Shown: positions 1 through 64,000, counted from the stretch's first letter. The stretch is 64,000 nucleotides of DNA from Phycisphaerae bacterium (GCA_050115495.1 JASFQK010000019.1:1-64000), one strand, 5' to 3'. Made by a program: numbers and translations. Notes: generated from the letters alone by a model not told the origin.

Positions 1-52
1 TCAACGTGGTCCGTTCATCCTTGGTCAGCTTGATCGCAACCGCTCGACGCAT
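1..52 (-). CDS. Putative IS630-family transposase, N-terminal fragment (MRRAVAIKLTKDERTTL...), truncated by the window edge
   Basis: ATG at 52-50 preceded by GCAGGAGGATACAGCC. The peptide matches the common IS630 start pattern (I.Lt.eER..L). Not in the ORF track because it has no stop in the window. Confidence 0.55.
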   Translation of the reverse strand, partial: MRRAVAIKLTKDERTTL

Positions 53-126
53 GGCTGTATCCTCCTGCAAAGAAGAAGACACGCCAAGCTATCATACGTT
101 AGCGTATTTGTGAGGCACTACACTAG
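1..126 (-). mobile_element. Left end of a probable IS630-family insertion sequence (continues beyond the window edge)
   Basis: Minus strand reads CTAGTGTAGTGCCTCACAAATACG from 126, with a TA at 124-125 (IS630 elements target TA). An AGGAGG RBS and an ORF start follow, with an IS630-like N-terminus. The catalytic domain is outside the window. Confidence 0.55.
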
Positions 127-375
127 ATTCCGACGCCCGCTGCGCGGGCCGCGCTGCGCGAGAGCAGGTGAACCGTGAAGCAGTGGAACAGGTAACGCAA
201 CCGCGCGGTTGCTCCGCGGCGTGCAGATCACCAGCCATTGGCAGGTGCCACACTCCCCTGCGGGCGCGGCGACGCGAGAGACAAGACGGGTTCCGCAGCG
301 AAGAGACACCAGCGGTCGAGGTCGGGGTAGGACAGCATTCCATCGCTGCTAGCGGGCGCTCACCCTGGAGGCTGG

Positions 376-609
376 CTATCGGAGCCCTTGAGCGTTCTTG
401 AACATGATAAGCAGTTGCTGTGCGAACCTCCGCCGGAAGTCCTCATCGCTGTTCCTGATGATGTACGACATGTCGGAGATGATCGATTCGACCGACTCGC
501 CATCGAGTGACGGCAGGATTCCCAGCAACGTATCCACAGCATCTTGAATCCGCTTCTGGTTGTCGCTGTTACGGACGATGAAGACCATATCGTTGGCAGT
601 GCTGTCCAT
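376..609 (-). CDS. Small hypothetical protein (77 aa) with an internal repeat
   Basis: GGGAGG RBS before MDSTANDMVF. Internal repeat DMVFIVRNSD / DMSYIIRNSD. Less GC-rich than the neighbouring genes. Confidence 0.6.
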   Translation of the reverse strand: MDSTANDMVFIVRNSDNQKRIQDAVDTLLGILPSLDGESVESIISDMSYIIRNSDEDFRRRFAQQLLIMFKNAQGLR

Positions 610-870
610 GGCACATCTACCTCCCATTGACTCCAGCAGTATATGCGGAGGCTGGCGGGCTACAACCTGAAGAAAAGGCGGACGTCCAATTGATCTGAAA
701 GCGGCGCGGCGCATCGTCCACCCGTTCGTTAGCCCCCCACATCCCGCCCAAACCCCAACAGAATCCGCCAGAACGCGGCAGAATCCGCCAATCGGCCAAG
801 CCGGGATTTCGTCTCCTACACTGAATACGGACGGCCGGCAGCTCACGGCTCAAGGCTCACGGCCCCCCAA

Positions 871-1009
871 GACGTCGGCCACAGGGGGCCGACGCTACGG
901 GACGGCCGGCGCGGAGGTCGGGCGCTACGGGACGACGTAAGACATGCCGGCGCCTAAGGCTTCAGCATGCCACACTCCGAAGACGGCCGGCACGGAGACC
1001 GGCCGCTAC
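871..1009. repeat. Cluster of REP-like palindromes (GTAG-footed)
   Basis: GACGTCGGCCACAGGGGGCCGACGCTAC (871-898), GACGGCCGGCGCGGAGGTCGGGCGCTAC (901-928), ATGCCGGCGCCTAAGGCTTCAGCATGCCAC (944-973), GACGGCCGGCACGGAGACCGGCCGCTAC (982-1009). Copies recur at 13779 and 37327. Confidence 0.8.
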
Positions 1010-1032
1010 CAGTCCTGTGCGGAGGCCGGACG

Positions 1033-2202
1033 TTACGGCGCGGTCAGGTTCTGGCCTTCGGGGCCGGGAGCGAAGAAGTGGGCGCGGGTCATGTCTACGC
1101 CGAAGCCGGCGGCCTGGCCTTCCTTCACGGGCGTCGCGGCGTCCACGCGGCAGACGAAGACCTGCTCGCCCAACATGGCGTGCACATCCATCCGCTCACC
1201 CAGCGGCTCGACCACATTCACATTCAGCCGCAGACGACTGCCCGCTGGCGCCGCGGCCGCCGGTCCGACGCCCTCGGGACGGATCCCCAGCGTCAGCGGC
1301 TTGTCCGCGTGCGGCGCCAGCAGCCGCTGCTGCTCCGCCGTCGGGTTCAATCGCTGGCCGGCGGCCTCGAATACCAGGCCGTCGCCGTCACGCACCAGCC
1401 GTCCCTCGACGAAGTTCATCGGCGGCGTGCCCACGAAACCCGCCACGAAGCGGTTCACCGGTCGGCGATAGACCTCGAACGGCGTGCCGAGCTGGTGAAT
1501 CACGCCGTCCTTCATCACGACCACACGCTGGCCGAGCGTCATCGCCTCTTCCTGGTCGTGCGTGACGTAGATCGTCGTCGTCTGCACCTGGCGATGCAGG
1601 CTCTTCAACTCGGCCCGCATCTCGACGCGCAGCTTCGCGTCGAGGTTCGACAGCGGCTCGTCGAACAGATACGCCTTCGGGTTCCGAACGATGGCCCGCC
1701 CGACGGCGACGCGCTGCCGCTGACCGCCGGAGAGGGCCCGCGGTCGGCGATCGAGCAGGTTCTCGATACCAAGCGTCGCCGCCGCCTCGCGCACCTGCCG
1801 GTCGATCCGGGCCCGCTCCTCCCGGGCTGCCCGGTAGCGCTCCCGGGACAGCAGCCAGCCGAGCGGACTCCCCCAACCCGCATGCCGTCGGCGGAGCATG
1901 AGCCCGAAGGCCATGTTCCGATAAACGCTCATATGTGGATATAGGGCGTAGTTCTGGAAGACCATGGCGATGTCGCGATCTTTCGGGGCGACGTCGTTCA
2001 CGACGCGGCCGCCGATTCGGATCACGCCCGACGTGATGTCCTCGAGCCCCGCGACCATGCGCAGCGTGGTGCTCTTGCCGCAGCCGGAAGGTCCGACAAG
2101 AACGAGGAATTCGCGGTCCTGGATGGTCAGGTCGATGTTATCGACCGCCCGAACGTCGCCGGGGTAAACCTTCGAGACCTGTTCCAAGACGACTTCGGCC
2201 AT
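1033..2202 (-). CDS. Carbohydrate ABC transporter ATP-binding protein (MalK/UgpC/MsmX family)
   Basis: Walker A GPSGCGKST, Q-loop VFQNYALYPH, signature LSGGQRQR, Walker B YLFDEPLSNLD, H-loop VTHDQ, C-terminal TOBE-like region. Confidence 0.95.
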   Translation of the reverse strand: MAEVVLEQVSKVYPGDVRAVDNIDLTIQDREFLVLVGPSGCGKSTTLRMVAGLEDITSGVIRIGGRVVNDVAPKDRDIAMVFQNYALYPHMSVYRNMAFGLMLRRRHAGWGSPLGWLLSRERYRAAREERARIDRQVREAAATLGIENLLDRRPRALSGGQRQRVAVGRAIVRNPKAYLFDEPLSNLDAKLRVEMRAELKSLHRQVQTTTIYVTHDQEEAMTLGQRVVVMKDGVIHQLGTPFEVYRRPVNRFVAGFVGTPPMNFVEGRLVRDGDGLVFEAAGQRLNPTAEQQRLLAPHADKPLTLGIRPEGVGPAAAAPAGSRLRLNVNVVEPLGERMDVHAMLGEQVFVCRVDAATPVKEGQAAGFGVDMTRAHFFAPGPEGQNLTAP

Positions 2203-2321
2203 GGCAGCCTCGTCGGCGGGGATCGACGCCATCGTGGTACGGCGAATCCCTCGCCGGGCGACGAGTATAAGAACGCGGCGAGCGGACGGTCAAACGAACG
2301 TGCCGCGGGCGGCGTCGGCGC

Positions 2322-2380
2322 AAAAAAGAGGCCCGCCGTCGCGGGCCGAGGAGGAGAGGAGGAGTCTTCCAAGAGGAATC
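2322..2380 (-). ncRNA. Putative CU-rich small RNA, copy B (boundaries approximate)
   Basis: Minus strand AGACTCCTCCTCTCCTCCTC, then hairpin GGCCCGC-GACG-GCGGGCC and TCTTTTTT. The upstream promoter-like 32-mer is shared with copy A. Confidence 0.5.
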
Positions 2381-2385
2381 ACTGA

Positions 2386-2417
2386 ACTTGTAGGCCCCCT
2401 CGCCGGCGGATTTCCAC
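2386..2417 (-). promoter_or_regulatory. Putative promoter of sRNA copy B
   Basis: GTGGAAATCCGCCGGCGAGGGGGCCTACAAGT aligns without gaps to GTGGACATTCCGAAAAGAGGGTGCCTAGAAGT (2540-2571). Confidence 0.45.
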
Positions 2418-2487
2418 TGCCGAAACAGGAATGTCTGAAAATCCCGCCCGTCGCAGCCGGCGGCGGGGCCCCACGGGGTTTCGGCGC

Positions 2488-2535
2488 AAAAAAAGACGAC
2501 CCGCCGTCGCGGGTCGTGAGAGGAGGAGGAGTCTG
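2488..2535 (-). ncRNA. Putative CU-rich small RNA, copy A (boundaries approximate)
   Basis: Minus strand AGACTCCTCCTCCTCTC, then hairpin ACGACCCGC-GACG-GCGGGTCGT and CTTTTTTT. Confidence 0.5.
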
Positions 2536-2539
2536 ACAT

Positions 2540-2571
2540 ACTTCTAGGCACCCTCTTTTCGGAATGTCCAC
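2540..2571 (-). promoter_or_regulatory. Putative promoter of sRNA copy A
   Basis: TGGACA-N18-TAGAAG, with the same spacing as copy B (TGGAAA-N18-TACAAG). Confidence 0.45.
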
Positions 2572-2652
2572 TCGCTACCCATAAGAAATCTACGGAAGCG
2601 ATCACGAACGGCCATACCGAGCTGCTGCGCGGGGTGGCGTCGGACGAAAAGC

Positions 2653-3885
2653 CTATGGCATGGGGTTCGGCGCGGGGGAACGAAGCACCATTTGCTCGTG
2701 ATAGTCGGCGGATAGGCGCTGCTGCCAGTGCTCGCGGAGCCGCCGGACGGCCTCGGCCGCGGGCAGGACCTGCCACGCCTCCCGGTCGCTCCAGAGTTGC
2801 AGGCGATCGACAGACTCCAGCGCATCGGCGACGTCGAACAGGAAATGAACGCCCAGACGCTCGGCGCAGTAGGACTCGACGCGCTGCCGGAGCTCGGCCG
2901 CGGAACGGATGGGCGGCGTGGCGTGCAGCAGGAAGGCGTAGGCGAGAAAGGCCTCTTTCGCCTCCTCCTGGGCCACCATCGACAACAGCAGGTGGACGGC
3001 GCCGGCGTTGTTCCCGAGGTTCTGATAATACAGATGCGTAGTGCGCTGAAGGTCGCGGTGCCGGCGAACGTTGCGGTAGCCGGTGAACGTCTTGAACATC
3101 AGCATGGCAAAGCCGCCGGCGAGGATCCAGAGCAGCTTGCCGGGCAGCGCGAGGGCGCCAGTGATCTTCATGACGGTTGAACCGAGCGTGCCGGCGCCGC
3201 CGCCCATCATGCGGGCCCGGTCCATCCAGGTCATGGCCACGCGGGCGTGCGGGAGCAGCGACTCGACGTCAGCGACGGGGATCTCCTTAAACATCTTGAT
3301 GCGCAGGCCGGGATCGTCGTGCAGGCGGCTCACGACGACGAGTCGGCGGAAGACGGGGCAAGACTGGCGCACGCCGAAGCGCGGGTGCCGCCAGGTCCGC
3401 CGAACGCGATCGACGACGGCGGCGCCGCGTACCCAGACTCTCAGGTAAGCGACCTGTTCGGGATCGAGGCGTACGCGCAGGCCGGAGGAACGGGCGGCCT
3501 GCAAGGCCTGTTCGACCTGGGTGTTGGTGAGGGGCTCGAAGTTGGCCTTGGCGAGCAGGTAGTCCAGGCGGTCCTGGAGCGCGGCGTGGTGCTCGGGATC
3601 GCGTGCCGCCGCCACGTCGATGAGCGGGATCGTGTCGCGGTCCGGGTTGAAGGGCTCGTAGCGCTCGGCCAGCAGGCGCTCGAAGGCCGCCGCCTGCTGC
3701 TCGCAGATGCTCTCGATCGCGCTGGCGAGCGGCACGAGCAGCGCGGCGTCGGGTCCGAAACAGGCATCATCTGCGCGCAGCCGGGCGACGAGTCCGGTAA
3801 AGCGAAACGGGATGAAACGGTCATCGGGCCGGTGGTGGTCGATGCCGGCGGTCGGATCTCGAGCTAGGACGGCGTTGGCGGCCAT
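2653..3885 (-). CDS. DUF3754/TMEM143-family membrane protein
   Basis: DRFIPFR near the N-terminus, KMFKEIPVADVESLLP, two hydrophobic segments, LYYQNLGNNAG, QEEAKEAFLAY. Start chosen at MAANAV. Confidence 0.8.
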   Translation of the reverse strand: MAANAVLARDPTAGIDHHRPDDRFIPFRFTGLVARLRADDACFGPDAALLVPLASAIESICEQQAAAFERLLAERYEPFNPDRDTIPLIDVAAARDPEHHAALQDRLDYLLAKANFEPLTNTQVEQALQAARSSGLRVRLDPEQVAYLRVWVRGAAVVDRVRRTWRHPRFGVRQSCPVFRRLVVVSRLHDDPGLRIKMFKEIPVADVESLLPHARVAMTWMDRARMMGGGAGTLGSTVMKITGALALPGKLLWILAGGFAMLMFKTFTGYRNVRRHRDLQRTTHLYYQNLGNNAGAVHLLLSMVAQEEAKEAFLAYAFLLHATPPIRSAAELRQRVESYCAERLGVHFLFDVADALESVDRLQLWSDREAWQVLPAAEAVRRLREHWQQRLSADYHEQMVLRSPAPNPMP

Positions 3886-4288
3886 AGCGCGGCCAATCGT
3901 ACTCGGCGGGCGTCGATCGCGACAACGCGCGTCGGCTGTGCATTGCGCGACCGATAAGATCACAGAGACAGGTGCGAAGCGTGCTGTGGCACGCGTGTTA
4001 ATCCTGACCGCATTTTCATGGAACATGCGGCTCCGGTCGTTTATATTAGAAACCGATCCAGCTTGACGCTTACGGGTTGCTGGAGTTGTTCGCGTGAGGG
4101 GTGAGCATGGTGCTCTGCGCAACAGGCGCGGGGCGGGCCGCGGGTGCTTCAACAGCCGGTAAGCGACCGCAACGGTCGTGCGGGCCAGTGTTATCGCCCG
4201 TTTCGCGAATTGCGGGGCTGACACTCTGTGATGGTGGCGGTCACGGCCGGGCCATGGGATGGATTCAACGGGGTATAAGGAGAAGGCG

Positions 4289-6526
4289 ATGGGCTTCAGG
4301 CAGAGGATGGCAGTGCACACCGGCTGGGGAGTGGCCGCGGTACTGAGCGTGGTATTCGTCCTGGCGCTGGTGGCGCCGGTGTCGGCGGAAGAAGTGTATC
4401 AGACCGTGTTCTTCCCGCAGCAGGACCTGCAGTTCCAGCAGGCTCAGGGCTACGACGTCGTCTACCTGCCTGACGGCGGCGTCACGAGCGTGCCGGGCGC
4501 GCCGATGCTCCCCAATCGAACGTTGCGCATCGCGCTGCCGGACGGCATGCGGGCCACGGGGGTGCGCGTGGTGAACACCGACGCGGTTACACTGCCCGGC
4601 CAATACAACATGTACCCGGCGCAGCCGGTGAAGCGGATGCAGGTGCCGGCCACCGGCTTCGTCCCGCAGAATGAGGCGGCGTACGCCTCGGCGGAGGCGT
4701 ATCCGGGCGTGCTGGCCGAGCTGGCGGGACAGACGGACCTGGCGGGCCAGGCGATGGCCCTGGTGTGCTTCTCGCCGCTGCAATACGTGCCGGCGACGGG
4801 CACGCTGACGCTGCACACGTCGATCGAGATCGTGATCGAGGGCGAGCCTGGGTACGTTTGTGGTGATTACCTGCCGACCGGCCTGTCCGCGTGGAAGCAG
4901 GCCGAGCAGGTGCAGCGCGTGCGGGACATGGTGATCAATCCGGAGGCGGTGCATCCGCAGGAATCGACCTGGGCGCCGACGGGCCGCGCGCTCGATCCCG
5001 GCAACTACGAATACGTCATCATCACGATCTATAGCTGGCGGTCGTTCGCGGAGCCGCTGGCTGACTGGAAGACGCAGAAGGGCGTGCCGACGGCAATCAT
5101 GGACACGAGCACGATCTACGCCGAGTACTCTGGGGCGGATTACCCGGAGCGTATTCGCGCGTTCATCATCGACGCCCACAACACGTGGGGAGCGGAGTAC
5201 TTCCTGCTGGCCGGGGACACGAACCTGATCCCCGCTCCGTCGCGGACGTTCACGGTGCCGGACCCGGAGCCGGTCGTCAACGACACGTACTACGCGGACT
5301 TTGACGACGACTGGACGTGCGAGGTGAACGTCGGCCGCGCGTCGGCGCGTTACGCGACGGATCTGGACGTATTCATCGACAAGGCGCTGACGTACGAGCA
5401 GAATCCGCCGATGACGGACTATCCGACGAAGGTCGGTTTCTTCGGTTTCGACGCCGAGGAGCCGGGCAGCGGTGAGGGCGAGGACTGCAAGTTCCTGATC
5501 GATCTGTTCTGGATTCCGGACGACTGGGACCTGACGACAGTGTACGACAGCGACCAGCCGAGCTTCCACAAGCCGGTCGTCATCGCCTGCATGAACGAAG
5601 GCAACAACATCCTGAACCACATCGACCACGGCGACACGAACGTGATGGGCACGGGCTCGCTGACCAACGGCGGGTCGCTGAACAACAGCGACATGGAGGG
5701 TCTGACCAACGGCGACCGCCAGAGCATCCTGTACTCCACGGCCTGTAAGGCCTGCGATTACGACGCGTACACGTGCATCGCCGAGGCCTTCGTGAAGAAC
5801 CCGAACGGCGGCGGCGTGGCCTTCGTCGGCAACTCGGGGTACGGCTGGTATCAGCCGGGCGAGTTGGATTACTGGTCGCTGCGCTTCGACCGGAACTTCT
5901 TCCGTTCGCTCATGGAGCCGACCGAGAATCACTACCGCCTGGGCGATCTGTTCTCCGATCACAAGAACGACTCGTACATCAACCACGACACGTACCGGTA
6001 CATCTTCGTGGGCCTCACGCTGCTCGGCGATCCGGATCTGCCGATCTGGACCGACACGCCCGCCGAACTGGTCGTGGATCACAGCCCGACGATGGCGGCC
6101 GGCCAGCCGAACAACTTCGAGGTGAGCGTGACGTCCGGCGGCACGCCGGTCGACGGCGCCCGGGTGTGCCTGTTGAAGAGCGGCGACGTCTACGAAATCG
6201 GCTACACGAGCGGCGGGACGGTGAGCTTCAACGTCACGCCGGCGGAGGTGGGCTCGATGCAGGTCACGACGACGGCCCAGAACTGCCTGCCCGAGACGAC
6301 GACCGTCGCGGTGACGGAAGGCGGGCTGGTCCTGGGTGACGTCAACGGTGACGGCTTCTGCGACAACTTCGACATCGCCCCGTTCGTATACGCCATCCTG
6401 CATTCGCAGACGCTGTTCGAGATCGAGTACTCCAATGGTTGCTACTGGTGCGCGGACTGCAACGAGAGCGGTGCGGTCGATAACTTCGACATCAGCCCGT
6501 TCATCAGCATCCTGACGAGCCCGTAG
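4289..6526 (+). CDS. Secreted C25-family (gingipain-like) cysteine peptidase with propeptide and C-terminal dockerin-like domain
   Basis: AAGGAG RBS, signal peptide, propeptide-like GAPMLP, YVIIT, WKTQKG, YFLLAGD, VGRAS, catalytic-type NHIDHG and TACKAC, GGGVAFVGNS, LLGDP. C-terminal GDVNGDG..DNFDI repeated twice. Confidence 0.9.
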   Translation: MGFRQRMAVHTGWGVAAVLSVVFVLALVAPVSAEEVYQTVFFPQQDLQFQQAQGYDVVYLPDGGVTSVPGAPMLPNRTLRIALPDGMRATGVRVVNTDAVTLPGQYNMYPAQPVKRMQVPATGFVPQNEAAYASAEAYPGVLAELAGQTDLAGQAMALVCFSPLQYVPATGTLTLHTSIEIVIEGEPGYVCGDYLPTGLSAWKQAEQVQRVRDMVINPEAVHPQESTWAPTGRALDPGNYEYVIITIYSWRSFAEPLADWKTQKGVPTAIMDTSTIYAEYSGADYPERIRAFIIDAHNTWGAEYFLLAGDTNLIPAPSRTFTVPDPEPVVNDTYYADFDDDWTCEVNVGRASARYATDLDVFIDKALTYEQNPPMTDYPTKVGFFGFDAEEPGSGEGEDCKFLIDLFWIPDDWDLTTVYDSDQPSFHKPVVIACMNEGNNILNHIDHGDTNVMGTGSLTNGGSLNNSDMEGLTNGDRQSILYSTACKACDYDAYTCIAEAFVKNPNGGGVAFVGNSGYGWYQPGELDYWSLRFDRNFFRSLMEPTENHYRLGDLFSDHKNDSYINHDTYRYIFVGLTLLGDPDLPIWTDTPAELVVDHSPTMAAGQPNNFEVSVTSGGTPVDGARVCLLKSGDVYEIGYTSGGTVSFNVTPAEVGSMQVTTTAQNCLPETTTVAVTEGGLVLGDVNGDGFCDNFDIAPFVYAILHSQTLFEIEYSNGCYWCADCNESGAVDNFDISPFISILTSP

Positions 6527-6806
6527 CCCACCGGCGCGGAGGAGAGCCGCGGCGGCGGCGGCAGCGCCGCTTTTGGACTGGGAACGGCTTGGCGCGGTGC
6601 GTATAATGGTGACCGAAGACACTCGGCGGTTCCGACCGCTCCGAGTGTACGCGGGACGCTACACGGCTCCGTGCCGAGCACGGCCGGCCGGTTGGTCACC
6701 CGCTTGGCGCTGCCGCCTTGTCGAAACCGCCGCTCGCTCTCGGGCGGCTTAGTGGTTTCGCCTGCTGCGGTCTGGGATGGATTGGGTGTATCACAAGGAG
6801 CATGGA

Positions 6807-9800
6807 ATGAGCCCGAGGCTATGGAATGGGGCGCGCCTGTTCTGCGCGCCGGCCCTGGTGGCCTGCACATGGCTGGCATGCGCGTTCGTGCCGGCCGCGC
6901 TGGCGGATGAAGTCTCGTACACCGCGCAGTTCAGCATGCAGGATCTGCGCAGCGAGCAGCAGCAGGGCTACGACGTCGTGCACCTGGCCGACGGCGGGAT
7001 CTGGAGTGAGCCGGGCCAGCCCATGCTCCCCAATCGCACGTTGCGGATCGCCCTGCCTGCGGGCATGCGGGCGACGGGCCTGCGGGTGGTCAGCAGCGAG
7101 AGCGTCCTGCTGCCCGGTGAATACGACATCTACCCGGCACAACCTCCGCAGCGTATCTCGGCGCCGCCGATCGATTTCGTTCCGCCGGACGCGACGGCCT
7201 ACTCGTCGACCGAAGCCTACCCGGGCGTGCTGGCCGAGCTGATGGAGCAGACCGACCTGGCCGGACAGAGCATGGCCCTGGTGCGTTTCTCGCCGGTGCA
7301 GTACGTGCCGGCGACGGGCGAGCTGACGCTGTGCACGTCGATCGAGGTTGTGATCGAGGGTGAGCCGGGTTACGTGTGCGGGGACTATCTCTCGCCAATG
7401 ATGACCGACGCGGAGCAGGCGGACCGTCTCGCCGAGGTGCGTGAGATGGTGGCCAATCCGGGAGCGGTGCTGCTGCAGGAATCGCCCTTTGCCCCGACGG
7501 GCCGGGGCGTTGATTCGGGCGACTACGACTACGTCATCATCACGCAGAACAGTTGGGTGGACGACTTCCAGCCGCTGGCCGACTGGAAGACCAAGAAGGG
7601 CGTGAACGCGACGATCGTCAGCACCGAGTGGATTTACGCCGAGTACTCGGGGAACTCGAACACGAGCAAGATCCAGAGCTTCGTCTACGACGCGGCGGCC
7701 AATTGGGGAGCGCTGTACTTCCTGCTGGGCGGCGACACGAACATCGTTCCGTGCGGCACGGTGAACGTCGGCGGCGACGACATCCCCAACGACACGTGCT
7801 ACGGCGACTACGACAACGACTACACCTGCGAGGTGTACGTGGGCCGGGCGGCGGTGCGCAACACCTCGGCCATCGGCACGTTCATCAACAAGGCGATGAC
7901 CTACGAGAAGGCGCCCCCGCTGACCAACTATCCGGAGACGGCGGCCTTCCTCGGTTTCGACCTGAACACGTACGGCAGCGACGAAGGCGAGAGCTGCAAG
8001 GTGGCCATCCGCTCGGCCTCCATCCCCTCGGCCTGGACCTATCGCAGCGAGTACGACAGCGAGAGTGGCGGCCACCTCAGCGACTGCATCGCCTACCTCA
8101 ACCTGGGCAACAACTTGGTCAACCATATCGACCACTCCAGCACCGACTACATGGGTATGGGGTACACCAACCACAACACCGGCGTCAGCGGCGCGGATAT
8201 GAGTGGCCTGACCAACGGCGAGCGGCAGAGCATCCTCTACTCGATCGGCTGCTGGGCCTGTGACTACAACGCCGGCACGTGCATCGCCGAGGCGTTCGTG
8301 CAGAACGCGAACGGCGGCGGCGTGGGCTTCGTCGGCAACTCGCGCTACGGCTGGTACTCGCCCGGATCGGGCGATTACTACTCGCTGCGCTACGACCGCT
8401 ACTTCTTCCGGTCGCTGTTCAATCAGACCAAGTACCGGCTGGGCGAGGCCTTCTCCGACCACAAGAACGACGCCTACCAGAGTGACGAGACGTACCGCTA
8501 CGTCTTCGAGGAGCTGACGCTGCTCGGCGACCCGGAGCTGTGCGTCTGGACGACGGCGCCGCAGCCGCTGGAGATCGACTTCCCGGACACCGTTCCGAGC
8601 GGCCCGAGCACCTTCCAGGTCTACGTCACGAGCAACGGCACCCCAATCACGGCGGCTCGCGTGTGCCTCTGGAAGGCCGGCGACGTCTACGCGGTCTGGG
8701 CCACCAGCACCGACGGCTATGCCTCGTTCGACATCTCCCCGTTCTCGGGTGGCTCGCTTTACGTGACGGCCACGAGGCGCAATTACGTCCCGGCCGAGGG
8801 GGAGGCGCTGGTCGACGGCGTCGCCTCCTACCTGCTGACCGCGAGTACGATCGGCCACGGCAACGTGACGCTCAATCCTCCCGGCGGCATCTACCTCGAG
8901 GATACGACGGTCGAGCTGACCGCCGACGCGGACGACGGCTGGGTGTTCAGCCACTGGTCGGGCTCGCTCGACGGGTCGGATAACCCCGAGTCGATCCTGA
9001 TGGATGCCAACAAGGCGGTGACGGCCGTCTTCTTCCCCGAGAACGACTGTAACAACAACGGCGTTCCGGACGAGGACGACATCGCCGACGGCACCAGCTA
9101 CGACTGTGACGGCAACGGCGTGCCCGATGAGTGCGACGTCGCCGGCGGGGCCAACGACTGCAACGGCAACGGTGTGCCGGACGCCTGCGAACTCGGCACG
9201 GTGAACGGCCTGGCCGGGGCGTACTACGACGGGATGGGCTTCACCGGAGAGCTACAGGGCCGCGTAGACCCCGTGATCAACTTCAACTGGGGCAACGGTG
9301 AGCCGTGGGCTGGACTGGGCGCCGACACGTTCAGCATCCGCTGGACCGGCTGGGTGAGTACGCCGGCCGTGGCGGGCACGTATACGTTCTACACCTATAC
9401 CGACGACGGCGTGCGATTGTGGGTGGCCGGACAGCAGATCATCAACCGGTGGGTCGATCAGTCCCCGCGCGAGTGGTCGGGCACGATCGCCCTGGAAGCC
9501 GAGCAGGACTACCCGCTCGTGATGGAGTACTACGAGAACGGCGGCGGGGCCGTGGCCGCGCTGCGCTGGCGGCCACCGGGCATGACCAAGGTGGCCATCC
9601 CGTCGGCGAACCTGCTGGCGGGCCGGGACTGCAACGGGAACGGCGTGCCGGACACGTGCGACATCGCCAACGGGATGCCGGATGACGACGGGAACGGCAT
9701 TCCCGATGTGTGCGAGCAGGGCTTCGTGCCGGGTGATGTGAACGGCGACCTGATCGTCAACAACTTCGACATCGCCGTGTTCGTGTTCGCCGTGACGCAC

Positions 9801-9923
9801 ACCGAGGCGGAGTTCGTGGCCCAGTACCCGACGGGCCAGTACTGGGCGGCCGACGTCACCGGAGACGCCCAGGTGAACAACTTCGACATCGCCCCGTTCG
9901 TGGAGCTGCTGACCGGCGGCTAA
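6807..9923 (+). CDS. Secreted C25-family cysteine peptidase with InlB-B-like repeat, DCNxNG Ca-binding repeats, PA14 domain and dockerin-like tail
   Basis: Paralog of 4289-6526 (NHIDHS, IGCWAC, LLGDP). GWVFSHWSG repeat, DCNNNGVPD repeats, PA14 motifs FSIRWTG / DDGVRLW / MEYYENGG, and NNFDI twice. Confidence 0.9.
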   Translation: MSPRLWNGARLFCAPALVACTWLACAFVPAALADEVSYTAQFSMQDLRSEQQQGYDVVHLADGGIWSEPGQPMLPNRTLRIALPAGMRATGLRVVSSESVLLPGEYDIYPAQPPQRISAPPIDFVPPDATAYSSTEAYPGVLAELMEQTDLAGQSMALVRFSPVQYVPATGELTLCTSIEVVIEGEPGYVCGDYLSPMMTDAEQADRLAEVREMVANPGAVLLQESPFAPTGRGVDSGDYDYVIITQNSWVDDFQPLADWKTKKGVNATIVSTEWIYAEYSGNSNTSKIQSFVYDAAANWGALYFLLGGDTNIVPCGTVNVGGDDIPNDTCYGDYDNDYTCEVYVGRAAVRNTSAIGTFINKAMTYEKAPPLTNYPETAAFLGFDLNTYGSDEGESCKVAIRSASIPSAWTYRSEYDSESGGHLSDCIAYLNLGNNLVNHIDHSSTDYMGMGYTNHNTGVSGADMSGLTNGERQSILYSIGCWACDYNAGTCIAEAFVQNANGGGVGFVGNSRYGWYSPGSGDYYSLRYDRYFFRSLFNQTKYRLGEAFSDHKNDAYQSDETYRYVFEELTLLGDPELCVWTTAPQPLEIDFPDTVPSGPSTFQVYVTSNGTPITAARVCLWKAGDVYAVWATSTDGYASFDISPFSGGSLYVTATRRNYVPAEGEALVDGVASYLLTASTIGHGNVTLNPPGGIYLEDTTVELTADADDGWVFSHWSGSLDGSDNPESILMDANKAVTAVFFPENDCNNNGVPDEDDIADGTSYDCDGNGVPDECDVAGGANDCNGNGVPDACELGTVNGLAGAYYDGMGFTGELQGRVDPVINFNWGNGEPWAGLGADTFSIRWTGWVSTPAVAGTYTFYTYTDDGVRLWVAGQQIINRWVDQSPREWSGTIALEAEQDYPLVMEYYENGGGAVAALRWRPPGMTKVAIPSANLLAGRDCNGNGVPDTCDIANGMPDDDGNGIPDVCEQGFVPGDVNGDLIVNNFDIAVFVFAVTHTEAEFVAQYPTGQYWAADVTGDAQVNNFDIAPFVELLTGG

Positions 9924-9952
9924 GCTCGCCGGCCGGTGTTGAACGCTGAACC

Positions 9953-10014
9953 GCGACCCCGGGTCGAGCGGCCGACTGCCCAGCGGCAGGTTGCTCGCCC
10001 CGGGGTCGCTCTTT
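9953..10014 (+). terminator. Long GC-rich hairpin downstream of the C25 gene pair (possible terminator)
   Basis: GCGACCCCGGG...CCCGGGGTCGC followed by TCTTT. The U-tract is short. Confidence 0.4.
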
Positions 10015-10296
10015 GAGGGGGGCCCGGGGGGGGCCGAGCCGCCGGCGGCCAAGGCGGTCCCCCTGTCGGCGGACCGATTGACGCGGAGTCGATCTTCGGG
10101 GATACTCAGGCTTTGGGCGTGAGCCGGTTCACGCCTCGCCAACGCGGGCTACGCAGGGCACGAAGGGCCGACCTAACGAGACGGCCGACGCTCCGCCAAC
10201 GGAACGCTCCTCATGTGGCTTCCCCCCTTCCCCCCCCGCTTGGATAACCATGTCTAGGCTCTCGGAACGGAGCCCGTAGCTACTGCGGAGAAAATC

Positions 10297-10623
<327 letters not shown>

Positions 10624-10768
10624 GCGGTCAGCCTCCCGCCGGCGAAACGGCGGCGGGTAAGGTCCGAGAATACACGCCTACCCCGGCGGGTACGGTCCTC
10701 GTTCAGGGTCGCCTGGCGCGGTCCCGATAGGACGGGAAGAATTAGCCTGTCCATTTTTCGGGCGTGCC

Positions 10769-12454
10769 GTGACCGAACCCGTGGATCGTAAGATCGTCGA
10801 CCTCGTCGAGTTGCTCCAGCGGGCGGCGTCTGCGCGCAAAGCGGGCCGCCGGCTGGTGCACTGCCACGGCTGCTTCGACTTGGTTCATCCGGGGCATATT
10901 CGCTATTTGCGCTTCGCCCGGGAGCTGGGCGACGTGCTCGTGGTCTCGGTGACCAGCGACAACGCGGTCAACAAGGGTCCTGATCGGCCACATATCCCGC
11001 AGGAATTGCGCGCCGAGAGCCTGGCCGCGCTGGAATTCGTGGACTGGGTCCTGATCGACCCGCATCCCACCGCCGCCGAGCTGTTGACCGCTCTGCGCCC
11101 GGACGTGTACGTGAAGGGGCGCGAGTACGCCCAGATGGAGGACCCGCGGTTCTTGCGCGAACGCGAGATCGTGGAGCGGTATGGCGGGCGGGTCGTGTTT
11201 CACAGCGGCGACGTCGTGTTCAGCTCGACGCGGCTGGTCCGCAGCCTGGAGCACGACGAGGATCTGGACGAATGCCGGCTGCGGACGCTGTGCAGCCGGG
11301 GGAATATCGACCTGGAGTCGGCCCGCGCGGCGCTGGCCCGGCTGGCCCGGGTGCGGGTGGCGGTCGTCGGTGACCTGATCCGCGAGCGGTACATCTCGTG
11401 CGATGCCAGCGAGGCGGCGGAAGACGCCCCGGTGCTGTCGTTGCAGCAGTTGGGCGCGACGTCGTATTGGGGCGGGGCGGCGGCGATGGCGCTTCAGATG
11501 CGGGCGCTGGGGGCCAGTGCGACACTGATCGCCTCGGGCGTGGAGGGTGAGCAGACGGCGGCCGACACCGCCGCCCTGAACGAGAACGACATCGAGACGC
11601 ACCTGCTGCCGGTTCGCCGGGAGCCGGTCGAGCACCGGACGTTCGTGGCCGACGATGCGAAGCTGTTCCAGCTTTCTGATGGCGTAGGGCATCCGCTGGA
11701 CAGTACGTGGGAGCGGCACGCGCACGCGCTGCTGGTCGATCAGCTCGCCCAGGTGGACCTGCTGGTCTGGTGCGATCACGGGTACGGGATGGTAACGCCG
11801 GGGCTGGTGCGGCGGGTGACGCCGGCGGCACGACGGGCGGGCGTGATGGTGGCGGGTTGTGCACCCGGGCGGCGCGGCGACATCCGCGTGCTCGAAGACA
11901 CGGATTTGCTGGCGGTGACCGAACGGCGACTGCGCGAGGCCATGCACGACATGGGCTCGGGGCTGCCGTCGGTGACGTGGAACCTGCTGAACAACACGCG
12001 CGGCCGGCGGGCGCTGGTCGGACTGCACAAGCGGGGGCTGATCGGCTTCGACGGTCACAGCGAGCAGATGGGTAACCTGGCCGCAGGCACGGTACGAAAC
12101 CCGGTGCCGAGCCGGCTGCGAAGTGAGTTTGTGCCGGCGCTGACGCACCATTGCGTGGACCTGCTCGGGGCGGAAGAGGCGGCGCTGGCGGTCGTGGCCC
12201 TGACGCTGGTGACGGGTGGCACGCTGGCCATGGGGACGTACATCGCCGCGGGTGCCGAGGCGCTCGCCGCCGGTCGCGCGGGGCGGACGACCGTGCAGGG
12301 GCCGGCGCTGCGGGCGTGGATGGACACGCGGCCGGAGCTACGGCCACAGAGCCGGTTCCTTCCCGACGCGGCCACCATCGCCGACATCGCCCTGCTGGCT
12401 CCGCCGCTGCCGCAACCCGAAGAGTGTCTCGAAGAAGCCGCGACGGACAGTTAG
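10769..12454 (+). CDS. Cytidylyl/adenylyltransferase fused to a PfkB-type kinase domain (HldE/RfaE-like, reversed domain order)
   Basis: HGCFDLVHPGH (HxGH), LRPDVYVKGREY, FSSTRL. C-terminal PfkB-like region (VVGDLI, GGAA) with degenerate motifs. Confidence 0.85.
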   Translation: MTEPVDRKIVDLVELLQRAASARKAGRRLVHCHGCFDLVHPGHIRYLRFARELGDVLVVSVTSDNAVNKGPDRPHIPQELRAESLAALEFVDWVLIDPHPTAAELLTALRPDVYVKGREYAQMEDPRFLREREIVERYGGRVVFHSGDVVFSSTRLVRSLEHDEDLDECRLRTLCSRGNIDLESARAALARLARVRVAVVGDLIRERYISCDASEAAEDAPVLSLQQLGATSYWGGAAAMALQMRALGASATLIASGVEGEQTAADTAALNENDIETHLLPVRREPVEHRTFVADDAKLFQLSDGVGHPLDSTWERHAHALLVDQLAQVDLLVWCDHGYGMVTPGLVRRVTPAARRAGVMVAGCAPGRRGDIRVLEDTDLLAVTERRLREAMHDMGSGLPSVTWNLLNNTRGRRALVGLHKRGLIGFDGHSEQMGNLAAGTVRNPVPSRLRSEFVPALTHHCVDLLGAEEAALAVVALTLVTGGTLAMGTYIAAGAEALAAGRAGRTTVQGPALRAWMDTRPELRPQSRFLPDAATIADIALLAPPLPQPEECLEEAATDS

Positions 12455-12474
12455 CCGCGGGGGCACACGAGACC

Positions 12475-13683
12475 ATGAAGGCGACACCGCTCGTCAGCAT
12501 TGTGATGGCCACGTACAACCGGCGGGAGGTGGTGCGGCATACGCTGGACCAGATCGCCGACTGCGGGCTGGGCGAGGGGGAATACGAGGTGATCGCCGCC
12601 GACAATGCGTCGACCGACGGGACGCCGGAGGTGTTCGCGGGGCGGCCGCATGTGCGCGTGCTGCGGCTGGATGAGAACCTGGGGTCGTGCGCGAAGGCGC
12701 TGGCGGTCGAGCAGGCGCGGGGGGAGCTGATCCTGTTCCTGGACGACGATTCGTATCCGCGGCCGGGTTGCCTGGCGCGGATGCAGGCGCACTTCGCAGC
12801 CGACGCGCGGCTGGGGGCGGCTGGTTTCACCGTGCACCTGGCGGACGGACGGCAGGAGTGCAGTGCGCTGCCGCACGTGTTCGTCGGCTGCGGCGTCGGG
12901 CTGCGGGCCCGGGCGCTGCGCGAGGTGGGCGGGCTGGACCGGTCGTTCTTCATGCAGGCCGAGGAATACGACCTGAGTCTGCGGCTGCTCCAGGCGGGGT
13001 GGAGAGTTGAGGTGCTGGGCGATTTGCAGGTCGAGCACGGAAAATCGCCGGTGGCGCGGCGGTCGGAGCGGACGACGTTCTACGATGTGTGCAACAACCT
13101 GCGGGTGATCGGGCGGTACCTGCCGCCGGCCGTGGCGCGGGCGTATCGGCACGACTGGCTGCGGCGGTACGGCTGGCTGGCGGAGCAGGCGGGGCACGGC
13201 GAGGCGTTCGCGGCGGGGATCGCGGCCGGCCGGCAGCGGATGCTGGCCGACCGGCGGGCGGGACTGCGACGGCAGTTGTTGCCGGACGTGCTGGAGGACG
13301 TGTTCTGCTGGTCGCGGATCGAGGGGCGAATGCGCGAACTGCGGCGGGAGGGCGTGCGGAGGATTGTGCTGGCCGACATGGGGAAGAATGTGTATGCGTT
13401 CTGGCGCGGGGCACAGCGGGCGGGGCTGAACGTGCTGGCCGTGGCCGATGATCGGCTAGCGGCACCGGGCCGGATATACCGCGACGCAGCCGTGATGAGC
13501 AGCGAAGCGGCGGAGGCACTGGGGGCCGAGGCGTGGGTGGTGAGCAACACGTCGTACGTGCATGCCCGCCGACGGGAGCGGGAGTTGGCGGCGTGGGTGT
13601 CGGTGCCGGTGCACAATTGGTTTTCGCCGCCAACGGGGGCGGAGGTCGAGGCGGTTGGCGAGGTGGTGACCACGGGGCGGTAG
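12475..13683 (+). CDS. Glycosyltransferase family 2
   Basis: VSIVMATYNR, DNASTDGT, LFLDDD, GGLDRSFFMQAEEYDL. Confidence 0.9.
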   Translation: MKATPLVSIVMATYNRREVVRHTLDQIADCGLGEGEYEVIAADNASTDGTPEVFAGRPHVRVLRLDENLGSCAKALAVEQARGELILFLDDDSYPRPGCLARMQAHFAADARLGAAGFTVHLADGRQECSALPHVFVGCGVGLRARALREVGGLDRSFFMQAEEYDLSLRLLQAGWRVEVLGDLQVEHGKSPVARRSERTTFYDVCNNLRVIGRYLPPAVARAYRHDWLRRYGWLAEQAGHGEAFAAGIAAGRQRMLADRRAGLRRQLLPDVLEDVFCWSRIEGRMRELRREGVRRIVLADMGKNVYAFWRGAQRAGLNVLAVADDRLAAPGRIYRDAAVMSSEAAEALGAEAWVVSNTSYVHARRRERELAAWVSVPVHNWFSPPTGAEVEAVGEVVTTGR

Positions 13684-13778
13684 GTGCGGGCGGGGTTGGG
13701 GGATTTCGTAAGTTCGTTATCGGGAAGTGGTTGCGCGCTGGCGTGGGGTCGCACGCGGGCCGGAGGCGTGTTTCAATC

Positions 13779-13836
13779 GACGTCGGCCACGGGGGGCCGA
13801 CGCTACATGCCGGCGCCTTCGGCTTCGGCATGCCAC
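13779..13836. repeat. REP-like palindromes
   Basis: GACGTCGGCCACGGGGGGCCGACGCTAC plus ATGCCGGCGCCTTCGGCTTCGGCATGCCAC, near-identical to 871-898 and 944-973. Confidence 0.8.
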
Positions 13837-13994
13837 ACCGCCGGGACGGGCGCTTGGCCGAGGGGGCGGGTGGTTCTATACTGGGAGCCGTTCCAAACGA
13901 GTTGCAGCAAACGGGCGACGGCGACACGGCGGGCAGCAGCGTTATTGCCGAAATCGGTGATGCGGAACGCGGCCACACGGGCAGGAGTACTCGC

Positions 13995-14891
13995 ATGGGC
14001 ATCACACTGGCGTGCATCGGGGGACGGGCAGCGTACAACCTGGTGACGCGAGGGGCGTTCGTCGGCGAACGTCTCGGTCCGCGCGAGACACCGTACGGTG
14101 AGTCGCAGCCCATCTACCGCTGCCGCTCGGAGGCGGGCGAGTTCCTGCTCGTCTGCCGCCACGGTGAGGCCGGCTACGAGGTCGCCCCGGGCCACATCAA
14201 CTACCAGGCCAATATCTACGCCCTCAAGGACCTCGACGTCCAGGCGATCATCTCGTGGAGCGAGACGCGGGCCATCAGCCGCAACCTCACGATCGGGCAA
14301 TACGTCATCGTCGACGACCTCATCGACGAGACGGTCTCCCGTCCCCGCTCGTTCTTCGACAACAAAGAGCTGGGCCACATCCGCAACTGGCCGGTCTTCT
14401 GCCCGACCTTGCGGCGGGCTTTCACCGCGGCGCTGACCGAAGAAGGCTGTAAGTTCGTCGATCGCGGCATCTACATCTGCATCGAGGGTCCGCGGCAGGA
14501 GACACCGGCCGAGGCGCGGAAGTACGCCAGCTACGGCGGCGACCTGATCGGCCAGACGCTGGCGCCCGAGGTGTTCCTGGCCCGCGAGCTGCAAATGAGC
14601 TACGCCAGCCTGTGCTTCGTCGCCTGCTACGCCGAGACCGGCACCCCCTACCTGGCTTTCGAGTCCGGCCGGGTGATGAGTGAATCCATGCTGCTCAAGC
14701 GAGCCGAGGCCGCGGTCGAGCCGCTGCCGGCGATCATCCATCGCGTGCACGAGACGCTGCACCGCCAGCCGGACCTGATCGCGAGCGAAGGCACGCTCCA
14801 GATCCCGCCGCCGCACGACGGCCGCAACGGCAACTGGCGCGAGTGGTTCGAGAACGGTTCATCCCCCCAGAACAGTGCAGCCTCGGCATGA
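13995..14891 (+). CDS. MTAP/purine nucleoside phosphorylase family protein (divergent)
   Basis: AGGAG RBS. ETPYG, RHG, INYQANIYALK, FCPTLR, YICIEGPRQETPAE, PEVFLARE. Confidence 0.85.
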   Translation: MGITLACIGGRAAYNLVTRGAFVGERLGPRETPYGESQPIYRCRSEAGEFLLVCRHGEAGYEVAPGHINYQANIYALKDLDVQAIISWSETRAISRNLTIGQYVIVDDLIDETVSRPRSFFDNKELGHIRNWPVFCPTLRRAFTAALTEEGCKFVDRGIYICIEGPRQETPAEARKYASYGGDLIGQTLAPEVFLARELQMSYASLCFVACYAETGTPYLAFESGRVMSESMLLKRAEAAVEPLPAIIHRVHETLHRQPDLIASEGTLQIPPPHDGRNGNWREWFENGSSPQNSAASA

Positions 14892-16132
14892 TCCTGAAAG
14901 CAGCCTGGGTGTTGCCGATCGGCGCGCCGCCGATTGCGGACGGCTACGTCGAAATCGAGGGCGACTGCATCCGCGCGGTCGGGGCGCAGCGTGAGCTGCC
15001 GCCGGCGGCGGCACAGAGCGCGGAGGATCTCGGCCAGGCGGTTTTGATGCCGGGGCTGGTGAATCCGCACACGCACCTGGAGCTGACGGCGTACGCGGGG
15101 CAACTTCCGCCGGAGCCGTTCTGGTCGTGGATCGGGCGGCTGATCGTGCTGCGGCGACAGCCCGGGCGCGTCGAGCGGGAGCGTCAGGGCGTGCGCGATG
15201 GGGCGTGGCAGTCGCTGCGGGCGGGAGTGACGTGCCTGGCGGACATCTCGCGGGAGAACGTCTCCTGGGACGTGCTCAAGGGAATTCCGCTCCGCAAAGT
15301 CTGCTTTGTCGAACTGCTCAGTCTCGCTGATCTGCCGCCGCGAAACACGGACGAATTGCGGGCGGCGGCCGAGGCGGTCGAAGAAGACGAGCTGCTGACG
15401 GTGGGGATCACGCCGCACGCGCCGTACACGGTGCCCGAGCATGAGATTCGGGCGGCGGTGGCCCTGGCGGCGGAGCTCGATCGGCCGTGGACGACGCACT
15501 GGGCGGAGACGACGGAAGAAGTCCGGTTTTTGGGCGGGGAGAAAAAGGCGCTGCCGGAGCTGCTGTGGGCGCTGATCGAGCAGTGTGAGATTCGCGCCCC
15601 CGGTCTGCCGCCGATGGAGTACCTGGCCCGCTGCACGGACGGCCTGCCGGCTGGTTCACTGGCGCACGTGAACTACGTGGACGACTGGGATATCGCCCAA
15701 CTGGCGGAGCTGGGTCACACGGCGATCTACTGCCCACGGGCGCACCGCTTTTTCGGGCACCAACCGCATCCGTTCGCGCGGCTGCGGGCGGCGGGCGTAT
15801 CGGTCGTGCTGGGTACGGACAGCCCCGCCGGCAACGAAGACCTGACCATACTCGGGGAGTTGCGGCACGTTCGCCGGCATGTGCCGGGGGCGCCGTCGGC
15901 GGCGGAACTGCTGGACATGGCGACGCGGCAGGCGGCGAAGGTGCTGCGGCTGGAGGAGCGCATCGGCACGCTCACGCCCGGCAAGCAAGCCGACTTGGCG
16001 GCGTTCCCGATCGCAGCCAGTGTCGTCGATCCGGCGGCAGAGCTGATCGAGCAGGCGCCGGCGGCGATGGGCGTGTGGGTCGCTGGGCGACGGGTCATCG
16101 AGGCGGCGACGCCGGCGGTGGACCGGGAGTAG
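14888..16132 (+). CDS. Metal-dependent amidohydrolase (nucleoside deaminase type; MtaD/aminofutalosine deaminase-like)
   Basis: ATGA overlap with the upstream gene. PGLVNPHTHLE, PHAPYT, THWAET, AHVN, LGTDS, GTLTPGKQADL. Confidence 0.85.
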   Translation: MILKAAWVLPIGAPPIADGYVEIEGDCIRAVGAQRELPPAAAQSAEDLGQAVLMPGLVNPHTHLELTAYAGQLPPEPFWSWIGRLIVLRRQPGRVERERQGVRDGAWQSLRAGVTCLADISRENVSWDVLKGIPLRKVCFVELLSLADLPPRNTDELRAAAEAVEEDELLTVGITPHAPYTVPEHEIRAAVALAAELDRPWTTHWAETTEEVRFLGGEKKALPELLWALIEQCEIRAPGLPPMEYLARCTDGLPAGSLAHVNYVDDWDIAQLAELGHTAIYCPRAHRFFGHQPHPFARLRAAGVSVVLGTDSPAGNEDLTILGELRHVRRHVPGAPSAAELLDMATRQAAKVLRLEERIGTLTPGKQADLAAFPIAASVVDPAAELIEQAPAAMGVWVAGRRVIEAATPAVDRE

Positions 16133-16151
16133 CACGCGAGTCGGGGGTCGT

Positions 16152-16964
16152 TCACCGCGGTCGAACGCCGACGAGCACGTCGAGCAGCGAGGGAAAGACG
16201 GTCACCACGCCGCAGAGGATGCGGACGGTCGTACTGGTCCAGACCTCGACCTTCGGACGGCGCAGGCAGGCGATGATGGCGCGGGCGACTTGCTCGGGCG
16301 TCTGACGGAAGAACCGAGGCACGCGATGGGCCGGGCCGGCCTCGCTGGCAGGTCGGCCGCTGAGCTCGGCAGCGACGTCGAAGAACTCGGTCGTCGTCGT
16401 GATGGGGTGGACGGACGATACGTCGATGCCGTGGCGGCGCAGCTCCATGTGCATGGCGCGGCAGACGTGGTTCTGCGCGGCCTTGGTCGATGAATACGCG
16501 GCGAACTCGGGCAGTGTGAACTTCGAGATGGAGCTCGAAGTCATCAGCAGGTGCCCGCGGCGACGCTCGGCCAGCAGCCGCCGGGCGGCTTCACGCAGCA
16601 GCGCTGTGGCGGAGAAGAAGTTAACGTCGAAGATTCGGCGGAGGTCCGCCTCGGCCAATTCGTGGATCGGCCGGCTCAGACCGTAGCCGGCATTGGCCAG
16701 GACAATATCGAAGCGGCCGAAGCGGGCCTGGGCGGCGTCAAGCAAGCGCTCGGACAGGCCCGGCTCGGTCACGTCGCCGACGACGAGCTCGACCGGCCGA
16801 CCGCGCTGGGCGACCTGGTCGGCGACGGCCCGCAAGCGGTCTTCGCGGCGGGCGTTGAGAACGAGATTCAGGCCTTCGTCCGCGCAGGCGAGGGCCGTGG
16901 CGGCACCGATGCCGGCGCTGGCGCCGGTAATGATGATCGTTTTATCCTTAATCTGGCGTCGCAT
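16152..16964 (-). CDS. Short-chain dehydrogenase/reductase
   Basis: TGASAGIG, NAG, YSSTK (YxxxK). Confidence 0.93.
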   Translation of the reverse strand: MRRQIKDKTIIITGASAGIGAATALACADEGLNLVLNARREDRLRAVADQVAQRGRPVELVVGDVTEPGLSERLLDAAQARFGRFDIVLANAGYGLSRPIHELAEADLRRIFDVNFFSATALLREAARRLLAERRRGHLLMTSSSISKFTLPEFAAYSSTKAAQNHVCRAMHMELRRHGIDVSSVHPITTTTEFFDVAAELSGRPASEAGPAHRVPRFFRQTPEQVARAIIACLRRPKVEVWTSTTVRILCGVVTVFPSLLDVLVGVRPR

Positions 16965-17197
16965 GGTCGGAGCAGCCTACCGGTGGGCGGCGGTGCGTTC
17001 CAGAGGTGGGCGGGTCGGGACCCGCGCGGCGAGCGGTTTGCCGGCGAAACGGCGATGATCGCGCATGGCACGAAACGGCGGGTAGAACGGCAGAACCCCG
17101 ACGTGGGGCAGCTTGATTTTGATGGGGGCATATGGCACGATGGCGTGGTTCGAGACCGGCTCGGCCGACACCCGCCGAGCGGTGCCGTGGTTGATGC

Positions 17198-17281
17198 GCC
17201 GAAGTGGCGGAACTGGCAGACGCGCGGGATTCAAAATCCCGTCCTGGCAACAGGGTGTGGGTTCGAGTCCCACCTTCGGCA
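17198..17281 (+). tRNA. tRNA-Leu (anticodon CAA)
   Basis: Acceptor GCCGAAG/CTTCGGC, anticodon arm CGGGA-TTCAAAA-TCCCG, long variable arm, T-loop GTTCGAGTC, discriminator A. CCA is not encoded. Confidence 0.95.
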
Positions 17282-17468
17282 ATCCGGCAGACGGGGGCGT
17301 CGTGAACATCGCACAGCCGACGCAGGCGGCAGCGTCCGCCGCGGATCGGCCGCTGTGCGGGGCCGGGCCGGCGGGGGTATACTGCTGAGTTCCGTAGCGG
17401 CCGCGGGTGCGGGCTGCGGTGAGATGACGCGCACGATGCGTCCAGGCTACAAGCGGAGGTTAGTCGTC

Positions 17469-19019
17469 ATGTTGATGCCCTATCGTCCCGAACCCTATGT
17501 GAACTTCGCCGAGGCCGAGCCGCGGAGCCGGATGCTCGCCGCCCTGAAGACGGTGCGCGGGCAGTTGGGCGCTTCGTACCCGCTGCGTATCGGCGACAGG
17601 AAGATCGATACGGACAAGAAGATCAACTCGATCATGCCCGGGAACTCGGCGACGGTGGTCGGCCACGTGGCGAAGGCCACTCGCGATCACGCCGAGCAGG
17701 CCATGCAGGCGGCGACGGCGGCGTTCAAGACGTGGAGCCGGGTCGATCCGGAGACGCGGGCCCGCGTGCTGTTCAAGGCGGCGGCGATCATGCGGCGGCG
17801 GCTGTACGAATTGTCGGCCTGGGAGTGCTTCGAAGAGTCGAAGGGCTGGCTCGAAGCGTACGCCGACGTGTGCGAGGCGATCGACTTCCTCGAGTTCTAC
17901 GGGCGGGAGATGATCCGGCTCGGTGGGCCGCAAGCGGTCACGCCGTTCCCGGGCGAGGACAACGAGCTGCGCTACATGCCGCTGGGCGTGGGCGTGGTCA
18001 TTCCGCCGTGGAACTTCCCGCTGGCCATCACCTGCGGCATGAGCAGCGCGACGATCGCCACGGGGAACACGTGCATCCTGAAGCCGGCGAGCACGGCGCC
18101 GGTCATCGCGGCGATCATGTGCCAGATCTTCGAAGAGGCCGGGCTGCCGCCGGGCGTGCTGAACTTCCTGCCGGGCTCGGGGGCGGAGATCGGCGACTTC
18201 TTGGTCGAGCATCCACAGACGCGGTTCGTGGCGTTCACCGGCTCGATGGAGGTCGGGCTGGGGATCTACCAGAAGTGCGGCAAGGTGAGCAAGGGCCAGA
18301 TCTGGCTGAAGCGGGCCATCCTGGAGATGGGCGGCAAGGATTGCATTGTCGTCGACGAGACGGCCAACGTGGACGATGCGGCGGAAGGGATCGTCGCCGC
18401 GGCGTTCGGCTTCCAGGGACAGAAGTGCTCGGCGTGCTCGCGGGCGATCATCCACCAGGACGTGTACGACGCCGTGGTGGAGAAGGTCGTCGAGCGGGCC
18501 CGCAGGCTGACCGTGGGCGATACGACCGGCGAAGAGAACCTCTTCATGGGCGCCGTCATCGACGAGGCGTCGTACAAGAAGATCAACGACTACATCGCGC
18601 TCGGCAGGAAGGAAGGGCGGGCGGTGCTGGTGGACACGAAGGTGCCCGCGGGCGGGTACTTCGTGCCGCCGACGGTCATCGCCGACGTCGACCGCAACGC
18701 CCGGCTGGCGCAGGAGGAGATCTTCGGGCCGGTGCTGGCGATCATCAAGGCCAAGGACTTCGACGACGGGCTGGAGATCGCCAACGGGACGATCTACGGG
18801 CTGACCGGGGCGCTGTACTCGAACGATCGCCTGCGGCTGGAGCGGGCGCGGCACGAGTTCCACGTCGGCAACCTGTACTTCAATCGCAAGTGCACGGGCG
18901 CGCTCGTGGACGTGCAGCCGTTTGGCGGATTCAACATGTCCGGAACCGACAGCAAGGCCGGCGGTCGCGACTACCTGTTGCTTTTCATGCAGGGCAAGGC
19001 CATCGCCGAGCGGTTCTAG
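17469..19019 (+). CDS. pruA: L-glutamate gamma-semialdehyde (P5C) dehydrogenase
   Basis: GGAGG RBS. EAIDFLEFY, PPWNFPLA, FTGS, LEMGGK, FGFQGQKCSACSR, EEIFGP, GNLYFNRKCTGA, QPFGGFNMSGTDSKAGG. Confidence 0.93.
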   Translation: MLMPYRPEPYVNFAEAEPRSRMLAALKTVRGQLGASYPLRIGDRKIDTDKKINSIMPGNSATVVGHVAKATRDHAEQAMQAATAAFKTWSRVDPETRARVLFKAAAIMRRRLYELSAWECFEESKGWLEAYADVCEAIDFLEFYGREMIRLGGPQAVTPFPGEDNELRYMPLGVGVVIPPWNFPLAITCGMSSATIATGNTCILKPASTAPVIAAIMCQIFEEAGLPPGVLNFLPGSGAEIGDFLVEHPQTRFVAFTGSMEVGLGIYQKCGKVSKGQIWLKRAILEMGGKDCIVVDETANVDDAAEGIVAAAFGFQGQKCSACSRAIIHQDVYDAVVEKVVERARRLTVGDTTGEENLFMGAVIDEASYKKINDYIALGRKEGRAVLVDTKVPAGGYFVPPTVIADVDRNARLAQEEIFGPVLAIIKAKDFDDGLEIANGTIYGLTGALYSNDRLRLERARHEFHVGNLYFNRKCTGALVDVQPFGGFNMSGTDSKAGGRDYLLLFMQGKAIAERF

Positions 19020-19068
19020 CGAGGCGGCGCCGATCGGGCGCGGCGAATGCGTGATTTTGTGAAGCGAG

Positions 19069-19103
19069 AGGTGCCGGCAGGCGGCTGCTGGCACCTTCTT
19101 TTT
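19069..19103 (+). terminator. Intrinsic terminator after pruA
   Basis: AGGTGCCGGCAG-GCGG-CTGCTGGCACCT followed by TCTTTTT. Confidence 0.8.
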
Positions 19104-19382
19104 CTGCGCCGGGCGTAGGCGGCACGGTCGATGACCCCGGCGGCGACATACGCGGACTGGCGGCGCTGACCCCTGTGTCGGGGACGCGCCGGCAGCGGGT
19201 CGCGGTGATAATCCTTGATCCGGCGTAGGGACGCCGGTAGGCTGGACGTAGTCCGCGCGGGGGGCATTTCGCCAGGCGGCACGGGACCGCCGACCGCGGG
19301 CACGTGAGGGCGCACATCCGGGGAGACGGACGTGCGATGGCAGGGGAAACGCGCGCAGGCACGGGGCATGGGGAGACCAGAG

Positions 19383-21680
19383 ATGGTACGGACATGGCAC
19401 GCTCGCTGGTGGGGATTGACCGGGGCTATCCTGATGACGCTGCTGGCGGCGGCCGGCGCCTTCGCCGACGGGATGTGGGTCTGCCACGGTCCCTACGGCG
19501 GATCGTCGTCGGTGCTGCTGCGCTCGCAGGGCGCGGACGGCGGGATTTTTGCGGCAGTGCTCTGCAACGGGGTGTACTACCTGCCGGCCGGCGGCAGTAC
19601 GTGGCAGAACCGCAGCGGCGGTCTGGAGAACCCGTACGTCAAAGCCCTGGTCCAGAACCCGCAGAACCCCGACATCCTCTACGCCGGCACGCGGCAGGGT
19701 GTGTACTGGACAACGGACGGCGGGTGGCAGTGGGAACCGCGCACGACAGGGATCGGCTCGGGCCACGTCGAGGCGCTGGCGATCGACCCACTCAACCCAC
19801 AGATTCTCTACGCGGAGAAATGGGGCGATGTCTACAAGACGGTTAACGGCGGCCTGAACTGGACACTGTCCAATACGGGCCTTCCCGGCGGGCTGGATTG
19901 CTGTGCCCTCCTGGTCGACCCGGTCGATCCGCAGATCGTGTACGCCGGCCTGACGTACGCGTACGGCGGGACGAACGGGGAGGGCGTGTACAAGTCCGTC
20001 GACGCCGGCGGCACGTGGCAGCTCAGCAGCGAGGGCATGCTCAACGGCCGTGTGCTGGCGCTGACGTTCGACCCGCGGTCGAGCCAGACGATCTACGCCG
20101 GTGTGTACGGCAGCGGGTACTACTCATACGGGGGCGTGTACGTAAGCCACGATGCGGGGGCGACGTGGACGTGGCGCGGGGAGGACCTGCCGCAGGATAT
20201 CTGGCCGCTGTCGCTGGCCGTTGCGTACGACGGGGACACGGACGAGCCCATCCTGCACCTGGCCGCGTCGTACGTCTACCAGAACCTGCCGCAGCCGCCG
20301 GGTGGCTGGCAGCCGCGCTACTTCCAGAGTCGTGACGACGGGGAAACGTGGGAGCAGTGCACGAACGGTGTGACCTATCCGAACCTGCTCGCCGTGCTCG
20401 TCGACCCGGACCGGCCGGAGGAGGTCTGGCTGGGCTGCGACCGTGGCGGCATCTTCCGCAGCACGGACGGCGGCAACACGTTCACCCACTGGAGCACGGG
20501 CCTGGCACGCATGGGTATCAAGGGGCTGGGCGTGCATCCGTTGAACGACGACGTCGTGTACGCCGGCGTGGTCGCCCCCATGGGGCAGTACAGCGACGAG
20601 GAGGGCGGCGTGTACGTGACGTTCGACGGGGGAAAGACGTGGACGCCGCGGTGCCAGGACATGAGCCTGACGGCCGGGTACTACACGAGCGCCGTCGCCG
20701 TCGCCCCGAACGACCCGGAGGTCGTCTACGCTCCGAACTGCGGCTGGATGCTGTACGTCTCGACGAACGAGGGTAAGAACTGGGAGTGGCGCGGCTTTCC
20801 ACACGGGATCGACGGGTATTGGCTGACTGACGTGGTCGTCGACCCGCACGACCCGAAGGTCGCCTACGTCTCTGGCGCCGGTTTCGAACCGTCCTGGCCG
20901 GACATCTACAAGACGGTAGACGCCGGCGAGACGTGGCGTCCGGTGGCCAGCAACGTGGTGTACGCCATCTTCACCTGCCTCGCGATCAGCAACGCGAACC
21001 CCGACGTTGTCTACGCCGGCACGGGCTGGGAAGGCATCCTGAAAACGACGAACGGCGGAGAGACGTGGCAGTCGACCGGCTTCGACAACGAGGAAGCCAT
21101 GATCGGCGACATCGTCATCGACCCATCGCGCCCCAGCCACGTGTACGCCTGTGACGACCAATGGGGCGGCAGCGGCGTGTACGTGAGCTACGATGCCGGC
21201 GATAGCTGGGCGACGTACAACGAGGGCCTCACCGATCTCGACGTCAACGCCCTGGCCGTGGACGCACCGCTGCCGTCGCGCGATGGTCCCACGACGCTCT
21301 ACGCCGGCACGCGGCATGCGGGCGTCTTTCGCCGAGCGGAAGGCGGCCTTTGGGCACCCATCAACAACGGGCTGAAGAGCGAGTGCATCCAGGCCCTGGC
21401 CGCCGGCCCGGAGCCGACCGACAGCGAGCCACGCAATCGGGCACGGGTGCTCTACGCTGGCACGGACCGTGGCGTATACCGTTGGATTGTGCCGGGCGAC
21501 CTGAACTGCGACGGAGAGATCGACAACTTCGACATCGGGCCGTTCGTGCTGGCCCTGACTCGGCCGGAGGAATACGCGGAGGTCTATCCCGACTGCGGCG
21601 TGCCTTTGGCCGACCTCAACGAGGACGGCGCGGTCAACAACTTCGACATCGGCCCGTTTGTCGCCCTGCTCACCGAGTAG
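19383..21680 (+). CDS. Secreted BNR/Asp-box beta-propeller protein with dockerin-like tail
   Basis: Signal peptide ending AFA. Many SxDxGxTW Asp-box repeats and DPxxPxxxYAG motifs. C-terminal GDLNCDG..DNFDI / NNFDI. Confidence 0.88.
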   Translation: MVRTWHARWWGLTGAILMTLLAAAGAFADGMWVCHGPYGGSSSVLLRSQGADGGIFAAVLCNGVYYLPAGGSTWQNRSGGLENPYVKALVQNPQNPDILYAGTRQGVYWTTDGGWQWEPRTTGIGSGHVEALAIDPLNPQILYAEKWGDVYKTVNGGLNWTLSNTGLPGGLDCCALLVDPVDPQIVYAGLTYAYGGTNGEGVYKSVDAGGTWQLSSEGMLNGRVLALTFDPRSSQTIYAGVYGSGYYSYGGVYVSHDAGATWTWRGEDLPQDIWPLSLAVAYDGDTDEPILHLAASYVYQNLPQPPGGWQPRYFQSRDDGETWEQCTNGVTYPNLLAVLVDPDRPEEVWLGCDRGGIFRSTDGGNTFTHWSTGLARMGIKGLGVHPLNDDVVYAGVVAPMGQYSDEEGGVYVTFDGGKTWTPRCQDMSLTAGYYTSAVAVAPNDPEVVYAPNCGWMLYVSTNEGKNWEWRGFPHGIDGYWLTDVVVDPHDPKVAYVSGAGFEPSWPDIYKTVDAGETWRPVASNVVYAIFTCLAISNANPDVVYAGTGWEGILKTTNGGETWQSTGFDNEEAMIGDIVIDPSRPSHVYACDDQWGGSGVYVSYDAGDSWATYNEGLTDLDVNALAVDAPLPSRDGPTTLYAGTRHAGVFRRAEGGLWAPINNGLKSECIQALAAGPEPTDSEPRNRARVLYAGTDRGVYRWIVPGDLNCDGEIDNFDIGPFVLALTRPEEYAEVYPDCGVPLADLNEDGAVNNFDIGPFVALLTE

Positions 21681-21881
21681 TAATCGGACCCTGGCGATTC
21701 GCTGAAGAATAACTAACGATCGGACGTTGATACGGGCGGCCAGCGCGGCCCGCAATTAACGTTGGGACGGCGGCTGCATCTCGCTAGAATGGGCGCATCT
21801 TGTCTAGTTTGGGGGTAGTTCCCCCGCCCGGGCTCACGGATTGGGCTCGGGTCCAGTCTGAACCGTTCAGGAGGATCGGAA

Positions 21882-22955
21882 ATGTCAGCAGGTAAGAGTA
21901 GTACAGGGTTTCTTCTTGTTCTGGCCGGCGGCATGCTGGCGCTCGCCGGCGGGACGATGGCATCCGCCCAGGAAGCGATCATCATCGATCACAACTGCAC
22001 CGACTTGTCGGCGGTGCCGCTCTACTGGATCGAGCGAGCCAAACTGCTCACGATCCACTACGGGCACACCTCCCACGGCAGCCAGATCATCAGCGGCTTC
22101 CAGGTGCTGGAGGGCGTCGACCCGACGTACAGCATCGCCGTGCGGGCCAGCGGCACCGAGGGGCTCCCGCCGGAGGAGAACCCGCCGGCGCTGCGCATGT
22201 ACGACGGTAATCCGCCGGAGACGTACGTTCAGCCGGATGACTACTGGTATGGCCAGGAGGCTCAGGACCGTACGCGGGCGGTGGCCGACACGGGACACTA
22301 CAACTTCTCGATGTGGTCGTGGTGTGGCCAGCAGTCCGGGGCGACGGAGGCCTACACGCAGGCCTATCTGGATGCGATGCTCCAGTTCGAGAGTGAGTAT
22401 CCGGCGATGCGCTTCATTCTGATGACCGGCCACACGGACGGCAGCGGCGAAGAGGGCAACCTGAACGCACGCAACAACCAGGTGCGCGACTTCTGCATCG
22501 CGCACAACATGGTGCTCTTCGATTTCGCCGACCTCGAGAGCTACAACCCCGACGGCGAGTATTTCCTCGACCGTTACTGCAATGACAACTGCGACTATCA
22601 GGGCGGCAACTGGGCGACGGAGTGGTGCGGCGCCCATCCGGGCAGCGATCTGTGCATCTCCTGCTCGTGCGCTCACTCGCAGTCGCTGAACTGCAACGTC
22701 AAGGGCCGCGCGTTCTGGTGGATGATGGCCCGCCTAGCCGGCTGGCACCCGGTGCCGCAGGCGATCGGCGACGTCAACTGCGACGACGCCATCAACAACT
22801 TCGACATCGCGCCGTTCGTGCAGGCCGTGACCAACCCCGACGGCTACGCCGCCGACCATCCGGACTGTGATCTCAGTCTGGCGGACATCAACGGCGACGG
22901 TGCCCTGGACAACTTCGACATCGGCCCGTTCGTCGAGCTGATCGTCGGTAAGTAA
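21882..22955 (+). CDS. Secreted conserved hypothetical protein (YGHTSHGSQ family) with dockerin-like tail
   Basis: AGGAGG RBS, signal peptide, IDH, YGHTSHGSQI, MWSWCGQ, MTGH, LFDFAD, CAHSQ..NC..KG.A.WW..ARLAGW, and NFDI twice. Confidence 0.8.
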   Translation: MSAGKSSTGFLLVLAGGMLALAGGTMASAQEAIIIDHNCTDLSAVPLYWIERAKLLTIHYGHTSHGSQIISGFQVLEGVDPTYSIAVRASGTEGLPPEENPPALRMYDGNPPETYVQPDDYWYGQEAQDRTRAVADTGHYNFSMWSWCGQQSGATEAYTQAYLDAMLQFESEYPAMRFILMTGHTDGSGEEGNLNARNNQVRDFCIAHNMVLFDFADLESYNPDGEYFLDRYCNDNCDYQGGNWATEWCGAHPGSDLCISCSCAHSQSLNCNVKGRAFWWMMARLAGWHPVPQAIGDVNCDDAINNFDIAPFVQAVTNPDGYAADHPDCDLSLADINGDGALDNFDIGPFVELIVGK

Positions 22956-23085
22956 CACAGAGCGGCCGAGGCCGGCGGGCGACCCAATGCGCCTGTCGGC
23001 CTCGGTCGTGGGGGAACAGCAATTACACGCGGAACAAGCGTGCGTCCTCAGTTGCCGATCGCCTGCGCCGATCCTGCGCCCCCTG

Positions 23086-23745
23086 CTACGGCTGCGACTG
23101 GGCTCCGGTGGCGATGTACCATGGGTCGAAGATGATGATCCAGTGGCACGTATCCGGCGAACCGCTCGGACACGGCGTCGGCTGCTGGCAATGTCGGTTG
23201 CTGGCACACAGCACATTCAGGCTGTCACAGCCGCAGTACGACTTCCACGGCCACACGCCGACGCCGCCAAGTTCGGTGACGAGCTCATGGGCCGCGTCGA
23301 CGTCCACGGTGATCGCCAAGTCGAGAACGGAGCAACCCGCGCCGTCGATGGCGTGCCAGTGGAAGCACACATCCCCTGACCCGGGATCTTCCATGAGTAC
23401 GCGGAGCGTTCCGCGAACGCGCTCGCCGTTCATCTCGCCCGACCAGGCGCGGCCCTGGTGCCCCTTCGAATGCGCATCCTCGAAGACGACGCCGGTAACA
23501 CTCACTTCCGAGCGCCCGACTTCGGCGGGCAGGAATGTGAGATTCAGCACGAGGCATCCACTCGCCCCGTTCATCTGCTCGATCATGAACGCGCCAGCGT
23601 CACCGGCCAGGACAGCACAGCTGTCATCCACCCAGCTCAACCCGGCGTTCTCAACTTCCACTGGTTCGCCGGTCGACGCCACAGCCGACGCCGCCCAGGC
23701 GCACGAAACGCCCACGACGAAAGCGACCTTGATCGTCCGTTTCAT
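23086..23745 (-). CDS. Secreted hypothetical protein with Cys-rich C-terminus
   Basis: GGAGG RBS, signal-like MKRTIKVAFVVGVSCAWAASAVA, C-terminal CGC..C..C..C..C. Confidence 0.65.
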   Translation of the reverse strand: MKRTIKVAFVVGVSCAWAASAVASTGEPVEVENAGLSWVDDSCAVLAGDAGAFMIEQMNGASGCLVLNLTFLPAEVGRSEVSVTGVVFEDAHSKGHQGRAWSGEMNGERVRGTLRVLMEDPGSGDVCFHWHAIDGAGCSVLDLAITVDVDAAHELVTELGGVGVWPWKSYCGCDSLNVLCASNRHCQQPTPCPSGSPDTCHWIIIFDPWYIATGAQSQP

Positions 23746-23813
23746 GGTGAGTTCCTCCGTCAACAGGTGGGGTCCTGTCTGAAACGATGCTCCGTCGCTT
23801 TCTGCCCCCTCCT

Positions 23814-24851
23814 CTACTTGATCTCATCCGTACCCCCTTTCTTATCCGCCGAGGCGACGAAATCGACGACGATTCGGTTGCCTGCAGCCGGAGGTCGGAA
23901 TATCGCATCCGGGATCGGCTTCATTGAGACGTTACCGTACGTCCAGCGCTGCGACACCACGGCCACGACGCGAGGCACGGGCAGTATGCACTCCACAGCG
24001 ATCGTCTTGTCTTCCTGTACGATCAGGAAGGATTGGGGATCGATGTACCAGCAAAAAACGAGCAGCCCATTGTTGAACACGCGCGATACGCGGTGCGCCG
24101 GTTCGCCATCAGCCGTAGGGAATACGCCGTCGTAGCGACCCGCCTGGATGTTGTCGTGCCGCGCCGCCGTCAACCACGGGTCCTCGCGTGCGTCGGTACC
24201 CGGCAGTAGACTCTGCAGGTAACCGCCAAACAGACACTTGCCCGCGATCTTCAGCTCGCCCGGCACCAACGACTGCAACTGGTCCTCCCGGAAGTTGTTC
24301 TCCGTTCCCTCAGGCCCGACGATGTACGGCCGCGTTTGCTCAATCGCCGTCCACTGGACGACCGTCGCCTGTCCTTTCGCCAGCCCTCCCCTGCCTGAGC
24401 TCACGATGCCCCAGACCGGCCGGCCACCACACGAGGCCTCGGCGCGTAGCCGCTGGCCGGGCTTCATCCAGCATCGCACACGAGCGACCTCGGGCAACTG
24501 GTCGTCGAAAGACAGGTCGACCGGCTCACCCCGCTTGAGGGGCCGTTCGCTGCAGAAGACACGCGATTCGAACGAAAGATCGGTGAGCCGCCGATAGGCA
24601 TCGGCCATTGTGTCCGCCAGATGCCGCAGCAGCAGTCTCTCGAGCGCGACGTCCAGCGTGAGGTGTCTGGCCTCGGCATCGGTCTCGAATCCGAGCCGAA
24701 GCTGCGGACTCAGCGCCGCCCAGGCGTCGGCGGATCGTGTGAATGCGAGGCCGGCCCCCTTGGTGGGTGACAATTCCGTCGCATAGTCGCCCGCCAGCGG
24801 CACAATGGGCAGGAGCGCAACACAGAGCAACCACCACAATTGGGTATTCAT
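23814..24851 (-). CDS. Secreted hypothetical protein, possibly LolA-like fold
   Basis: Signal peptide. WYIDPQSFLIVQ...YGNVSMKPIPDAIFRPP resembles LolA/DUF2092-like C-termini (pattern recognition only). Confidence 0.6.
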   Translation of the reverse strand: MNTQLWWLLCVALLPIVPLAGDYATELSPTKGAGLAFTRSADAWAALSPQLRLGFETDAEARHLTLDVALERLLLRHLADTMADAYRRLTDLSFESRVFCSERPLKRGEPVDLSFDDQLPEVARVRCWMKPGQRLRAEASCGGRPVWGIVSSGRGGLAKGQATVVQWTAIEQTRPYIVGPEGTENNFREDQLQSLVPGELKIAGKCLFGGYLQSLLPGTDAREDPWLTAARHDNIQAGRYDGVFPTADGEPAHRVSRVFNNGLLVFCWYIDPQSFLIVQEDKTIAVECILPVPRVVAVVSQRWTYGNVSMKPIPDAIFRPPAAGNRIVVDFVASADKKGGTDEIK

Positions 24852-25228
24852 GTCTGCACCGCTCTCCGTAGTGCGCTTGGGCCCGGGAGTGGGCCGTTGA
24901 CCGGCGTGCCCTTCGGCACGCGACAGCGCATGGACATGTTCTCAGAATCCCCGCCCGTAGCCCCGGTTCTCAACCTGCTGCGCGGCGGAGAACACCAAAA
25001 CGATACAAGTATAGATACGATTAGGTCAAGGTCAATACGTGCCTTCCATTAATATACAGACGCTGCCACGCAGCATTTGCTGATGTGGTCTTAGGCAGGG
25101 GCAGACATGAATCAGATTGCGCTCGTAGTGAACGTGGTTGCGGCGCGGGGGCATCGGTGAATGCACCCGCACCGCTCGCTTGGACAGACTGCACTTGATC
25201 CCGGCCGCGGCGCCCGTGAAGAGCGGAG

Positions 25229-27121
25229 CTACTTCTCGCGGGCTGCTTCGAGCAGGCGTTTCACGCCGGGCTCGTCGGGGGCCAGGCGGGCGGCGCGGAA
25301 GAGGCCGCCGCCGGGAGGGCTACCGCCGGGGCCTCCGCCGCCAGGGCCGAAGCCCGGTGGACCACCCGGACCGCCGCCAGGGGGACCCCAACGGCCCGGG
25401 GGGCCGGCCCCTGGCGTGAACGGACGTCGGCGCCGCTGCGGCCGTGAGGTCGGGCCGCCGTCAGCGGGGCCGGGATTCGCAGCGTCCGCGGCGGGCCGGT
25501 CAGGTGGTTCGTTCGCCGCATCGCGGCTGTCGGGTCGGGGGCCCTGTCGATCGCCATTGCGGCCCGGGGGCCCGAACTGTGGCGGGCCGTCGCCGTCCGC
25601 CGGGCGACCGCCAATGCGACCGAACCATCGGCCGACGCCGCGCATGCCGCCGGGCCCGCGGTCACCTTCGAAGGGACTGACGTAATCCCAGACGGTCTTA
25701 CCGTCGCTGGTCACCTCGAACATGCGGCCCTGCTCGCCGGCGCAGACCAGCGTGTTGCCGTTGGGCAGACGCTCCGCACCGGAGATGTGGCTGGAGAAGA
25801 ATTCCTCCTCGGCCTTCGCGGAGTAGACCCAACACGGCTTGTCCGGGCCGTACGCCTGGCCGCGGGCCAGCGTGTAGTGCCCGGAGCTGTCGATGGGCGG
25901 AGCGATCTCGACCACGGTGGAATAGGCGCCCTCGGGGCGGCCCATGCCATTGTTGAAGATAAGCAGGTGGCCGGCGCCGGGTGAACCCTCGGGGATCCAG
26001 CGGGCGTCATGCTGGGCGAAGAGCTGCTGATCGCCGGCGCCGCCGGCGGCGTAGGCCCGCGGGTTGCCCCAGCGATAGAGCAAGTCGCCACCCTTGCCGT
26101 AGCGACCGCCGCTGTGGCCGGCGGCCTCGCGCGTGGTCGTGCTGTGATCGATGACCCAGACCTCGTTGAAGGTGTGGATGCTGATGAGGATCTGGTCGAG
26201 GCGGGCGTTGTAGGCGACGGAGTTGACGTGGCACCAGTCGCCGGGCATGCCGGGGCCGCCCGGACCGCCGGGACCGCCCGGGCCGGGTCGTTGCTGCTCG
26301 TCTTCCTCTTCGTCCTCGTAGTCGCCGCCGCCGACGTAGCCGAGGCTGCGGAGCCGTTCCAGCTCCTCGGGCGTTTCGCGCGGGGCGATCCGGCTGTAGT
26401 TCAGGTCCACCAGCTCCGGGTGCCCGGCGACGGCGCCGTAGTTTGGCTTGCTCTGATCGAAGTCCTGCACGAGGTGGTCCCAGACGTGCCACTCCCAGAC
26501 GATCTCGCCGCCGCTTTCGCCCTGCGGAGCAACTTCGATGATGCTGTCGGGCCAGAATTCGTCGCCGGTGAACTGCTCGGGATCGAGGCCGGCGGCGAGA
26601 GCCTCGTCGCGGGTCTTCTTCTCCCAGGCGATCATGAGGATGTGGCCGTTGGGCAGCGGCTCGATGTCGTGGTGCAGGCAGTGTTTGTCGTCGGCGTAGA
26701 CGAACTCCCACAGGACCTTGCCATCGGGGGCGAGGCGCTCGACGCGGCCGCCGATGCCGCCGCCCATGAAGTGCCGATTCGTCGGCTCACGGCCGGTGCG
26801 CAGCAGCGTGCCGTCGTCGAGCAGATAGACGGCCAGGCCGGGCACGTACTTGCTCGGCCAGGAGTGCACGACGTCGCCCTTCATGTCGACGAGATACGTG
26901 GTCGTCGAGTTCTGCGGGGCAAGCAGTGTGTAGCCGGCGCAGGCCGCGTCCGTGTTGAGGATGAGGCCGCGCTGCGCCGGGGCGGACCTGGGCCCGGGCC
27001 GGCGCTGTGGCGAACCCGGTCGCGCGTTGGGCGGCGGCTGGGCTCCATCGAACAGGAAGAGCCCGCCGACAAGCGCCAGGCAAAGAAGAGCTGCGTGCCA
27101 CCCCGCGCGAATCGCGAACAT
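25229..27121 (-). CDS. Aryl-sulfate sulfotransferase-like protein
   Basis: GYTL, LHHDIEPLPNGHIL, WEWHVWDH, DWCHVNSV, GDLLYRWGNP, FAQHDARW, SGAERLPNGNTL. Gly/Pro-rich inserts. AAAGGA RBS. Confidence 0.88.
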   Translation of the reverse strand: MFAIRAGWHAALLCLALVGGLFLFDGAQPPPNARPGSPQRRPGPRSAPAQRGLILNTDAACAGYTLLAPQNSTTTYLVDMKGDVVHSWPSKYVPGLAVYLLDDGTLLRTGREPTNRHFMGGGIGGRVERLAPDGKVLWEFVYADDKHCLHHDIEPLPNGHILMIAWEKKTRDEALAAGLDPEQFTGDEFWPDSIIEVAPQGESGGEIVWEWHVWDHLVQDFDQSKPNYGAVAGHPELVDLNYSRIAPRETPEELERLRSLGYVGGGDYEDEEEDEQQRPGPGGPGGPGGPGMPGDWCHVNSVAYNARLDQILISIHTFNEVWVIDHSTTTREAAGHSGGRYGKGGDLLYRWGNPRAYAAGGAGDQQLFAQHDARWIPEGSPGAGHLLIFNNGMGRPEGAYSTVVEIAPPIDSSGHYTLARGQAYGPDKPCWVYSAKAEEEFFSSHISGAERLPNGNTLVCAGEQGRMFEVTSDGKTVWDYVSPFEGDRGPGGMRGVGRWFGRIGGRPADGDGPPQFGPPGRNGDRQGPRPDSRDAANEPPDRPAADAANPGPADGGPTSRPQRRRRPFTPGAGPPGRWGPPGGGPGGPPGFGPGGGGPGGSPPGGGLFRAARLAPDEPGVKRLLEAAREK

Positions 27122-27191
27122 GAGACGTTCCTTTCAGTACGAGGGCCCGTCGAGCGCCGGGCGGCCGCGCCGCCATTCACGCCGCGGGCGG

Positions 27192-27350
27192 TTATGCGGA
27201 GGCGGCCGTTCCCAGCCAGGCCTCCAGCAGATCCGGCAGGTATGCGGCCAACGTATCCACCGCGTAATACCCCAGGTCCGACGCGCAGGACCCGATACCG
27301 AAGAGCAAACCGCTCGCCAACACCATCAGCGCCCATTTCCCGGTCTTCAT
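27192..27350 (-). CDS. Small exported/membrane peptide (52 aa)
   Basis: GGAGG RBS. MKTGKWALMVLASGLLFGIGSC has a hydrophobic segment ending in Cys. Confidence 0.65.
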   Translation of the reverse strand: MKTGKWALMVLASGLLFGIGSCASDLGYYAVDTLAAYLPDLLEAWLGTAASA

Positions 27351-27536
27351 CAGGCTACCTCCAGCCATCTGGCCCAGCCGCGTCGCAGCGCCGCCGGCCC
27401 CATATTTCGGCTCCGCCCGATCCGCCCGACCACACTGCCGGGGAGGCGGAGCCACGTACTTCTGATTGGTGGCCGGTCGTTTCACGGCCATCGACACATT
27501 GTCCGTGTACAGCGTGTGTCCGTCTGTACCACCGAC

Positions 27537-27551
27537 GTAAAGAAGCGTAAA
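27537..27551 (+). promoter_or_regulatory. CpxR-type binding box
   Basis: GTAAA-GAAGC-GTAAA, an exact match to the GTAAA-N5-GTAAA consensus. Confidence 0.65.
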
Positions 27552-27675
27552 GGGCCATGGCCTTCCAGGTCCGCGTGCTCGGTTGCGGTGACTTACCACT
27601 GCGTGTCACCGGGAGAGAAGACGTGTCCACCAACATGTTATTGCCGCGGTTTGCCCGTTGGTTGCTTCGGGCGTC

Positions 27676-27690
27676 GTAAAGAACCGTCAA
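27676..27690 (+). promoter_or_regulatory. CpxR-type binding box
   Basis: GTAAA-GAACC-GTCAA. Confidence 0.6.
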
Positions 27691-27788
27691 CGGGCCGAAT
27701 GCGGCCATAGTCGCGGCGTGGTCGTCGCCGATACAGGAGTCAGTGCCGCAGTGCAGAGGGAACTTCGCGGCCCATGAAAGGAGACGTC

Positions 27789-28355
27789 GTGTCAACGATC
27801 GGTTCGACCAATGGGCTGGACACGAGCCAGCTCAACCTGCTCCAGCAGTTGAAGGCGGAGGACAGCCAATCGGCCCGGGGCATCGCGCGCGCCGGAGACC
27901 CGGAGCAGGGCGCAGAGCGGATGTGGTCACGGCTGGAGGCCGCGGCCAGCGAGTTGGGCATGGACACGGACACGCTGCAAGCGCTGCAGGATGATCTACG
28001 CGGCGCCGTGTCGACGGCGATGGAGAGCGTGGACGACAGCGCGACTCCTGAGGAGCGGCGCCAGGCCGTCGAGGAGGCGGTGCTCACCACGCTCGAGGAG
28101 AACGGCATCGATGCCGCCGCGCTCAAAGAGCAGTTCCAGGCGATGGCCGGCGGGCAGGGCCAGCGTCCGGACGGGCCGCCCCCGGGCGGCGCACCGCCGG
28201 ACGGCCCGCCGCCGGGGGGTGCTCCGCCGGACGGTGCCCCGCCCGAAGGGATGGCCTCCGATCAGGCGCAGGCCAGCGAATCGAGCAGTACGAGCGAGAG
28301 CGACCTGCTGACGGCGCTGCTGTCGCTGTTCCCGCTGGTCGACGAGCAGGCCTAA
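27789..28355 (+). CDS. Hypothetical acidic helical protein with PDGPPPGGAP repeats
   Basis: AAAGGAGA RBS then GTG. Typical codon usage. Three PDGxPP repeats. Confidence 0.75.
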   Translation: MSTIGSTNGLDTSQLNLLQQLKAEDSQSARGIARAGDPEQGAERMWSRLEAAASELGMDTDTLQALQDDLRGAVSTAMESVDDSATPEERRQAVEEAVLTTLEENGIDAAALKEQFQAMAGGQGQRPDGPPPGGAPPDGPPPGGAPPDGAPPEGMASDQAQASESSSTSESDLLTALLSLFPLVDEQA

Positions 28356-28383
28356 GCGCACTCGGACGCAGGCGACGCCGGCA

Positions 28384-28398
28384 TTGACAGTTCTTTAC
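28384..28398 (-). promoter_or_regulatory. CpxR-type binding box upstream of the response regulator (possible autoregulation)
   Basis: Minus strand GTAAA-GAACT-GTCAA. It overlaps a plus-strand TTGACA. Confidence 0.6.
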
Positions 28399-28494
28399 CG
28401 ATCTACCAGCAGCGGCTCCCCGCCCCTGGGAGGCAGGTGTCCGGCGCGGAGGATATACTCCCCGTGCCGGATCACCTGTTTAGCGGAGGGCGAC

Positions 28495-29232
28495 GTGCCC
28501 GCCTCAACCTGCCACCTGCTGCTGATCGACGACGACGCGGAGCTCGGTGAATTGCTCTCCGCGTACCTCGGCCCCGAGGGCTTTGTCATCGAGGCGGTGG
28601 AAAGCGGCGAGCGGGGCATAGAGCGGGCCCTCCACGGCGAGCACGAGCTGATCGTGCTCGACGTGATGCTCCCCGGCGTCGATGGATTCGAAGTGCTGCG
28701 GCGCATCCGGGATGCGTCGGCGAAGCCGGTGCTGATGCTGACGGCCCGCGGTGAGGACATCGATCGCATCGTCGGGCTCGAACTCGGGGCGGACGACTAC
28801 CTGCCGAAACCGTTCAACCCGCGCGAACTGTGCGCTCGCATCAAGGCCGTGCTGCGGCGCGTCGAGCAGCATCAGGGCGGCCCGGCGTCGCCGGCACGTG
28901 GCGAACGGCTGGTCGTGGACGATGTCGAGCTGGATCTGGGCTCGCGCGAGGTGCGGCGCGATGGGGAGCTTGTCTCGCTGACGTCCGTCGAGTTCGAGCT
29001 CCTCGCCGTTCTGCTCCGCGCGGCGGGCACAACGGTCGATCGGCGGGACTTGTTCCGGGCTGTGCTCGATCGTGATCCGGACCCGCTGGATCGCAGTATC
29101 GATATGCACGTCAGCCACCTGCGGAAGAAACTCGGGCCGCAGCGCGGCGGCGGCGAGCGGATCAAAGCCGTCCGCGGCGTGGGCTACGTCTACCCGATCC
29201 CCCGGGCCGACGCGGAGCCGACTGCGAGCTGA
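28495..29232 (+). CDS. OmpR-family response regulator (CpxR-like)
   Basis: LIDDD, LDVMLP, MLTARG, LELGADDYLPKPFNPREL, winged helix DRSIDMHVSHLRKKL...VRGVGY. Confidence 0.95.
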   Translation: MPASTCHLLLIDDDAELGELLSAYLGPEGFVIEAVESGERGIERALHGEHELIVLDVMLPGVDGFEVLRRIRDASAKPVLMLTARGEDIDRIVGLELGADDYLPKPFNPRELCARIKAVLRRVEQHQGGPASPARGERLVVDDVELDLGSREVRRDGELVSLTSVEFELLAVLLRAAGTTVDRRDLFRAVLDRDPDPLDRSIDMHVSHLRKKLGPQRGGGERIKAVRGVGYVYPIPRADAEPTAS

Positions 29233-29271
29233 GCCGCCGGTGCCGGCGACGGGCCGGACAGAGCATTTGCC

Positions 29272-30711
29272 ATGCGTCACCTGTTCATCCGCATCTTCCT
29301 GCCGGTTCTCCTCGCCGTTCTGGTGGCCTTCGGCGTCGGCATGGGCATCGCCAGCCTGCTGTTCCCGCGACCGCCGGAACACGCGCCTCGGCCGCTGGAA
29401 TCCCTGGCCGAAGACGAGGACGGGCCGCCGCCCCTCGATCCGGGGCAGGACTCCGGCGGCGCCATGCTGCGCGAGGGCGAGCGCGCGGTGACGCGGCTGG
29501 TGCAAGCCGGTGACCTGCCCGGGGCGCGAGCCGAGATTGCCCGGCTGAACGAGTCCAGCGAAATCAGCGCGTACCTGCTGGACGGGCGCGGCACAGACCT
29601 CGACGGGGCCGAGCTGCCGCAGCAGTTGCGCGAATTGGTCGATGAAGCGCTGCTCAGCGGTCAGTCGCTCATCAGTGGCGGCGGACCGCACATGCGCATC
29701 GCGCGGCTCATCACGACCGCGGACCGCGGCCGGTTCGTTTTCGCGGCGGATATCGATCCATCGAACAAGTGGGCCTGGCGCCGGGCCGTGCTGCTCGCTG
29801 CCCAGTTTGTGGCGGTGACGGGCGCGCTGGGCATCGTCAGCTACTTCCTGGCCCGGCACATCACGCGGCCGGTGCTGCGGCTGCGGGCGGCTGTTCGCCA
29901 GGTAGCGGAGGGCGACCTGGAGCAGCGCGTCGGGCCGACGTTCGGCCGGCGTCGCGATGAGCTGGCGGAGCTGGGCCGCGATTTCGACGCCATGGCCGGC
30001 CGCATCGCCAACCTGCTCGCCACGCAGCAGCGCCTGCTGCGCGACATCTCGCACGAGCTGCGCTCGCCGCTGACGCGACAGGCGGTGGCGCTCGAGATCG
30101 CGCGCCGGCACATCGCGCCCGAGGGCGTGGGCATGCTGGACCGGGCGACGCGCGAGTCCGAGCGTCTGAGCGAACTGGTCGGCGAGCTGCTGACGCTGAC
30201 GCGGCTGGAGAGCGACCTGCCCGCGGCGGAGATTGTGTCGGTGCCGCTTGATGAGCTGGTCCGCCGCGTCGTGGATGACGTCGGCTTTGAGGTGGCTCCG
30301 CGCGACCGCACGGTTCACGTCCAGACGTGCGACGCCTGCACGACGCCGGGCGTGCCGGAGCTGCTGCGGCGGGCGGTGGAGAATGTGCTGCGCAACGCCA
30401 CGACGTATGCGCCGGAGGGCAGCGCGGTCGAGGTCAATTTGGCGGCCGGCCTGACGACGGCGAGCATCACAGTGCGCGACCACGGCCCGGGCGTTCCTCC
30501 CGGCGAACTGAGCGAGATCTTCCGCCCGTTCTATCGCGTGGGCGAGGGACGGGATCGCAGGTCGGGCGGTATCGGGCTTGGGCTGTCCATCGCCGAGCGG
30601 GCGGTTCGTTCGCACGGCGGTTCGATCGCGGCTCGCAATGCTGCGGATGGTGGGTTGATTGTCGAGATTCTGCTGCCCATCAACACCGCGCCGGCGGCGA
30701 GGGCGACGTAG
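29272..30711 (+). CDS. HAMP sensor histidine kinase (CpxA-like)
   Basis: Two TM segments, HAMP, DISHELRSPL, ENVLRNA, DHGPG, IFRPFYR, GIGLGL. Confidence 0.95.
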   Translation: MRHLFIRIFLPVLLAVLVAFGVGMGIASLLFPRPPEHAPRPLESLAEDEDGPPPLDPGQDSGGAMLREGERAVTRLVQAGDLPGARAEIARLNESSEISAYLLDGRGTDLDGAELPQQLRELVDEALLSGQSLISGGGPHMRIARLITTADRGRFVFAADIDPSNKWAWRRAVLLAAQFVAVTGALGIVSYFLARHITRPVLRLRAAVRQVAEGDLEQRVGPTFGRRRDELAELGRDFDAMAGRIANLLATQQRLLRDISHELRSPLTRQAVALEIARRHIAPEGVGMLDRATRESERLSELVGELLTLTRLESDLPAAEIVSVPLDELVRRVVDDVGFEVAPRDRTVHVQTCDACTTPGVPELLRRAVENVLRNATTYAPEGSAVEVNLAAGLTTASITVRDHGPGVPPGELSEIFRPFYRVGEGRDRRSGGIGLGLSIAERAVRSHGGSIAARNAADGGLIVEILLPINTAPAARAT

Positions 30712-30724
30712 CGGGTACACCGGG

Positions 30725-31915
30725 TCAGAACGGGGGCAGCGTCGGATTGGTCGCCGGGACGATGGCCTGGCCTTCGACCTCGACCAGCCAGCCGGGCCGA
30801 CAGACGGGGGCGGTCACCACGATCAGTGGTACTGCGGCGAAGCGCTCGCGGAGGCCGCGGTGGACGGCTGTGGCGTCGCCGGCGTGGCGCACGTAGGCGA
30901 TGAGGTGGCACAGATCGTCGCCGCCGGCGCCGGCAACGTTCAACAGCGCTTCGATGTTGTCGAGCGTGCGGTCCAGTTGGTGGCGGACGTCGCCGGGATG
31001 GAGCAGACGACCCTGATCGTCGATGCTCGCCGTGCCCGAAATCAGCACGTGCCGGCGGTCGCGGTAGGCGATGCTGGTCCCCCGCTCGAACGTTACGCCG
31101 TACAGATCGGTCGGGCAGAGTTGCTCGGGCGCGCGGAGGAAGGCGATCTGCCCGGGCTGTACGCCGGCAATGGCGTAGGCGTCCAGGGTAACGCGAGTGG
31201 CCGGATCGGCGCCCGCGCCGGCGATGCCGGTGCTGGTAATGTAGTGCGTCGCCGACGTGAGGCCGCGCTCGGCGAAGAACTCCCGGCGGGCCTGCACCAG
31301 ATCGGCGTAATCCGCGTCAATATCGCGCAGAAACAACCACGTGCGCACGACGTGGTCTGCCAGCGTCAGGTTCTGCCCGCGCAGAAACGACTCGTAGTCA
31401 ACCAACACGCGCTGTGTTTGCGTGTACGCCGACGGCGGGCCCGGATGGGCGATGCCGCACGTCCAGTGGTGTTGCAAGGTGCCCCGCCGCAAGGTGAGCG
31501 TGTTGTCCGCGTGCAGCCGGTCGAGCGGTCCGCGCGGATCGCGGAGGCAGTACGACCACAAGGCAACCTCGGCCGGTTCCGCCGGCGGCTGCCCCACGCA
31601 CGACACGGCACACGGTTCGTCGCCGACTTGAGCCGCAAGCGCGAGAGCTTGGTTGACAAGATCACTACAGAAGTAGCGACGCAGCACCGTACCCGCATCC
31701 GCGGCGCCCAGTTCGGCCAGCGCCTCGCGAGAACCATCGCTCAGCCACCGCAACTGCTCCTCGAAGCTGCCGCCGGCCGTGGGCCGCGCCATCAAGTGCA
31801 GCTCCTCGACGCCGCTGTCGCCGCGGAAACGGGCGATTTCCACCGAGACGGGCACGTTGCGACAGGCGATATGCGCGCAGTGCACGCGTGTCGTCCTGTT
31901 GAGGGTGGTACTCAT
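30725..31915 (-). CDS. Multi-domain Rid/YjgF-fold hydrolase (FkbO/Hyg5-related)
   Basis: VRTWLFLRDID, STGI, GVTFERG, ISGTASID, VCRPGWLVEVE. ATGA overlap with the upstream gene. Confidence 0.8.
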   Translation of the reverse strand: MSTTLNRTTRVHCAHIACRNVPVSVEIARFRGDSGVEELHLMARPTAGGSFEEQLRWLSDGSREALAELGAADAGTVLRRYFCSDLVNQALALAAQVGDEPCAVSCVGQPPAEPAEVALWSYCLRDPRGPLDRLHADNTLTLRRGTLQHHWTCGIAHPGPPSAYTQTQRVLVDYESFLRGQNLTLADHVVRTWLFLRDIDADYADLVQARREFFAERGLTSATHYITSTGIAGAGADPATRVTLDAYAIAGVQPGQIAFLRAPEQLCPTDLYGVTFERGTSIAYRDRRHVLISGTASIDDQGRLLHPGDVRHQLDRTLDNIEALLNVAGAGGDDLCHLIAYVRHAGDATAVHRGLRERFAAVPLIVVTAPVCRPGWLVEVEGQAIVPATNPTLPPF

Positions 31916-34293
31916 TGGGGCACGACCTCGATGGGAATCGCCGGCAGCACGCCCAGGGACACGCGCTGCGTCCGGGCCGCCTGTCCTTCGCCGGCCGGGC
32001 GCTCGACGTGCATGAACACCTCGACGATGAGGTTGTCCGCGAAGCCGACCGGCGCCGTGTCGGCGTCGGCGGCCAACTCGAAAGCCGGCCCGTCGGTGGC
32101 GTCCACAACCTCACGCAGCGTGATCCCCGGCGGCGGTGCATTCAGTTCGAACTCGACCTTTCGCGCCCCACCACGCCGCGGTACGGACAGCCGCACTTGC
32201 GTTGCGCCGCCGGCGGGAATCCGCACCGGTCCCTCGTCGGCGAGCCCAAGACCCAGACCGAAGCGCTGTCCGCGCAGCACGGCGACCAGCAGTTCCTGTG
32301 AAGGCGTTAGGTGCCGGTAGAGGAAGGCTTGCATCATGTCCTCGGCGGGCACCGCCGGCCGCGAGACCGCTTCGCCGCCGATCGTCGCCCGGCCGACCAC
32401 GGTCAGCGGAACGGGATCGCGCGGCGGACCGGGAGGCACGCTCAACGTGACACGGGCGCTGTCCTGCCCGGCGGGCACGCGCGCTCCGCTCAACGTGAAC
32501 CCCGGCGGCGCATCGACCAACTCCAACTCGATCTCGCCGGCGAAGCCGTCCTGCCGCAGGGCGTACACGCGCATCGGTACCGAGAAGCCGGCCCGCGCGT
32601 TCAGGCTCGACGGCGTTACGCGCAGTTTGAAGTCCGGCTGCGGCGGGCTGACACGCAAACGATAGGCGTATTCTTCGCCGCTCTGCGACTGCACGTCGCT
32701 CACCTGGACGTAGTAGGTGCCATCTGCCGGCAGCGTGGTCCGCAGGTACGAGTCGGCGTGGTGCGTGAGGACGCCCATGTCGGTGTGCAGGAACCCTTCC
32801 TTGTGCTCGCTGTCGTCGTTCCAGTCGAGGACGTTGCCGGAGGCATCCAGCAGCCGCAGCAGCGAATCGAGCGGCGAGCGGGCCCGCCGGGCGATTACCT
32901 CGGCGACGATCTCGCCGCCGGCCTTACCCTTGAACTGGAAGAGGTCCACGTCGCCCGGGCGGTCGATGCGGCCGTCGACGATGCGCGGCAGGTGGACGCG
33001 CTGAGCGTCGGCGACGGTGTCGTTGCTCTCGGTTTCCTTGTCGGCGGTGAGGTCGTTCACGTCGTAGGTGACGGGGTTGGACATGGCCTTGCCGCCGCCG
33101 AGCGGCTTCTGGCGGATGCCGGGGCTGCGCGGCGCGGCCTTACCGTCGAGAAAGAGGCGGTCGGTCGCGAGGTTCCAGCCGGCAACCGACACGTAGCGCT
33201 GCTGTCCCACGCGGCAGCCGAGCGGGAAGATGGACGTCACGAAGGGCCGGGCGCCGAGAGCGACTCGATAGACGAAGTCTTCGCGGCCACGGTAGATCGA
33301 GTCGCGGATCTCCAGTTCGTACTCGCCGTCGGCGGGAACGTCGTAGCAGAGGACGGGGTCGGGGCTGAAGCGGTAGTCGTCGACGAAGGCCAATTCGTTG
33401 CCGGCGGCGTCGTACAACGCCAGCGTCGCCTGGAACCAGCCCGGCACCGCGTCGGCGAGATACGGGATGAGCGACCGGGCGCTGGTCTCGATCACCAGCC
33501 GCTGTCCCGCCGTCGCCTGGAAGCGGAAGCGGTCGATGTCGCCGGGCATGATCTGGCCGTTGATCAGGACGGGCAGCTCAAGCGGCGGCTCGGCGGGCAG
33601 GAGATCCATGACGCGCTGCTCGCCCGGTTCCAGCTCCCGGGTTTCCCGCAGCGCGCCGACCTGGAACACCATCGGGTTCGTCAGGCCCTGCCGCGTGCCG
33701 ATGCGCAGTTCGCGGTCGCCGGGCGGGGCATCGCGGTCGATGGTGACCTCGACCAGCACGCTCTCGCCGATCTGGGCGTTGCGCTGACCCTGTCGCGCCT
33801 GTCGCATCACCTGGCGGATGTTCAGCAACTCGCGCAGGCTCTTGTGGTCGAGGTCGCACAAGAGCGGGTGCTCGGGTAGCTCGACCGGTTCCTCGGACGA
33901 TTCCGCTTCTTTGCCCCTCCGCCCGCCCCGGGCGGGCTGGACAAACCGCCGCCAGCCGAGGCGGTCGCGCACCACGCCCTCGTCGACGAGCTCGGCCCAG
34001 CGCTTCTGCGCGACTTCACGCATCTTCTCACCCAGCGCGTCGGCCTGCTCCCGGCTGATGTTCTGGAGCGGCGGGAAGTGACGCACGACGGTGGCCTGCA
34101 CGCCCTCACCCGTCACGTACACGTCGGACGCGCCGCGGAGGAACTGCCCGCCGGCGACGACCTGGAACGTCCTGCCGCGCTGGCCGCCGGCCGGGTAGAG
34201 ATAGCCGATGTGCGGCTCGCGCGCGGCCTGGCCCCAGGCGCTCGCGACGCCCAGCAGCAACAGCATCGGCACAGCCAGCCTCATCCGCATCAT
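31912..34293 (-). CDS. Secreted PPC (pre-peptidase C-terminal) repeat protein of planctomycete DUF1501/DUF1553 clusters
   Basis: Signal peptide, PHIGYLYPAGGQRG, NGQIMPGDIDRFRF, ETESND, DGRIDRPGDVDLF, PDFKL. ATGA overlap. Confidence 0.85.
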   Translation of the reverse strand: MMRMRLAVPMLLLLGVASAWGQAAREPHIGYLYPAGGQRGRTFQVVAGGQFLRGASDVYVTGEGVQATVVRHFPPLQNISREQADALGEKMREVAQKRWAELVDEGVVRDRLGWRRFVQPARGGRRGKEAESSEEPVELPEHPLLCDLDHKSLRELLNIRQVMRQARQGQRNAQIGESVLVEVTIDRDAPPGDRELRIGTRQGLTNPMVFQVGALRETRELEPGEQRVMDLLPAEPPLELPVLINGQIMPGDIDRFRFQATAGQRLVIETSARSLIPYLADAVPGWFQATLALYDAAGNELAFVDDYRFSPDPVLCYDVPADGEYELEIRDSIYRGREDFVYRVALGARPFVTSIFPLGCRVGQQRYVSVAGWNLATDRLFLDGKAAPRSPGIRQKPLGGGKAMSNPVTYDVNDLTADKETESNDTVADAQRVHLPRIVDGRIDRPGDVDLFQFKGKAGGEIVAEVIARRARSPLDSLLRLLDASGNVLDWNDDSEHKEGFLHTDMGVLTHHADSYLRTTLPADGTYYVQVSDVQSQSGEEYAYRLRVSPPQPDFKLRVTPSSLNARAGFSVPMRVYALRQDGFAGEIELELVDAPPGFTLSGARVPAGQDSARVTLSVPPGPPRDPVPLTVVGRATIGGEAVSRPAVPAEDMMQAFLYRHLTPSQELLVAVLRGQRFGLGLGLADEGPVRIPAGGATQVRLSVPRRGGARKVEFELNAPPPGITLREVVDATDGPAFELAADADTAPVGFADNLIVEVFMHVERPAGEGQAARTQRVSLGVLPAIPIEVVPQ

Positions 34294-35630
34294 GACGGCA
34301 TGATCTCCCGCAGTCGGCCGCCGCTGGGATTGTCCGCGTCGGCCACCGGCAACAGCCGCACGTCGAGGCCGCGAGCGTTCGGCAGCGTGCCCTCGGGGTC
34401 GATCCCCAGCAGCTCGTAGATGCTGCCGATCAGGTCGAGCGGATAGACCGGGCGCTCGGCGACGTCCTCGCCGGTGGCGTTCGACGCACCGACGACGCGA
34501 CCGCCCTGAAAACCGCCGCCGGCCACGACGGTGGAGAAACACTTGCCAAAGTGTCCGCGGCCGCCGTTCCAGGGCGGCTCCCACTGCACGCGGGGCGTAC
34601 GGCCGAATTCGCCGCCCCACCACACGATCGTGCTGGCCAACAGGTCGCGGCCGGCGAGATCCTGCAACAGTGTGGCCATGCCGCGGTCCATTTCGGGGAG
34701 CTTGCGGCTCATGGTCTGGAAGTGCTGCTTGTGCGTGTCCCAGCCCTTGTAGTTGATCGTCACGTAGGGCACGCCACTCTCGACCAGCCGCCGGGCCATG
34801 AGGCAGCACTGGCCGAATGTGTTGCGGCCGTAGCGTTCGCGCAGGTCGTCCGGCTCGCTGGACAAATCGAAGAGCTGGCGGACGTCGCCGAACATCATGT
34901 CGTAGGCGTGCTGCTCGCATTCGTCGAAGCGCGTGAGGCGGGCGTCGTAGGGTAGCGCCCGACCGAGCGAATCCAGTGCATGCAGCAGGTCGCGCCGCCG
35001 CATCTGACGCTGGTCCGAGATACCTTGGGCGATAATGCCCTCGACGGCGAAGCGGGCCTGGTTCGGGTCGCCGCCGGTGGCGAAGGGTTTGTATTGCTGG
35101 CCGAGGAAGCCGGCCTCGGAGAAACGGCCCTGCGGCTCGGTGAGCACGATGTACGGCGGGGCGAGGCCGCGGTAGCCATGGTCGTAGCCCTTGAACAGCG
35201 AGACGACCGCGCCGACGCAGGGATAGACGAGGCGGCCGGGCTGACGGCCGGTCTGCACGAGGTAGGACGCGGTCTCATGGGCGTTCACGCCGTGCGTCAT
35301 GCTGCGGATGATGGCGTACTTGTCGGCCTGCTGGGCGAGCAGCGGGAGCGACTCGCCGATTTCGATGCCGGGCACGTTCGTGGGGATGGTCTTGTTGAGC
35401 GGGCCACAGTAGTCGGAGCCGGCGCCCGGCTTCGGATCGAACGTGTCGATGTGCGACGGGCCGCCCCACATCCAGATCTGGATCATCGAGCGGGCTGGTG
35501 CCGCCGACGGCGCGGCTGGTTGTGCGCGAACGTCGCCGGGTCGCAACAGCGCGAGCCCCGCCGCCCCGAGCAGTCCGCGACGCAGTGCTTCGCGCCGAGT
35601 GATCGCCTTGTCCGGTCTTCGCTGGTTCAT
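34290..35630 (-). CDS. DUF1501 domain protein (Tat-exported)
   Basis: TRREAL Tat motif, GGPSHIDTFDPKP, FGQCCLMARRLVESGV, GWDTH, GEFGRTP, GRGH. Confidence 0.92.
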   Translation of the reverse strand: MNQRRPDKAITRREALRRGLLGAAGLALLRPGDVRAQPAAPSAAPARSMIQIWMWGGPSHIDTFDPKPGAGSDYCGPLNKTIPTNVPGIEIGESLPLLAQQADKYAIIRSMTHGVNAHETASYLVQTGRQPGRLVYPCVGAVVSLFKGYDHGYRGLAPPYIVLTEPQGRFSEAGFLGQQYKPFATGGDPNQARFAVEGIIAQGISDQRQMRRRDLLHALDSLGRALPYDARLTRFDECEQHAYDMMFGDVRQLFDLSSEPDDLRERYGRNTFGQCCLMARRLVESGVPYVTINYKGWDTHKQHFQTMSRKLPEMDRGMATLLQDLAGRDLLASTIVWWGGEFGRTPRVQWEPPWNGGRGHFGKCFSTVVAGGGFQGGRVVGASNATGEDVAERPVYPLDLIGSIYELLGIDPEGTLPNARGLDVRLLPVADADNPSGGRLREIMPS

Positions 35631-35657
35631 GCGTGCATCCTCGCGATCCGGCACGGC

Positions 35658-37253
35658 TCAATGCCGGAACACGAACTCCTTACTGTTGATCAGGGCCCAG
35701 ACCACGTCGTTGACGGCCTGTCGGCGGTCGACGCCGTCGGCATTGAGATAGGCGTCGACCGCCTCCAGCTCCGCTGGCGTGGGATAGCGCGACAGGATTG
35801 TGAGATAGAGCGCGCGAACCGCCTCGCGCAATCCGCCCCGGCCGGGGCGCAGCAGCGCCCGCAGGCGCTGACTGCCCTCGATCTTCTTCTGCACGTGGCT
35901 CGAATTCAGCAGGTGCAGGCGCTGGGCGTCGGTCGAGCGGCGATCGCGCTCGGATTCGAGGCCGGTGTCGCGGGCCGGGCGGCCGAACATCTCCAGGAAC
36001 GGGCTGCTGATGCTGCCGTCGGCGAGGGCGATCGTGCGTTGCTCCTGCGGAATGTGCGTGAAGGGCTCGGGGATGGCGCTCGTGTAGCGCTCGCCGCTGC
36101 CGCAGATCGCGTTCAGGGCGTCGACGAGCACCTCCGCATCCAGCCGGCGGACGGGGTAGTACGCGAACAGCGCCTCTGCGTCGGGATCGTCGCTGCGCGG
36201 CAGGCACGATTGCTGGTACGTGTGCGAGTTGAGGATCAGCCGGTAGATGTGCCGCAGGTCGTACTTGCTCGCGACGAGCTCTGCTTCGAGATAGGTGAGC
36301 AACTCCGGATTCACCGGCGGATTGTCGGGGCGGATATCGTCGGGCTCGTCGATGATGCCCCGGCCGAGCAGCCACGCCCAGATGCGGTTCACGACGTTGC
36401 GGGCGAACCACGGGTTCTCCGGCGAGGTGAGCCAGTCGGCGAAGGCGCGCCGCGGATCGTCGCCGGCGGCGATGTCGATTTCGCGGCCGTCGGGGAAGCG
36501 GGCGTGCAGCGGGGTCGTCGCCGACGGATCGACGTAGACGATCTCCTCCTTCCACTCGGCCGTGCCCTTGAACGCGACGCGGGAGAAGAAGGCGGCCATG
36601 TCCTGCCGGCGATCCTCGGGCCAGGCGTCGTAGCGCGTGCCCATGAAGGTGAGGGCGACTGCGGCGGCCAGCGTCGCCGGGTCGTGATCCTGCACGGCGC
36701 GATAGAAGTTCACGGGCGGCACACGGAAGTTGCTGCCGCTCGAAGTCAGCAGTTCGCGAACGAACGCGTCGTAGGGCTTATTCCGAGCCAGCGCATCGCG
36801 GACCCAGTGGTGATAGGCTTGGACGGCATTCGGCCAGAGGTTGATGGGGAACTCCGACTTCACGCGGAGCAGGTCGCACCATTTCAGGGCCCAGTAGTCG
36901 GCAAACTCGTCACGCTCCAGCAGCGCGTCGATCAGCCGGGCGCGTTTGTCCGGCCGCTTGTCGGCGAGGAAGTCGCGCACTTCGCGCGCCTCGGGCAGCG
37001 TTCCAATAACGTCGAGGTACACGCGGCGGACGAAAACCGTGTCCGAGCAGAGATAAGCGGGCTCGATCTTCTTCTGACAAAGTCTGGCGAGGATGTGCTC
37101 GTCGATCGGGTCGGTCGGCGTGAAGGCGGTGTCGGTCTCGAACGGCTGCACGGGCGGCGGATCGGCGGCCCAGGCCCCGGCCGGCACGGCGAGCAGTACA
37201 GCCGCAATCAGCATGACCGGCACGCGTTTCTCCGCCTGGCGACACAACACCAT
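35658..37253 (-). CDS. DUF1549/DUF1553 (PSCyt2/PSD1) domain protein
   Basis: FVRRVYLDVIGTLP, NKPYDAFVRELL, NPWFARNVVNRIWAWLLGRGI, RRLDAEVLVD, DVVWALINSKEFVFRH. Start could also be 37214. Confidence 0.92.
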   Translation of the reverse strand: MVLCRQAEKRVPVMLIAAVLLAVPAGAWAADPPPVQPFETDTAFTPTDPIDEHILARLCQKKIEPAYLCSDTVFVRRVYLDVIGTLPEAREVRDFLADKRPDKRARLIDALLERDEFADYWALKWCDLLRVKSEFPINLWPNAVQAYHHWVRDALARNKPYDAFVRELLTSSGSNFRVPPVNFYRAVQDHDPATLAAAVALTFMGTRYDAWPEDRRQDMAAFFSRVAFKGTAEWKEEIVYVDPSATTPLHARFPDGREIDIAAGDDPRRAFADWLTSPENPWFARNVVNRIWAWLLGRGIIDEPDDIRPDNPPVNPELLTYLEAELVASKYDLRHIYRLILNSHTYQQSCLPRSDDPDAEALFAYYPVRRLDAEVLVDALNAICGSGERYTSAIPEPFTHIPQEQRTIALADGSISSPFLEMFGRPARDTGLESERDRRSTDAQRLHLLNSSHVQKKIEGSQRLRALLRPGRGGLREAVRALYLTILSRYPTPAELEAVDAYLNADGVDRRQAVNDVVWALINSKEFVFRH

Positions 37254-37326
37254 TTCACCCAATCGATCTATCGGCGTCCACAGAAATCGGCGGCAGGCGG
37301 CTTACAGCTCGCGATCACACGCCTCT

Positions 37327-37385
37327 GTAGCGGCCGGTCTCCGTGCCGGCCGTCCTGGTAGCGTCGGCCCCCCGTGGCCGACGTC
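37327..37385. repeat. REP-like palindrome pair (GTAG on plus strand)
   Basis: GTAGCGGCCGGTCTCCGTGCCGGCCGTC and GTAGCGTCGGCCCCCCGTGGCCGACGTC are exact reverse complements of 982-1009 and 13779-13806. Confidence 0.85.
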
Positions 37386-37409
37386 GAACGCCGACAAACG
37401 TACGGCGCC

Positions 37410-38426
37410 TCACAACTCCCGATCGCACGCCGCCGCCAGTGGCTTCAGATTTGCCATCAGTTGGCGGAACTCGGTCACGTCCAGCGATTGCGGGCCGTCG
37501 CTCCAGGCCTGGGTCGGCGAGGGGTGGACCTCGATCAGCAGGCCGTCGGCGCCGCAGGCCAGGGCCGCCCGGCACATCGGCGCGACCAAGTGCGCGTGGC
37601 CCGTGCCGTGTGACGGGTCGACGAGGATCGGCAGGTCGCTGCGGCGCTTCACTTCCGGCACGACGGCCAGCGTTAACGTGTTCCGCACGTAATCCTCGAA
37701 CGTCCGGATGCCGCGCTCGCAGAGGATGACCGGGGCGCTGCCGCCCTGCCGGACGTATTCGGCCGCCAGGAGGAACTCTTCCAGCGTCGCGCTCCAGCCG
37801 CGTTTCAGCAATACGGGCTTGTCCTGCTCGCCGAGGGCGCGGAGCAACGGTGTGTTCTGCATGTTGCGCGAGCCGACCTGGAGGACGTCGGCGACGGCGC
37901 GGACGGGCTCGATCTGGGCGACGGACATCACCTCGGTCACGACGGCCAGGCCGGTCTGCTCGCGGACGCGGCCGAGCATCTCCAGGCCGTCCTCGCCGAG
38001 GCCCTGGAAGGAGTAGGGCGCCGTGCGCGGCTTGAACGCCCCGCCCCGCAGACCCACGGCTCCGGCCTCGGCCACGGCGTGTGCTGTTTCGAGCAGGCGC
38101 CCTTCGTCCTCGACACTGCACGGACCGGCGATGACGGCGACTCGCCGACCGCCGACCGTCGCCCGGGGTCCGAGCGGGACTTCGTGCAGCTCGTTCTCCG
38201 GGCCGCGGCAGATGGCGAAGACCTGCGTGGGGTCGTCGACGACGGCGGCGACCGCCGGCAGTTCGCCCAATTGGTCGCGGGGCACCTGCCGGCCGGCGCC
38301 GAGGACCTCGATGACGCAGTGCGGCGCTCCGGGGCACACATGTCCGATAGCATCGCAGCGGGCGAGCAGACGGACCACACGGTCGACATCTTCTCCCGAG
38401 CAGGCCGGCTGCATCACCACGAACAT
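37410..38426 (-). CDS. aroF: 3-deoxy-7-phosphoheptulonate (DAHP) synthase, class I-beta
   Basis: IAGPCSVE, RGGAFKPRT.PYSFQG, GSRNMQN, KRG, LCERGIRTF, DPSH, EVHP, SDG. N-terminal ferredoxin/ACT-like segment. Confidence 0.93.
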   Translation of the reverse strand: MFVVMQPACSGEDVDRVVRLLARCDAIGHVCPGAPHCVIEVLGAGRQVPRDQLGELPAVAAVVDDPTQVFAICRGPENELHEVPLGPRATVGGRRVAVIAGPCSVEDEGRLLETAHAVAEAGAVGLRGGAFKPRTAPYSFQGLGEDGLEMLGRVREQTGLAVVTEVMSVAQIEPVRAVADVLQVGSRNMQNTPLLRALGEQDKPVLLKRGWSATLEEFLLAAEYVRQGGSAPVILCERGIRTFEDYVRNTLTLAVVPEVKRRSDLPILVDPSHGTGHAHLVAPMCRAALACGADGLLIEVHPSPTQAWSDGPQSLDVTEFRQLMANLKPLAAACDREL

Positions 38427-38570
38427 GACGACCCTCGCGCGCGGTCCAAGACACTCCAGTCCGTCGCCCCGCGTAGCATAACGCGCCGAAACCGGTTCCA
38501 TTGCATCGGGACCGCCGGTGGCGTCTCCCAATTGCCCGGCTCGCTGGCGGAGCGGTACACTGGAGGGGAA

Positions 38571-38608
38571 CAAAGGGGCAAAGGAGCAAAGGGACAGAGG
38601 GGCAAAGA
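38571..38608. repeat. Short degenerate 8-bp tandem repeat
   Basis: CAAAGGGG CAAAGGAG CAAAGGGA CAGAGGGG CAAAGA in an intergenic region. Confidence 0.6.
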
Positions 38609-38668
38609 TGGGGCGGGGAGCGCCCCGCGCGAACGGGAGAGGTCCGGCTGCCTGGAGAGGGTCCTGCC

Positions 38669-39316
38669 ATGAAGACGTGGGGTATGCTTGTTGTTGCCGC
38701 GATGCTCGTCGTCGGCGCCGGCGGCGGATGTGCGAAGAAGGAGCCATTCTCCATCGACCCGAGCACACCGGCGCCAGGTGAAGCCCGGGCCGAGACTGAG
38801 TCCCAGCCGGCCACGTCGAAACCGTTCGGACGTTCGTCGATAACGTTGTTCCCAGACGGCACGTGCGTCGGCGAATCCGACCCGCCGGTGCGGCCGGGTG
38901 AGTACCGTCTCTTTTTCCGGCGAGTGCCGGACCGAGGCAACACGCCACGCTGGTCACGGTGTCCGCACCGCGCGGACAACTGGGGCCGGTATCTCTACCT
39001 CGACTTCGAGAGGAACATCAGCGTGCTCGTGATCGCGAACGTGCCGGACCTTCCGCACTGGACGAGGAACGAAACCGCCGACGCCGCGACCATCTGCCCT
39101 GGCTCCGCGTTCGAGATGCGCGTTCAGCCCGAGCCGAACACGCTGACGGTCGTGTTGCTGGACAAGACGCAGTGCGCGTTCCCGCTGTGCGAGGGCGCGG
39201 TCCAGGCGTTTTGGGACCACCGCGAGCAACCGTACTCCGTAGTGGACAGCGTCCTAAGGTGCCTGGGCGACAGCATCGACCCGGAACTGGAAACGTTGCT
39301 GAGGGCTCACCGATAG
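38669..39316 (+). CDS. Hypothetical lipoprotein
   Basis: GGAGAGG RBS. MKTWGMLVVAAMLVVGAGGGC has a lipobox-like end. Confidence 0.7.
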   Translation: MKTWGMLVVAAMLVVGAGGGCAKKEPFSIDPSTPAPGEARAETESQPATSKPFGRSSITLFPDGTCVGESDPPVRPGEYRLFFRRVPDRGNTPRWSRCPHRADNWGRYLYLDFERNISVLVIANVPDLPHWTRNETADAATICPGSAFEMRVQPEPNTLTVVLLDKTQCAFPLCEGAVQAFWDHREQPYSVVDSVLRCLGDSIDPELETLLRAHR

Positions 39317-39379
39317 TGTGCTTTCTGGCAGCGGGGGCAAGCGCGCGATACGAGCCACGCGTGGGAGGCGCCCAGGCAG

Positions 39380-40159
39380 ATGACGACGACACCGGGCATG
39401 GACGACAGGGACACGGACGGCGGGTCGTATCAGCCGGGCGGCTTCTGTCCGCATTGCGGCTATGCGATGGATGCCGGCCGCTGCCCCGAGTGCGGCCGCC
39501 TCGTCAGCGCGAGGCAACTGGACACGGTGCCCTTCGCCAGACGGCAACGCCGGCGGCGAAGGAGAATCGTCCTCGCGGCCAGCCTCATCGCTCTGCCGCT
39601 TCTGGCGTGGTACTCGTGGGAAGGCGTCGTGCCCTCGTTGTGGCGGTGGGCACCGACGAGCATGGCGATCGGCTCGTTCGCCCGAGGCAGCTGGGACGCC
39701 GGAGTGGAGGTCGCCGAGCGTTTCGTCGCCGGCAAGCTCAGCCAGGCAGAGGCCAACGCGTTCTTCGACGCCGCCCTGCGCGTTGAAGGGCCGGCCACGC
39801 TCTCGATGCTCGGCGACGATTCCGCGGAGTGGCGGCTCTCGATCCAACTGACGCAGAGGCTGCCAGACGTCGCGAGGCCGGGGTGGTCGTTGCACCTGAC
39901 GCACTGGGAGTTGCGCGCCGACAACGGTGTCGTGGCGGGCGAGGACGACGAGGTCGCTTCGTGGAGCACCAGGGCATCTCATGTGGCCTTCGGCCTCCAT
40001 GGCGTGGAGAGACTACCCGCCGACAGACCGATGGTCGTTCGGTTCACGCTGGAACTGCACTGCTCCGGCATGGCGTACCGTGGGGGCGCGGCGCCTCTGC
40101 ACGTCTGGAATCTGGACGTGCCGGCGACCGTGCCCCATCCGGCGTCCACTCAGCCGTGA
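39380..40159 (+). CDS. Zn-ribbon membrane protein (hypothetical)
   Basis: CPHCGY...RCPECG, Arg-rich stretch, one TM segment. GGAGG RBS. Confidence 0.75.
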   Translation: MTTTPGMDDRDTDGGSYQPGGFCPHCGYAMDAGRCPECGRLVSARQLDTVPFARRQRRRRRRIVLAASLIALPLLAWYSWEGVVPSLWRWAPTSMAIGSFARGSWDAGVEVAERFVAGKLSQAEANAFFDAALRVEGPATLSMLGDDSAEWRLSIQLTQRLPDVARPGWSLHLTHWELRADNGVVAGEDDEVASWSTRASHVAFGLHGVERLPADRPMVVRFTLELHCSGMAYRGGAAPLHVWNLDVPATVPHPASTQP

Positions 40160-40180
40160 GGGCGGGACGCCAGCCATCGT

Positions 40181-41722
40181 TCAGCGGTGGACGTCGATGG
40201 TCTTCTCCAGCTCGATTCGGCGGGACCAGGTGGCCGCTGAGGGGAGGGTGGCGGTTTCGTCGTCGTGCCACTCGCCTTTCCAGGCGGTGAGGTTGGGACC
40301 GACGGCGAAGTAGAGCACCGCGCGGACACGTAGCGGACCAGGCTGTGTGGGCGTGATGGAGGCCTGAATGCGCGATAGACCGCTGGCCACGAATTTGGCA
40401 TGCTCGCCGCGCTCCCGCTGCCCCAGCGGGGCAGGGTCGTCACCGAAGAAGAAGCCGCCGAAGTACACGGCCGGATCGAGGCCGAAGGGCGTGCGGCTGC
40501 GGCGGTAGGTTGAGCTAAGATGCACGTGCAGCGGCTCTCCCACCACGGCGGTCGCCGGAGCGTCGATCCGGACGTCGAGCATCTCGCCGTAGTAGCGCTC
40601 CGTAACGTCCGGAGGCAGCAGACTGGCGGACACCTGGCCCCACAACCAGCCGCCCTGGACCATATCGAGGTAGTCCTGTTCAAGTCGTTTGTCGAGCAGG
40701 CCGACCGCTAGCTGCCGTCGTTGCTCCGGCGACAGACGCCGGCCCAGCAGTTCGCTCCACTCTGCACGCGTGAAGCCGTCGTCGGCCACGGCGTCGTTGA
40801 TGAGCGCCCCGGTCGGAAGGGTGCGCAGCACCAAGCCGCGCACAGAAGCCGGTGACAGCATCATCAGGATCATCGGCAGCGCCGCCGCCGCCAGGAAGGC
40901 CACTGCCAACCACAGATGATGCGGCTGGCGGGATGGCTTCCCGATGATCATGCCGCCGGGGAGGCTCCAGTCCATGCCACACTCGGGGCAACGCCGGGGG
41001 TTCAGGCCGGAAGGCGCTTGCTGATAGCCGCAGGCCACGCAGTGCCGCGAGTTGCCGGTCCGGCGGCGATACCGGTTCAGGTAGATCAGCCCGGTGCACA
41101 GAAAGACCACCGCCAGCAACATCGGCCCATAGAGGAACAGCAGACCGGTGAGGCTGACACCGCCCAGCCAGTGCATCAGCAGAAACGCCACCGTGAAGAG
41201 GGCGACGCACAGGGCTACGGTGACCAGGATGTGCTCGCGGAGGATCGCCAGCAGACGCTGGAGACGCTGGTTCCATACCGGCGGCAACAGCGGCGGGGCC
41301 AGCCGCAACGGTGTGAACACGTAATTGAGCCAATAGGATGGTAGATCGGCCCGCACGTATGGGCGACGGCACTTGGGACACTTGCCCGCCGGCACGTCCT
41401 CCGGCACCGGTCGGCGGCAGCGGGGACAGATGTAGCCGTCGTGCTTCGGCACCTCACGCAACACGGTGCGCGCGATATGAAGGCGGCGTCCGAGCTGCGC
41501 GAAGATGATCGCCGGCACGACGACGCCCGTCGCGACTAACAGGAAAAGGAGTTCGTCTCTGCACGCGGCGGCCAGTGCCCCGCCCTTCCACGTGATGCCC
41601 CACACGAAGATGCCAACGGGTACGATGGCCCCCAACACGCGCCCGATGTAGCCCAACCACAGACGACGTATCCGCCGCTGTAAGCTCTGGGCCCAGATGT
41701 TGTCCGGATCGTGCCAGTTCAT
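40181..41722 (-). CDS. Multi-TM membrane protein with two Zn-ribbons (hypothetical)
   Basis: CPRC..CPKC and CVACGY..RCPECG, with about five TM segments. Confidence 0.75.
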   Translation of the reverse strand: MNWHDPDNIWAQSLQRRIRRLWLGYIGRVLGAIVPVGIFVWGITWKGGALAAACRDELLFLLVATGVVVPAIIFAQLGRRLHIARTVLREVPKHDGYICPRCRRPVPEDVPAGKCPKCRRPYVRADLPSYWLNYVFTPLRLAPPLLPPVWNQRLQRLLAILREHILVTVALCVALFTVAFLLMHWLGGVSLTGLLFLYGPMLLAVVFLCTGLIYLNRYRRRTGNSRHCVACGYQQAPSGLNPRRCPECGMDWSLPGGMIIGKPSRQPHHLWLAVAFLAAAALPMILMMLSPASVRGLVLRTLPTGALINDAVADDGFTRAEWSELLGRRLSPEQRRQLAVGLLDKRLEQDYLDMVQGGWLWGQVSASLLPPDVTERYYGEMLDVRIDAPATAVVGEPLHVHLSSTYRRSRTPFGLDPAVYFGGFFFGDDPAPLGQRERGEHAKFVASGLSRIQASITPTQPGPLRVRAVLYFAVGPNLTAWKGEWHDDETATLPSAATWSRRIELEKTIDVHR

Positions 41723-41956
41723 ACGTCTATCCCCCTGGAGACCCGGTGTACCCACGGGCCGCGGCACCGCCCCGCGTTCCCCAGAGGCCGTCATCCTACT
41801 CGTTTGCCGGCTGCCCCGCCGCCCCGCAAGTCGCCCCCGGCAGAAAGCGTGCCCGACCGCCGGCCCGCCGGTACAGCCCCCCCGGCCCGTCCCGGAGAAC
41901 TTCGTCGGGTTCGACGTTTCGCGGCTTGGTGTGGCCTGGGGCGGTCGGCTACGCGG

Positions 41957-42367
41957 TCACAACGGCAATTCGGGCTCGATGCGTTGCTGGCCCAGCAACT
42001 CCTTGACGGTGTCCACCAGCCGCGCCGTATCCACCGGTTTGTCCAGGAACACATCCACCGGCAAGTACGTGGCGTCCACGGCGAACCGGTACGGCACGTG
42101 CTTCTGCTCATGAATCGCCGACAGGATCACCAGCGGCAGCTTCGTCAGCTTCAACTCCTCCCGTATCGCCCGCGCGACTGCGAACCCCTCGTAGTCACTC
42201 GGCATCATCACGTCCAGAACCACCAGGTCCGGCGAGGTCGACTTCACCTTGGCCAACCCCTCATCCGCGTTCGAGGCCACTTCCACCTCGAACTGCGCCT
42301 TCTCCAACATGAGCCGGACCGCATCCTGAAAGTCCGGATCGTCATCGATCACGAGTACCTTCGCCAT
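41957..42367 (-). CDS. Single-domain response regulator
   Basis: VIDDD, LDVMMP, LSA, KP. GGAG RBS. Confidence 0.92.
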   Translation of the reverse strand: MAKVLVIDDDPDFQDAVRLMLEKAQFEVEVASNADEGLAKVKSTSPDLVVLDVMMPSDYEGFAVARAIREELKLTKLPLVILSAIHEQKHVPYRFAVDATYLPVDVFLDKPVDTARLVDTVKELLGQQRIEPELPL

Positions 42368-42392
42368 GGTGCTGCTCCCATCGAACGACTGG

Positions 42393-43739
42393 TCAGCCGT
42401 GCTGTCGCATCTGGCTGATGGCCATTTCCGCCAGGTTGACCAGCGGATAAGCGACCGGGGACGCCGTCAACGCCGGATGTGTGCCGATCTGGAACGTGGC
42501 GATGTCTTCCACGGTCATGCGCATCTGTACACAGGCGGAGGCGGCGTTGATCATCTCCCCGATGGCGGGATCGCCGCGCACCTGGGCGCCCAGAATCACG
42601 CCGGAGTTCCGCTCGAAGACGGCCTTCATCTTCACCTGCGTGGCGCCGGGCATGCCGCCGGGATGGCGGTTCGGGCCCTGGATGGTCGCCGTCACGACGT
42701 CGTAGCCGCGCTGGCGGGCCATGGCCTCGGTCAGGCCGGCGGTTCCCAGGGCCAAGTCGCCGACGCACGTCGACCATACGCCGACGGTCCCGTTGTTCTG
42801 CCGCTTGATCCCGAAGAGGTTCGCCCCGGCGATGCGGGCCTCCGTTTGCGCGATGGAGGCCAGCTTCAACGTCGAGTGCCGACCGCCGAAGAAGGAGATC
42901 TTCTCCGCGCAATCCCCGCAGGCGAACACGGCGGCGTCGGAGGTCATCATTGTCTGGTCCACGGCGATGCCCCCGGTCAGACCGATGCGCAGGCCGGCCT
43001 TCCGGGCCAGGTCGACGTTCGGCACGGCGCCGATGCCGACGATGACCGTGTCGGCCTCGATCCGCGATCCGTCGGACAGCAGCACGGCCTCGGCCCGGCC
43101 CTGCCCCTCGATCGACTCGACGCGGGCGGAGGTCCTGATGGCGATGCCGCGCTTCGTCAGCAGCTCCTCCATCTCGACGCAGAACTCGTCATCGTACGCC
43201 AAGCTGAGGCAATGGGGCATCATCTCCACGACCGTGATGCGGGCCTTACCCAGCTTGTGGATCTCATCGGCGAACTCGATGCCGATGAAGCCACCGCCGA
43301 TGATCACGACGTTCTCGGCCGTCTTCAGGCGGGTCAGCAGGCTCCCGAGGTACGCCATGTCCTTCTGAATGGCGAATACGCCGTCCTTCTCGAAGCCCGG
43401 TACGGGGGGCATCGCCGGCAACGACCCGCTGGCCAGGATCAAGCGCTCGTACCGCACGTCTCCCTCAGAGGTGTGCAGCGTCTTGTCCGCCACGTTGAGC
43501 TGCTCGACCTCGGCCAGGAGCAGGTCGATGCGATTGGCCTGGTATGGGGCGTCGGGCATCACGTTCTTCGCCGGGTCTCCGAGCGTCCCGAATACGTAGG
43601 GAATCCCGCAGGGGACCGGTACCTGCTTCTCTCGCCGGATTACCAGCACGCGTTTGTCGGGGTGATGACGACGCGCCGTGACCGCCGCCGTCAGGCCAGC
43701 CGCACTGCCGCCGAGAACCACCACGTCTGTTTCTTTCAT
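42393..43739 (-). CDS. FAD-dependent pyridine nucleotide-disulfide oxidoreductase (CoA-disulfide reductase/NADH oxidase family)
   Basis: GGSAAG, PCGIPY redox Cys, ASG, GGGFIGIE, FACGDC, C-terminal dimerisation region. Confidence 0.9.
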   Translation of the reverse strand: MKETDVVVLGGSAAGLTAAVTARRHHPDKRVLVIRREKQVPVPCGIPYVFGTLGDPAKNVMPDAPYQANRIDLLLAEVEQLNVADKTLHTSEGDVRYERLILASGSLPAMPPVPGFEKDGVFAIQKDMAYLGSLLTRLKTAENVVIIGGGFIGIEFADEIHKLGKARITVVEMMPHCLSLAYDDEFCVEMEELLTKRGIAIRTSARVESIEGQGRAEAVLLSDGSRIEADTVIVGIGAVPNVDLARKAGLRIGLTGGIAVDQTMMTSDAAVFACGDCAEKISFFGGRHSTLKLASIAQTEARIAGANLFGIKRQNNGTVGVWSTCVGDLALGTAGLTEAMARQRGYDVVTATIQGPNRHPGGMPGATQVKMKAVFERNSGVILGAQVRGDPAIGEMINAASACVQMRMTVEDIATFQIGTHPALTASPVAYPLVNLAEMAISQMRQHG

Positions 43740-44506
43740 CCGCCTTGCTCCATACGGGTCCAATCGGTGTGATCAATCCTCACGTTCGCGTGCGGCTCAT
43801 CGTTGCGCACACTTCCACCCCTAACGTTGACCGACGAATCGCCCGTCAACGCGGCGGCGCTGCCCGCGGTGTCCCTCAATGGACGGACACACGCGTGTTG
43901 CGCACGCGCTGCAGCGCTGCCTGGCCTCTCATACGCGACGACGACTCTCGCCCCGCCTAGCGCCAGCCGGCGCGCCCGGTCGACGAGGCAGGTGTTCCGT
44001 GAGTGGCTGTCGCCATTCGCGGGATTTCGCCTCGTACGCATCCGAGCACGCGCCACCTTAGCAGCGATGCCATGCCGCAGTCAAGGGCGCGGTTTCCCCT
44101 GATAGGGCGTGTTGCGACCACCGCCGCCGTTCTGTGGCGTGCACAACTGCCCGCGCGTGACCGTACGCGGCGACGATCGTATCGTGTCCCGGTTGCACCG
44201 AGCGCGGCCAGCGGTCGGGGATAAGAGCCGTCCAGCCGGTTGGACAGCGGTTGCGGGAGTTGTACAATGCTACAGTCGTTGTCACCGGGAGGGTTCGGGC
44301 CATGTCTCGGCGACGCCCCAACTTGATGACTTCGCGCGGTGCGCAGCACCATGACCAGCCACGCCGCGCCACGAGGGGCACCGGCGGAATCGGGGAAGTA
44401 CCAGTCCGGGTGTAGATCCGCACGCCGCAGCCGCGGCCTCGCCCTCCATGACGCAGTTTGCCGGCAATGCGAACACGGCCACACGCGCCGTGCGGAGGAT
44501 GCACGC

Positions 44507-46117
44507 ATGCCAGACGCAACGGAAGAGAAGAAACTGCTGACGGAGCCGATCGGGGTGGCCATGTCCGGTGGCGGATACCGGGCGGCCGCGTTTCACTTGG
44601 GCACGCTGTCGTACTTGCACGATCTGCGCGACGCCGACCTGCTGCCCCCCGTCGCCATGATCTCGACCGTCTCGGGCGGAACGTTCACCGGCGTGCGCTA
44701 CGCCCTGGCCCTGGCGAAAAGCGAGCCGTTCCCGGCGTTCTTCACCAGCTTCTACACGTACCTCCAGGGGTCGAACCTGTTCAGGAAAGCCATGGACCGG
44801 CTGAGTCGCGGAGACCTCGGCCCGGGCGAGAAGCGCCGCGACATCATCGTTGCCCTGGCCGAAGTCTATTCGACCGACTTCCTCGCCGACGAGCACGGAC
44901 AGCCGTACCAGTTCGAGAAGATCCAGACCGCCCAGACCGCGTTGCGGGCGGCGATCTTCAATGCGACCGAGTTCCGCCAGGGCGGCGCGTTCCGTTTCCA
45001 GAGCGCGCCCGGAACACAGGCCCGCATCGGCAACCGCTACGTCAACATTCCGAAGGATGAGGCGGGCCACATTCGCCTGGGCGACATCGTGGCCGCCTCA
45101 TCGTGCTTCCCCGGCGGGTTCGAGCCAATCGCCTTTCCGGATGACTTCGGCTGGCCCGAAGGGAAGATTCCGCCCGCCGTGCGCCAGCGTTTCCCGAAAC
45201 CCGTCGCGCTGATGGATGGCGGCATCTACGACAACCAGGGCATCGAGAGTCTCCTGTACGCCGACGACCGTGACCCCGCGGATCTCGGTCTGTTCATCAT
45301 CTCCGACGTGGATCGGCAACCGGAGGACATCTACCCGATGCCACCCGACGTGCAGCTCGGCAAGCTGGGGGACACGCCCCTCGGTAGGCTCCACCGGCTG
45401 GCGTGGGTCTGGATGCTCGCCTGCCTGATAACGGCGTGCGTCGTGGGCGTGCAGTTGGCAACAGCCGAGCACTTCACCGTCTGGAACTACTTCTCGCACG
45501 TGGTGCCGCTGATCCTCGCCCTCGCCACCGCGGGGCTGCTCATCGCCGGTCTGTGGGTCTCCCGCCGGATCGGCGAGCGGATGCGGACGAGCGTCAAGCT
45601 GGAGTGGCGTGATTTCCGAAAGATCACGCTGGGCCAGGCCGTCACGATGCTCTACCTCCGCGGCACGTCGCTCCTGGCCATGGCCCAGGCCGTGTTCATG
45701 CACCGCATCCGTCAACTCGTCTACGGGCTCGTGTACAAGGACGATCGCTACAAGGACAAGCGCGTGTCCTGCCTGGTGTACGGCTTGCAGAAGCCGGCGA
45801 AAGAGCTGGCGGGCCTGGTGCCGCCGCCGTCGGAGAAGCTCGGCCGGGTCGTCAAAGCGGCGGTTGAGATGCCGACGACGTTGTGGTTCTGCGATCCGCA
45901 TGAGCTGCCGTGCCTGGTCGCCTGCGGGCAAGCTACGTTGTGCTACAACCTGATGAAGTGGGTCGTGCGGCAATATGGCGGCGACCCGGCGGCGCTCGCC
46001 GATCCGCCGGTCGGACCGCTGTTGGAGCGACTGAAGACGGACTGGCAGGCGCTGAACGCCGACCCGTACGCCCTGCTCCGCCGGCAGATGCCCGACGCCA
46101 CGCTGGCGGAGCCTTAA
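44507..46117 (+). CDS. Patatin-like phospholipase with internal TM segments
   Basis: SGGGYRA, STVSGG nucleophile elbow, AASSCFPG, DGGIYDNQG. GGAGG RBS. Confidence 0.9.
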   Translation: MPDATEEKKLLTEPIGVAMSGGGYRAAAFHLGTLSYLHDLRDADLLPPVAMISTVSGGTFTGVRYALALAKSEPFPAFFTSFYTYLQGSNLFRKAMDRLSRGDLGPGEKRRDIIVALAEVYSTDFLADEHGQPYQFEKIQTAQTALRAAIFNATEFRQGGAFRFQSAPGTQARIGNRYVNIPKDEAGHIRLGDIVAASSCFPGGFEPIAFPDDFGWPEGKIPPAVRQRFPKPVALMDGGIYDNQGIESLLYADDRDPADLGLFIISDVDRQPEDIYPMPPDVQLGKLGDTPLGRLHRLAWVWMLACLITACVVGVQLATAEHFTVWNYFSHVVPLILALATAGLLIAGLWVSRRIGERMRTSVKLEWRDFRKITLGQAVTMLYLRGTSLLAMAQAVFMHRIRQLVYGLVYKDDRYKDKRVSCLVYGLQKPAKELAGLVPPPSEKLGRVVKAAVEMPTTLWFCDPHELPCLVACGQATLCYNLMKWVVRQYGGDPAALADPPVGPLLERLKTDWQALNADPYALLRRQMPDATLAEP

Positions 46118-46162
46118 GCCGCCCGTCCACTGGTAACCACACGCCGTGAAGGAGATATACGC

Positions 46163-46738
46163 ATGGCACTGGGGCTTTTCAGCGACATGATTGACGCTCT
46201 CGGCAACGTCGTGGGCAAGTTGAAGTCCATCGCCACGTTTCCGAAGGCACAGCGCGAGGCGATCCGCCAGCCGTTGGACGAGACCTGCCGTCTGATCGAT
46301 ACAACGCTCAACATGGTGATCATCCGGCTGGGCGACATCCTGCTGGAAAGCCAGGACGAAGTCCTGCTCAAGGAGGCCGCCCGGCTAGACAACTTCGAGG
46401 CGTGGATGAACGCCGAACGCGAGTTCCGGCTGTGCCGCAGCCTGCGTGTGGCGGAGCGTGAGATGACAACGCTGGCCGGCAAAGTCGGCGGCGCGATCAG
46501 CACGAAGGACTGGGAAGCGTTACTGGAGCACGTGCGGACCGTCCTCGCCGCCGAGGACCACGTCGCGGTGTTCATCTGCCGGCAGTTCGAGCGGTTGGCT
46601 GGTGACGCCGGTGACGCCAACCCGGGGACCCAGGCAGCGCGGGAGGTGCGCGACACGCTGACCGCGTTCCGCGCCGCCCTGGTCAGCGAGCGGCAAGCGC
46701 TCATCCAGCATGAACGGGCCCTCTACGACGTCATCTGA
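46163..46738 (+). CDS. Hypothetical alpha-helical protein
   Basis: GAAGGAGA RBS, typical codon usage, no recognisable motif. Confidence 0.75.
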   Translation: MALGLFSDMIDALGNVVGKLKSIATFPKAQREAIRQPLDETCRLIDTTLNMVIIRLGDILLESQDEVLLKEAARLDNFEAWMNAEREFRLCRSLRVAEREMTTLAGKVGGAISTKDWEALLEHVRTVLAAEDHVAVFICRQFERLAGDAGDANPGTQAAREVRDTLTAFRAALVSERQALIQHERALYDVI

Positions 46739-46867
46739 CCGCCGGCTCGGCGGCCGATCATCCAGGGGGAGCGCGTGACCCGACCGGGCCCCCGCCCGCC
46801 AGCGGCCAGCCACGTCAGCAGTCCCCGAAAACCGCGCCGCCCCTGCACCGGCCGCCCGGGTCATCCG

Positions 46868-46873
46868 TATAAT
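46868..46873 (+). promoter_or_regulatory. Possible -10 element for the lipoprotein/rSAM operon
   Basis: Perfect TATAAT in a GC-rich intergenic region 50 bp upstream of the first paralog. No clear -35. Confidence 0.4.
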
Positions 46874-46923
46874 GGGACATACCGGCTGAGGGGTCGTCGC
46901 TGCATACATACGGAGACGTGCGG

Positions 46924-47841
46924 ATGGCGAGCTTGGACTGCAAACGGTCGCTTAACGCCCGCCAGCCGGGGTACCCCACCAAACTCCAAGTGCTCGGCCG
47001 CCCCCAACTCCTGGCGAGGCACGTACCGCGGACATGGTTGTCTCGCCATGAGATCACGGCGGCGATGGGTCTGCTATTGGCCGGTAGCTCCGGCGGATGC
47101 CGGGATGGCGCGGGGCCGCCGACCGGAGATAATCCCGCCAAACAGCCGGCGGTCGCCTCGCCGATCTGGCCACACGGCGACGGCCTTGCGGAGCTGTACG
47201 CCGGCTGGCTCGGCGCTCCCCCCATCGCGGTGTACCTGACCGAGGATCAGAGCCTGGAGATCATCCGCGAGGAACTGGCCCGCGGCGGAGTACATCTGGC
47301 GCCGCCGGGAACCTCGCCGCCCACGATTCACGTTCCCTATGTTCGCTGGACGACCGAGCACGAGTGGGTGTCCGAGGACTTCAGATGCGTACCGGCCGAG
47401 GCGCGCTTGCCCTTTGCGCTGGATCTGGCCAGCGAGCAACCGGCGATCTACGTGGAATACATCTCCCAGGAGGACTACCTGCCACAAAACGAGAACGCGG
47501 CGTTAGGGTATGTTGGGCAGGATCTCCAAGGCTTCGCCGGGATCGTGGCTCGCGAGGTCGAACGCCAGTGTAGCGGCGCGTACTGCGGCGTCTTCTACGA
47601 CCCGGTGATCTATCGCGACGACCGCTTCTTCTCCGGTCGCGAGCCGCCGGAGGAGCTTCTCCAGGCGATGAAGGAAGCTCAGACGGAGGCGCAGCGCGAG
47701 GAAGTCTACGAGATGGCCTGCGAGTATACCGACCGTGCCAACAAAGCCGACGAAGAGCGTGCCCGTGGCGAGTCCGCGGAGCTCCTCCGTCAACAAGTCC
47801 GTGACTTCGTCGAGTGGCTCAAGGGGCAGGGGGTGATCTAG
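46924..47841 (+). CDS. rSAM-associated putative lipoprotein, paralog 1
   Basis: GGAG RBS, PGYPT leader, SGGC, PIWPHGDG, LTEDQSLEIIREEL, GVFYDP, LLRQQVRDFVEWLKGQGVI*. Confidence 0.85.
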   Translation: MASLDCKRSLNARQPGYPTKLQVLGRPQLLARHVPRTWLSRHEITAAMGLLLAGSSGGCRDGAGPPTGDNPAKQPAVASPIWPHGDGLAELYAGWLGAPPIAVYLTEDQSLEIIREELARGGVHLAPPGTSPPTIHVPYVRWTTEHEWVSEDFRCVPAEARLPFALDLASEQPAIYVEYISQEDYLPQNENAALGYVGQDLQGFAGIVAREVERQCSGAYCGVFYDPVIYRDDRFFSGREPPEELLQAMKEAQTEAQREEVYEMACEYTDRANKADEERARGESAELLRQQVRDFVEWLKGQGVI

Positions 47842-48617
47842 TGGCGTGCACGCTTCCATGTCGGCCACAACAGCGTGCGGCGCCGTGGGCGCGGAAGGTG
47901 ATCGGTGCGCTCCTGGCGGCGGCGAGCGTCGCTCTGGTCGCCGGTTGCGGGGATTCGGACTCGGCGACGCACAAGGCAGCAGTGGTGGCCCCGGTTTTCA
48001 AGCATGGGGAGGGCTTGGACGTTTGCCGCTGCTCACCTTTCACTGCGTCCATCGTCCTCTCCGAGGACGATGCCCTTCTCATCATCGCCGAAGAACTGCG
48101 GCTGCACGGCGTCGCGCTGTCCAAGCGCAGCGTCGAGATGCCGTCCGTCATTGTGTCGCGGCGCGAGCGTCGACCAGGATACGAGTGGACGTCCGGCCGT
48201 GCAAGCGGCCACTTCGTCCGCTTCGACGCACCCCTGGAATTCGATGGCGTAGACGCTGAGCGGCGTGTGGCAGTTGAGTTCGTCTCCTGTGGCGACTACG
48301 ACGGTCTAGCCGGCCCCTGGTTCAACGAAGACCCCTATGTCTGGACCGGGCCGGGCGAACTGCAGCGGGCCGCCGGCTACGTCGCGGACTGCGTGCGCGG
48401 GCAACCGGAGACCGTCTACTTCGGCGTGTTCTACGACCCGCTGGAGTGCCCGCTGGACTATGACGAGTTCTCGCGCCGCCACGGTACCGCCGGCCCCGGC
48501 CGCCCCGAGCCGTCGTGGGACGAGGTCGAACAGGAAGCCAGGGAACGGTCTGTGGAGCTCCTGCGCCAGCAGGTACGCGACTTCGTCGAGTGGCTCCAGG
48601 GTCAGGGGGTGATCTAG
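47841..48617 (+). CDS. rSAM-associated putative lipoprotein, paralog 2
   Basis: GTG overlaps the TAG of paralog 1. LVAGC lipobox, VAPVFKHGEG, GVFYDP, LLRQQVRDFVEWLQGQGVI*. Confidence 0.85.
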   Translation: MACTLPCRPQQRAAPWARKVIGALLAAASVALVAGCGDSDSATHKAAVVAPVFKHGEGLDVCRCSPFTASIVLSEDDALLIIAEELRLHGVALSKRSVEMPSVIVSRRERRPGYEWTSGRASGHFVRFDAPLEFDGVDAERRVAVEFVSCGDYDGLAGPWFNEDPYVWTGPGELQRAAGYVADCVRGQPETVYFGVFYDPLECPLDYDEFSRRHGTAGPGRPEPSWDEVEQEARERSVELLRQQVRDFVEWLQGQGVI

Positions 48618-49411
48618 TGGCTTATGCCCTTTCATGCCGGCCGCAACGATACGCGGCGCCGTGGGTGCGGAAGATGATCGGTGCGCTCCTGGCGGCGGCG
48701 AGCGCCGCTCTGGTCGCCGGTTGCGGCGATTCGGGCTCGGCGACGCGTGCCGCGACGCAGCCGGCGACGAACCACGCGGCGGTGGTGGCTCCGCTGTTCG
48801 AGCATGGCGAAGGTCGCACCATCGACCTATCGGCCCCCCTATCAGAAGATGAGGCCTTCCAAATCATCAGCGAGGAGTTGCGGCAGCACGGTGTCTTCCT
48901 CACTGCGCGTAACATCGAGTTGCCGTCGATCCTCGTGGAGCGGCGTGAGTACCAGGAGAAGTATGACTGGATCTCCGGGCTGTCCTCGACCGGGTACGTG
49001 TATTTCAACACGCCTTTGAGCGCCGATGGAATGGACCCGAATCGACGGGTGGCGGTCGAGTTCGCATCGGCCGACGATGTCTATGGACTTGCCGGTCCCT
49101 GGCGGCAGCAGATGGCGCGGTCCTCGGTGATCAGGTACGAACTGAAGCCAGTCGCCCGCTACGTGGCAGATCACGCCCGCGGGCGGCCGGCGGGGGTCTA
49201 CTTCGGCGTGTTCTACGACCCGTTGGAGGGCCACTTCGACTACGACGAGTTCGATCGACGCTGCAAGGCAATCGGCGCCCTGCCCTCCAGCATGCAGGCG
49301 ATGCAGATCCAGATGATGTTGGAGCGCGAAGTCAAGAACCGATCTGTGCCTTTCCTCCGTCAGCAGGTTCGCGATTTCGTTGAATGGCTCAAGGGCCAGG
49401 GGGTGATCTGA
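48617..49411 (+). CDS. rSAM-associated putative lipoprotein, paralog 3
   Basis: TAGTG overlap. LVAGC, VAPLFEHGEG, GVFYDP, FLRQQVRDFVEWLKGQGVI*. Confidence 0.85.
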   Translation: MAYALSCRPQRYAAPWVRKMIGALLAAASAALVAGCGDSGSATRAATQPATNHAAVVAPLFEHGEGRTIDLSAPLSEDEAFQIISEELRQHGVFLTARNIELPSILVERREYQEKYDWISGLSSTGYVYFNTPLSADGMDPNRRVAVEFASADDVYGLAGPWRQQMARSSVIRYELKPVARYVADHARGRPAGVYFGVFYDPLEGHFDYDEFDRRCKAIGALPSSMQAMQIQMMLEREVKNRSVPFLRQQVRDFVEWLKGQGVI

Positions 49412-50289
49412 TGACCGACCGCGCCCGGTGCCGGCTGCGGCGATGTGCCAGGCCGCCGGCGTATCCCACGAAGCTCGAAGTTCTGGCATTGCCGAGGCTG
49501 CTCAAAGCGCACCAGCCGCCGGCGTGGATGGCGAATGGTACGATTCTGGCGGCCACGAGCGCCTTTCTGGCGGCCAATGTCGCCGGCTGTCACAGTCCGG
49601 CGCCGACATCCGGAACGCAACCACCGCCACCGAGCAAGGCCCCCGCTATCGTCGCTCCGCTCTTCGAGCACGGCGACGGCCGCGGCTCCGCCGGCTGCGT
49701 CGCGGTCAGCCCGCCGGTGTTCCTTTCCGAGGAAGAGGCGCTCCAAATCATCGTCGAGGAGCTTCAGCCGCACGGGATTGAGCTGTCGGGCCACGACGTC
49801 GAGTTGCCGTCCGTCATCGTGAAGCACAAGGAGTTTCGGCAGGAACAGGATGGCCGGCGCCAGGGTGGCCGATGGGTGCAGTTCGAGGCTCCCTTGCATG
49901 CCGACGGCGTGGATTCCGAGCACCACATCGCCGTCGAGTTCGCCTCCCGGGACGACTTCGACGACCTAGCGGGCCCGTGGTACGCGGAGGGCGTGTACTG
50001 CACGGCGACGTTCTTCGACATGAGGGAGGTCGCCGGCTATGTAGCAGATCAGGCGCGCGGGCGGCCGGAGGGCGTGTACTTCGGCGTGTTCTACGACCCG
50101 CTGGAGGGACGACTGGACTTCGCCGAGTTCCGCCGGCGTTCGCTCGCTGCTAACGGCACGTTGGACCGGCAGCGACATCGGCAGGTCCATGAAGAACTGA
50201 GCGAACAAGGCAAGAACAAGTCCGCGGAACTCCTTCGCCAGCAGGTTCGGGACTTCGTCGAATGGCTCAAGGGACAGGGGGTGATCTGA
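49411..50289 (+). CDS. rSAM-associated putative lipoprotein, paralog 4
   Basis: TGATG overlap. PAYPT leader, VAGC, HGDGRGSAGCVAVSPPVFLSEEEA, GVFYDP, conserved C-terminus. Confidence 0.85.
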   Translation: MTDRARCRLRRCARPPAYPTKLEVLALPRLLKAHQPPAWMANGTILAATSAFLAANVAGCHSPAPTSGTQPPPPSKAPAIVAPLFEHGDGRGSAGCVAVSPPVFLSEEEALQIIVEELQPHGIELSGHDVELPSVIVKHKEFRQEQDGRRQGGRWVQFEAPLHADGVDSEHHIAVEFASRDDFDDLAGPWYAEGVYCTATFFDMREVAGYVADQARGRPEGVYFGVFYDPLEGRLDFAEFRRRSLAANGTLDRQRHRQVHEELSEQGKNKSAELLRQQVRDFVEWLKGQGVI

Positions 50290-50291
50290 TT

Positions 50292-51170
50292 GTGGCGAGG
50301 CTGGGGGTGAGACCGATTCGACGTTCGTCGTGGCCGGCGTATCCGACGGCGCTGCAGGTCAGGGCCCGGCCCGGCCTGCGGCGGCGGCACCAGCCGGCGG
50401 CGGGGCGGGCGAATCGCGAACTGGCCGTGGCCGCCGGCCTGCTCGCTTCGGCCCAACTCGCCGGCTGCGACCGGTCGGCGGCGACCCCACGCTCCGCCAC
50501 GCTCGGTCCCGAAGCGCCCGCCGTGGTCGCTCCGCTCTTCCTCCATGGCAAGGGCCGCGGGGCGGAGGGCTGCGTCGTCATGACGCCGCCGACCTTCCTG
50601 TCCGAAGAAGAGGCGCGACAGATCATTAGTGAAGAGCTGGCCCGTAGCGGCATAGAAGCCACGCAAGAGGATGTCGAATTCGCGGAGGTTCGCGTGCCGC
50701 GGCGGTACATCCGGTACTCGTGTGATGAGGACCGGAGCAACCTGCAGAGAAACATCGTTGAGAGCGTCGAGGAAGCTCAAGTCCTCTCCGTGGACTTCGT
50801 GGACGTAGAGCATCAAGTCGCAGTTGAGTTCGTTTCCTTCGACGATTTCCACGGCGTCGGCGGTCCCATCGACGGCTCGACGCTCGTTGTATACGACTTG
50901 AGAGAAACGGCGTCCTACCTGCGCTCGCAGGTGGAGAGTACCACCACCGGTACCTACATCGGCATCTTCTACGATCCGGCGACAGACCCGAGCCAGTTTA
51001 CCAGGTGGGCCGAACTCGACGGTCCACCCAGCGTAACCACTGCCCTCAAACGGACCTTCCAGAGACACGACGACGAGCGCGAGCAACTGGCGGCAGAAGA
51101 GGCCGAGCGGCTTCTCCGCCAGCAGGTTCGGGATTTCATCGAATGGCTCAAGGGCCAGGGGGTGATTTGA
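50292..51170 (+). CDS. rSAM-associated putative lipoprotein, paralog 5
   Basis: GTG 2 nt after the previous stop. PAYPT leader, LAGC, HGKGRGAEGCVVMTPPTFLSEEEA, GIFYDP, LLRQQVRDFIEWLKGQGVI*. Confidence 0.85.
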   Translation: MARLGVRPIRRSSWPAYPTALQVRARPGLRRRHQPAAGRANRELAVAAGLLASAQLAGCDRSAATPRSATLGPEAPAVVAPLFLHGKGRGAEGCVVMTPPTFLSEEEARQIISEELARSGIEATQEDVEFAEVRVPRRYIRYSCDEDRSNLQRNIVESVEEAQVLSVDFVDVEHQVAVEFVSFDDFHGVGGPIDGSTLVVYDLRETASYLRSQVESTTTGTYIGIFYDPATDPSQFTRWAELDGPPSVTTALKRTFQRHDDEREQLAAEEAERLLRQQVRDFIEWLKGQGVI

Positions 51171-51172
51171 AT

Positions 51173-52306
51173 ATGCACCTGACGCTGCACCTGACGACGG
51201 CCTGCAACATGCGGTGCTCGTACTGCTATGCGCCGCCCAGGGACGGGGCGCCCATGAGCGAGGACGTCGCCCGCGCCGCCGTCGATCTCGGGGCCCGCCT
51301 GTCCACCGGCTCGTGCGGCATCGTCTTCTTCGGCGGCGAGCCGCTGCTGTGCAAGGAGCGCATCGCCGACACCGTCGCCTACGCCCGCCGGCGGGAACGC
51401 GACGGTGACCAGCGCTACCACTTCAAGATCACGACGAACGGCCTGGCCCTTGACGATGACTGGCTGGATTACGCCATCCGCAACGACATCCTCGTCGCCA
51501 TGAGCTTCGACGGCGTGCGGGCGGCACACGACGCGCACCGGCGATTGCCGAACGGCCGCAGCTCGTACGATGTGCTGCTCGCCCGGCTCAAGGCTCTGCT
51601 GGCCGTTCGCCCGTACGCCAGCGTGCTGACCACGGTGAACCCGGACACGGCCCAGTACCTGGCCGAGTCGATCGAGCTGCTCATCGACCTCGACGTGCGC
51701 TACCCCATCGTCTCGCCGAACTACGCCGGCGACTGGACCGAAGCCGACTTCCGCGTGCTCCAGAAGCAGTACCAGCGGCTCGGCCGGCGTTACATCGAGT
51801 GGACGCGGGCTGGGCGCAAGTTCTACCTCAGCCCGTTCGAGGTGAAGCTGTCGTCGCACATCAACCGGCACTGCTGGCAGAAGGAGCGCTGCGAACTGGC
51901 CCAGCGGCAGATCTCCGTCGACCCGCAGGGCTACCTGTTCCCGTGCGTGCAATTCCCGCGGGCCGGGAAGGACAGCCGCTGGTGCATCGGCCACGTCTCG
52001 ACCGGGATCGACGAAACGGCGCGCCAGGCGCTGCACGATGAATCGGAGGCGGAGAAGGAAACCTGTCGCGGCTGCGCTCTAGCCGACCGTTGCCACAACA
52101 CCTGCGGCTGCCTGAACTGGCAGACGACCGGCACGGTCAACGGCATCTCGCCGGTGCTCTGCCGCCACGAGCAGATGCTGATCCCCATCGCCGACCGCGT
52201 GGGCGAGAAGCTGTACAAGAAGCGGGACCCGCTGTTCCTGCACAAGCACTACAACTCGGCGTACCCGGTACTGTCGCTGCTGGAAGATGTGCTGGTGAAG
52301 AAATGA
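51173..52306 (+). CDS. Radical SAM/SPASM domain protein (putative protein/peptide maturase)
   Basis: CNMRCSYC (CxxxCxxC), FFGGEPLL, TTNG, SFDG. SPASM: C..GYLFPC, CRGC-x5-C-x3-CGC..C. Confidence 0.93.
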   Translation: MHLTLHLTTACNMRCSYCYAPPRDGAPMSEDVARAAVDLGARLSTGSCGIVFFGGEPLLCKERIADTVAYARRRERDGDQRYHFKITTNGLALDDDWLDYAIRNDILVAMSFDGVRAAHDAHRRLPNGRSSYDVLLARLKALLAVRPYASVLTTVNPDTAQYLAESIELLIDLDVRYPIVSPNYAGDWTEADFRVLQKQYQRLGRRYIEWTRAGRKFYLSPFEVKLSSHINRHCWQKERCELAQRQISVDPQGYLFPCVQFPRAGKDSRWCIGHVSTGIDETARQALHDESEAEKETCRGCALADRCHNTCGCLNWQTTGTVNGISPVLCRHEQMLIPIADRVGEKLYKKRDPLFLHKHYNSAYPVLSLLEDVLVKK

Positions 52307-52821
52307 GCGTGCACACGGTGGTGGGGACGGCGCTGCGGCTGACCCGCCGGACGGTCATCGTGCTGCTGTTCCTGGCTGCGCTGGCGACGCTGGGGACGGG
52401 CATCGTCAGCTACTGGCAGGGCATTCCCGGCGACACGTTGTGGATCAACACCGAGGATGAACAGCCCCGCGTATACGTGGCGATGATCCGCGGCGACCTG
52501 CACGCCGTGTACTCCCGGCCGAGCAACGCCGGGGCGTCGCGGTACCGGCAGGATCTCGGGCCGTTCATGTACAAGCACGTGGGCATCGGCAGCATCGACG
52601 CGGTCGGCGTGAGTCTGCCGTTCTGGTCGCTGTTCGCCGTGCTGCTCTTCATCCCCCTGCTGGCCTTTGTCAGCGGCCCGGTCCGCCGGTGGCGATGGCG
52701 CCGGCAGGGCCGCTGCCTCCACTGCGGCTACAACCTGACCGGCCTGGCGGAGCTGCGCTGCCCGGAGTGCGGGCAGCCGTTCAAGCCGCGGTCGGCTTCC
52801 GCAACAGCCGATAAGCAGTAG
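52303..52821 (+). CDS. Membrane protein with C-terminal Zn-ribbon
   Basis: ATGA overlap with the rSAM stop. Two TM segments, then RRWRWRRQGRCLHCGYNLTG..RCPECG. Confidence 0.8.
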   Translation: MSVHTVVGTALRLTRRTVIVLLFLAALATLGTGIVSYWQGIPGDTLWINTEDEQPRVYVAMIRGDLHAVYSRPSNAGASRYRQDLGPFMYKHVGIGSIDAVGVSLPFWSLFAVLLFIPLLAFVSGPVRRWRWRRQGRCLHCGYNLTGLAELRCPECGQPFKPRSASATADKQ

Positions 52822-53042
52822 ATCCGCCGGCCGGGGCATCGTCCGCGGCACTCCGGGCGCGAGCGACTTCGGACCCGGCGTGCTTGTCGGCGGCGGGGGG
52901 CGGTAGAATAGTGCGGCTCGTCCGAGCCTCTCGACGCCGAGGGGGCGGCGGCGGCTGAAGAGTCGATGACGCCGGGAGTCGGCGTCCGGACGATGAACCT
53001 GCCTGAGTACAGCTACATCCTGAACGAGAAAGGGAAGTCGTA

Positions 53043-53591
53043 GTGACCCTGCAACTGCTCGCCATATGCGTGCTCATTGTCATCGCGCGCATCGCCGACG
53101 TTTCGCTCGGCACCATTCGCACCATCTGCGTCGTCCAGGGACGGGCGGCGCTCGCCTGGGTGCTGGCTTTCATGGAGATCCTCATCTGGATCTTCGTCGT
53201 GTCGAGAGTGATCACGAACCTGGATACGCCGGCCTACGCCATCGCCTATGCGCTCGGCTACGCCACGGGCAACTTCGTCGGCATCACGCTGGAGAAACGC
53301 CTCGCCTTCGGCCGGCAGGTGGTACGCATCTTCACGCGGGCGGCCGGGACCGTGCCCCGGCTGCGCGAGCTGGGCTATCGCGTCACCGAATTCACGGGCC
53401 GCGGCCGCGACGGCGCGGTCGAACTGCTGTTCATCGAGACCACCCGGCGGGAGGCACCGCGCCTGCTGGAATGCGCCGCCGAAGCTGACCCGCAGTGCTA
53501 CTACCTGGTGGACGACATCCGCCTGGCGGCCAACCCGGCGGCCCTGCGCCAGCGCTCCACCGGCTGGTGGGGCGTGTTCAAGAAGAAGTAG
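53043..53591 (+). CDS. UPF0316/DUF5698-DUF2179 membrane protein
   Basis: ARIADVSLGTIRT, EILIW, YALGYATGNFVGI.LE, LRELGYRVT..G.G. Confidence 0.88.
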   Translation: MTLQLLAICVLIVIARIADVSLGTIRTICVVQGRAALAWVLAFMEILIWIFVVSRVITNLDTPAYAIAYALGYATGNFVGITLEKRLAFGRQVVRIFTRAAGTVPRLRELGYRVTEFTGRGRDGAVELLFIETTRREAPRLLECAAEADPQCYYLVDDIRLAANPAALRQRSTGWWGVFKKK

Positions 53592-53672
53592 ACATAACGT
53601 GTGGCGAACGATGGCGGCGTCCCCCCGGAGGCAAACCGGCTCCGGGGGACCGGGTGCGCGCGGGCAACGGTC

Positions 53673-54575
53673 TCACCGCCACCGACAATGCACGATGGTC
53701 ATGACCCGTAGCAGACGGTTCGCCCAGATCATGAGCCGCGTCGACGTGGGGATCTTTCCCAAACGCAGGCCGCGGAAGTACTCGAACTGCTCAACCAACG
53801 TGAGGTTCGCCCCCCACTGATCGAGAGCGCGTGCATCCTTCAACGCCCACTGAATGACCGCGGCTTCCATGCCCGCCTGGCGGAGCATCGCGTTGGCCTT
53901 TTCGGCACCGCGCGGCGATATCGCATCGAAGACGATCTCCGCGCCCGGGAAAGCCGTCCCCATCCGGCGTAGCAGCGACATTGCCTCGTCCTGCCGGAAG
54001 TAGCACAGCACGCCCCCCGCCACGAACAACAGCGCCGTGCGATCGCCCAGGTCCTGCCCCATCCACGCATCGTCCAGCAGGGAAGCCGCCAGGCAACGGG
54101 ACCGCTCCGTCTCCGGAATCACGTGTCGCCGAAGCGCGATAACTTCCGGCAGGTCCAGATCGATCCACCGTACGCGGCCGTTGTCGACCCTGGCGAACGT
54201 CGTGTCCAGGCCCGCTCCGAGATTCACCACGGTGCCCGCCGGGTGGCGAGCCAGAAACGCCCGGATCTTCTCGTCGAACTGCCGCGCCCGCGCCGCCCAA
54301 CTGATGTTCTTCGAGTAGTCCAGTGTGGCCTGGAGCCGCGAGAAGTCGTACTTGAGCCGGCGAATGATCTCGACGGCCTGCTGGTCCGACAGGACGGGGC
54401 TGCCGGCCAGACACAACTGCGCCCGCCCCCACAGAGGAAGCAGCAGCGTCTCCGGAACGTCGCAGAGCGCGATCTCGACCCCGTCCACAGCCGTCTCCGT
54501 TGTCTTGTTACCGCCGAGTGTATTCACCGCGCTCTCGGCGGATTGTGCCTCGCCGAACGGGCGCAGGCGCCTCAC
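53673..54575 (-). CDS. Class I SAM-dependent methyltransferase (LCM/TcmP-like)
   Basis: VPETLLLPLWGRA, VVNLGAGLDT, DLDLPEV. The GTG start overlaps the upstream stop; start uncertain. Confidence 0.85.
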   Translation of the reverse strand: MRRLRPFGEAQSAESAVNTLGGNKTTETAVDGVEIALCDVPETLLLPLWGRAQLCLAGSPVLSDQQAVEIIRRLKYDFSRLQATLDYSKNISWAARARQFDEKIRAFLARHPAGTVVNLGAGLDTTFARVDNGRVRWIDLDLPEVIALRRHVIPETERSRCLAASLLDDAWMGQDLGDRTALLFVAGGVLCYFRQDEAMSLLRRMGTAFPGAEIVFDAISPRGAEKANAMLRQAGMEAAVIQWALKDARALDQWGANLTLVEQFEYFRGLRLGKIPTSTRLMIWANRLLRVMTIVHCRWR

Positions 54576-56758
54576 TCTCCGTGGTACTTCAACACCGTGT
54601 CCAGCACCCGGTAACGACTGTGCACGTCCGAGCGTAACGACTGTGGCGACACGTTCGAGCCCTGGCCGACGCGCCGGAGATTCTCCGCCGCCAGGTCGGC
54701 GGCCGCATGATAGAGCTCGAGCGCCCGCGCCTCGCAGTTCGTCGCTCCGAGCACGAGCAGTCGCTCCGCCAATTGCAGATGCACGTGGGCCGCGGCGCCC
54801 AGCGCGTACTTGGAGACCCAGGTGCCGTCCGACTGCTTGCGCTCGGCGTCGAGACGATGGCAGTCGATCAGCGCTCGCGCCGGTGCGTCCAGTGCCGCCG
54901 CGTCGGCCACGCCGTAGCAGGCGTTGAACAGCGCCTCGTACGCGCCGGTCCAGTACGGATGACCGGCCTCCAGCGACGAAGCACGCAGATACTCGATCGC
55001 CCGCTCGGCCGCGCGACGGGCGTCCTCATGGTGCTGGCAATGGCGAGAGAGCTTCTTCGCCAGCGAAGCGTGGTGGTCGCCAAGATTGCTCTGGTGTCTC
55101 CGTTGGGTGGCCGCGTCCGCCCGGTCCGACGAGTCGCCGAAGTAGCCGCCCGAGGCGCCCGTGCGCAGCGCGTTCTCAGTATTGCTGATAGCCTGCCGGT
55201 TCTTGTCGATCGCCTCGGTGTCCCGCTCGGTCACCGTGAACGTGCAGGTGACCTGCTGCGGGGCGACGCGCGGGATATCGACCGGCGTGAAGGTGATCGT
55301 GAACGTGCCCTGCTTCACCGGGATGGACGCCCGGAACTCCGCGGAGGTCGTGTCCGGCCGCACGTCGCCCCACAGGTAGAACGTCCGGCCGGCGGCCACT
55401 TCGGCCTTGATGTGATACAGCCCGGGCGGCAGATTCGACGGCAGCACCGGGATCTTCACGACACAAGCCAACCCTTCCCCATCCAGGTTGCGTTCGGTCA
55501 GCGCGCCCGCCTCGGGACGGTCCACCACAAGCTGGCAGACGGGTTCCTCGCGTCGCGCCGACGCACCGGCGGGGCTGAACGTTACGGCGGATGAGGTGAC
55601 CCGCTCGCCCCCCGGCAGCAACACGTCGTACGCGATCTCATACGTGCCGGCGAACCCCGCGTCCTCGCTGACCGTCAGATAGAACGGTCCTTCACGCTGC
55701 ACCGGCGGCGCTTCCTGCGCACCTTCCGGCTCCATCGCCGCGGCCATCCCGGGGTGCATCTCGAGCGTGACGTCGGGCCGGCGCAGGGCGATGTCGTATC
55801 CGGGCTCGATGTACGCCACCTGTCGCGGGCCCGGGAACCGGTCCCATGGCGAGCGCATCTGCTCGCTCGGGCCGACCGTGACGCGCGTCACGCGAACCGT
55901 TGCCGCCGCTCCGGCGGTCTCCTCGAACTCAACGTAGAACCGCCAGACGATACGGCGCGACGGCGCCAGGCCACTCGGCTCTGACGATTCCACGCCGACG
56001 ATCCGCGTAATCACTTCCGGCCGCGCATCGGTCGCTGGCGGCGTCGCCGGCGGCTGCGGGTCGGGCGGCTGGGCAGCTTCCGGCGATTGTGCCGCTTCCG
56101 CCGCGTCTTCCTGTCGACCGCGAGCCACGGCAATCCGCTCGACCAGCCGCGCTTTTTCGTCTGCCAGCCGCGCCGCGTACTCGGTCAACTGCGTCTGGTG
56201 CAGGGTCATCAGCCGGATCCCCGGGCGCAGGACGTTCTGCACGTGCATCCCCCACTGGTGCACGTTTCGCTGGACCGATTCCACGTCCTGGTAGTACCGG
56301 GGCGAGTCCTCGCCCTCGACCGGCAGTCCGTCCCGCAGCAACCGATCGTTCAACTCGTCGATGATGCGCTGACGCCGCCGCGGGTAGTTGTTCTGGAAAT
56401 CGAAGTAGTCATCAATGTTGGCCAACGCTCGGTCCAGCGGGTGCCACCCGCTCGGCTGGTTCTCGTAGTACCGCCGCCGCGCTTCTTCCAATTCCGTCAG
56501 CGGTTGCAGGAACCTGTTGCCGGCGGCGATAAGCGACTCGTCCGTCCTGGCCTCGTTCTTCGCGTTCTCCAGATTGGTGGCCAGATCGCGAAGAGACTGC
56601 TGAACCCGCTCCCGCTCCTTCTTCAGCAAGGCGAGCTCTTTCTGCAAAGCGTCGATCTGCTCCGGCGGCTGGCGGTCGTCCGCTGTGACGGCCATCGGCA
56701 TCGCCGCCGCCAGAACGGCCAGCGTGATCCAGGTGCGTGAACGTGCAAGGAACATCAT
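54572..56758 (-). CDS. Large secreted hypothetical protein (coiled-coil N-terminus, beta-rich middle, helical/TPR-like C-terminus)
   Basis: GGAGG RBS, ATGA overlap with the ankyrin gene, signal peptide, heptad-rich segments. Confidence 0.7.
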   Translation of the reverse strand: MMFLARSRTWITLAVLAAAMPMAVTADDRQPPEQIDALQKELALLKKERERVQQSLRDLATNLENAKNEARTDESLIAAGNRFLQPLTELEEARRRYYENQPSGWHPLDRALANIDDYFDFQNNYPRRRQRIIDELNDRLLRDGLPVEGEDSPRYYQDVESVQRNVHQWGMHVQNVLRPGIRLMTLHQTQLTEYAARLADEKARLVERIAVARGRQEDAAEAAQSPEAAQPPDPQPPATPPATDARPEVITRIVGVESSEPSGLAPSRRIVWRFYVEFEETAGAAATVRVTRVTVGPSEQMRSPWDRFPGPRQVAYIEPGYDIALRRPDVTLEMHPGMAAAMEPEGAQEAPPVQREGPFYLTVSEDAGFAGTYEIAYDVLLPGGERVTSSAVTFSPAGASARREEPVCQLVVDRPEAGALTERNLDGEGLACVVKIPVLPSNLPPGLYHIKAEVAAGRTFYLWGDVRPDTTSAEFRASIPVKQGTFTITFTPVDIPRVAPQQVTCTFTVTERDTEAIDKNRQAISNTENALRTGASGGYFGDSSDRADAATQRRHQSNLGDHHASLAKKLSRHCQHHEDARRAAERAIEYLRASSLEAGHPYWTGAYEALFNACYGVADAAALDAPARALIDCHRLDAERKQSDGTWVSKYALGAAAHVHLQLAERLLVLGATNCEARALELYHAAADLAAENLRRVGQGSNVSPQSLRSDVHSRYRVLDTVLKYHGE

Positions 56759-57774
56759 GGCGTACCTCCCGTCGGCGCAGCGCCGCCGCGGATCGTCGTA
56801 ACGTCGGGCACGCGACGCACATCGTCGATCGCCCACGCCGTATCCGTGCGTTTGAACCGCCCTTCCAGAATGAACGTCACGTCGCCGACCAGCGAATCCG
56901 CGCCGTACCGGACCGCGGCGGTGGCCGTGGCGGTCAGGCCGCTGACGCTGATCTCTTTGACGGTGAATTCCACCCAGCGCGGAAAGCTCTCCGGCAACTG
57001 CTTGCACCGTTCGGGCGTCAACGTGGCCTTCATGGCCTCGTCCTGGCCGTCGCGGACCGCAGTCAGAAACTCGTTCCAACACTTCTGCACGGCGAGCGTG
57101 TCGCGCGGCGGCTTCGCCTTCTTCGCGGCGGCCTGGAGAATCGGCTGCAGCGGGCTGCCCTCGCTGAGATCGATGGGCGTGACGCCCTGCCGATCCCGTA
57201 GCGACGGATCCGCCCCGGCCCGCAACAGGGCCTGGATAGCGAAGTCCTCCTGGGCGAGCACGGTGAGGTGCAGCGGAGTCACCCCGTCGTTGCAGGTCGC
57301 GTTGACGTCGGCGCCGCACTCCACCAGCGCGTTCAGCGCCGCGACGCGCTGAACGGCCGCCAGATGGAGCGCCGTGCGTCCCTCGTGATCCCGCGCTTCC
57401 AGCAACCGCACATGCAGCGGCGTGGAAGGCGCGTCGAAGATCGACCCGCCCTGCATGACCCCCTTCTTCTCTGTCGTCTTGACCAGCAGGCGAATTACGT
57501 CCGCCTGATTGGCACCGGCGGCATGATGCAGCGCCGTCCACCCATCGCCGTCCCGGGCGAGCACATCGACGCTGCTCTCCAGCGGCATGTCGCCGCCAAG
57601 CAGCGTCCGAAGGGTCGCCATATCGCCGACGGCGGCCGCGGCGTGCAGCGGCGGAAGTTGAGCACTGGCCGGGTCACTCGCCGGCGTGGCGGCCGGCGGC
57701 TCGGCCAGGCTCACCGCTACGAGCCATGCCAGAGCGGCTGCGGCCGCGGTCCGGCACACATTCCGTTTACTCAT
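56755..57774 (-). CDS. Secreted ankyrin-repeat protein
   Basis: Signal peptide. PPLHAAA, GWTALHHAA, GRTALHLAA, GVTPLHL, GVTPIDL. GAGG RBS. Confidence 0.9.
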   Translation of the reverse strand: MSKRNVCRTAAAAALAWLVAVSLAEPPAATPASDPASAQLPPLHAAAAVGDMATLRTLLGGDMPLESSVDVLARDGDGWTALHHAAGANQADVIRLLVKTTEKKGVMQGGSIFDAPSTPLHVRLLEARDHEGRTALHLAAVQRVAALNALVECGADVNATCNDGVTPLHLTVLAQEDFAIQALLRAGADPSLRDRQGVTPIDLSEGSPLQPILQAAAKKAKPPRDTLAVQKCWNEFLTAVRDGQDEAMKATLTPERCKQLPESFPRWVEFTVKEISVSGLTATATAAVRYGADSLVGDVTFILEGRFKRTDTAWAIDDVRRVPDVTTIRGGAAPTGGTP

Positions 57775-57964
57775 GTTTTCACCTCGCTACGGAGGGGCGG
57801 GCCCGCCCCGAAGGACAGTGGTCATGCGACGTGGGCGGCGTAACGTCCGGTAACGGACACTGTCCGACATTGCCGCCACGCCGTGTCGGCATTGTACACC
57901 CTCGATACCCGCTAACAACGTCGCGATGCGTGCAGCGTCGTGGCGCGGGAGCGGAGCTGGACGG

Positions 57965-58795
57965 CTAGACAGCAGGCTTCCACTGCGGCCCCATCACCAG
58001 CAGTGGATTGGGCAGCGTGGACTGGACCTTCTCCAGGTTGCTGCCGAAGACCAGTTCCTGAATCAGCCGGTGGCCGGCGGCGCCGATCACGACCAGCGCA
58101 TCGTGCGGCACGGCCCACAGATTCTCTTCGAGCGTCCCATGTTCGAATTGCGTCCAGTGCACGTCGGGGCCGCCCACGCGGTCGGCGAGGCCGGCGTCCG
58201 CCAGCGACTTCTCGCACTCGGCCCGCGTTGTACCGTGCAACTGCGTGAAGACCGTGCACGGCACCCTGGCTTGGTCGGCGACGGACAGCGCCAGCTTGAT
58301 CGCGTTCGCTCCCAGCGGCGACCCGCCGAAGAACGCGGCCACGCTCTTCCACCGCTTGCAGGTCATGCTCGGAATCAGCACTGGGAACGGCGCATGCTTC
58401 ACAATGCTGCGCACCTTGGGCCCAATGTGCCCCAGCCCGATGCGCCCGGACTGCGCACTAACCACGCGCGGACAGCCCATGAACTGGAAGTCCGGCGGCA
58501 GCTCCGGCAGATCCCGGGCGGCGCACACCGCCGGCGTCACGAACTCGTATTTCACTCCCGTACCGTCGAGCACCTCTGCGGCGTGAGCGCGGGCTGTATC
58601 GGGACTGAACAGATACGACTGGTCCAGAAACACGATGACCTCGGTGGTCCCGAACCGCAGATTGAAGCGCGGGTGCATGGGAACGTAGACCGCCAGTGAC
58701 AGCCCGGTATGCTGCTGGCAGAAGTACGCCGACTGCAGGAGCGTCTCCCGCCCGAACGGGGTGTTCCGAAAAACATGAAGCATCTGATTCAGCAT
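57965..58795 (-). CDS. Universal stress protein-like (two-domain)
   Basis: IGPKVRSIVKHAPFPVLI and LVVIGAAGH....LVFGS..EKV....PNPLLV. Confidence 0.85.
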   Translation of the reverse strand: MLNQMLHVFRNTPFGRETLLQSAYFCQQHTGLSLAVYVPMHPRFNLRFGTTEVIVFLDQSYLFSPDTARAHAAEVLDGTGVKYEFVTPAVCAARDLPELPPDFQFMGCPRVVSAQSGRIGLGHIGPKVRSIVKHAPFPVLIPSMTCKRWKSVAAFFGGSPLGANAIKLALSVADQARVPCTVFTQLHGTTRAECEKSLADAGLADRVGGPDVHWTQFEHGTLEENLWAVPHDALVVIGAAGHRLIQELVFGSNLEKVQSTLPNPLLVMGPQWKPAV

Positions 58796-59108
58796 CGCAG
58801 CTCCCTGCATAAGCGTGGAACTTGTGGATCGGCGCGGGCTGCGCGCGCCGAACTCCGCCCGGCGTGAGCGGGTCGAAGCCGCCGTACATGGCGAGCCACC
58901 AACCTAGTATAGCTGCGGCCCGTGGGCGCGCCACGTTCGTCACGCCGCGGGCCCGGGCGCGACGCCGGTGCCGTGCTGGCCGCCCGGCGCCCGTGTGGGT
59001 ACCCTGTTAGACCGCACGATCGGGTCCGACGTTGTGGACGAAATCGTCGGAATGGATCGGCGGCGAGCGTATCCGCGCCCCACTGAGCTTTGCCTGACCA
59101 GACCCCTG

Positions 59109-61220
59109 ATGCGTACTGCCCGGATCGGCACATTCCGACTGCCGCGATCAGCAACCCACTGGGCGCGCATGTTCGCACTGGCCGCCCTGGTCGGCATCGG
59201 CGGCGGAGCGGCGGCGGCGGGGCTCGAATGGGGGCTGCACCACGGCTCGGAGCTGCTGGTCGGGCGGTTCACCTATCTCGGCGGCCCCGGGACCTTCCAT
59301 TTCGAGTGGGGCGTCCTGCTGCTGCCGGCGGCGGGCGGACTGCTGTCCGGCTTGGTCGTACTTTGCCTCTGCCCGGGCGCGAAAGGCCACGGCACCGACG
59401 TCGTGACGCGGGCCTTCCACCGCAACCTGGGGGCCCTGCCGCTGCGAGCGCCGCTCGTGAAGGCGGCGGCCTCGGTGGGCGTCATTTCGTGCGGTGGATC
59501 CGCGGGCCCGGAAGGACCGATCGCAGCCCTCGGCGCCGCGCTGGGATCGACGGTCGGCCACCTCTTCGGCGTCACGCCTCGCGAACGGCGCCTGCTGCTG
59601 GTCGCCGGCTGCGCCGCGGGCATCGGCGCGATCTTCCGGTGTCCGCTCGGCGGTGCGTTATTCGCCGCCGCGATCCTCTATCGCGAGCCGGAATTCGAGT
59701 CGGAAGCCATCGTCCCTGGCTTCATCGCCTCGGTCGTCGGGTACTCGACGTTCATGGCCTTCCAGGGCTTCGGTACGCACCTGCTGCCGGATGCGGACCG
59801 GCTCGCCTTCGCCACACCCGTCGAGCTGGCTCCGTACGCCCTGCTCGGCCTGGCCTGCGGCGGACTGAGCATCTTCTTCTACATGTGCTTCCGCGGCGTG
59901 GAGCGACTGGTGCCGCTGTCGCGGCTGCCGGTCTGGCTGGCACCGGCTGTCGGCGGACTGGCGACGGGGGCACTGGCCTGCGTGCTGCCGCAGATCATGG
60001 ACGGCCGCTACCTGTTCGTCCGCAACGCCATGGACGGCTCTCTGTTCAGCGCGGGCCCGACGCACGATTGGTGGTGGTGGGCGCGCTTGTTCGCGGCCGT
60101 GGCCCTGTTCAAGTGCATGGCGACGGCATTCACCGTGGGCAGCGGTGCTTCCGGCGGCATGCTGGGACCGGGTGTGTTCATCGGGGGCGTGGTGGGCGCT
60201 TGCGTCGGCGCAGCTCTCGAGGCGCTGTACCCGGGCACGTTTCCCGAGTCGCTGCGCAAGTCGCTCATTCCGGTCGGGATGGGCGGCGTGCTGGCGGCCA
60301 GCATGCGCACGCCGCTGGCCGCGATCGTCATGGCCACCGAGATGGCCGGCAGCTACGGGCTGATCGTGCCGTCGATGCTGGTGTGCATCGTCGCCTACGT
60401 GATCGGCCGGCGATGGGGACTGAATCGCGAGCAGGTGCGCAGCGTGACCGAGTCTCCGGCACACGCCAGCGACGCCATCGTGCACGTGCTCGAATCACGC
60501 AGCGTGACCAGCGCGATGGAGAAGCACTGGTCGCTCGTCGTGCCGCCCAATGCCACGCTGAGCGAGATGGTCCGGCGGATGCTGCCCGGAACGCGGCCGG
60601 TCTTCGCCGTCGTGCGCGACCGGCGGCTGGAGGGCCTGATCCGCGTCCCCGATCTCGACCGCTTCATGCGTGAGCCCAACCTCGGCGAAGCCGTCATCGC
60701 CGCCGACATGATGGCCCCCGCACGAACGGCCGTGCACCCGGACGACGATCTGTATCACGCGATGCACGTCTTTCGCCGACATCCGTTCGACGTGATCCCC
60801 GTCGTGTCGCGGGATAACCAGAGCCAGTGGCTCGGCATGCTCTCGCGGCAGCGGGTTTTCGAGATCGTCGAGCGACACATCAACGATCTGTATCGCTCGG
60901 CGCTGGCGGAGCACAGCGGACTGGCCGCCATCGAACAGGAAGGGCAGCTCGCGCAACTGCTCATGGGCCTGCAAGCGGCACCGCGCGATCGCATCCAGCG
61001 GCTGCCCGTGCCGCCCGAGGTGGTCGGGCAGTCGTTGCGACAGGCCGATTTCGCCCAGCGCTTCGGCGCCCAGGTCATCGCCATCGAGAACCCCGATGGA
61101 GCCGTGCGCTCGCCGCCAGACCTCGATGCACCGCTGGCGGGCGACCAGACGCTGGTGGCCATCGTGCGGGATTCGGCCGAACCGGCGGAGGTCGAGCCTT
61201 CGCTGCAGCCCCCGCAGTGA
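59109..61220 (+). CDS. ClC-family chloride channel/transporter with CBS pair and TrkA_C-like domain
   Basis: GHGTD, GSAGPEGP, FRCPLGGALF, GASGGMLGP, multiple TM segments, CBS-like repeats, C-terminal VGQSLRQ..F..RFGAQVIAI. Confidence 0.92.
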   Translation: MRTARIGTFRLPRSATHWARMFALAALVGIGGGAAAAGLEWGLHHGSELLVGRFTYLGGPGTFHFEWGVLLLPAAGGLLSGLVVLCLCPGAKGHGTDVVTRAFHRNLGALPLRAPLVKAAASVGVISCGGSAGPEGPIAALGAALGSTVGHLFGVTPRERRLLLVAGCAAGIGAIFRCPLGGALFAAAILYREPEFESEAIVPGFIASVVGYSTFMAFQGFGTHLLPDADRLAFATPVELAPYALLGLACGGLSIFFYMCFRGVERLVPLSRLPVWLAPAVGGLATGALACVLPQIMDGRYLFVRNAMDGSLFSAGPTHDWWWWARLFAAVALFKCMATAFTVGSGASGGMLGPGVFIGGVVGACVGAALEALYPGTFPESLRKSLIPVGMGGVLAASMRTPLAAIVMATEMAGSYGLIVPSMLVCIVAYVIGRRWGLNREQVRSVTESPAHASDAIVHVLESRSVTSAMEKHWSLVVPPNATLSEMVRRMLPGTRPVFAVVRDRRLEGLIRVPDLDRFMREPNLGEAVIAADMMAPARTAVHPDDDLYHAMHVFRRHPFDVIPVVSRDNQSQWLGMLSRQRVFEIVERHINDLYRSALAEHSGLAAIEQEGQLAQLLMGLQAAPRDRIQRLPVPPEVVGQSLRQADFAQRFGAQVIAIENPDGAVRSPPDLDAPLAGDQTLVAIVRDSAEPAEVEPSLQPPQ

Positions 61221-61899
61221 AGACATCAGATCTAAACCCTTGTCAGCAAAGCACTTAGCGGCAGCTCGCACGGGCGTCGATCGCGGCGTTTTGCGCAGCT
61301 CACCCGCGCTGACCGTGCCACCCGGGCACATTTTCGCGTTTTGTTGCCAATTATGGCGCATATTTTTGTGAATCTGCGGTGTCGCTCGACGCCGCCAGCT
61401 CGAGTGGAAGTGGAGCGGCCCGTGGCAGGTATCGAGAACCCGCGCCGGTGGCCGGGGCGAGTGAGGGCATTGCACCACCGGCGCCAGGCCGGGGAGGCGG
61501 GTCGCGATCGCTTGCAACCGCGGGCTGCCCGGACGGCGACCGTGCGTTTTCGTGCAAATTCCCGCGGCGCCGATGTCTTTCGGGCACTACCGCCCGTGGT
61601 CAACTCAGGCGGTTTAGCACCTGCTGTCCCACGGGGCCGCTACCGCGGTGCGCGCCGAGACTAGAGGGATTGGCAGAGTGAATGGACACACGGGCGCGTG
61701 GCCAGACCCCTCCGGCGGATGCTCGCTGGACGGACTGGGTCCCGGTGCGCTAAAATACGCACTGGGCGCCGGGGGGGCCGGGCAACACGCGCTCATGCTA
61801 TGATGGAGGACGGAAAAAAGCTTCCGCGCGCTCGCGGAAGCATTGCCCTAGTCGCCGCCCGGGGCAGACGGCAATGCAGTATCGGAAGGCGGGTGTTGC

Positions 61900-62529
61900 G
61901 TGACTCCTCAGGAACTGCAGGCAGCGCTGCTGCGACGTGCCGAGTCTCTGCATTACTACATCGAAAGCAGAATCCCGAAGCGGTACCGCAGCATCGTCAG
62001 TCCCGAGGATGTGCTCCAGGAAGTCTGGATCACGGCATACCAGACGTTCTCCGGAGACATCCGGGATGTCGATCGCTGGCTGACTACCGTTGCGAATTCC
62101 AAGGTCATTGATGCGCTGCGTACCGTTCTGGCGGTCAAACGCGGCGGCGGGCGGGCGGAGATATCGGAGCGCCCTGGCCGCACCTCGTCTTCAGACAGCC
62201 TCTTCGCTCGCGTGCACGGCGACGCCCTGACGCCCAGCCGCGACGTATCGACCCAGGAGGCACGCCACGCCGTGCAGGTGGCCCTGGCCAGCCTGCCGCA
62301 CGATGCGCGTCGTGCCGTGCAACTGCGATACATCGAAGGACTGTCGCACCAGGCCATCGCCAAGCTCATGCGCCGGAGCAAACCCGCAGTCAACAGCCTC
62401 CTCTTCCGCGGACTCCGGGAGCTGCGGGGGCGAATCGGACAGGCGACACTTTTCTTCAGTGACGCGCGATCATCGGACGAGCCAGGTCAGAACACTGCGA
62501 CCGCCTCTCAACCGGAGGACAGCAGATGA
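61900..62529 (+). CDS. ECF-type RNA polymerase sigma factor
   Basis: EDVLQE, WLTTVA..KVID..R, KRGG, TPSR, region 4 LRYIEGLS..AIA..M.RS..AV..LL.RG. Confidence 0.9.
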   Translation: MTPQELQAALLRRAESLHYYIESRIPKRYRSIVSPEDVLQEVWITAYQTFSGDIRDVDRWLTTVANSKVIDALRTVLAVKRGGGRAEISERPGRTSSSDSLFARVHGDALTPSRDVSTQEARHAVQVALASLPHDARRAVQLRYIEGLSHQAIAKLMRRSKPAVNSLLFRGLRELRGRIGQATLFFSDARSSDEPGQNTATASQPEDSR

Positions 62530-64000
62530 GACGCGACGGACCAGGCAACACCGCCACCTGTCATCACAGGCTCGACGCGGCTGAACCCCAGGTCGACCGT
62601 GCCGCCCGGCGTGATGTGGCCGGGAGGCCGCCGAGCGTCAAGCGACGCCTCCAGCAACGCCGCGAGCGCCCGCTCGAGGTGACCAGCGGCTTGCAAGCCC
62701 TCCGCGCCATTCAGGCCGCCCAGCGTGAAGCCGCCCGGCGAGCCCACGCGCTGGGCAGCGCCGTCCGACCGGCCGCGGACAACAGCCGGGAAGACCTGGC
62801 CTTTCTCCGGGCAGCGCTGACCGACTACGCGATTCTCGAGCCGATCCGCTACGGTGGGCAGGGCGCCGTCTATCGTGCCCGGCACCTGCTGACCAAGCGC
62901 GTGGTCGCCATCAAGATCCTGCGCGACGGCCCCCTGGCCACGGACCGCCAGCGGGCCCGCTTCGAACGCGAGGCGGAGCTCACGTCGCGTCTGCAGCACC
63001 CCAACATCGTCACGCTGTACGAATACGGTTTCTGCCACGGTCGGCCGTTTCTGGCGCTCGAGTGCATCGAGGGGCTACCGATCAACGACTACGTGCTGTT
63101 GAACGATCTGTCGCCCCGGCAGGTCGCCGCCATGTACGTGAAAGTCTGCCGCGCGGTGCACCATGCGCACCAGCACGGCATCATCCACCGCGACCTGAGC
63201 CCGGCCAACATCCTCGTGGACGAGAGCGGGGAGCCCCACATTCTCGACCTGGGCCTGGCCCAGGATACGTGGGCAGACGACGGCTCCAGCAGGATCTCCG
63301 GAATCGGGCAGATCGTCGGCACGCTGCCCTACCTCAGTCCGGAGCAGGTGGATGGGCTCGACAGTCTCGTCGACGTCCGCTCCGACGTGTACGCCCTCGG
63401 CGTCGTGCTGTACGAACTGCTGGTCGGCCGCCTCCCGTACACCGTCACCGGGAGCTGGGCGGCGGCGCGAAACACGATCTCCTCGGTCGAGCCGGTGCCT
63501 CTGCGGCAGGCGCTGAAGCAGGAGTCCCCGGACCGCCTGCCGGATTCGGGCAGCATCAACCGGGACCTGGAGATCGTCCTGCAGAAGGCCCTTGCGAAGA
63601 GTGCCGCCGAACGGTACCAGTCCGCGGCCGACCTCGCCGACGACGTGCAGCGTTATGCCGCTGGCGAAGCTGTGTCCGCGCGGGCCGGCCATCACCTGTA
63701 CATGCTCCGCAAGTCTCTCCGCCGCTATCGCGTCGCGGTCTTCGTGGTGTGCAGTCTGACGCTGGTGCTCATGGTGTCGAGCGCGGCGATCTGGCATGCC
63801 TGGCTGGTCGCCGTGGCGCAGCGTGATCGGGCACGCGAGGCAACCAGCGTCGCCTACAACCTGTTCGAGCACGCCCTCGAGGCGGATACGAACATGGGTC
63901 CGCTGGCCGGCAGCACGGCCTTCCGTGATCACCTTCTCGGCAGCCTCTCTCAGGCTGTGCCGCAACTCGCCACGCTGGTCGATGATGAGTCGTTGCGGAT
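62526..64000 (+). CDS. Hanks-type Ser/Thr protein kinase, membrane-anchored, truncated by the window edge
   Basis: ATGA overlap with the sigma gene. Manual translation gives YGGQGAVY, VAIK, RFERE, HPNIV, HRDLSPAN, DLG, GTLPYLSPEQ, SDVYALG, then a hydrophobic segment. Absent from the ORF track because no stop lies in the window. Confidence 0.9.
   Translation, partial: MRRDGPGNTATCHHRLDAAEPQVDRAARRDVAGRPPSVKRRLQQRRERPLEVTSGLQALRAIQAAQREAARRAHALGSAVRPAADNSREDLAFLRAALTDYAILEPIRYGGQGAVYRARHLLTKRVVAIKILRDGPLATDRQRARFEREAELTSRLQHPNIVTLYEYGFCHGRPFLALECIEGLPINDYVLLNDLSPRQVAAMYVKVCRAVHHAHQHGIIHRDLSPANILVDESGEPHILDLGLAQDTWADDGSSRISGIGQIVGTLPYLSPEQVDGLDSLVDVRSDVYALGVVLYELLVGRLPYTVTGSWAAARNTISSVEPVPLRQALKQESPDRLPDSGSINRDLEIVLQKALAKSAAERYQSAADLADDVQRYAAGEAVSARAGHHLYMLRKSLRRYRVAVFVVCSLTLVLMVSSAAIWHAWLVAVAQRDRAREATSVAYNLFEHALEADTNMGPLAGSTAFRDHLLGSLSQAVPQLATLVDDESLR

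Follow-up and report, generated by a model that had tools for sequence, protein, structure and literature searches.

Among the closest described systems, anSME carries an eight-cysteine SPASM domain and acts on sulfatases with a CxPxR-type motif, the triceptide synthase ChlB forms cyclophanes on short peptides, and spliceases have a Tyr-Gly target motif. Like the enzyme considered here, anSME (PDB 4K36-4K39; TIGR03942) is an RRE-less radical SAM/SPASM enzyme of similar size and fold; it modifies a protein, as ours is predicted to do. ChlB (PDB 9GM3) is a radical SAM/SPASM enzyme of ~375 aa solved with its precursor leader bound. The ranthipeptide synthases CteB (PDB 5WGG/5WHY) and PapB (NF047865), together with QhpD/QhpC and CrpC/CrpA (PMC13692751), share with our locus the radical SAM/SPASM fold and, by prediction, leader-guided action on the product of an adjacent gene; QhpD and CrpC act on proteins, as we propose for the present enzyme. 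The TIGR04133/TIGR04134 system likewise pairs a radical SAM/SPASM gene with a putative lipoprotein gene. In the DAG-RiPPs, RiPP-type modification is followed by lipoprotein processing, including in proteins >30 kDa; they were described for MNIO enzymes, in a main text with no occurrence of "radical" or "SPASM" (0 each), and their precursors are expected by the authors to be leader-independent or to use a follower (PMC13056109).

A paralog array beside a radical SAM/SPASM gene

The window, a 64,000-nt stretch of a Phycisphaerae bacterium genome, contains a radical SAM/SPASM gene preceded by five paralogs in tandem and followed by a gene for a Zn-ribbon membrane protein (Table 1). This tightly coupled arrangement, described in an initial sequence-only reading, was found again by coordinates: the first three junctions are 1-nt overlaps (TAGTG, TAGTG, TGATG), the next two are gaps of 2 nt, and at the last the genes share 4 nt (ATGA). 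The motifs quoted in that reading (lipobox-like, P.[FW].HG.G, L[ST]E, G[VI]FYDP, and the shared C-terminus) are present in all five paralogs. Identity to paralog 4 is 35-47%, and pairwise dN/dS among the paralogs is ~0.4-0.65; they are therefore real genes under relaxed purifying selection. The TATAAT that had been noted upstream was located, a hexamer with only 224 copies on both strands of the 5.97-Mb genome; a promoter scan upstream of the array found no full sigma-70 promoter or -35 consensus.

Table 1. Features of the locus, numbered from the first nucleotide of the window
Feature	Coordinates	Strand	Remarks
TATAAT, candidate -10 element	46868..46873	+	Sequence; 51 nt upstream of first start codon
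GGAG, likely ribosome-binding site	46912..46915	+	Sequence; 8 nt before ATG 46924
Paralog 1 (P0001)	46924..47841	+	305 aa; has leader; SGGC as non-canonical lipobox; core retains Gly94, with another residue for Cys; PD-(D/E)XK-like domain
Paralog 2 (P0002)	47841..48617	+	258 aa; deletion of leader core; VAGC in an ordinary lipoprotein signal; no core Gly motif
Paralog 3 (P0003)	48617..49411	+	264 aa; leader deletion as in paralog 2; VAGC lipobox; core motif deleted
Paralog 4 (P0004)	49411..50289	+	292 aa; complete: leader aa ~5-39, lipobox Cys60, core Gly95-Cys96, PD-(D/E)XK-like domain
Paralog 4 leader (PxYPT...P..W)	49423..49527	+	Modelled on the enzyme's C-terminal helices
Paralog 4 core Gly95-Cys96, predicted modification site	49693..49698	+	Homolog conservation
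Paralog 5 (P0005)	50292..51170	+	292 aa; leader has Gly for the conserved Trp; core Gly93-Cys94 (50568-50573); lipobox LAGC
RRE-less radical SAM/SPASM enzyme (P0006)	51173..52306	+	377 aa; C11/C15/C18; SPASM C240, C258, C298, C301, C307, C311, C330, and clade-specific C313
Extra Cys313 codon	52109..52111	+	Enzyme alignment
Enzyme C-terminal helical extension (aa 341-371), predicted leader-binding site with aa 229-233	52193..52285	+	Model, conservation
Zn-ribbon membrane protein (P0007)	52303..52821	+	172 aa; overlaps enzyme gene; member of large in-genome family

No family in Pfam or NCBIfam matches the five paralogs. Searches of both collections with 117 aligned homologs of these proteins (the partners) gave nothing beyond weak chance matches, 16 sister partners and one Hungatella family member gave nothing above cut-off, and a PDB sequence search with the partner family profile gave nothing significant. 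The partner family is large and spans several phyla: Planctomycetota, Armatimonadota, Verrucomicrobiota, Myxococcota, Bacillota (among them gut and cellulolytic species), and others. One cultured carrier is Pseudobacteroides cellulosolvens (L046). The co-occurrence of the two genes, on which the proposal of a coupled system depends, is near constant: the enzyme gene adjoins one or more partner genes in 75 of 78 genome loci. Of the 11 best metagenome enzyme loci, 10 have a partner immediately upstream, and the remaining one begins at a contig edge. Partner and enzyme genes have decayed jointly in two genomes of the same genus (G002 and G003); at L186, L188, and L189 no partner was recognized within 1.5 kb of the enzyme. 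The earlier statement that no characterized system was recognized also stands, since no existing family covers the pair, TIGR04133/TIGR04134 included: identity with that system was rejected at 38.7 bits for the enzyme against a cut-off of 425, and nothing in the array matches TIGR04134 at E<=10. The texts searched contained no description of the pair, although a genome-mining supplement may list it.

The leader and its predicted binding site

Every complete partner carries a ~35-residue leader preceding its export signal, and the same leader is found on partners with unrelated mature parts. An SPII-signal precursor adjoining a RiPP-type enzyme, a feature of the DAG-RiPPs, is present here, but in contrast to those systems the leader stands before the signal peptide. 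In a complex model, the leader PxYPT motif lies on the C-terminal helices of the enzyme with a score of 0.67, against 0.09 for the best of three controls; the mark set for this score was reached by 116 of 157 solved pairs and by 2 of 215 mismatched pairs. Runs share at least 35% of their contacts, the partner pLDDT is at least 52, and the interface is on the leader; the model contains no confident placement of the Gly-Cys core in the active site. This prediction of the radical SAM-lipoprotein complex, which the sequence-only reading had named as a check, supports direct binding through the leader. Because a solved radical SAM-leader complex exists (ChlB, 9GM3), the model's pass may partly reflect likeness; as a sequence match ChlB is weak (49.5 bits), and no aromatic three-residue motif is conserved across the partners. 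We consider it likely that the array and the enzyme form a two-gene, leader-dependent protein-maturation module.

Sequence comparison finds the leader in paralogs 1, 4, and 5 only and the core Gly-Cys in paralogs 4 and 5 only. The proposal that the lipoproteins are the substrates gains from the leader-binding model and the near-constant pairing, but it is unlikely to hold for all five paralogs, because paralogs 2 and 3 have neither leader nor core motif and are probably not substrates of the enzyme. A simple lipobox pattern, applied rather than a signal-peptide predictor, is found in all five (non-canonical in paralog 1) and in 84 of 132 full-length copies; lipidation is not essential across homologs, however, as a lipobox Cys occurs in 234 of 358 and the remainder resemble SPI or Tat types. 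By this alignment evidence the lipobox is dispensable in the partner family. The leader ahead of the signal peptide and the core Gly-Cys are features beyond the original description.

Diversifying lipoproteins encoded in tandem are common where no modification takes place, and the partners here could be unmodified, with the leader tethering or regulating the enzyme at the membrane, or with the enzyme making a small molecule and the exported proteins acting, under shared regulation, as its binders or as immunity-like lipoproteins. The persistence of paralogs 2 and 3 without leader or motif and the existence of one orphan partner copy (L017) are compatible with this reading, which we nevertheless judge the least probable of those weighed: the leader, presumably cleaved off together with the signal peptide, can act only before export, unrelated partners repeatedly show the Gly motif in the part that is exported, and the 78 loci contain no further conserved neighbor (transporter, peptidase, short precursor, or other biosynthetic gene). 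No leader-bearing substrate was found elsewhere in the genome.

The enzyme, the conserved glycine, and candidate chemistry

By sequence and fold the enzyme groups with peptide and protein maturases. HMM scores are 219.4 bits for NF047865 (cut-off 340), 151.7 for TIGR03974 (cut-off 425), and 95.7 for TIGR03942 (cut-off 349), and the structure gives a TM of ~0.8 to CteB and 0.77-0.80 to anSME, EpeE being a distant fold match by comparison. In contrast to CteB and PapB, the enzyme has no RRE, with 10 residues before CxxxCxxC against an outgroup median of 109 and an alignment to CteB that begins at CteB residue 99, and its clade has eight conserved SPASM cysteines where theirs have seven. The additional Cys313, two residues from an auxiliary-cluster ligand, is present in 77/77 main-family and 19/19 sister enzymes and in 0/30 RRE-bearing outgroup enzymes. 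The catalytic-site profile of CteB (F112, F152, T186, S210, H363, Q364; PMC10288494) corresponds to Y19, F53, T87, S111, V259, and Q260, with four of six identical and the His lost; Val takes its place in 73 of 77 family enzymes. The partners also differ from CteB and PapB precursors: at most one Cys is conserved, and the leader is followed by an export signal. Compared with anSME, the system has a dedicated leader, the paralog 4 core reads C-V-x-V-x-P-P without CxPxR, and, as the sequence-only reading had held, no sulfatase is present (0 of the genome's 9 Sulfatase matches are on the array's contig).

The core Gly95 occurs in 337 of 358 homologs and Cys96 in 336, and a Cys-bearing copy is kept in 78/78 loci (76 by pattern, 2 by eye); among 29 leader-bearing Cys-less copies, 19 keep the Gly by strict pattern and 10 fail it. 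Sister enzymes adjoin unrelated, nearly Cys-free exported proteins that carry the same leader and repeated φ-x-Gly-x-φ motifs. These account for 52 of 200 Gly (shuffle maximum 42) in the set from which the pattern was derived and for 29 of 91 (shuffle maximum 19) in a new set. In the latter, the residues at -1 and +1 are unconstrained, and -1 can be Pro. Enzymes with Cys-poor partners are also nested inside the same supported clade (SH-aLRT 98, in a quick version of the tree with row L054 left out), where some flanking lipoproteins have zero or one mature Cys. This conservation points to the Gly as the residue that would receive an as yet undescribed modification ahead of export.

The Cys-centered chemistry suggested at first (thioether, formylglycine) is less likely, because same-clade partners can lack mature Cys and share only the Gly motif. 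A role for Cys96 as thioether donor (PapB/CteB/QhpD-like) or formylglycine source (anSME-like) near the acidic metal site would fit its conservation and retention across loci, the thioether formers as best family and structure matches, the four shared catalytic-site positions, and a weak coevolution between partner residues 93-104 and 198-199. We regard it as quite unlikely given the Cys-poor partners of same-clade enzymes, the Val at the His363 position, an eighth Cys that may occupy the open iron site on auxiliary cluster I proposed for thioether formers, the absence of a CX3D or CxPxR motif, and scores far under the PapB and anSME cut-offs. Taken together, the eighth SPASM Cys, the lost His, and the nearly Cys-free sister partners with Gly motifs make Gly-directed chemistry or epimerization likelier than a PapB-type thioether or formylglycine.

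Our best explanation, held tentatively and with somewhat less than even confidence, is Gly-directed. The partner would be synthesized with its leader ahead of an SPII, SPI, or Tat signal, and in the cytoplasm PxYPT would be held by the C-terminal helices of the enzyme while the 5'-deoxyadenosyl radical takes a hydrogen from Cα of the invariant Gly in a φ-x-G-x-φ-x-φ-(x)-P strand. Cys313 could ligate auxiliary cluster I and, as the eighth SPASM cysteine, close it; by analogy with the closed auxiliary cluster of anSME, both auxiliary clusters might then serve as an electron relay, oxidizing the radical to an N-acyl imine. The imine would be trapped as a stable adduct, in the paralog family most simply by the adjacent Cys thiol (-2 Da) and in Cys-free partners by water, sulfur, or a backbone atom, and signal peptidase would cut off leader and signal together to give a modified, exported PD-(D/E)XK-fold protein. 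At this locus, paralogs 4 and 5 would be full substrates, paralog 1 a Cys-less substrate, and paralogs 2 and 3 outside the pathway. It counts against a Gly-directed reaction that no internal nucleophile is obvious in the Cys-free partners and that a chain hydrolyzed at Gly would be severed from its signal. Oxidative cleavage of the backbone at this residue was down-weighted because the domain would be split from its export signal, as were splicease and cyclopropylglycine chemistry because the residue before Gly95 varies (Thr 127, Phe 47, Ile 26, and Tyr, the splicease residue, in just 29 of 358 homologs).

Within the same leader-dependent system, the enzyme could instead be an epimerase that takes the Cα hydrogen from a neighbor of Gly, most plausibly the hydrophobic +2 residue, with Cys313 returning hydrogen to give D-residues without mass change. 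The invariant extra Cys313 recalls EpeE Cys223, a quencher of Cα radicals (PMC13012085); the motif tolerates many side chains, position +2 being mostly Val, Ile, Ala, or Pro, and the product would be compatible with Sec export and repeated motifs. We give this reading an appreciable but minor chance, as the sole invariant residue is Gly, which cannot be epimerized, EpeE is the more distant fold match, and Cys313 could simply be a fourth cluster ligand.

Returning to the Gly-directed reading, the locus may, though we would not yet bet on it, exemplify a widespread undescribed radical SAM class that installs a new Gly backbone modification in exported proteins of anaerobes, with a discardable address tag formed by the RiPP-style leader ahead of the signal peptide and one clade serving both folded lipoproteins of PD-(D/E)XK-like type and surface proteins that are low in complexity and carry several motifs. 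If so, radical SAM protein modification, so far documented in few cases (anSME, QhpD, CrpC), would reach a large envelope-protein family, and protein engineers could profit from a portable ~35-aa tag that, with an 8-residue motif, works in unrelated proteins. The system offers a way to join an N-terminal leader with signal-peptide export, thought unlikely in the DAG-RiPP paper (PMC13056109); predicted from it are an RRE-independent leader-binding site and, probably, new Gly-centered chemistry, and with two genes it is open to direct testing.

The Zn-ribbon gene and the mature domain

The Zn-ribbon gene does overlap the radical SAM gene by 4 nt, as first reported, but its inclusion in the system did not hold up. 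P0007 has many tblastn matches throughout the genome, and a close homolog follows the enzyme gene in only 2 of 158 loci, plus L003; we rejected it as a core component, and it is probably a lineage-specific passenger.

On modeling, the mature domain of the partners looks PD-(D/E)XK-like. The partner model aligns to PD-(D/E)XK / Vsr-like folds with Z 7.3 and rmsd 3.1 over 93 aligned residues; the top six VIA-align rows are all of this type, with a best Z of only 7.3, Atlas feature matches are to the PD-(D/E)XK superfamily with scores <=0.80, and Foldseek gave no match at E<=0.001. The domain of paralog 4 (aa ~102-292) contains E107/E109, D165, E176, and D182; among 358 homologs, E109 is kept in 317, D165 in 333, and E176 in 309, and these positions covary. 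The metal-ligand positions (helix A, strands 2 and 3) were assigned from secondary structure, not residue-level superposition. The predicted fold and the covarying acidic cluster resemble those of nucleases (I-Bth0305I 3R3P, NGO0050 3HRL, VRR-NUC), but the partners are exported, carry large variable insertions, and are missing the catalytic Lys of EXK, position 178 being Val in 269, Ile in 55, and Leu in 18 of the 358. Paralogs 2 and 3 keep the acidic site with the core motif gone; the domain can therefore persist unmodified.

A linked module of exported partner and radical SAM enzyme

The five-paralog array and its adjacent radical SAM/SPASM enzyme constitute a real and widespread module, probably an undescribed form of radical SAM protein maturation whose chemistry stands a fair chance of being new. 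Re-examination of the ORFs and sequence bore out the sequence-only description of seven tightly coupled ORFs, in their lengths and motifs: five exported-protein paralogs (P0001–P0005, the "partner" family), the enzyme (P0006) and a Zn-ribbon membrane protein. The five paralogs, with dN/dS of ~0.4–0.65 among them, are the only copies found by a search of the 5.97-Mb genome. The TATAAT upstream is a rare sequence in this genome (224 copies counting both strands), and a promoter scan found no -35 element for it. The flanking genes showed no connection with the module; one of them, the 191-aa ORF, had no family match in a Pfam/NCBIfam profile search.

A GTDB search gave 111 confirmed matches, of which 80 were kept, representing 78 loci from many phyla. 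The co-occurrence of the lipoprotein family with an adjacent radical SAM enzyme, anticipated from the sequence, holds at 75 of these 78; in 74 the enzyme follows the last family gene, and in 1 it lies upstream. Of the three loci without the enzyme, two run into a contig edge; the other (L017) carries the same genome record title as L020, which does have it. In the converse test, which covered 80 metagenome loci, a partner lies directly upstream of 10 of the 11 top-scoring enzymes, and the eleventh locus begins at a contig edge. Family copies per locus number 1 in 44, 2 in 22, 3 in 8, 4 in 3 and 8 in 1, and the 78 loci hold no third conserved gene. The module is patchy (4/41 relatives and 5/301 phylum genomes, source genome counted), and the closest named enzyme homologs are from Phycisphaerae and other Planctomycetota. 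Two same-genus loci, L003 (G002:C71) and L002 (G003:C175), carry a partner stop codon and a deletion that begins at partner residue 188 and reaches enzyme residue 295; therefore, the two genes were lost together. The enzyme is followed by the Zn-ribbon gene in 2/158 loci and also at one locus from the same genus; the source genome contains many paralogs of that gene.

Zn-ribbon membrane proteins (CxxCGY...CPECG) form a very large paralog family there, spread over many contigs, and the copy downstream in L003 is likewise interrupted by a stop.

Coordinates of features in the window and at homologous loci
Feature	Location	Remark
Patatin-like protein	44462-46117	flanking gene
191-aa ORF	46163-46738	flanking gene
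DUF5698/DUF2179 membrane protein	53043-53591	flanking gene
TATAAT	46868	upstream of array
Partner paralogs P0001–P0005	46924-51170 (+)	
Lipobox (V/L-A-G-C)	49579-49590	and others
Enzyme P0006	51173-52306 (+)	radical SAM/SPASM
Zn-ribbon family member	39380-40159	
Zn-ribbon family member	40181-41794	
Zn-ribbon family member P0007	52303-52821 (+)	
Fimbriimonadaceae array	L082:4335-9812	nine family genes
Cys-rich repeat lipoprotein	L104:6119-7186	downstream of sister enzyme
GGIRxxHLH protein, ~130-160 aa	L126:450-863	
GGIRxxHLH protein, ~130-160 aa	L132:522-950	
GGIRxxHLH protein, ~130-160 aa	L165:3353-3838	
GGIRxxHLH protein, ~130-160 aa	L128:3328-3717	

Partner anatomy and modelled leader binding

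The partner family is large: P0004 has 672 homologs, and clustering at the 50% identity level gives 1,878 clusters. Alignments of 121 and 358 sequences reveal four parts: an N-terminal leader, a hydrophobic signal, a core and a mature domain. The leader (M-x-x-x-P-V-x-x-Y-x-x-P-x-Y-P-T...P-x-L-L...P-x-x-W) is strongly conserved in the 358 homologs (Y18 in 342, P19 in 348, W39 in 336). As assigned by pattern rather than by a signal-peptide predictor, the signal ends in a lipobox Cys in 234/358 and is SPI-like in the remainder, with twin arginines in some Planctomycete copies. The core reads HGxGRGxxG95-C96-VxVxPP, and the first half of its motif (φ-x-G-C) resembles the lipobox. Within the window only paralogs 1, 4 and 5 have the leader; in paralogs 2 and 3 one and the same deletion has removed the leader core, and the Gly motif is gone too, while paralog 1 retains the core Gly but not the Cys. 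Among leader-bearing, Cys-less copies of the main family, the strict pattern finds the Gly in 19/29, 13 of 368 sequences being unclassifiable.

A nine-gene family array in a Fimbriimonadaceae genome includes six short Cys-less copies with leader and Gly motif.

The AlphaFold model of P0004 (pLDDT 86.7) places its mature domain closest to restriction-endonuclease-like folds, with a middling best match to I-Bth0305I (Z 7.3, rmsd 3.1, 93 aligned) and then NGO0050 (Z 6.9); Foldseek with this model found nothing. The alignment shows conserved, covarying residues at D165, E176, S179 and D182, a pattern that suggests a metal site lacking the catalytic Lys.

A model of the enzyme in complex with full-length P0004, with SAM and three clusters included, reached a score of 0.67 (runs 0.74, 0.66 and 0.67) versus 0.09 for the best of three controls; the score mark was reached by 116/157 solved and 2/215 mismatched pairs, counts that are only rough for this case, and likeness to the previously solved ChlB-leader complex may be part of the score. 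At least 35% of contacts agree between runs, with partner pLDDT of at least 52. The confident interface sets leader residues 9-39, mainly P16-K21, against enzyme residues 229-233 and 341-361, and the core has no confident placement. In this model the enzyme is predicted to grip the partner leader. Of the readings weighed here, we consider it the least probable that the partners go unmodified.

Enzyme relationships and the glycine motif

By their membership tests, P0006 falls outside the known radical SAM families compared with it. Its best family match is PapB (219 bits vs a cut-off of 340); CteB is also among the best by sequence and fold, followed by anSME and ChlB. TIGR04133 was ruled out (38.7 vs 425 bits) and the partner family has no Pfam or NCBIfam match, so that the pair does fall outside existing families, as had been proposed. 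P0006 lacks an RRE; its C-terminus carries a helical extension that is conserved. A quick 89-row tree separates the RRE-less enzymes, as a clade of 57 rows (SH-aLRT 99), from the other 32 rows, most of which are RRE-bearing. An eighth SPASM Cys, C313, is present in 77/77 main-family, 19/19 sister and 4/4 distant enzymes versus 0/30 of the outgroup. At the position of CteB His363, a catalytic-site position in the available text of PMC10288494, His occurs in 27/30 outgroup enzymes and Val in 73/77 main-family enzymes, and His is outside the three commonest residues in every clade group.

These residues bear on two alternatives. In the protein thioether former described in the accessible part of PMC13692751, a seven-Cys arrangement leaves one iron free for the substrate Cys; C313, an eighth Cys adjoining an auxiliary-cluster ligand, would argue against such a free-iron mechanism in the P0006 clade. 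At least one Cys-bearing partner copy occurs at each of the 78 loci (76 by pattern, 2 by eye). A Cys-directed thioether or formylglycine appears distinctly improbable. Epimerisation of a residue neighbouring the Gly, with Cys313 as hydrogen donor, is doubtful, if less so; EpeE Cys223 offers a comparison for Cys313 (PMC13012085, in the text available).

Sister enzymes lie beside exported proteins in which the leader is related and the mature part unrelated: short Ser/Thr-rich lipoproteins, Cys-rich repeat proteins, shortened PD-(D/E)XK-like forms and Pro/Ala-rich Tat proteins. A leader-only profile, which misses some partners such as the Ser-rich ones at L130/L131/L150, scores five sister partners at 11-18.5 bits versus ≤2.5 in 30 RRE-bearing loci. 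Inside a 98-supported clade containing the main family, a long branch carries the enzymes whose partners are short and nearly Cys-free (L099, L105-L109), and these partners repeat φ-x-G-x-φ-x-φ-P in their mature parts. The motif fits 52/200 Gly in 22 partners versus 23 on average and at most 42 in 2,000 shuffles, in a set chosen by adjacency and eye from which the pattern itself was derived. The same pattern is enriched in a fresh set (29/91 Gly vs mean 8.8, maximum 19; 5,000 shuffles) of eight low-complexity partners, two near-identical, with 5 Cys between them. These eight come from 8 of 18 additional loci. The remaining 10 comprise five fold-type partners, one ambiguous, one outgroup-type enzyme with a Cys-rich partner, and three with no recognisable partner within 1.5 kb of the enzyme. 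Gly is the sole constant across the clade.

Partners at L191-L198 have the leader, then a twin-arginine signal and Pro/Ala/Gln-rich repeats, apparently unstructured and Tat-type. At L104, a leader-bearing lipoprotein has Cys-rich repeats each closing in I-x-[ED]-G-x-M. A distant eight-Cys enzyme subclade lies beside GGIRxxHLH proteins that show no obvious signal peptide; two of them carry AGCWP, and the two compared with NCBIfam had no match. This subclade may represent a cytoplasmic branch of the Gly-motif system. At L201 (G025:C7), an outgroup-type radical SAM/SPASM gene precedes a Tat-like Cys-rich repeat protein of ~300 aa, a candidate ranthipeptide-like protein system.

Proposed chemistry and known systems

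We infer that the partner is modified before export. In the chemistry we tentatively favour, the enzyme would take hydrogen from the Gly Cα, the Gly-centred intermediate would be oxidised to an imine, and the neighbouring Cys, or some other nucleophile, would capture the imine. In enteropeptin, a ring is formed between adjacent residues. A Cys-to-Gly sactionine has a precedent in StsA (PMC10288494, in the text available).

We found no description of the partner–enzyme pair in the main texts of the open-access literature searched; the lipoproteins in the available portion of PMC8939145 are different ones, in graspetide loci. The module would resemble QhpD, CrpC or anSME in its working mode and a DAG-RiPP in its end stage, DAG-RiPPs being known, in the accessible text of PMC13056109, for MNIO enzymes only.
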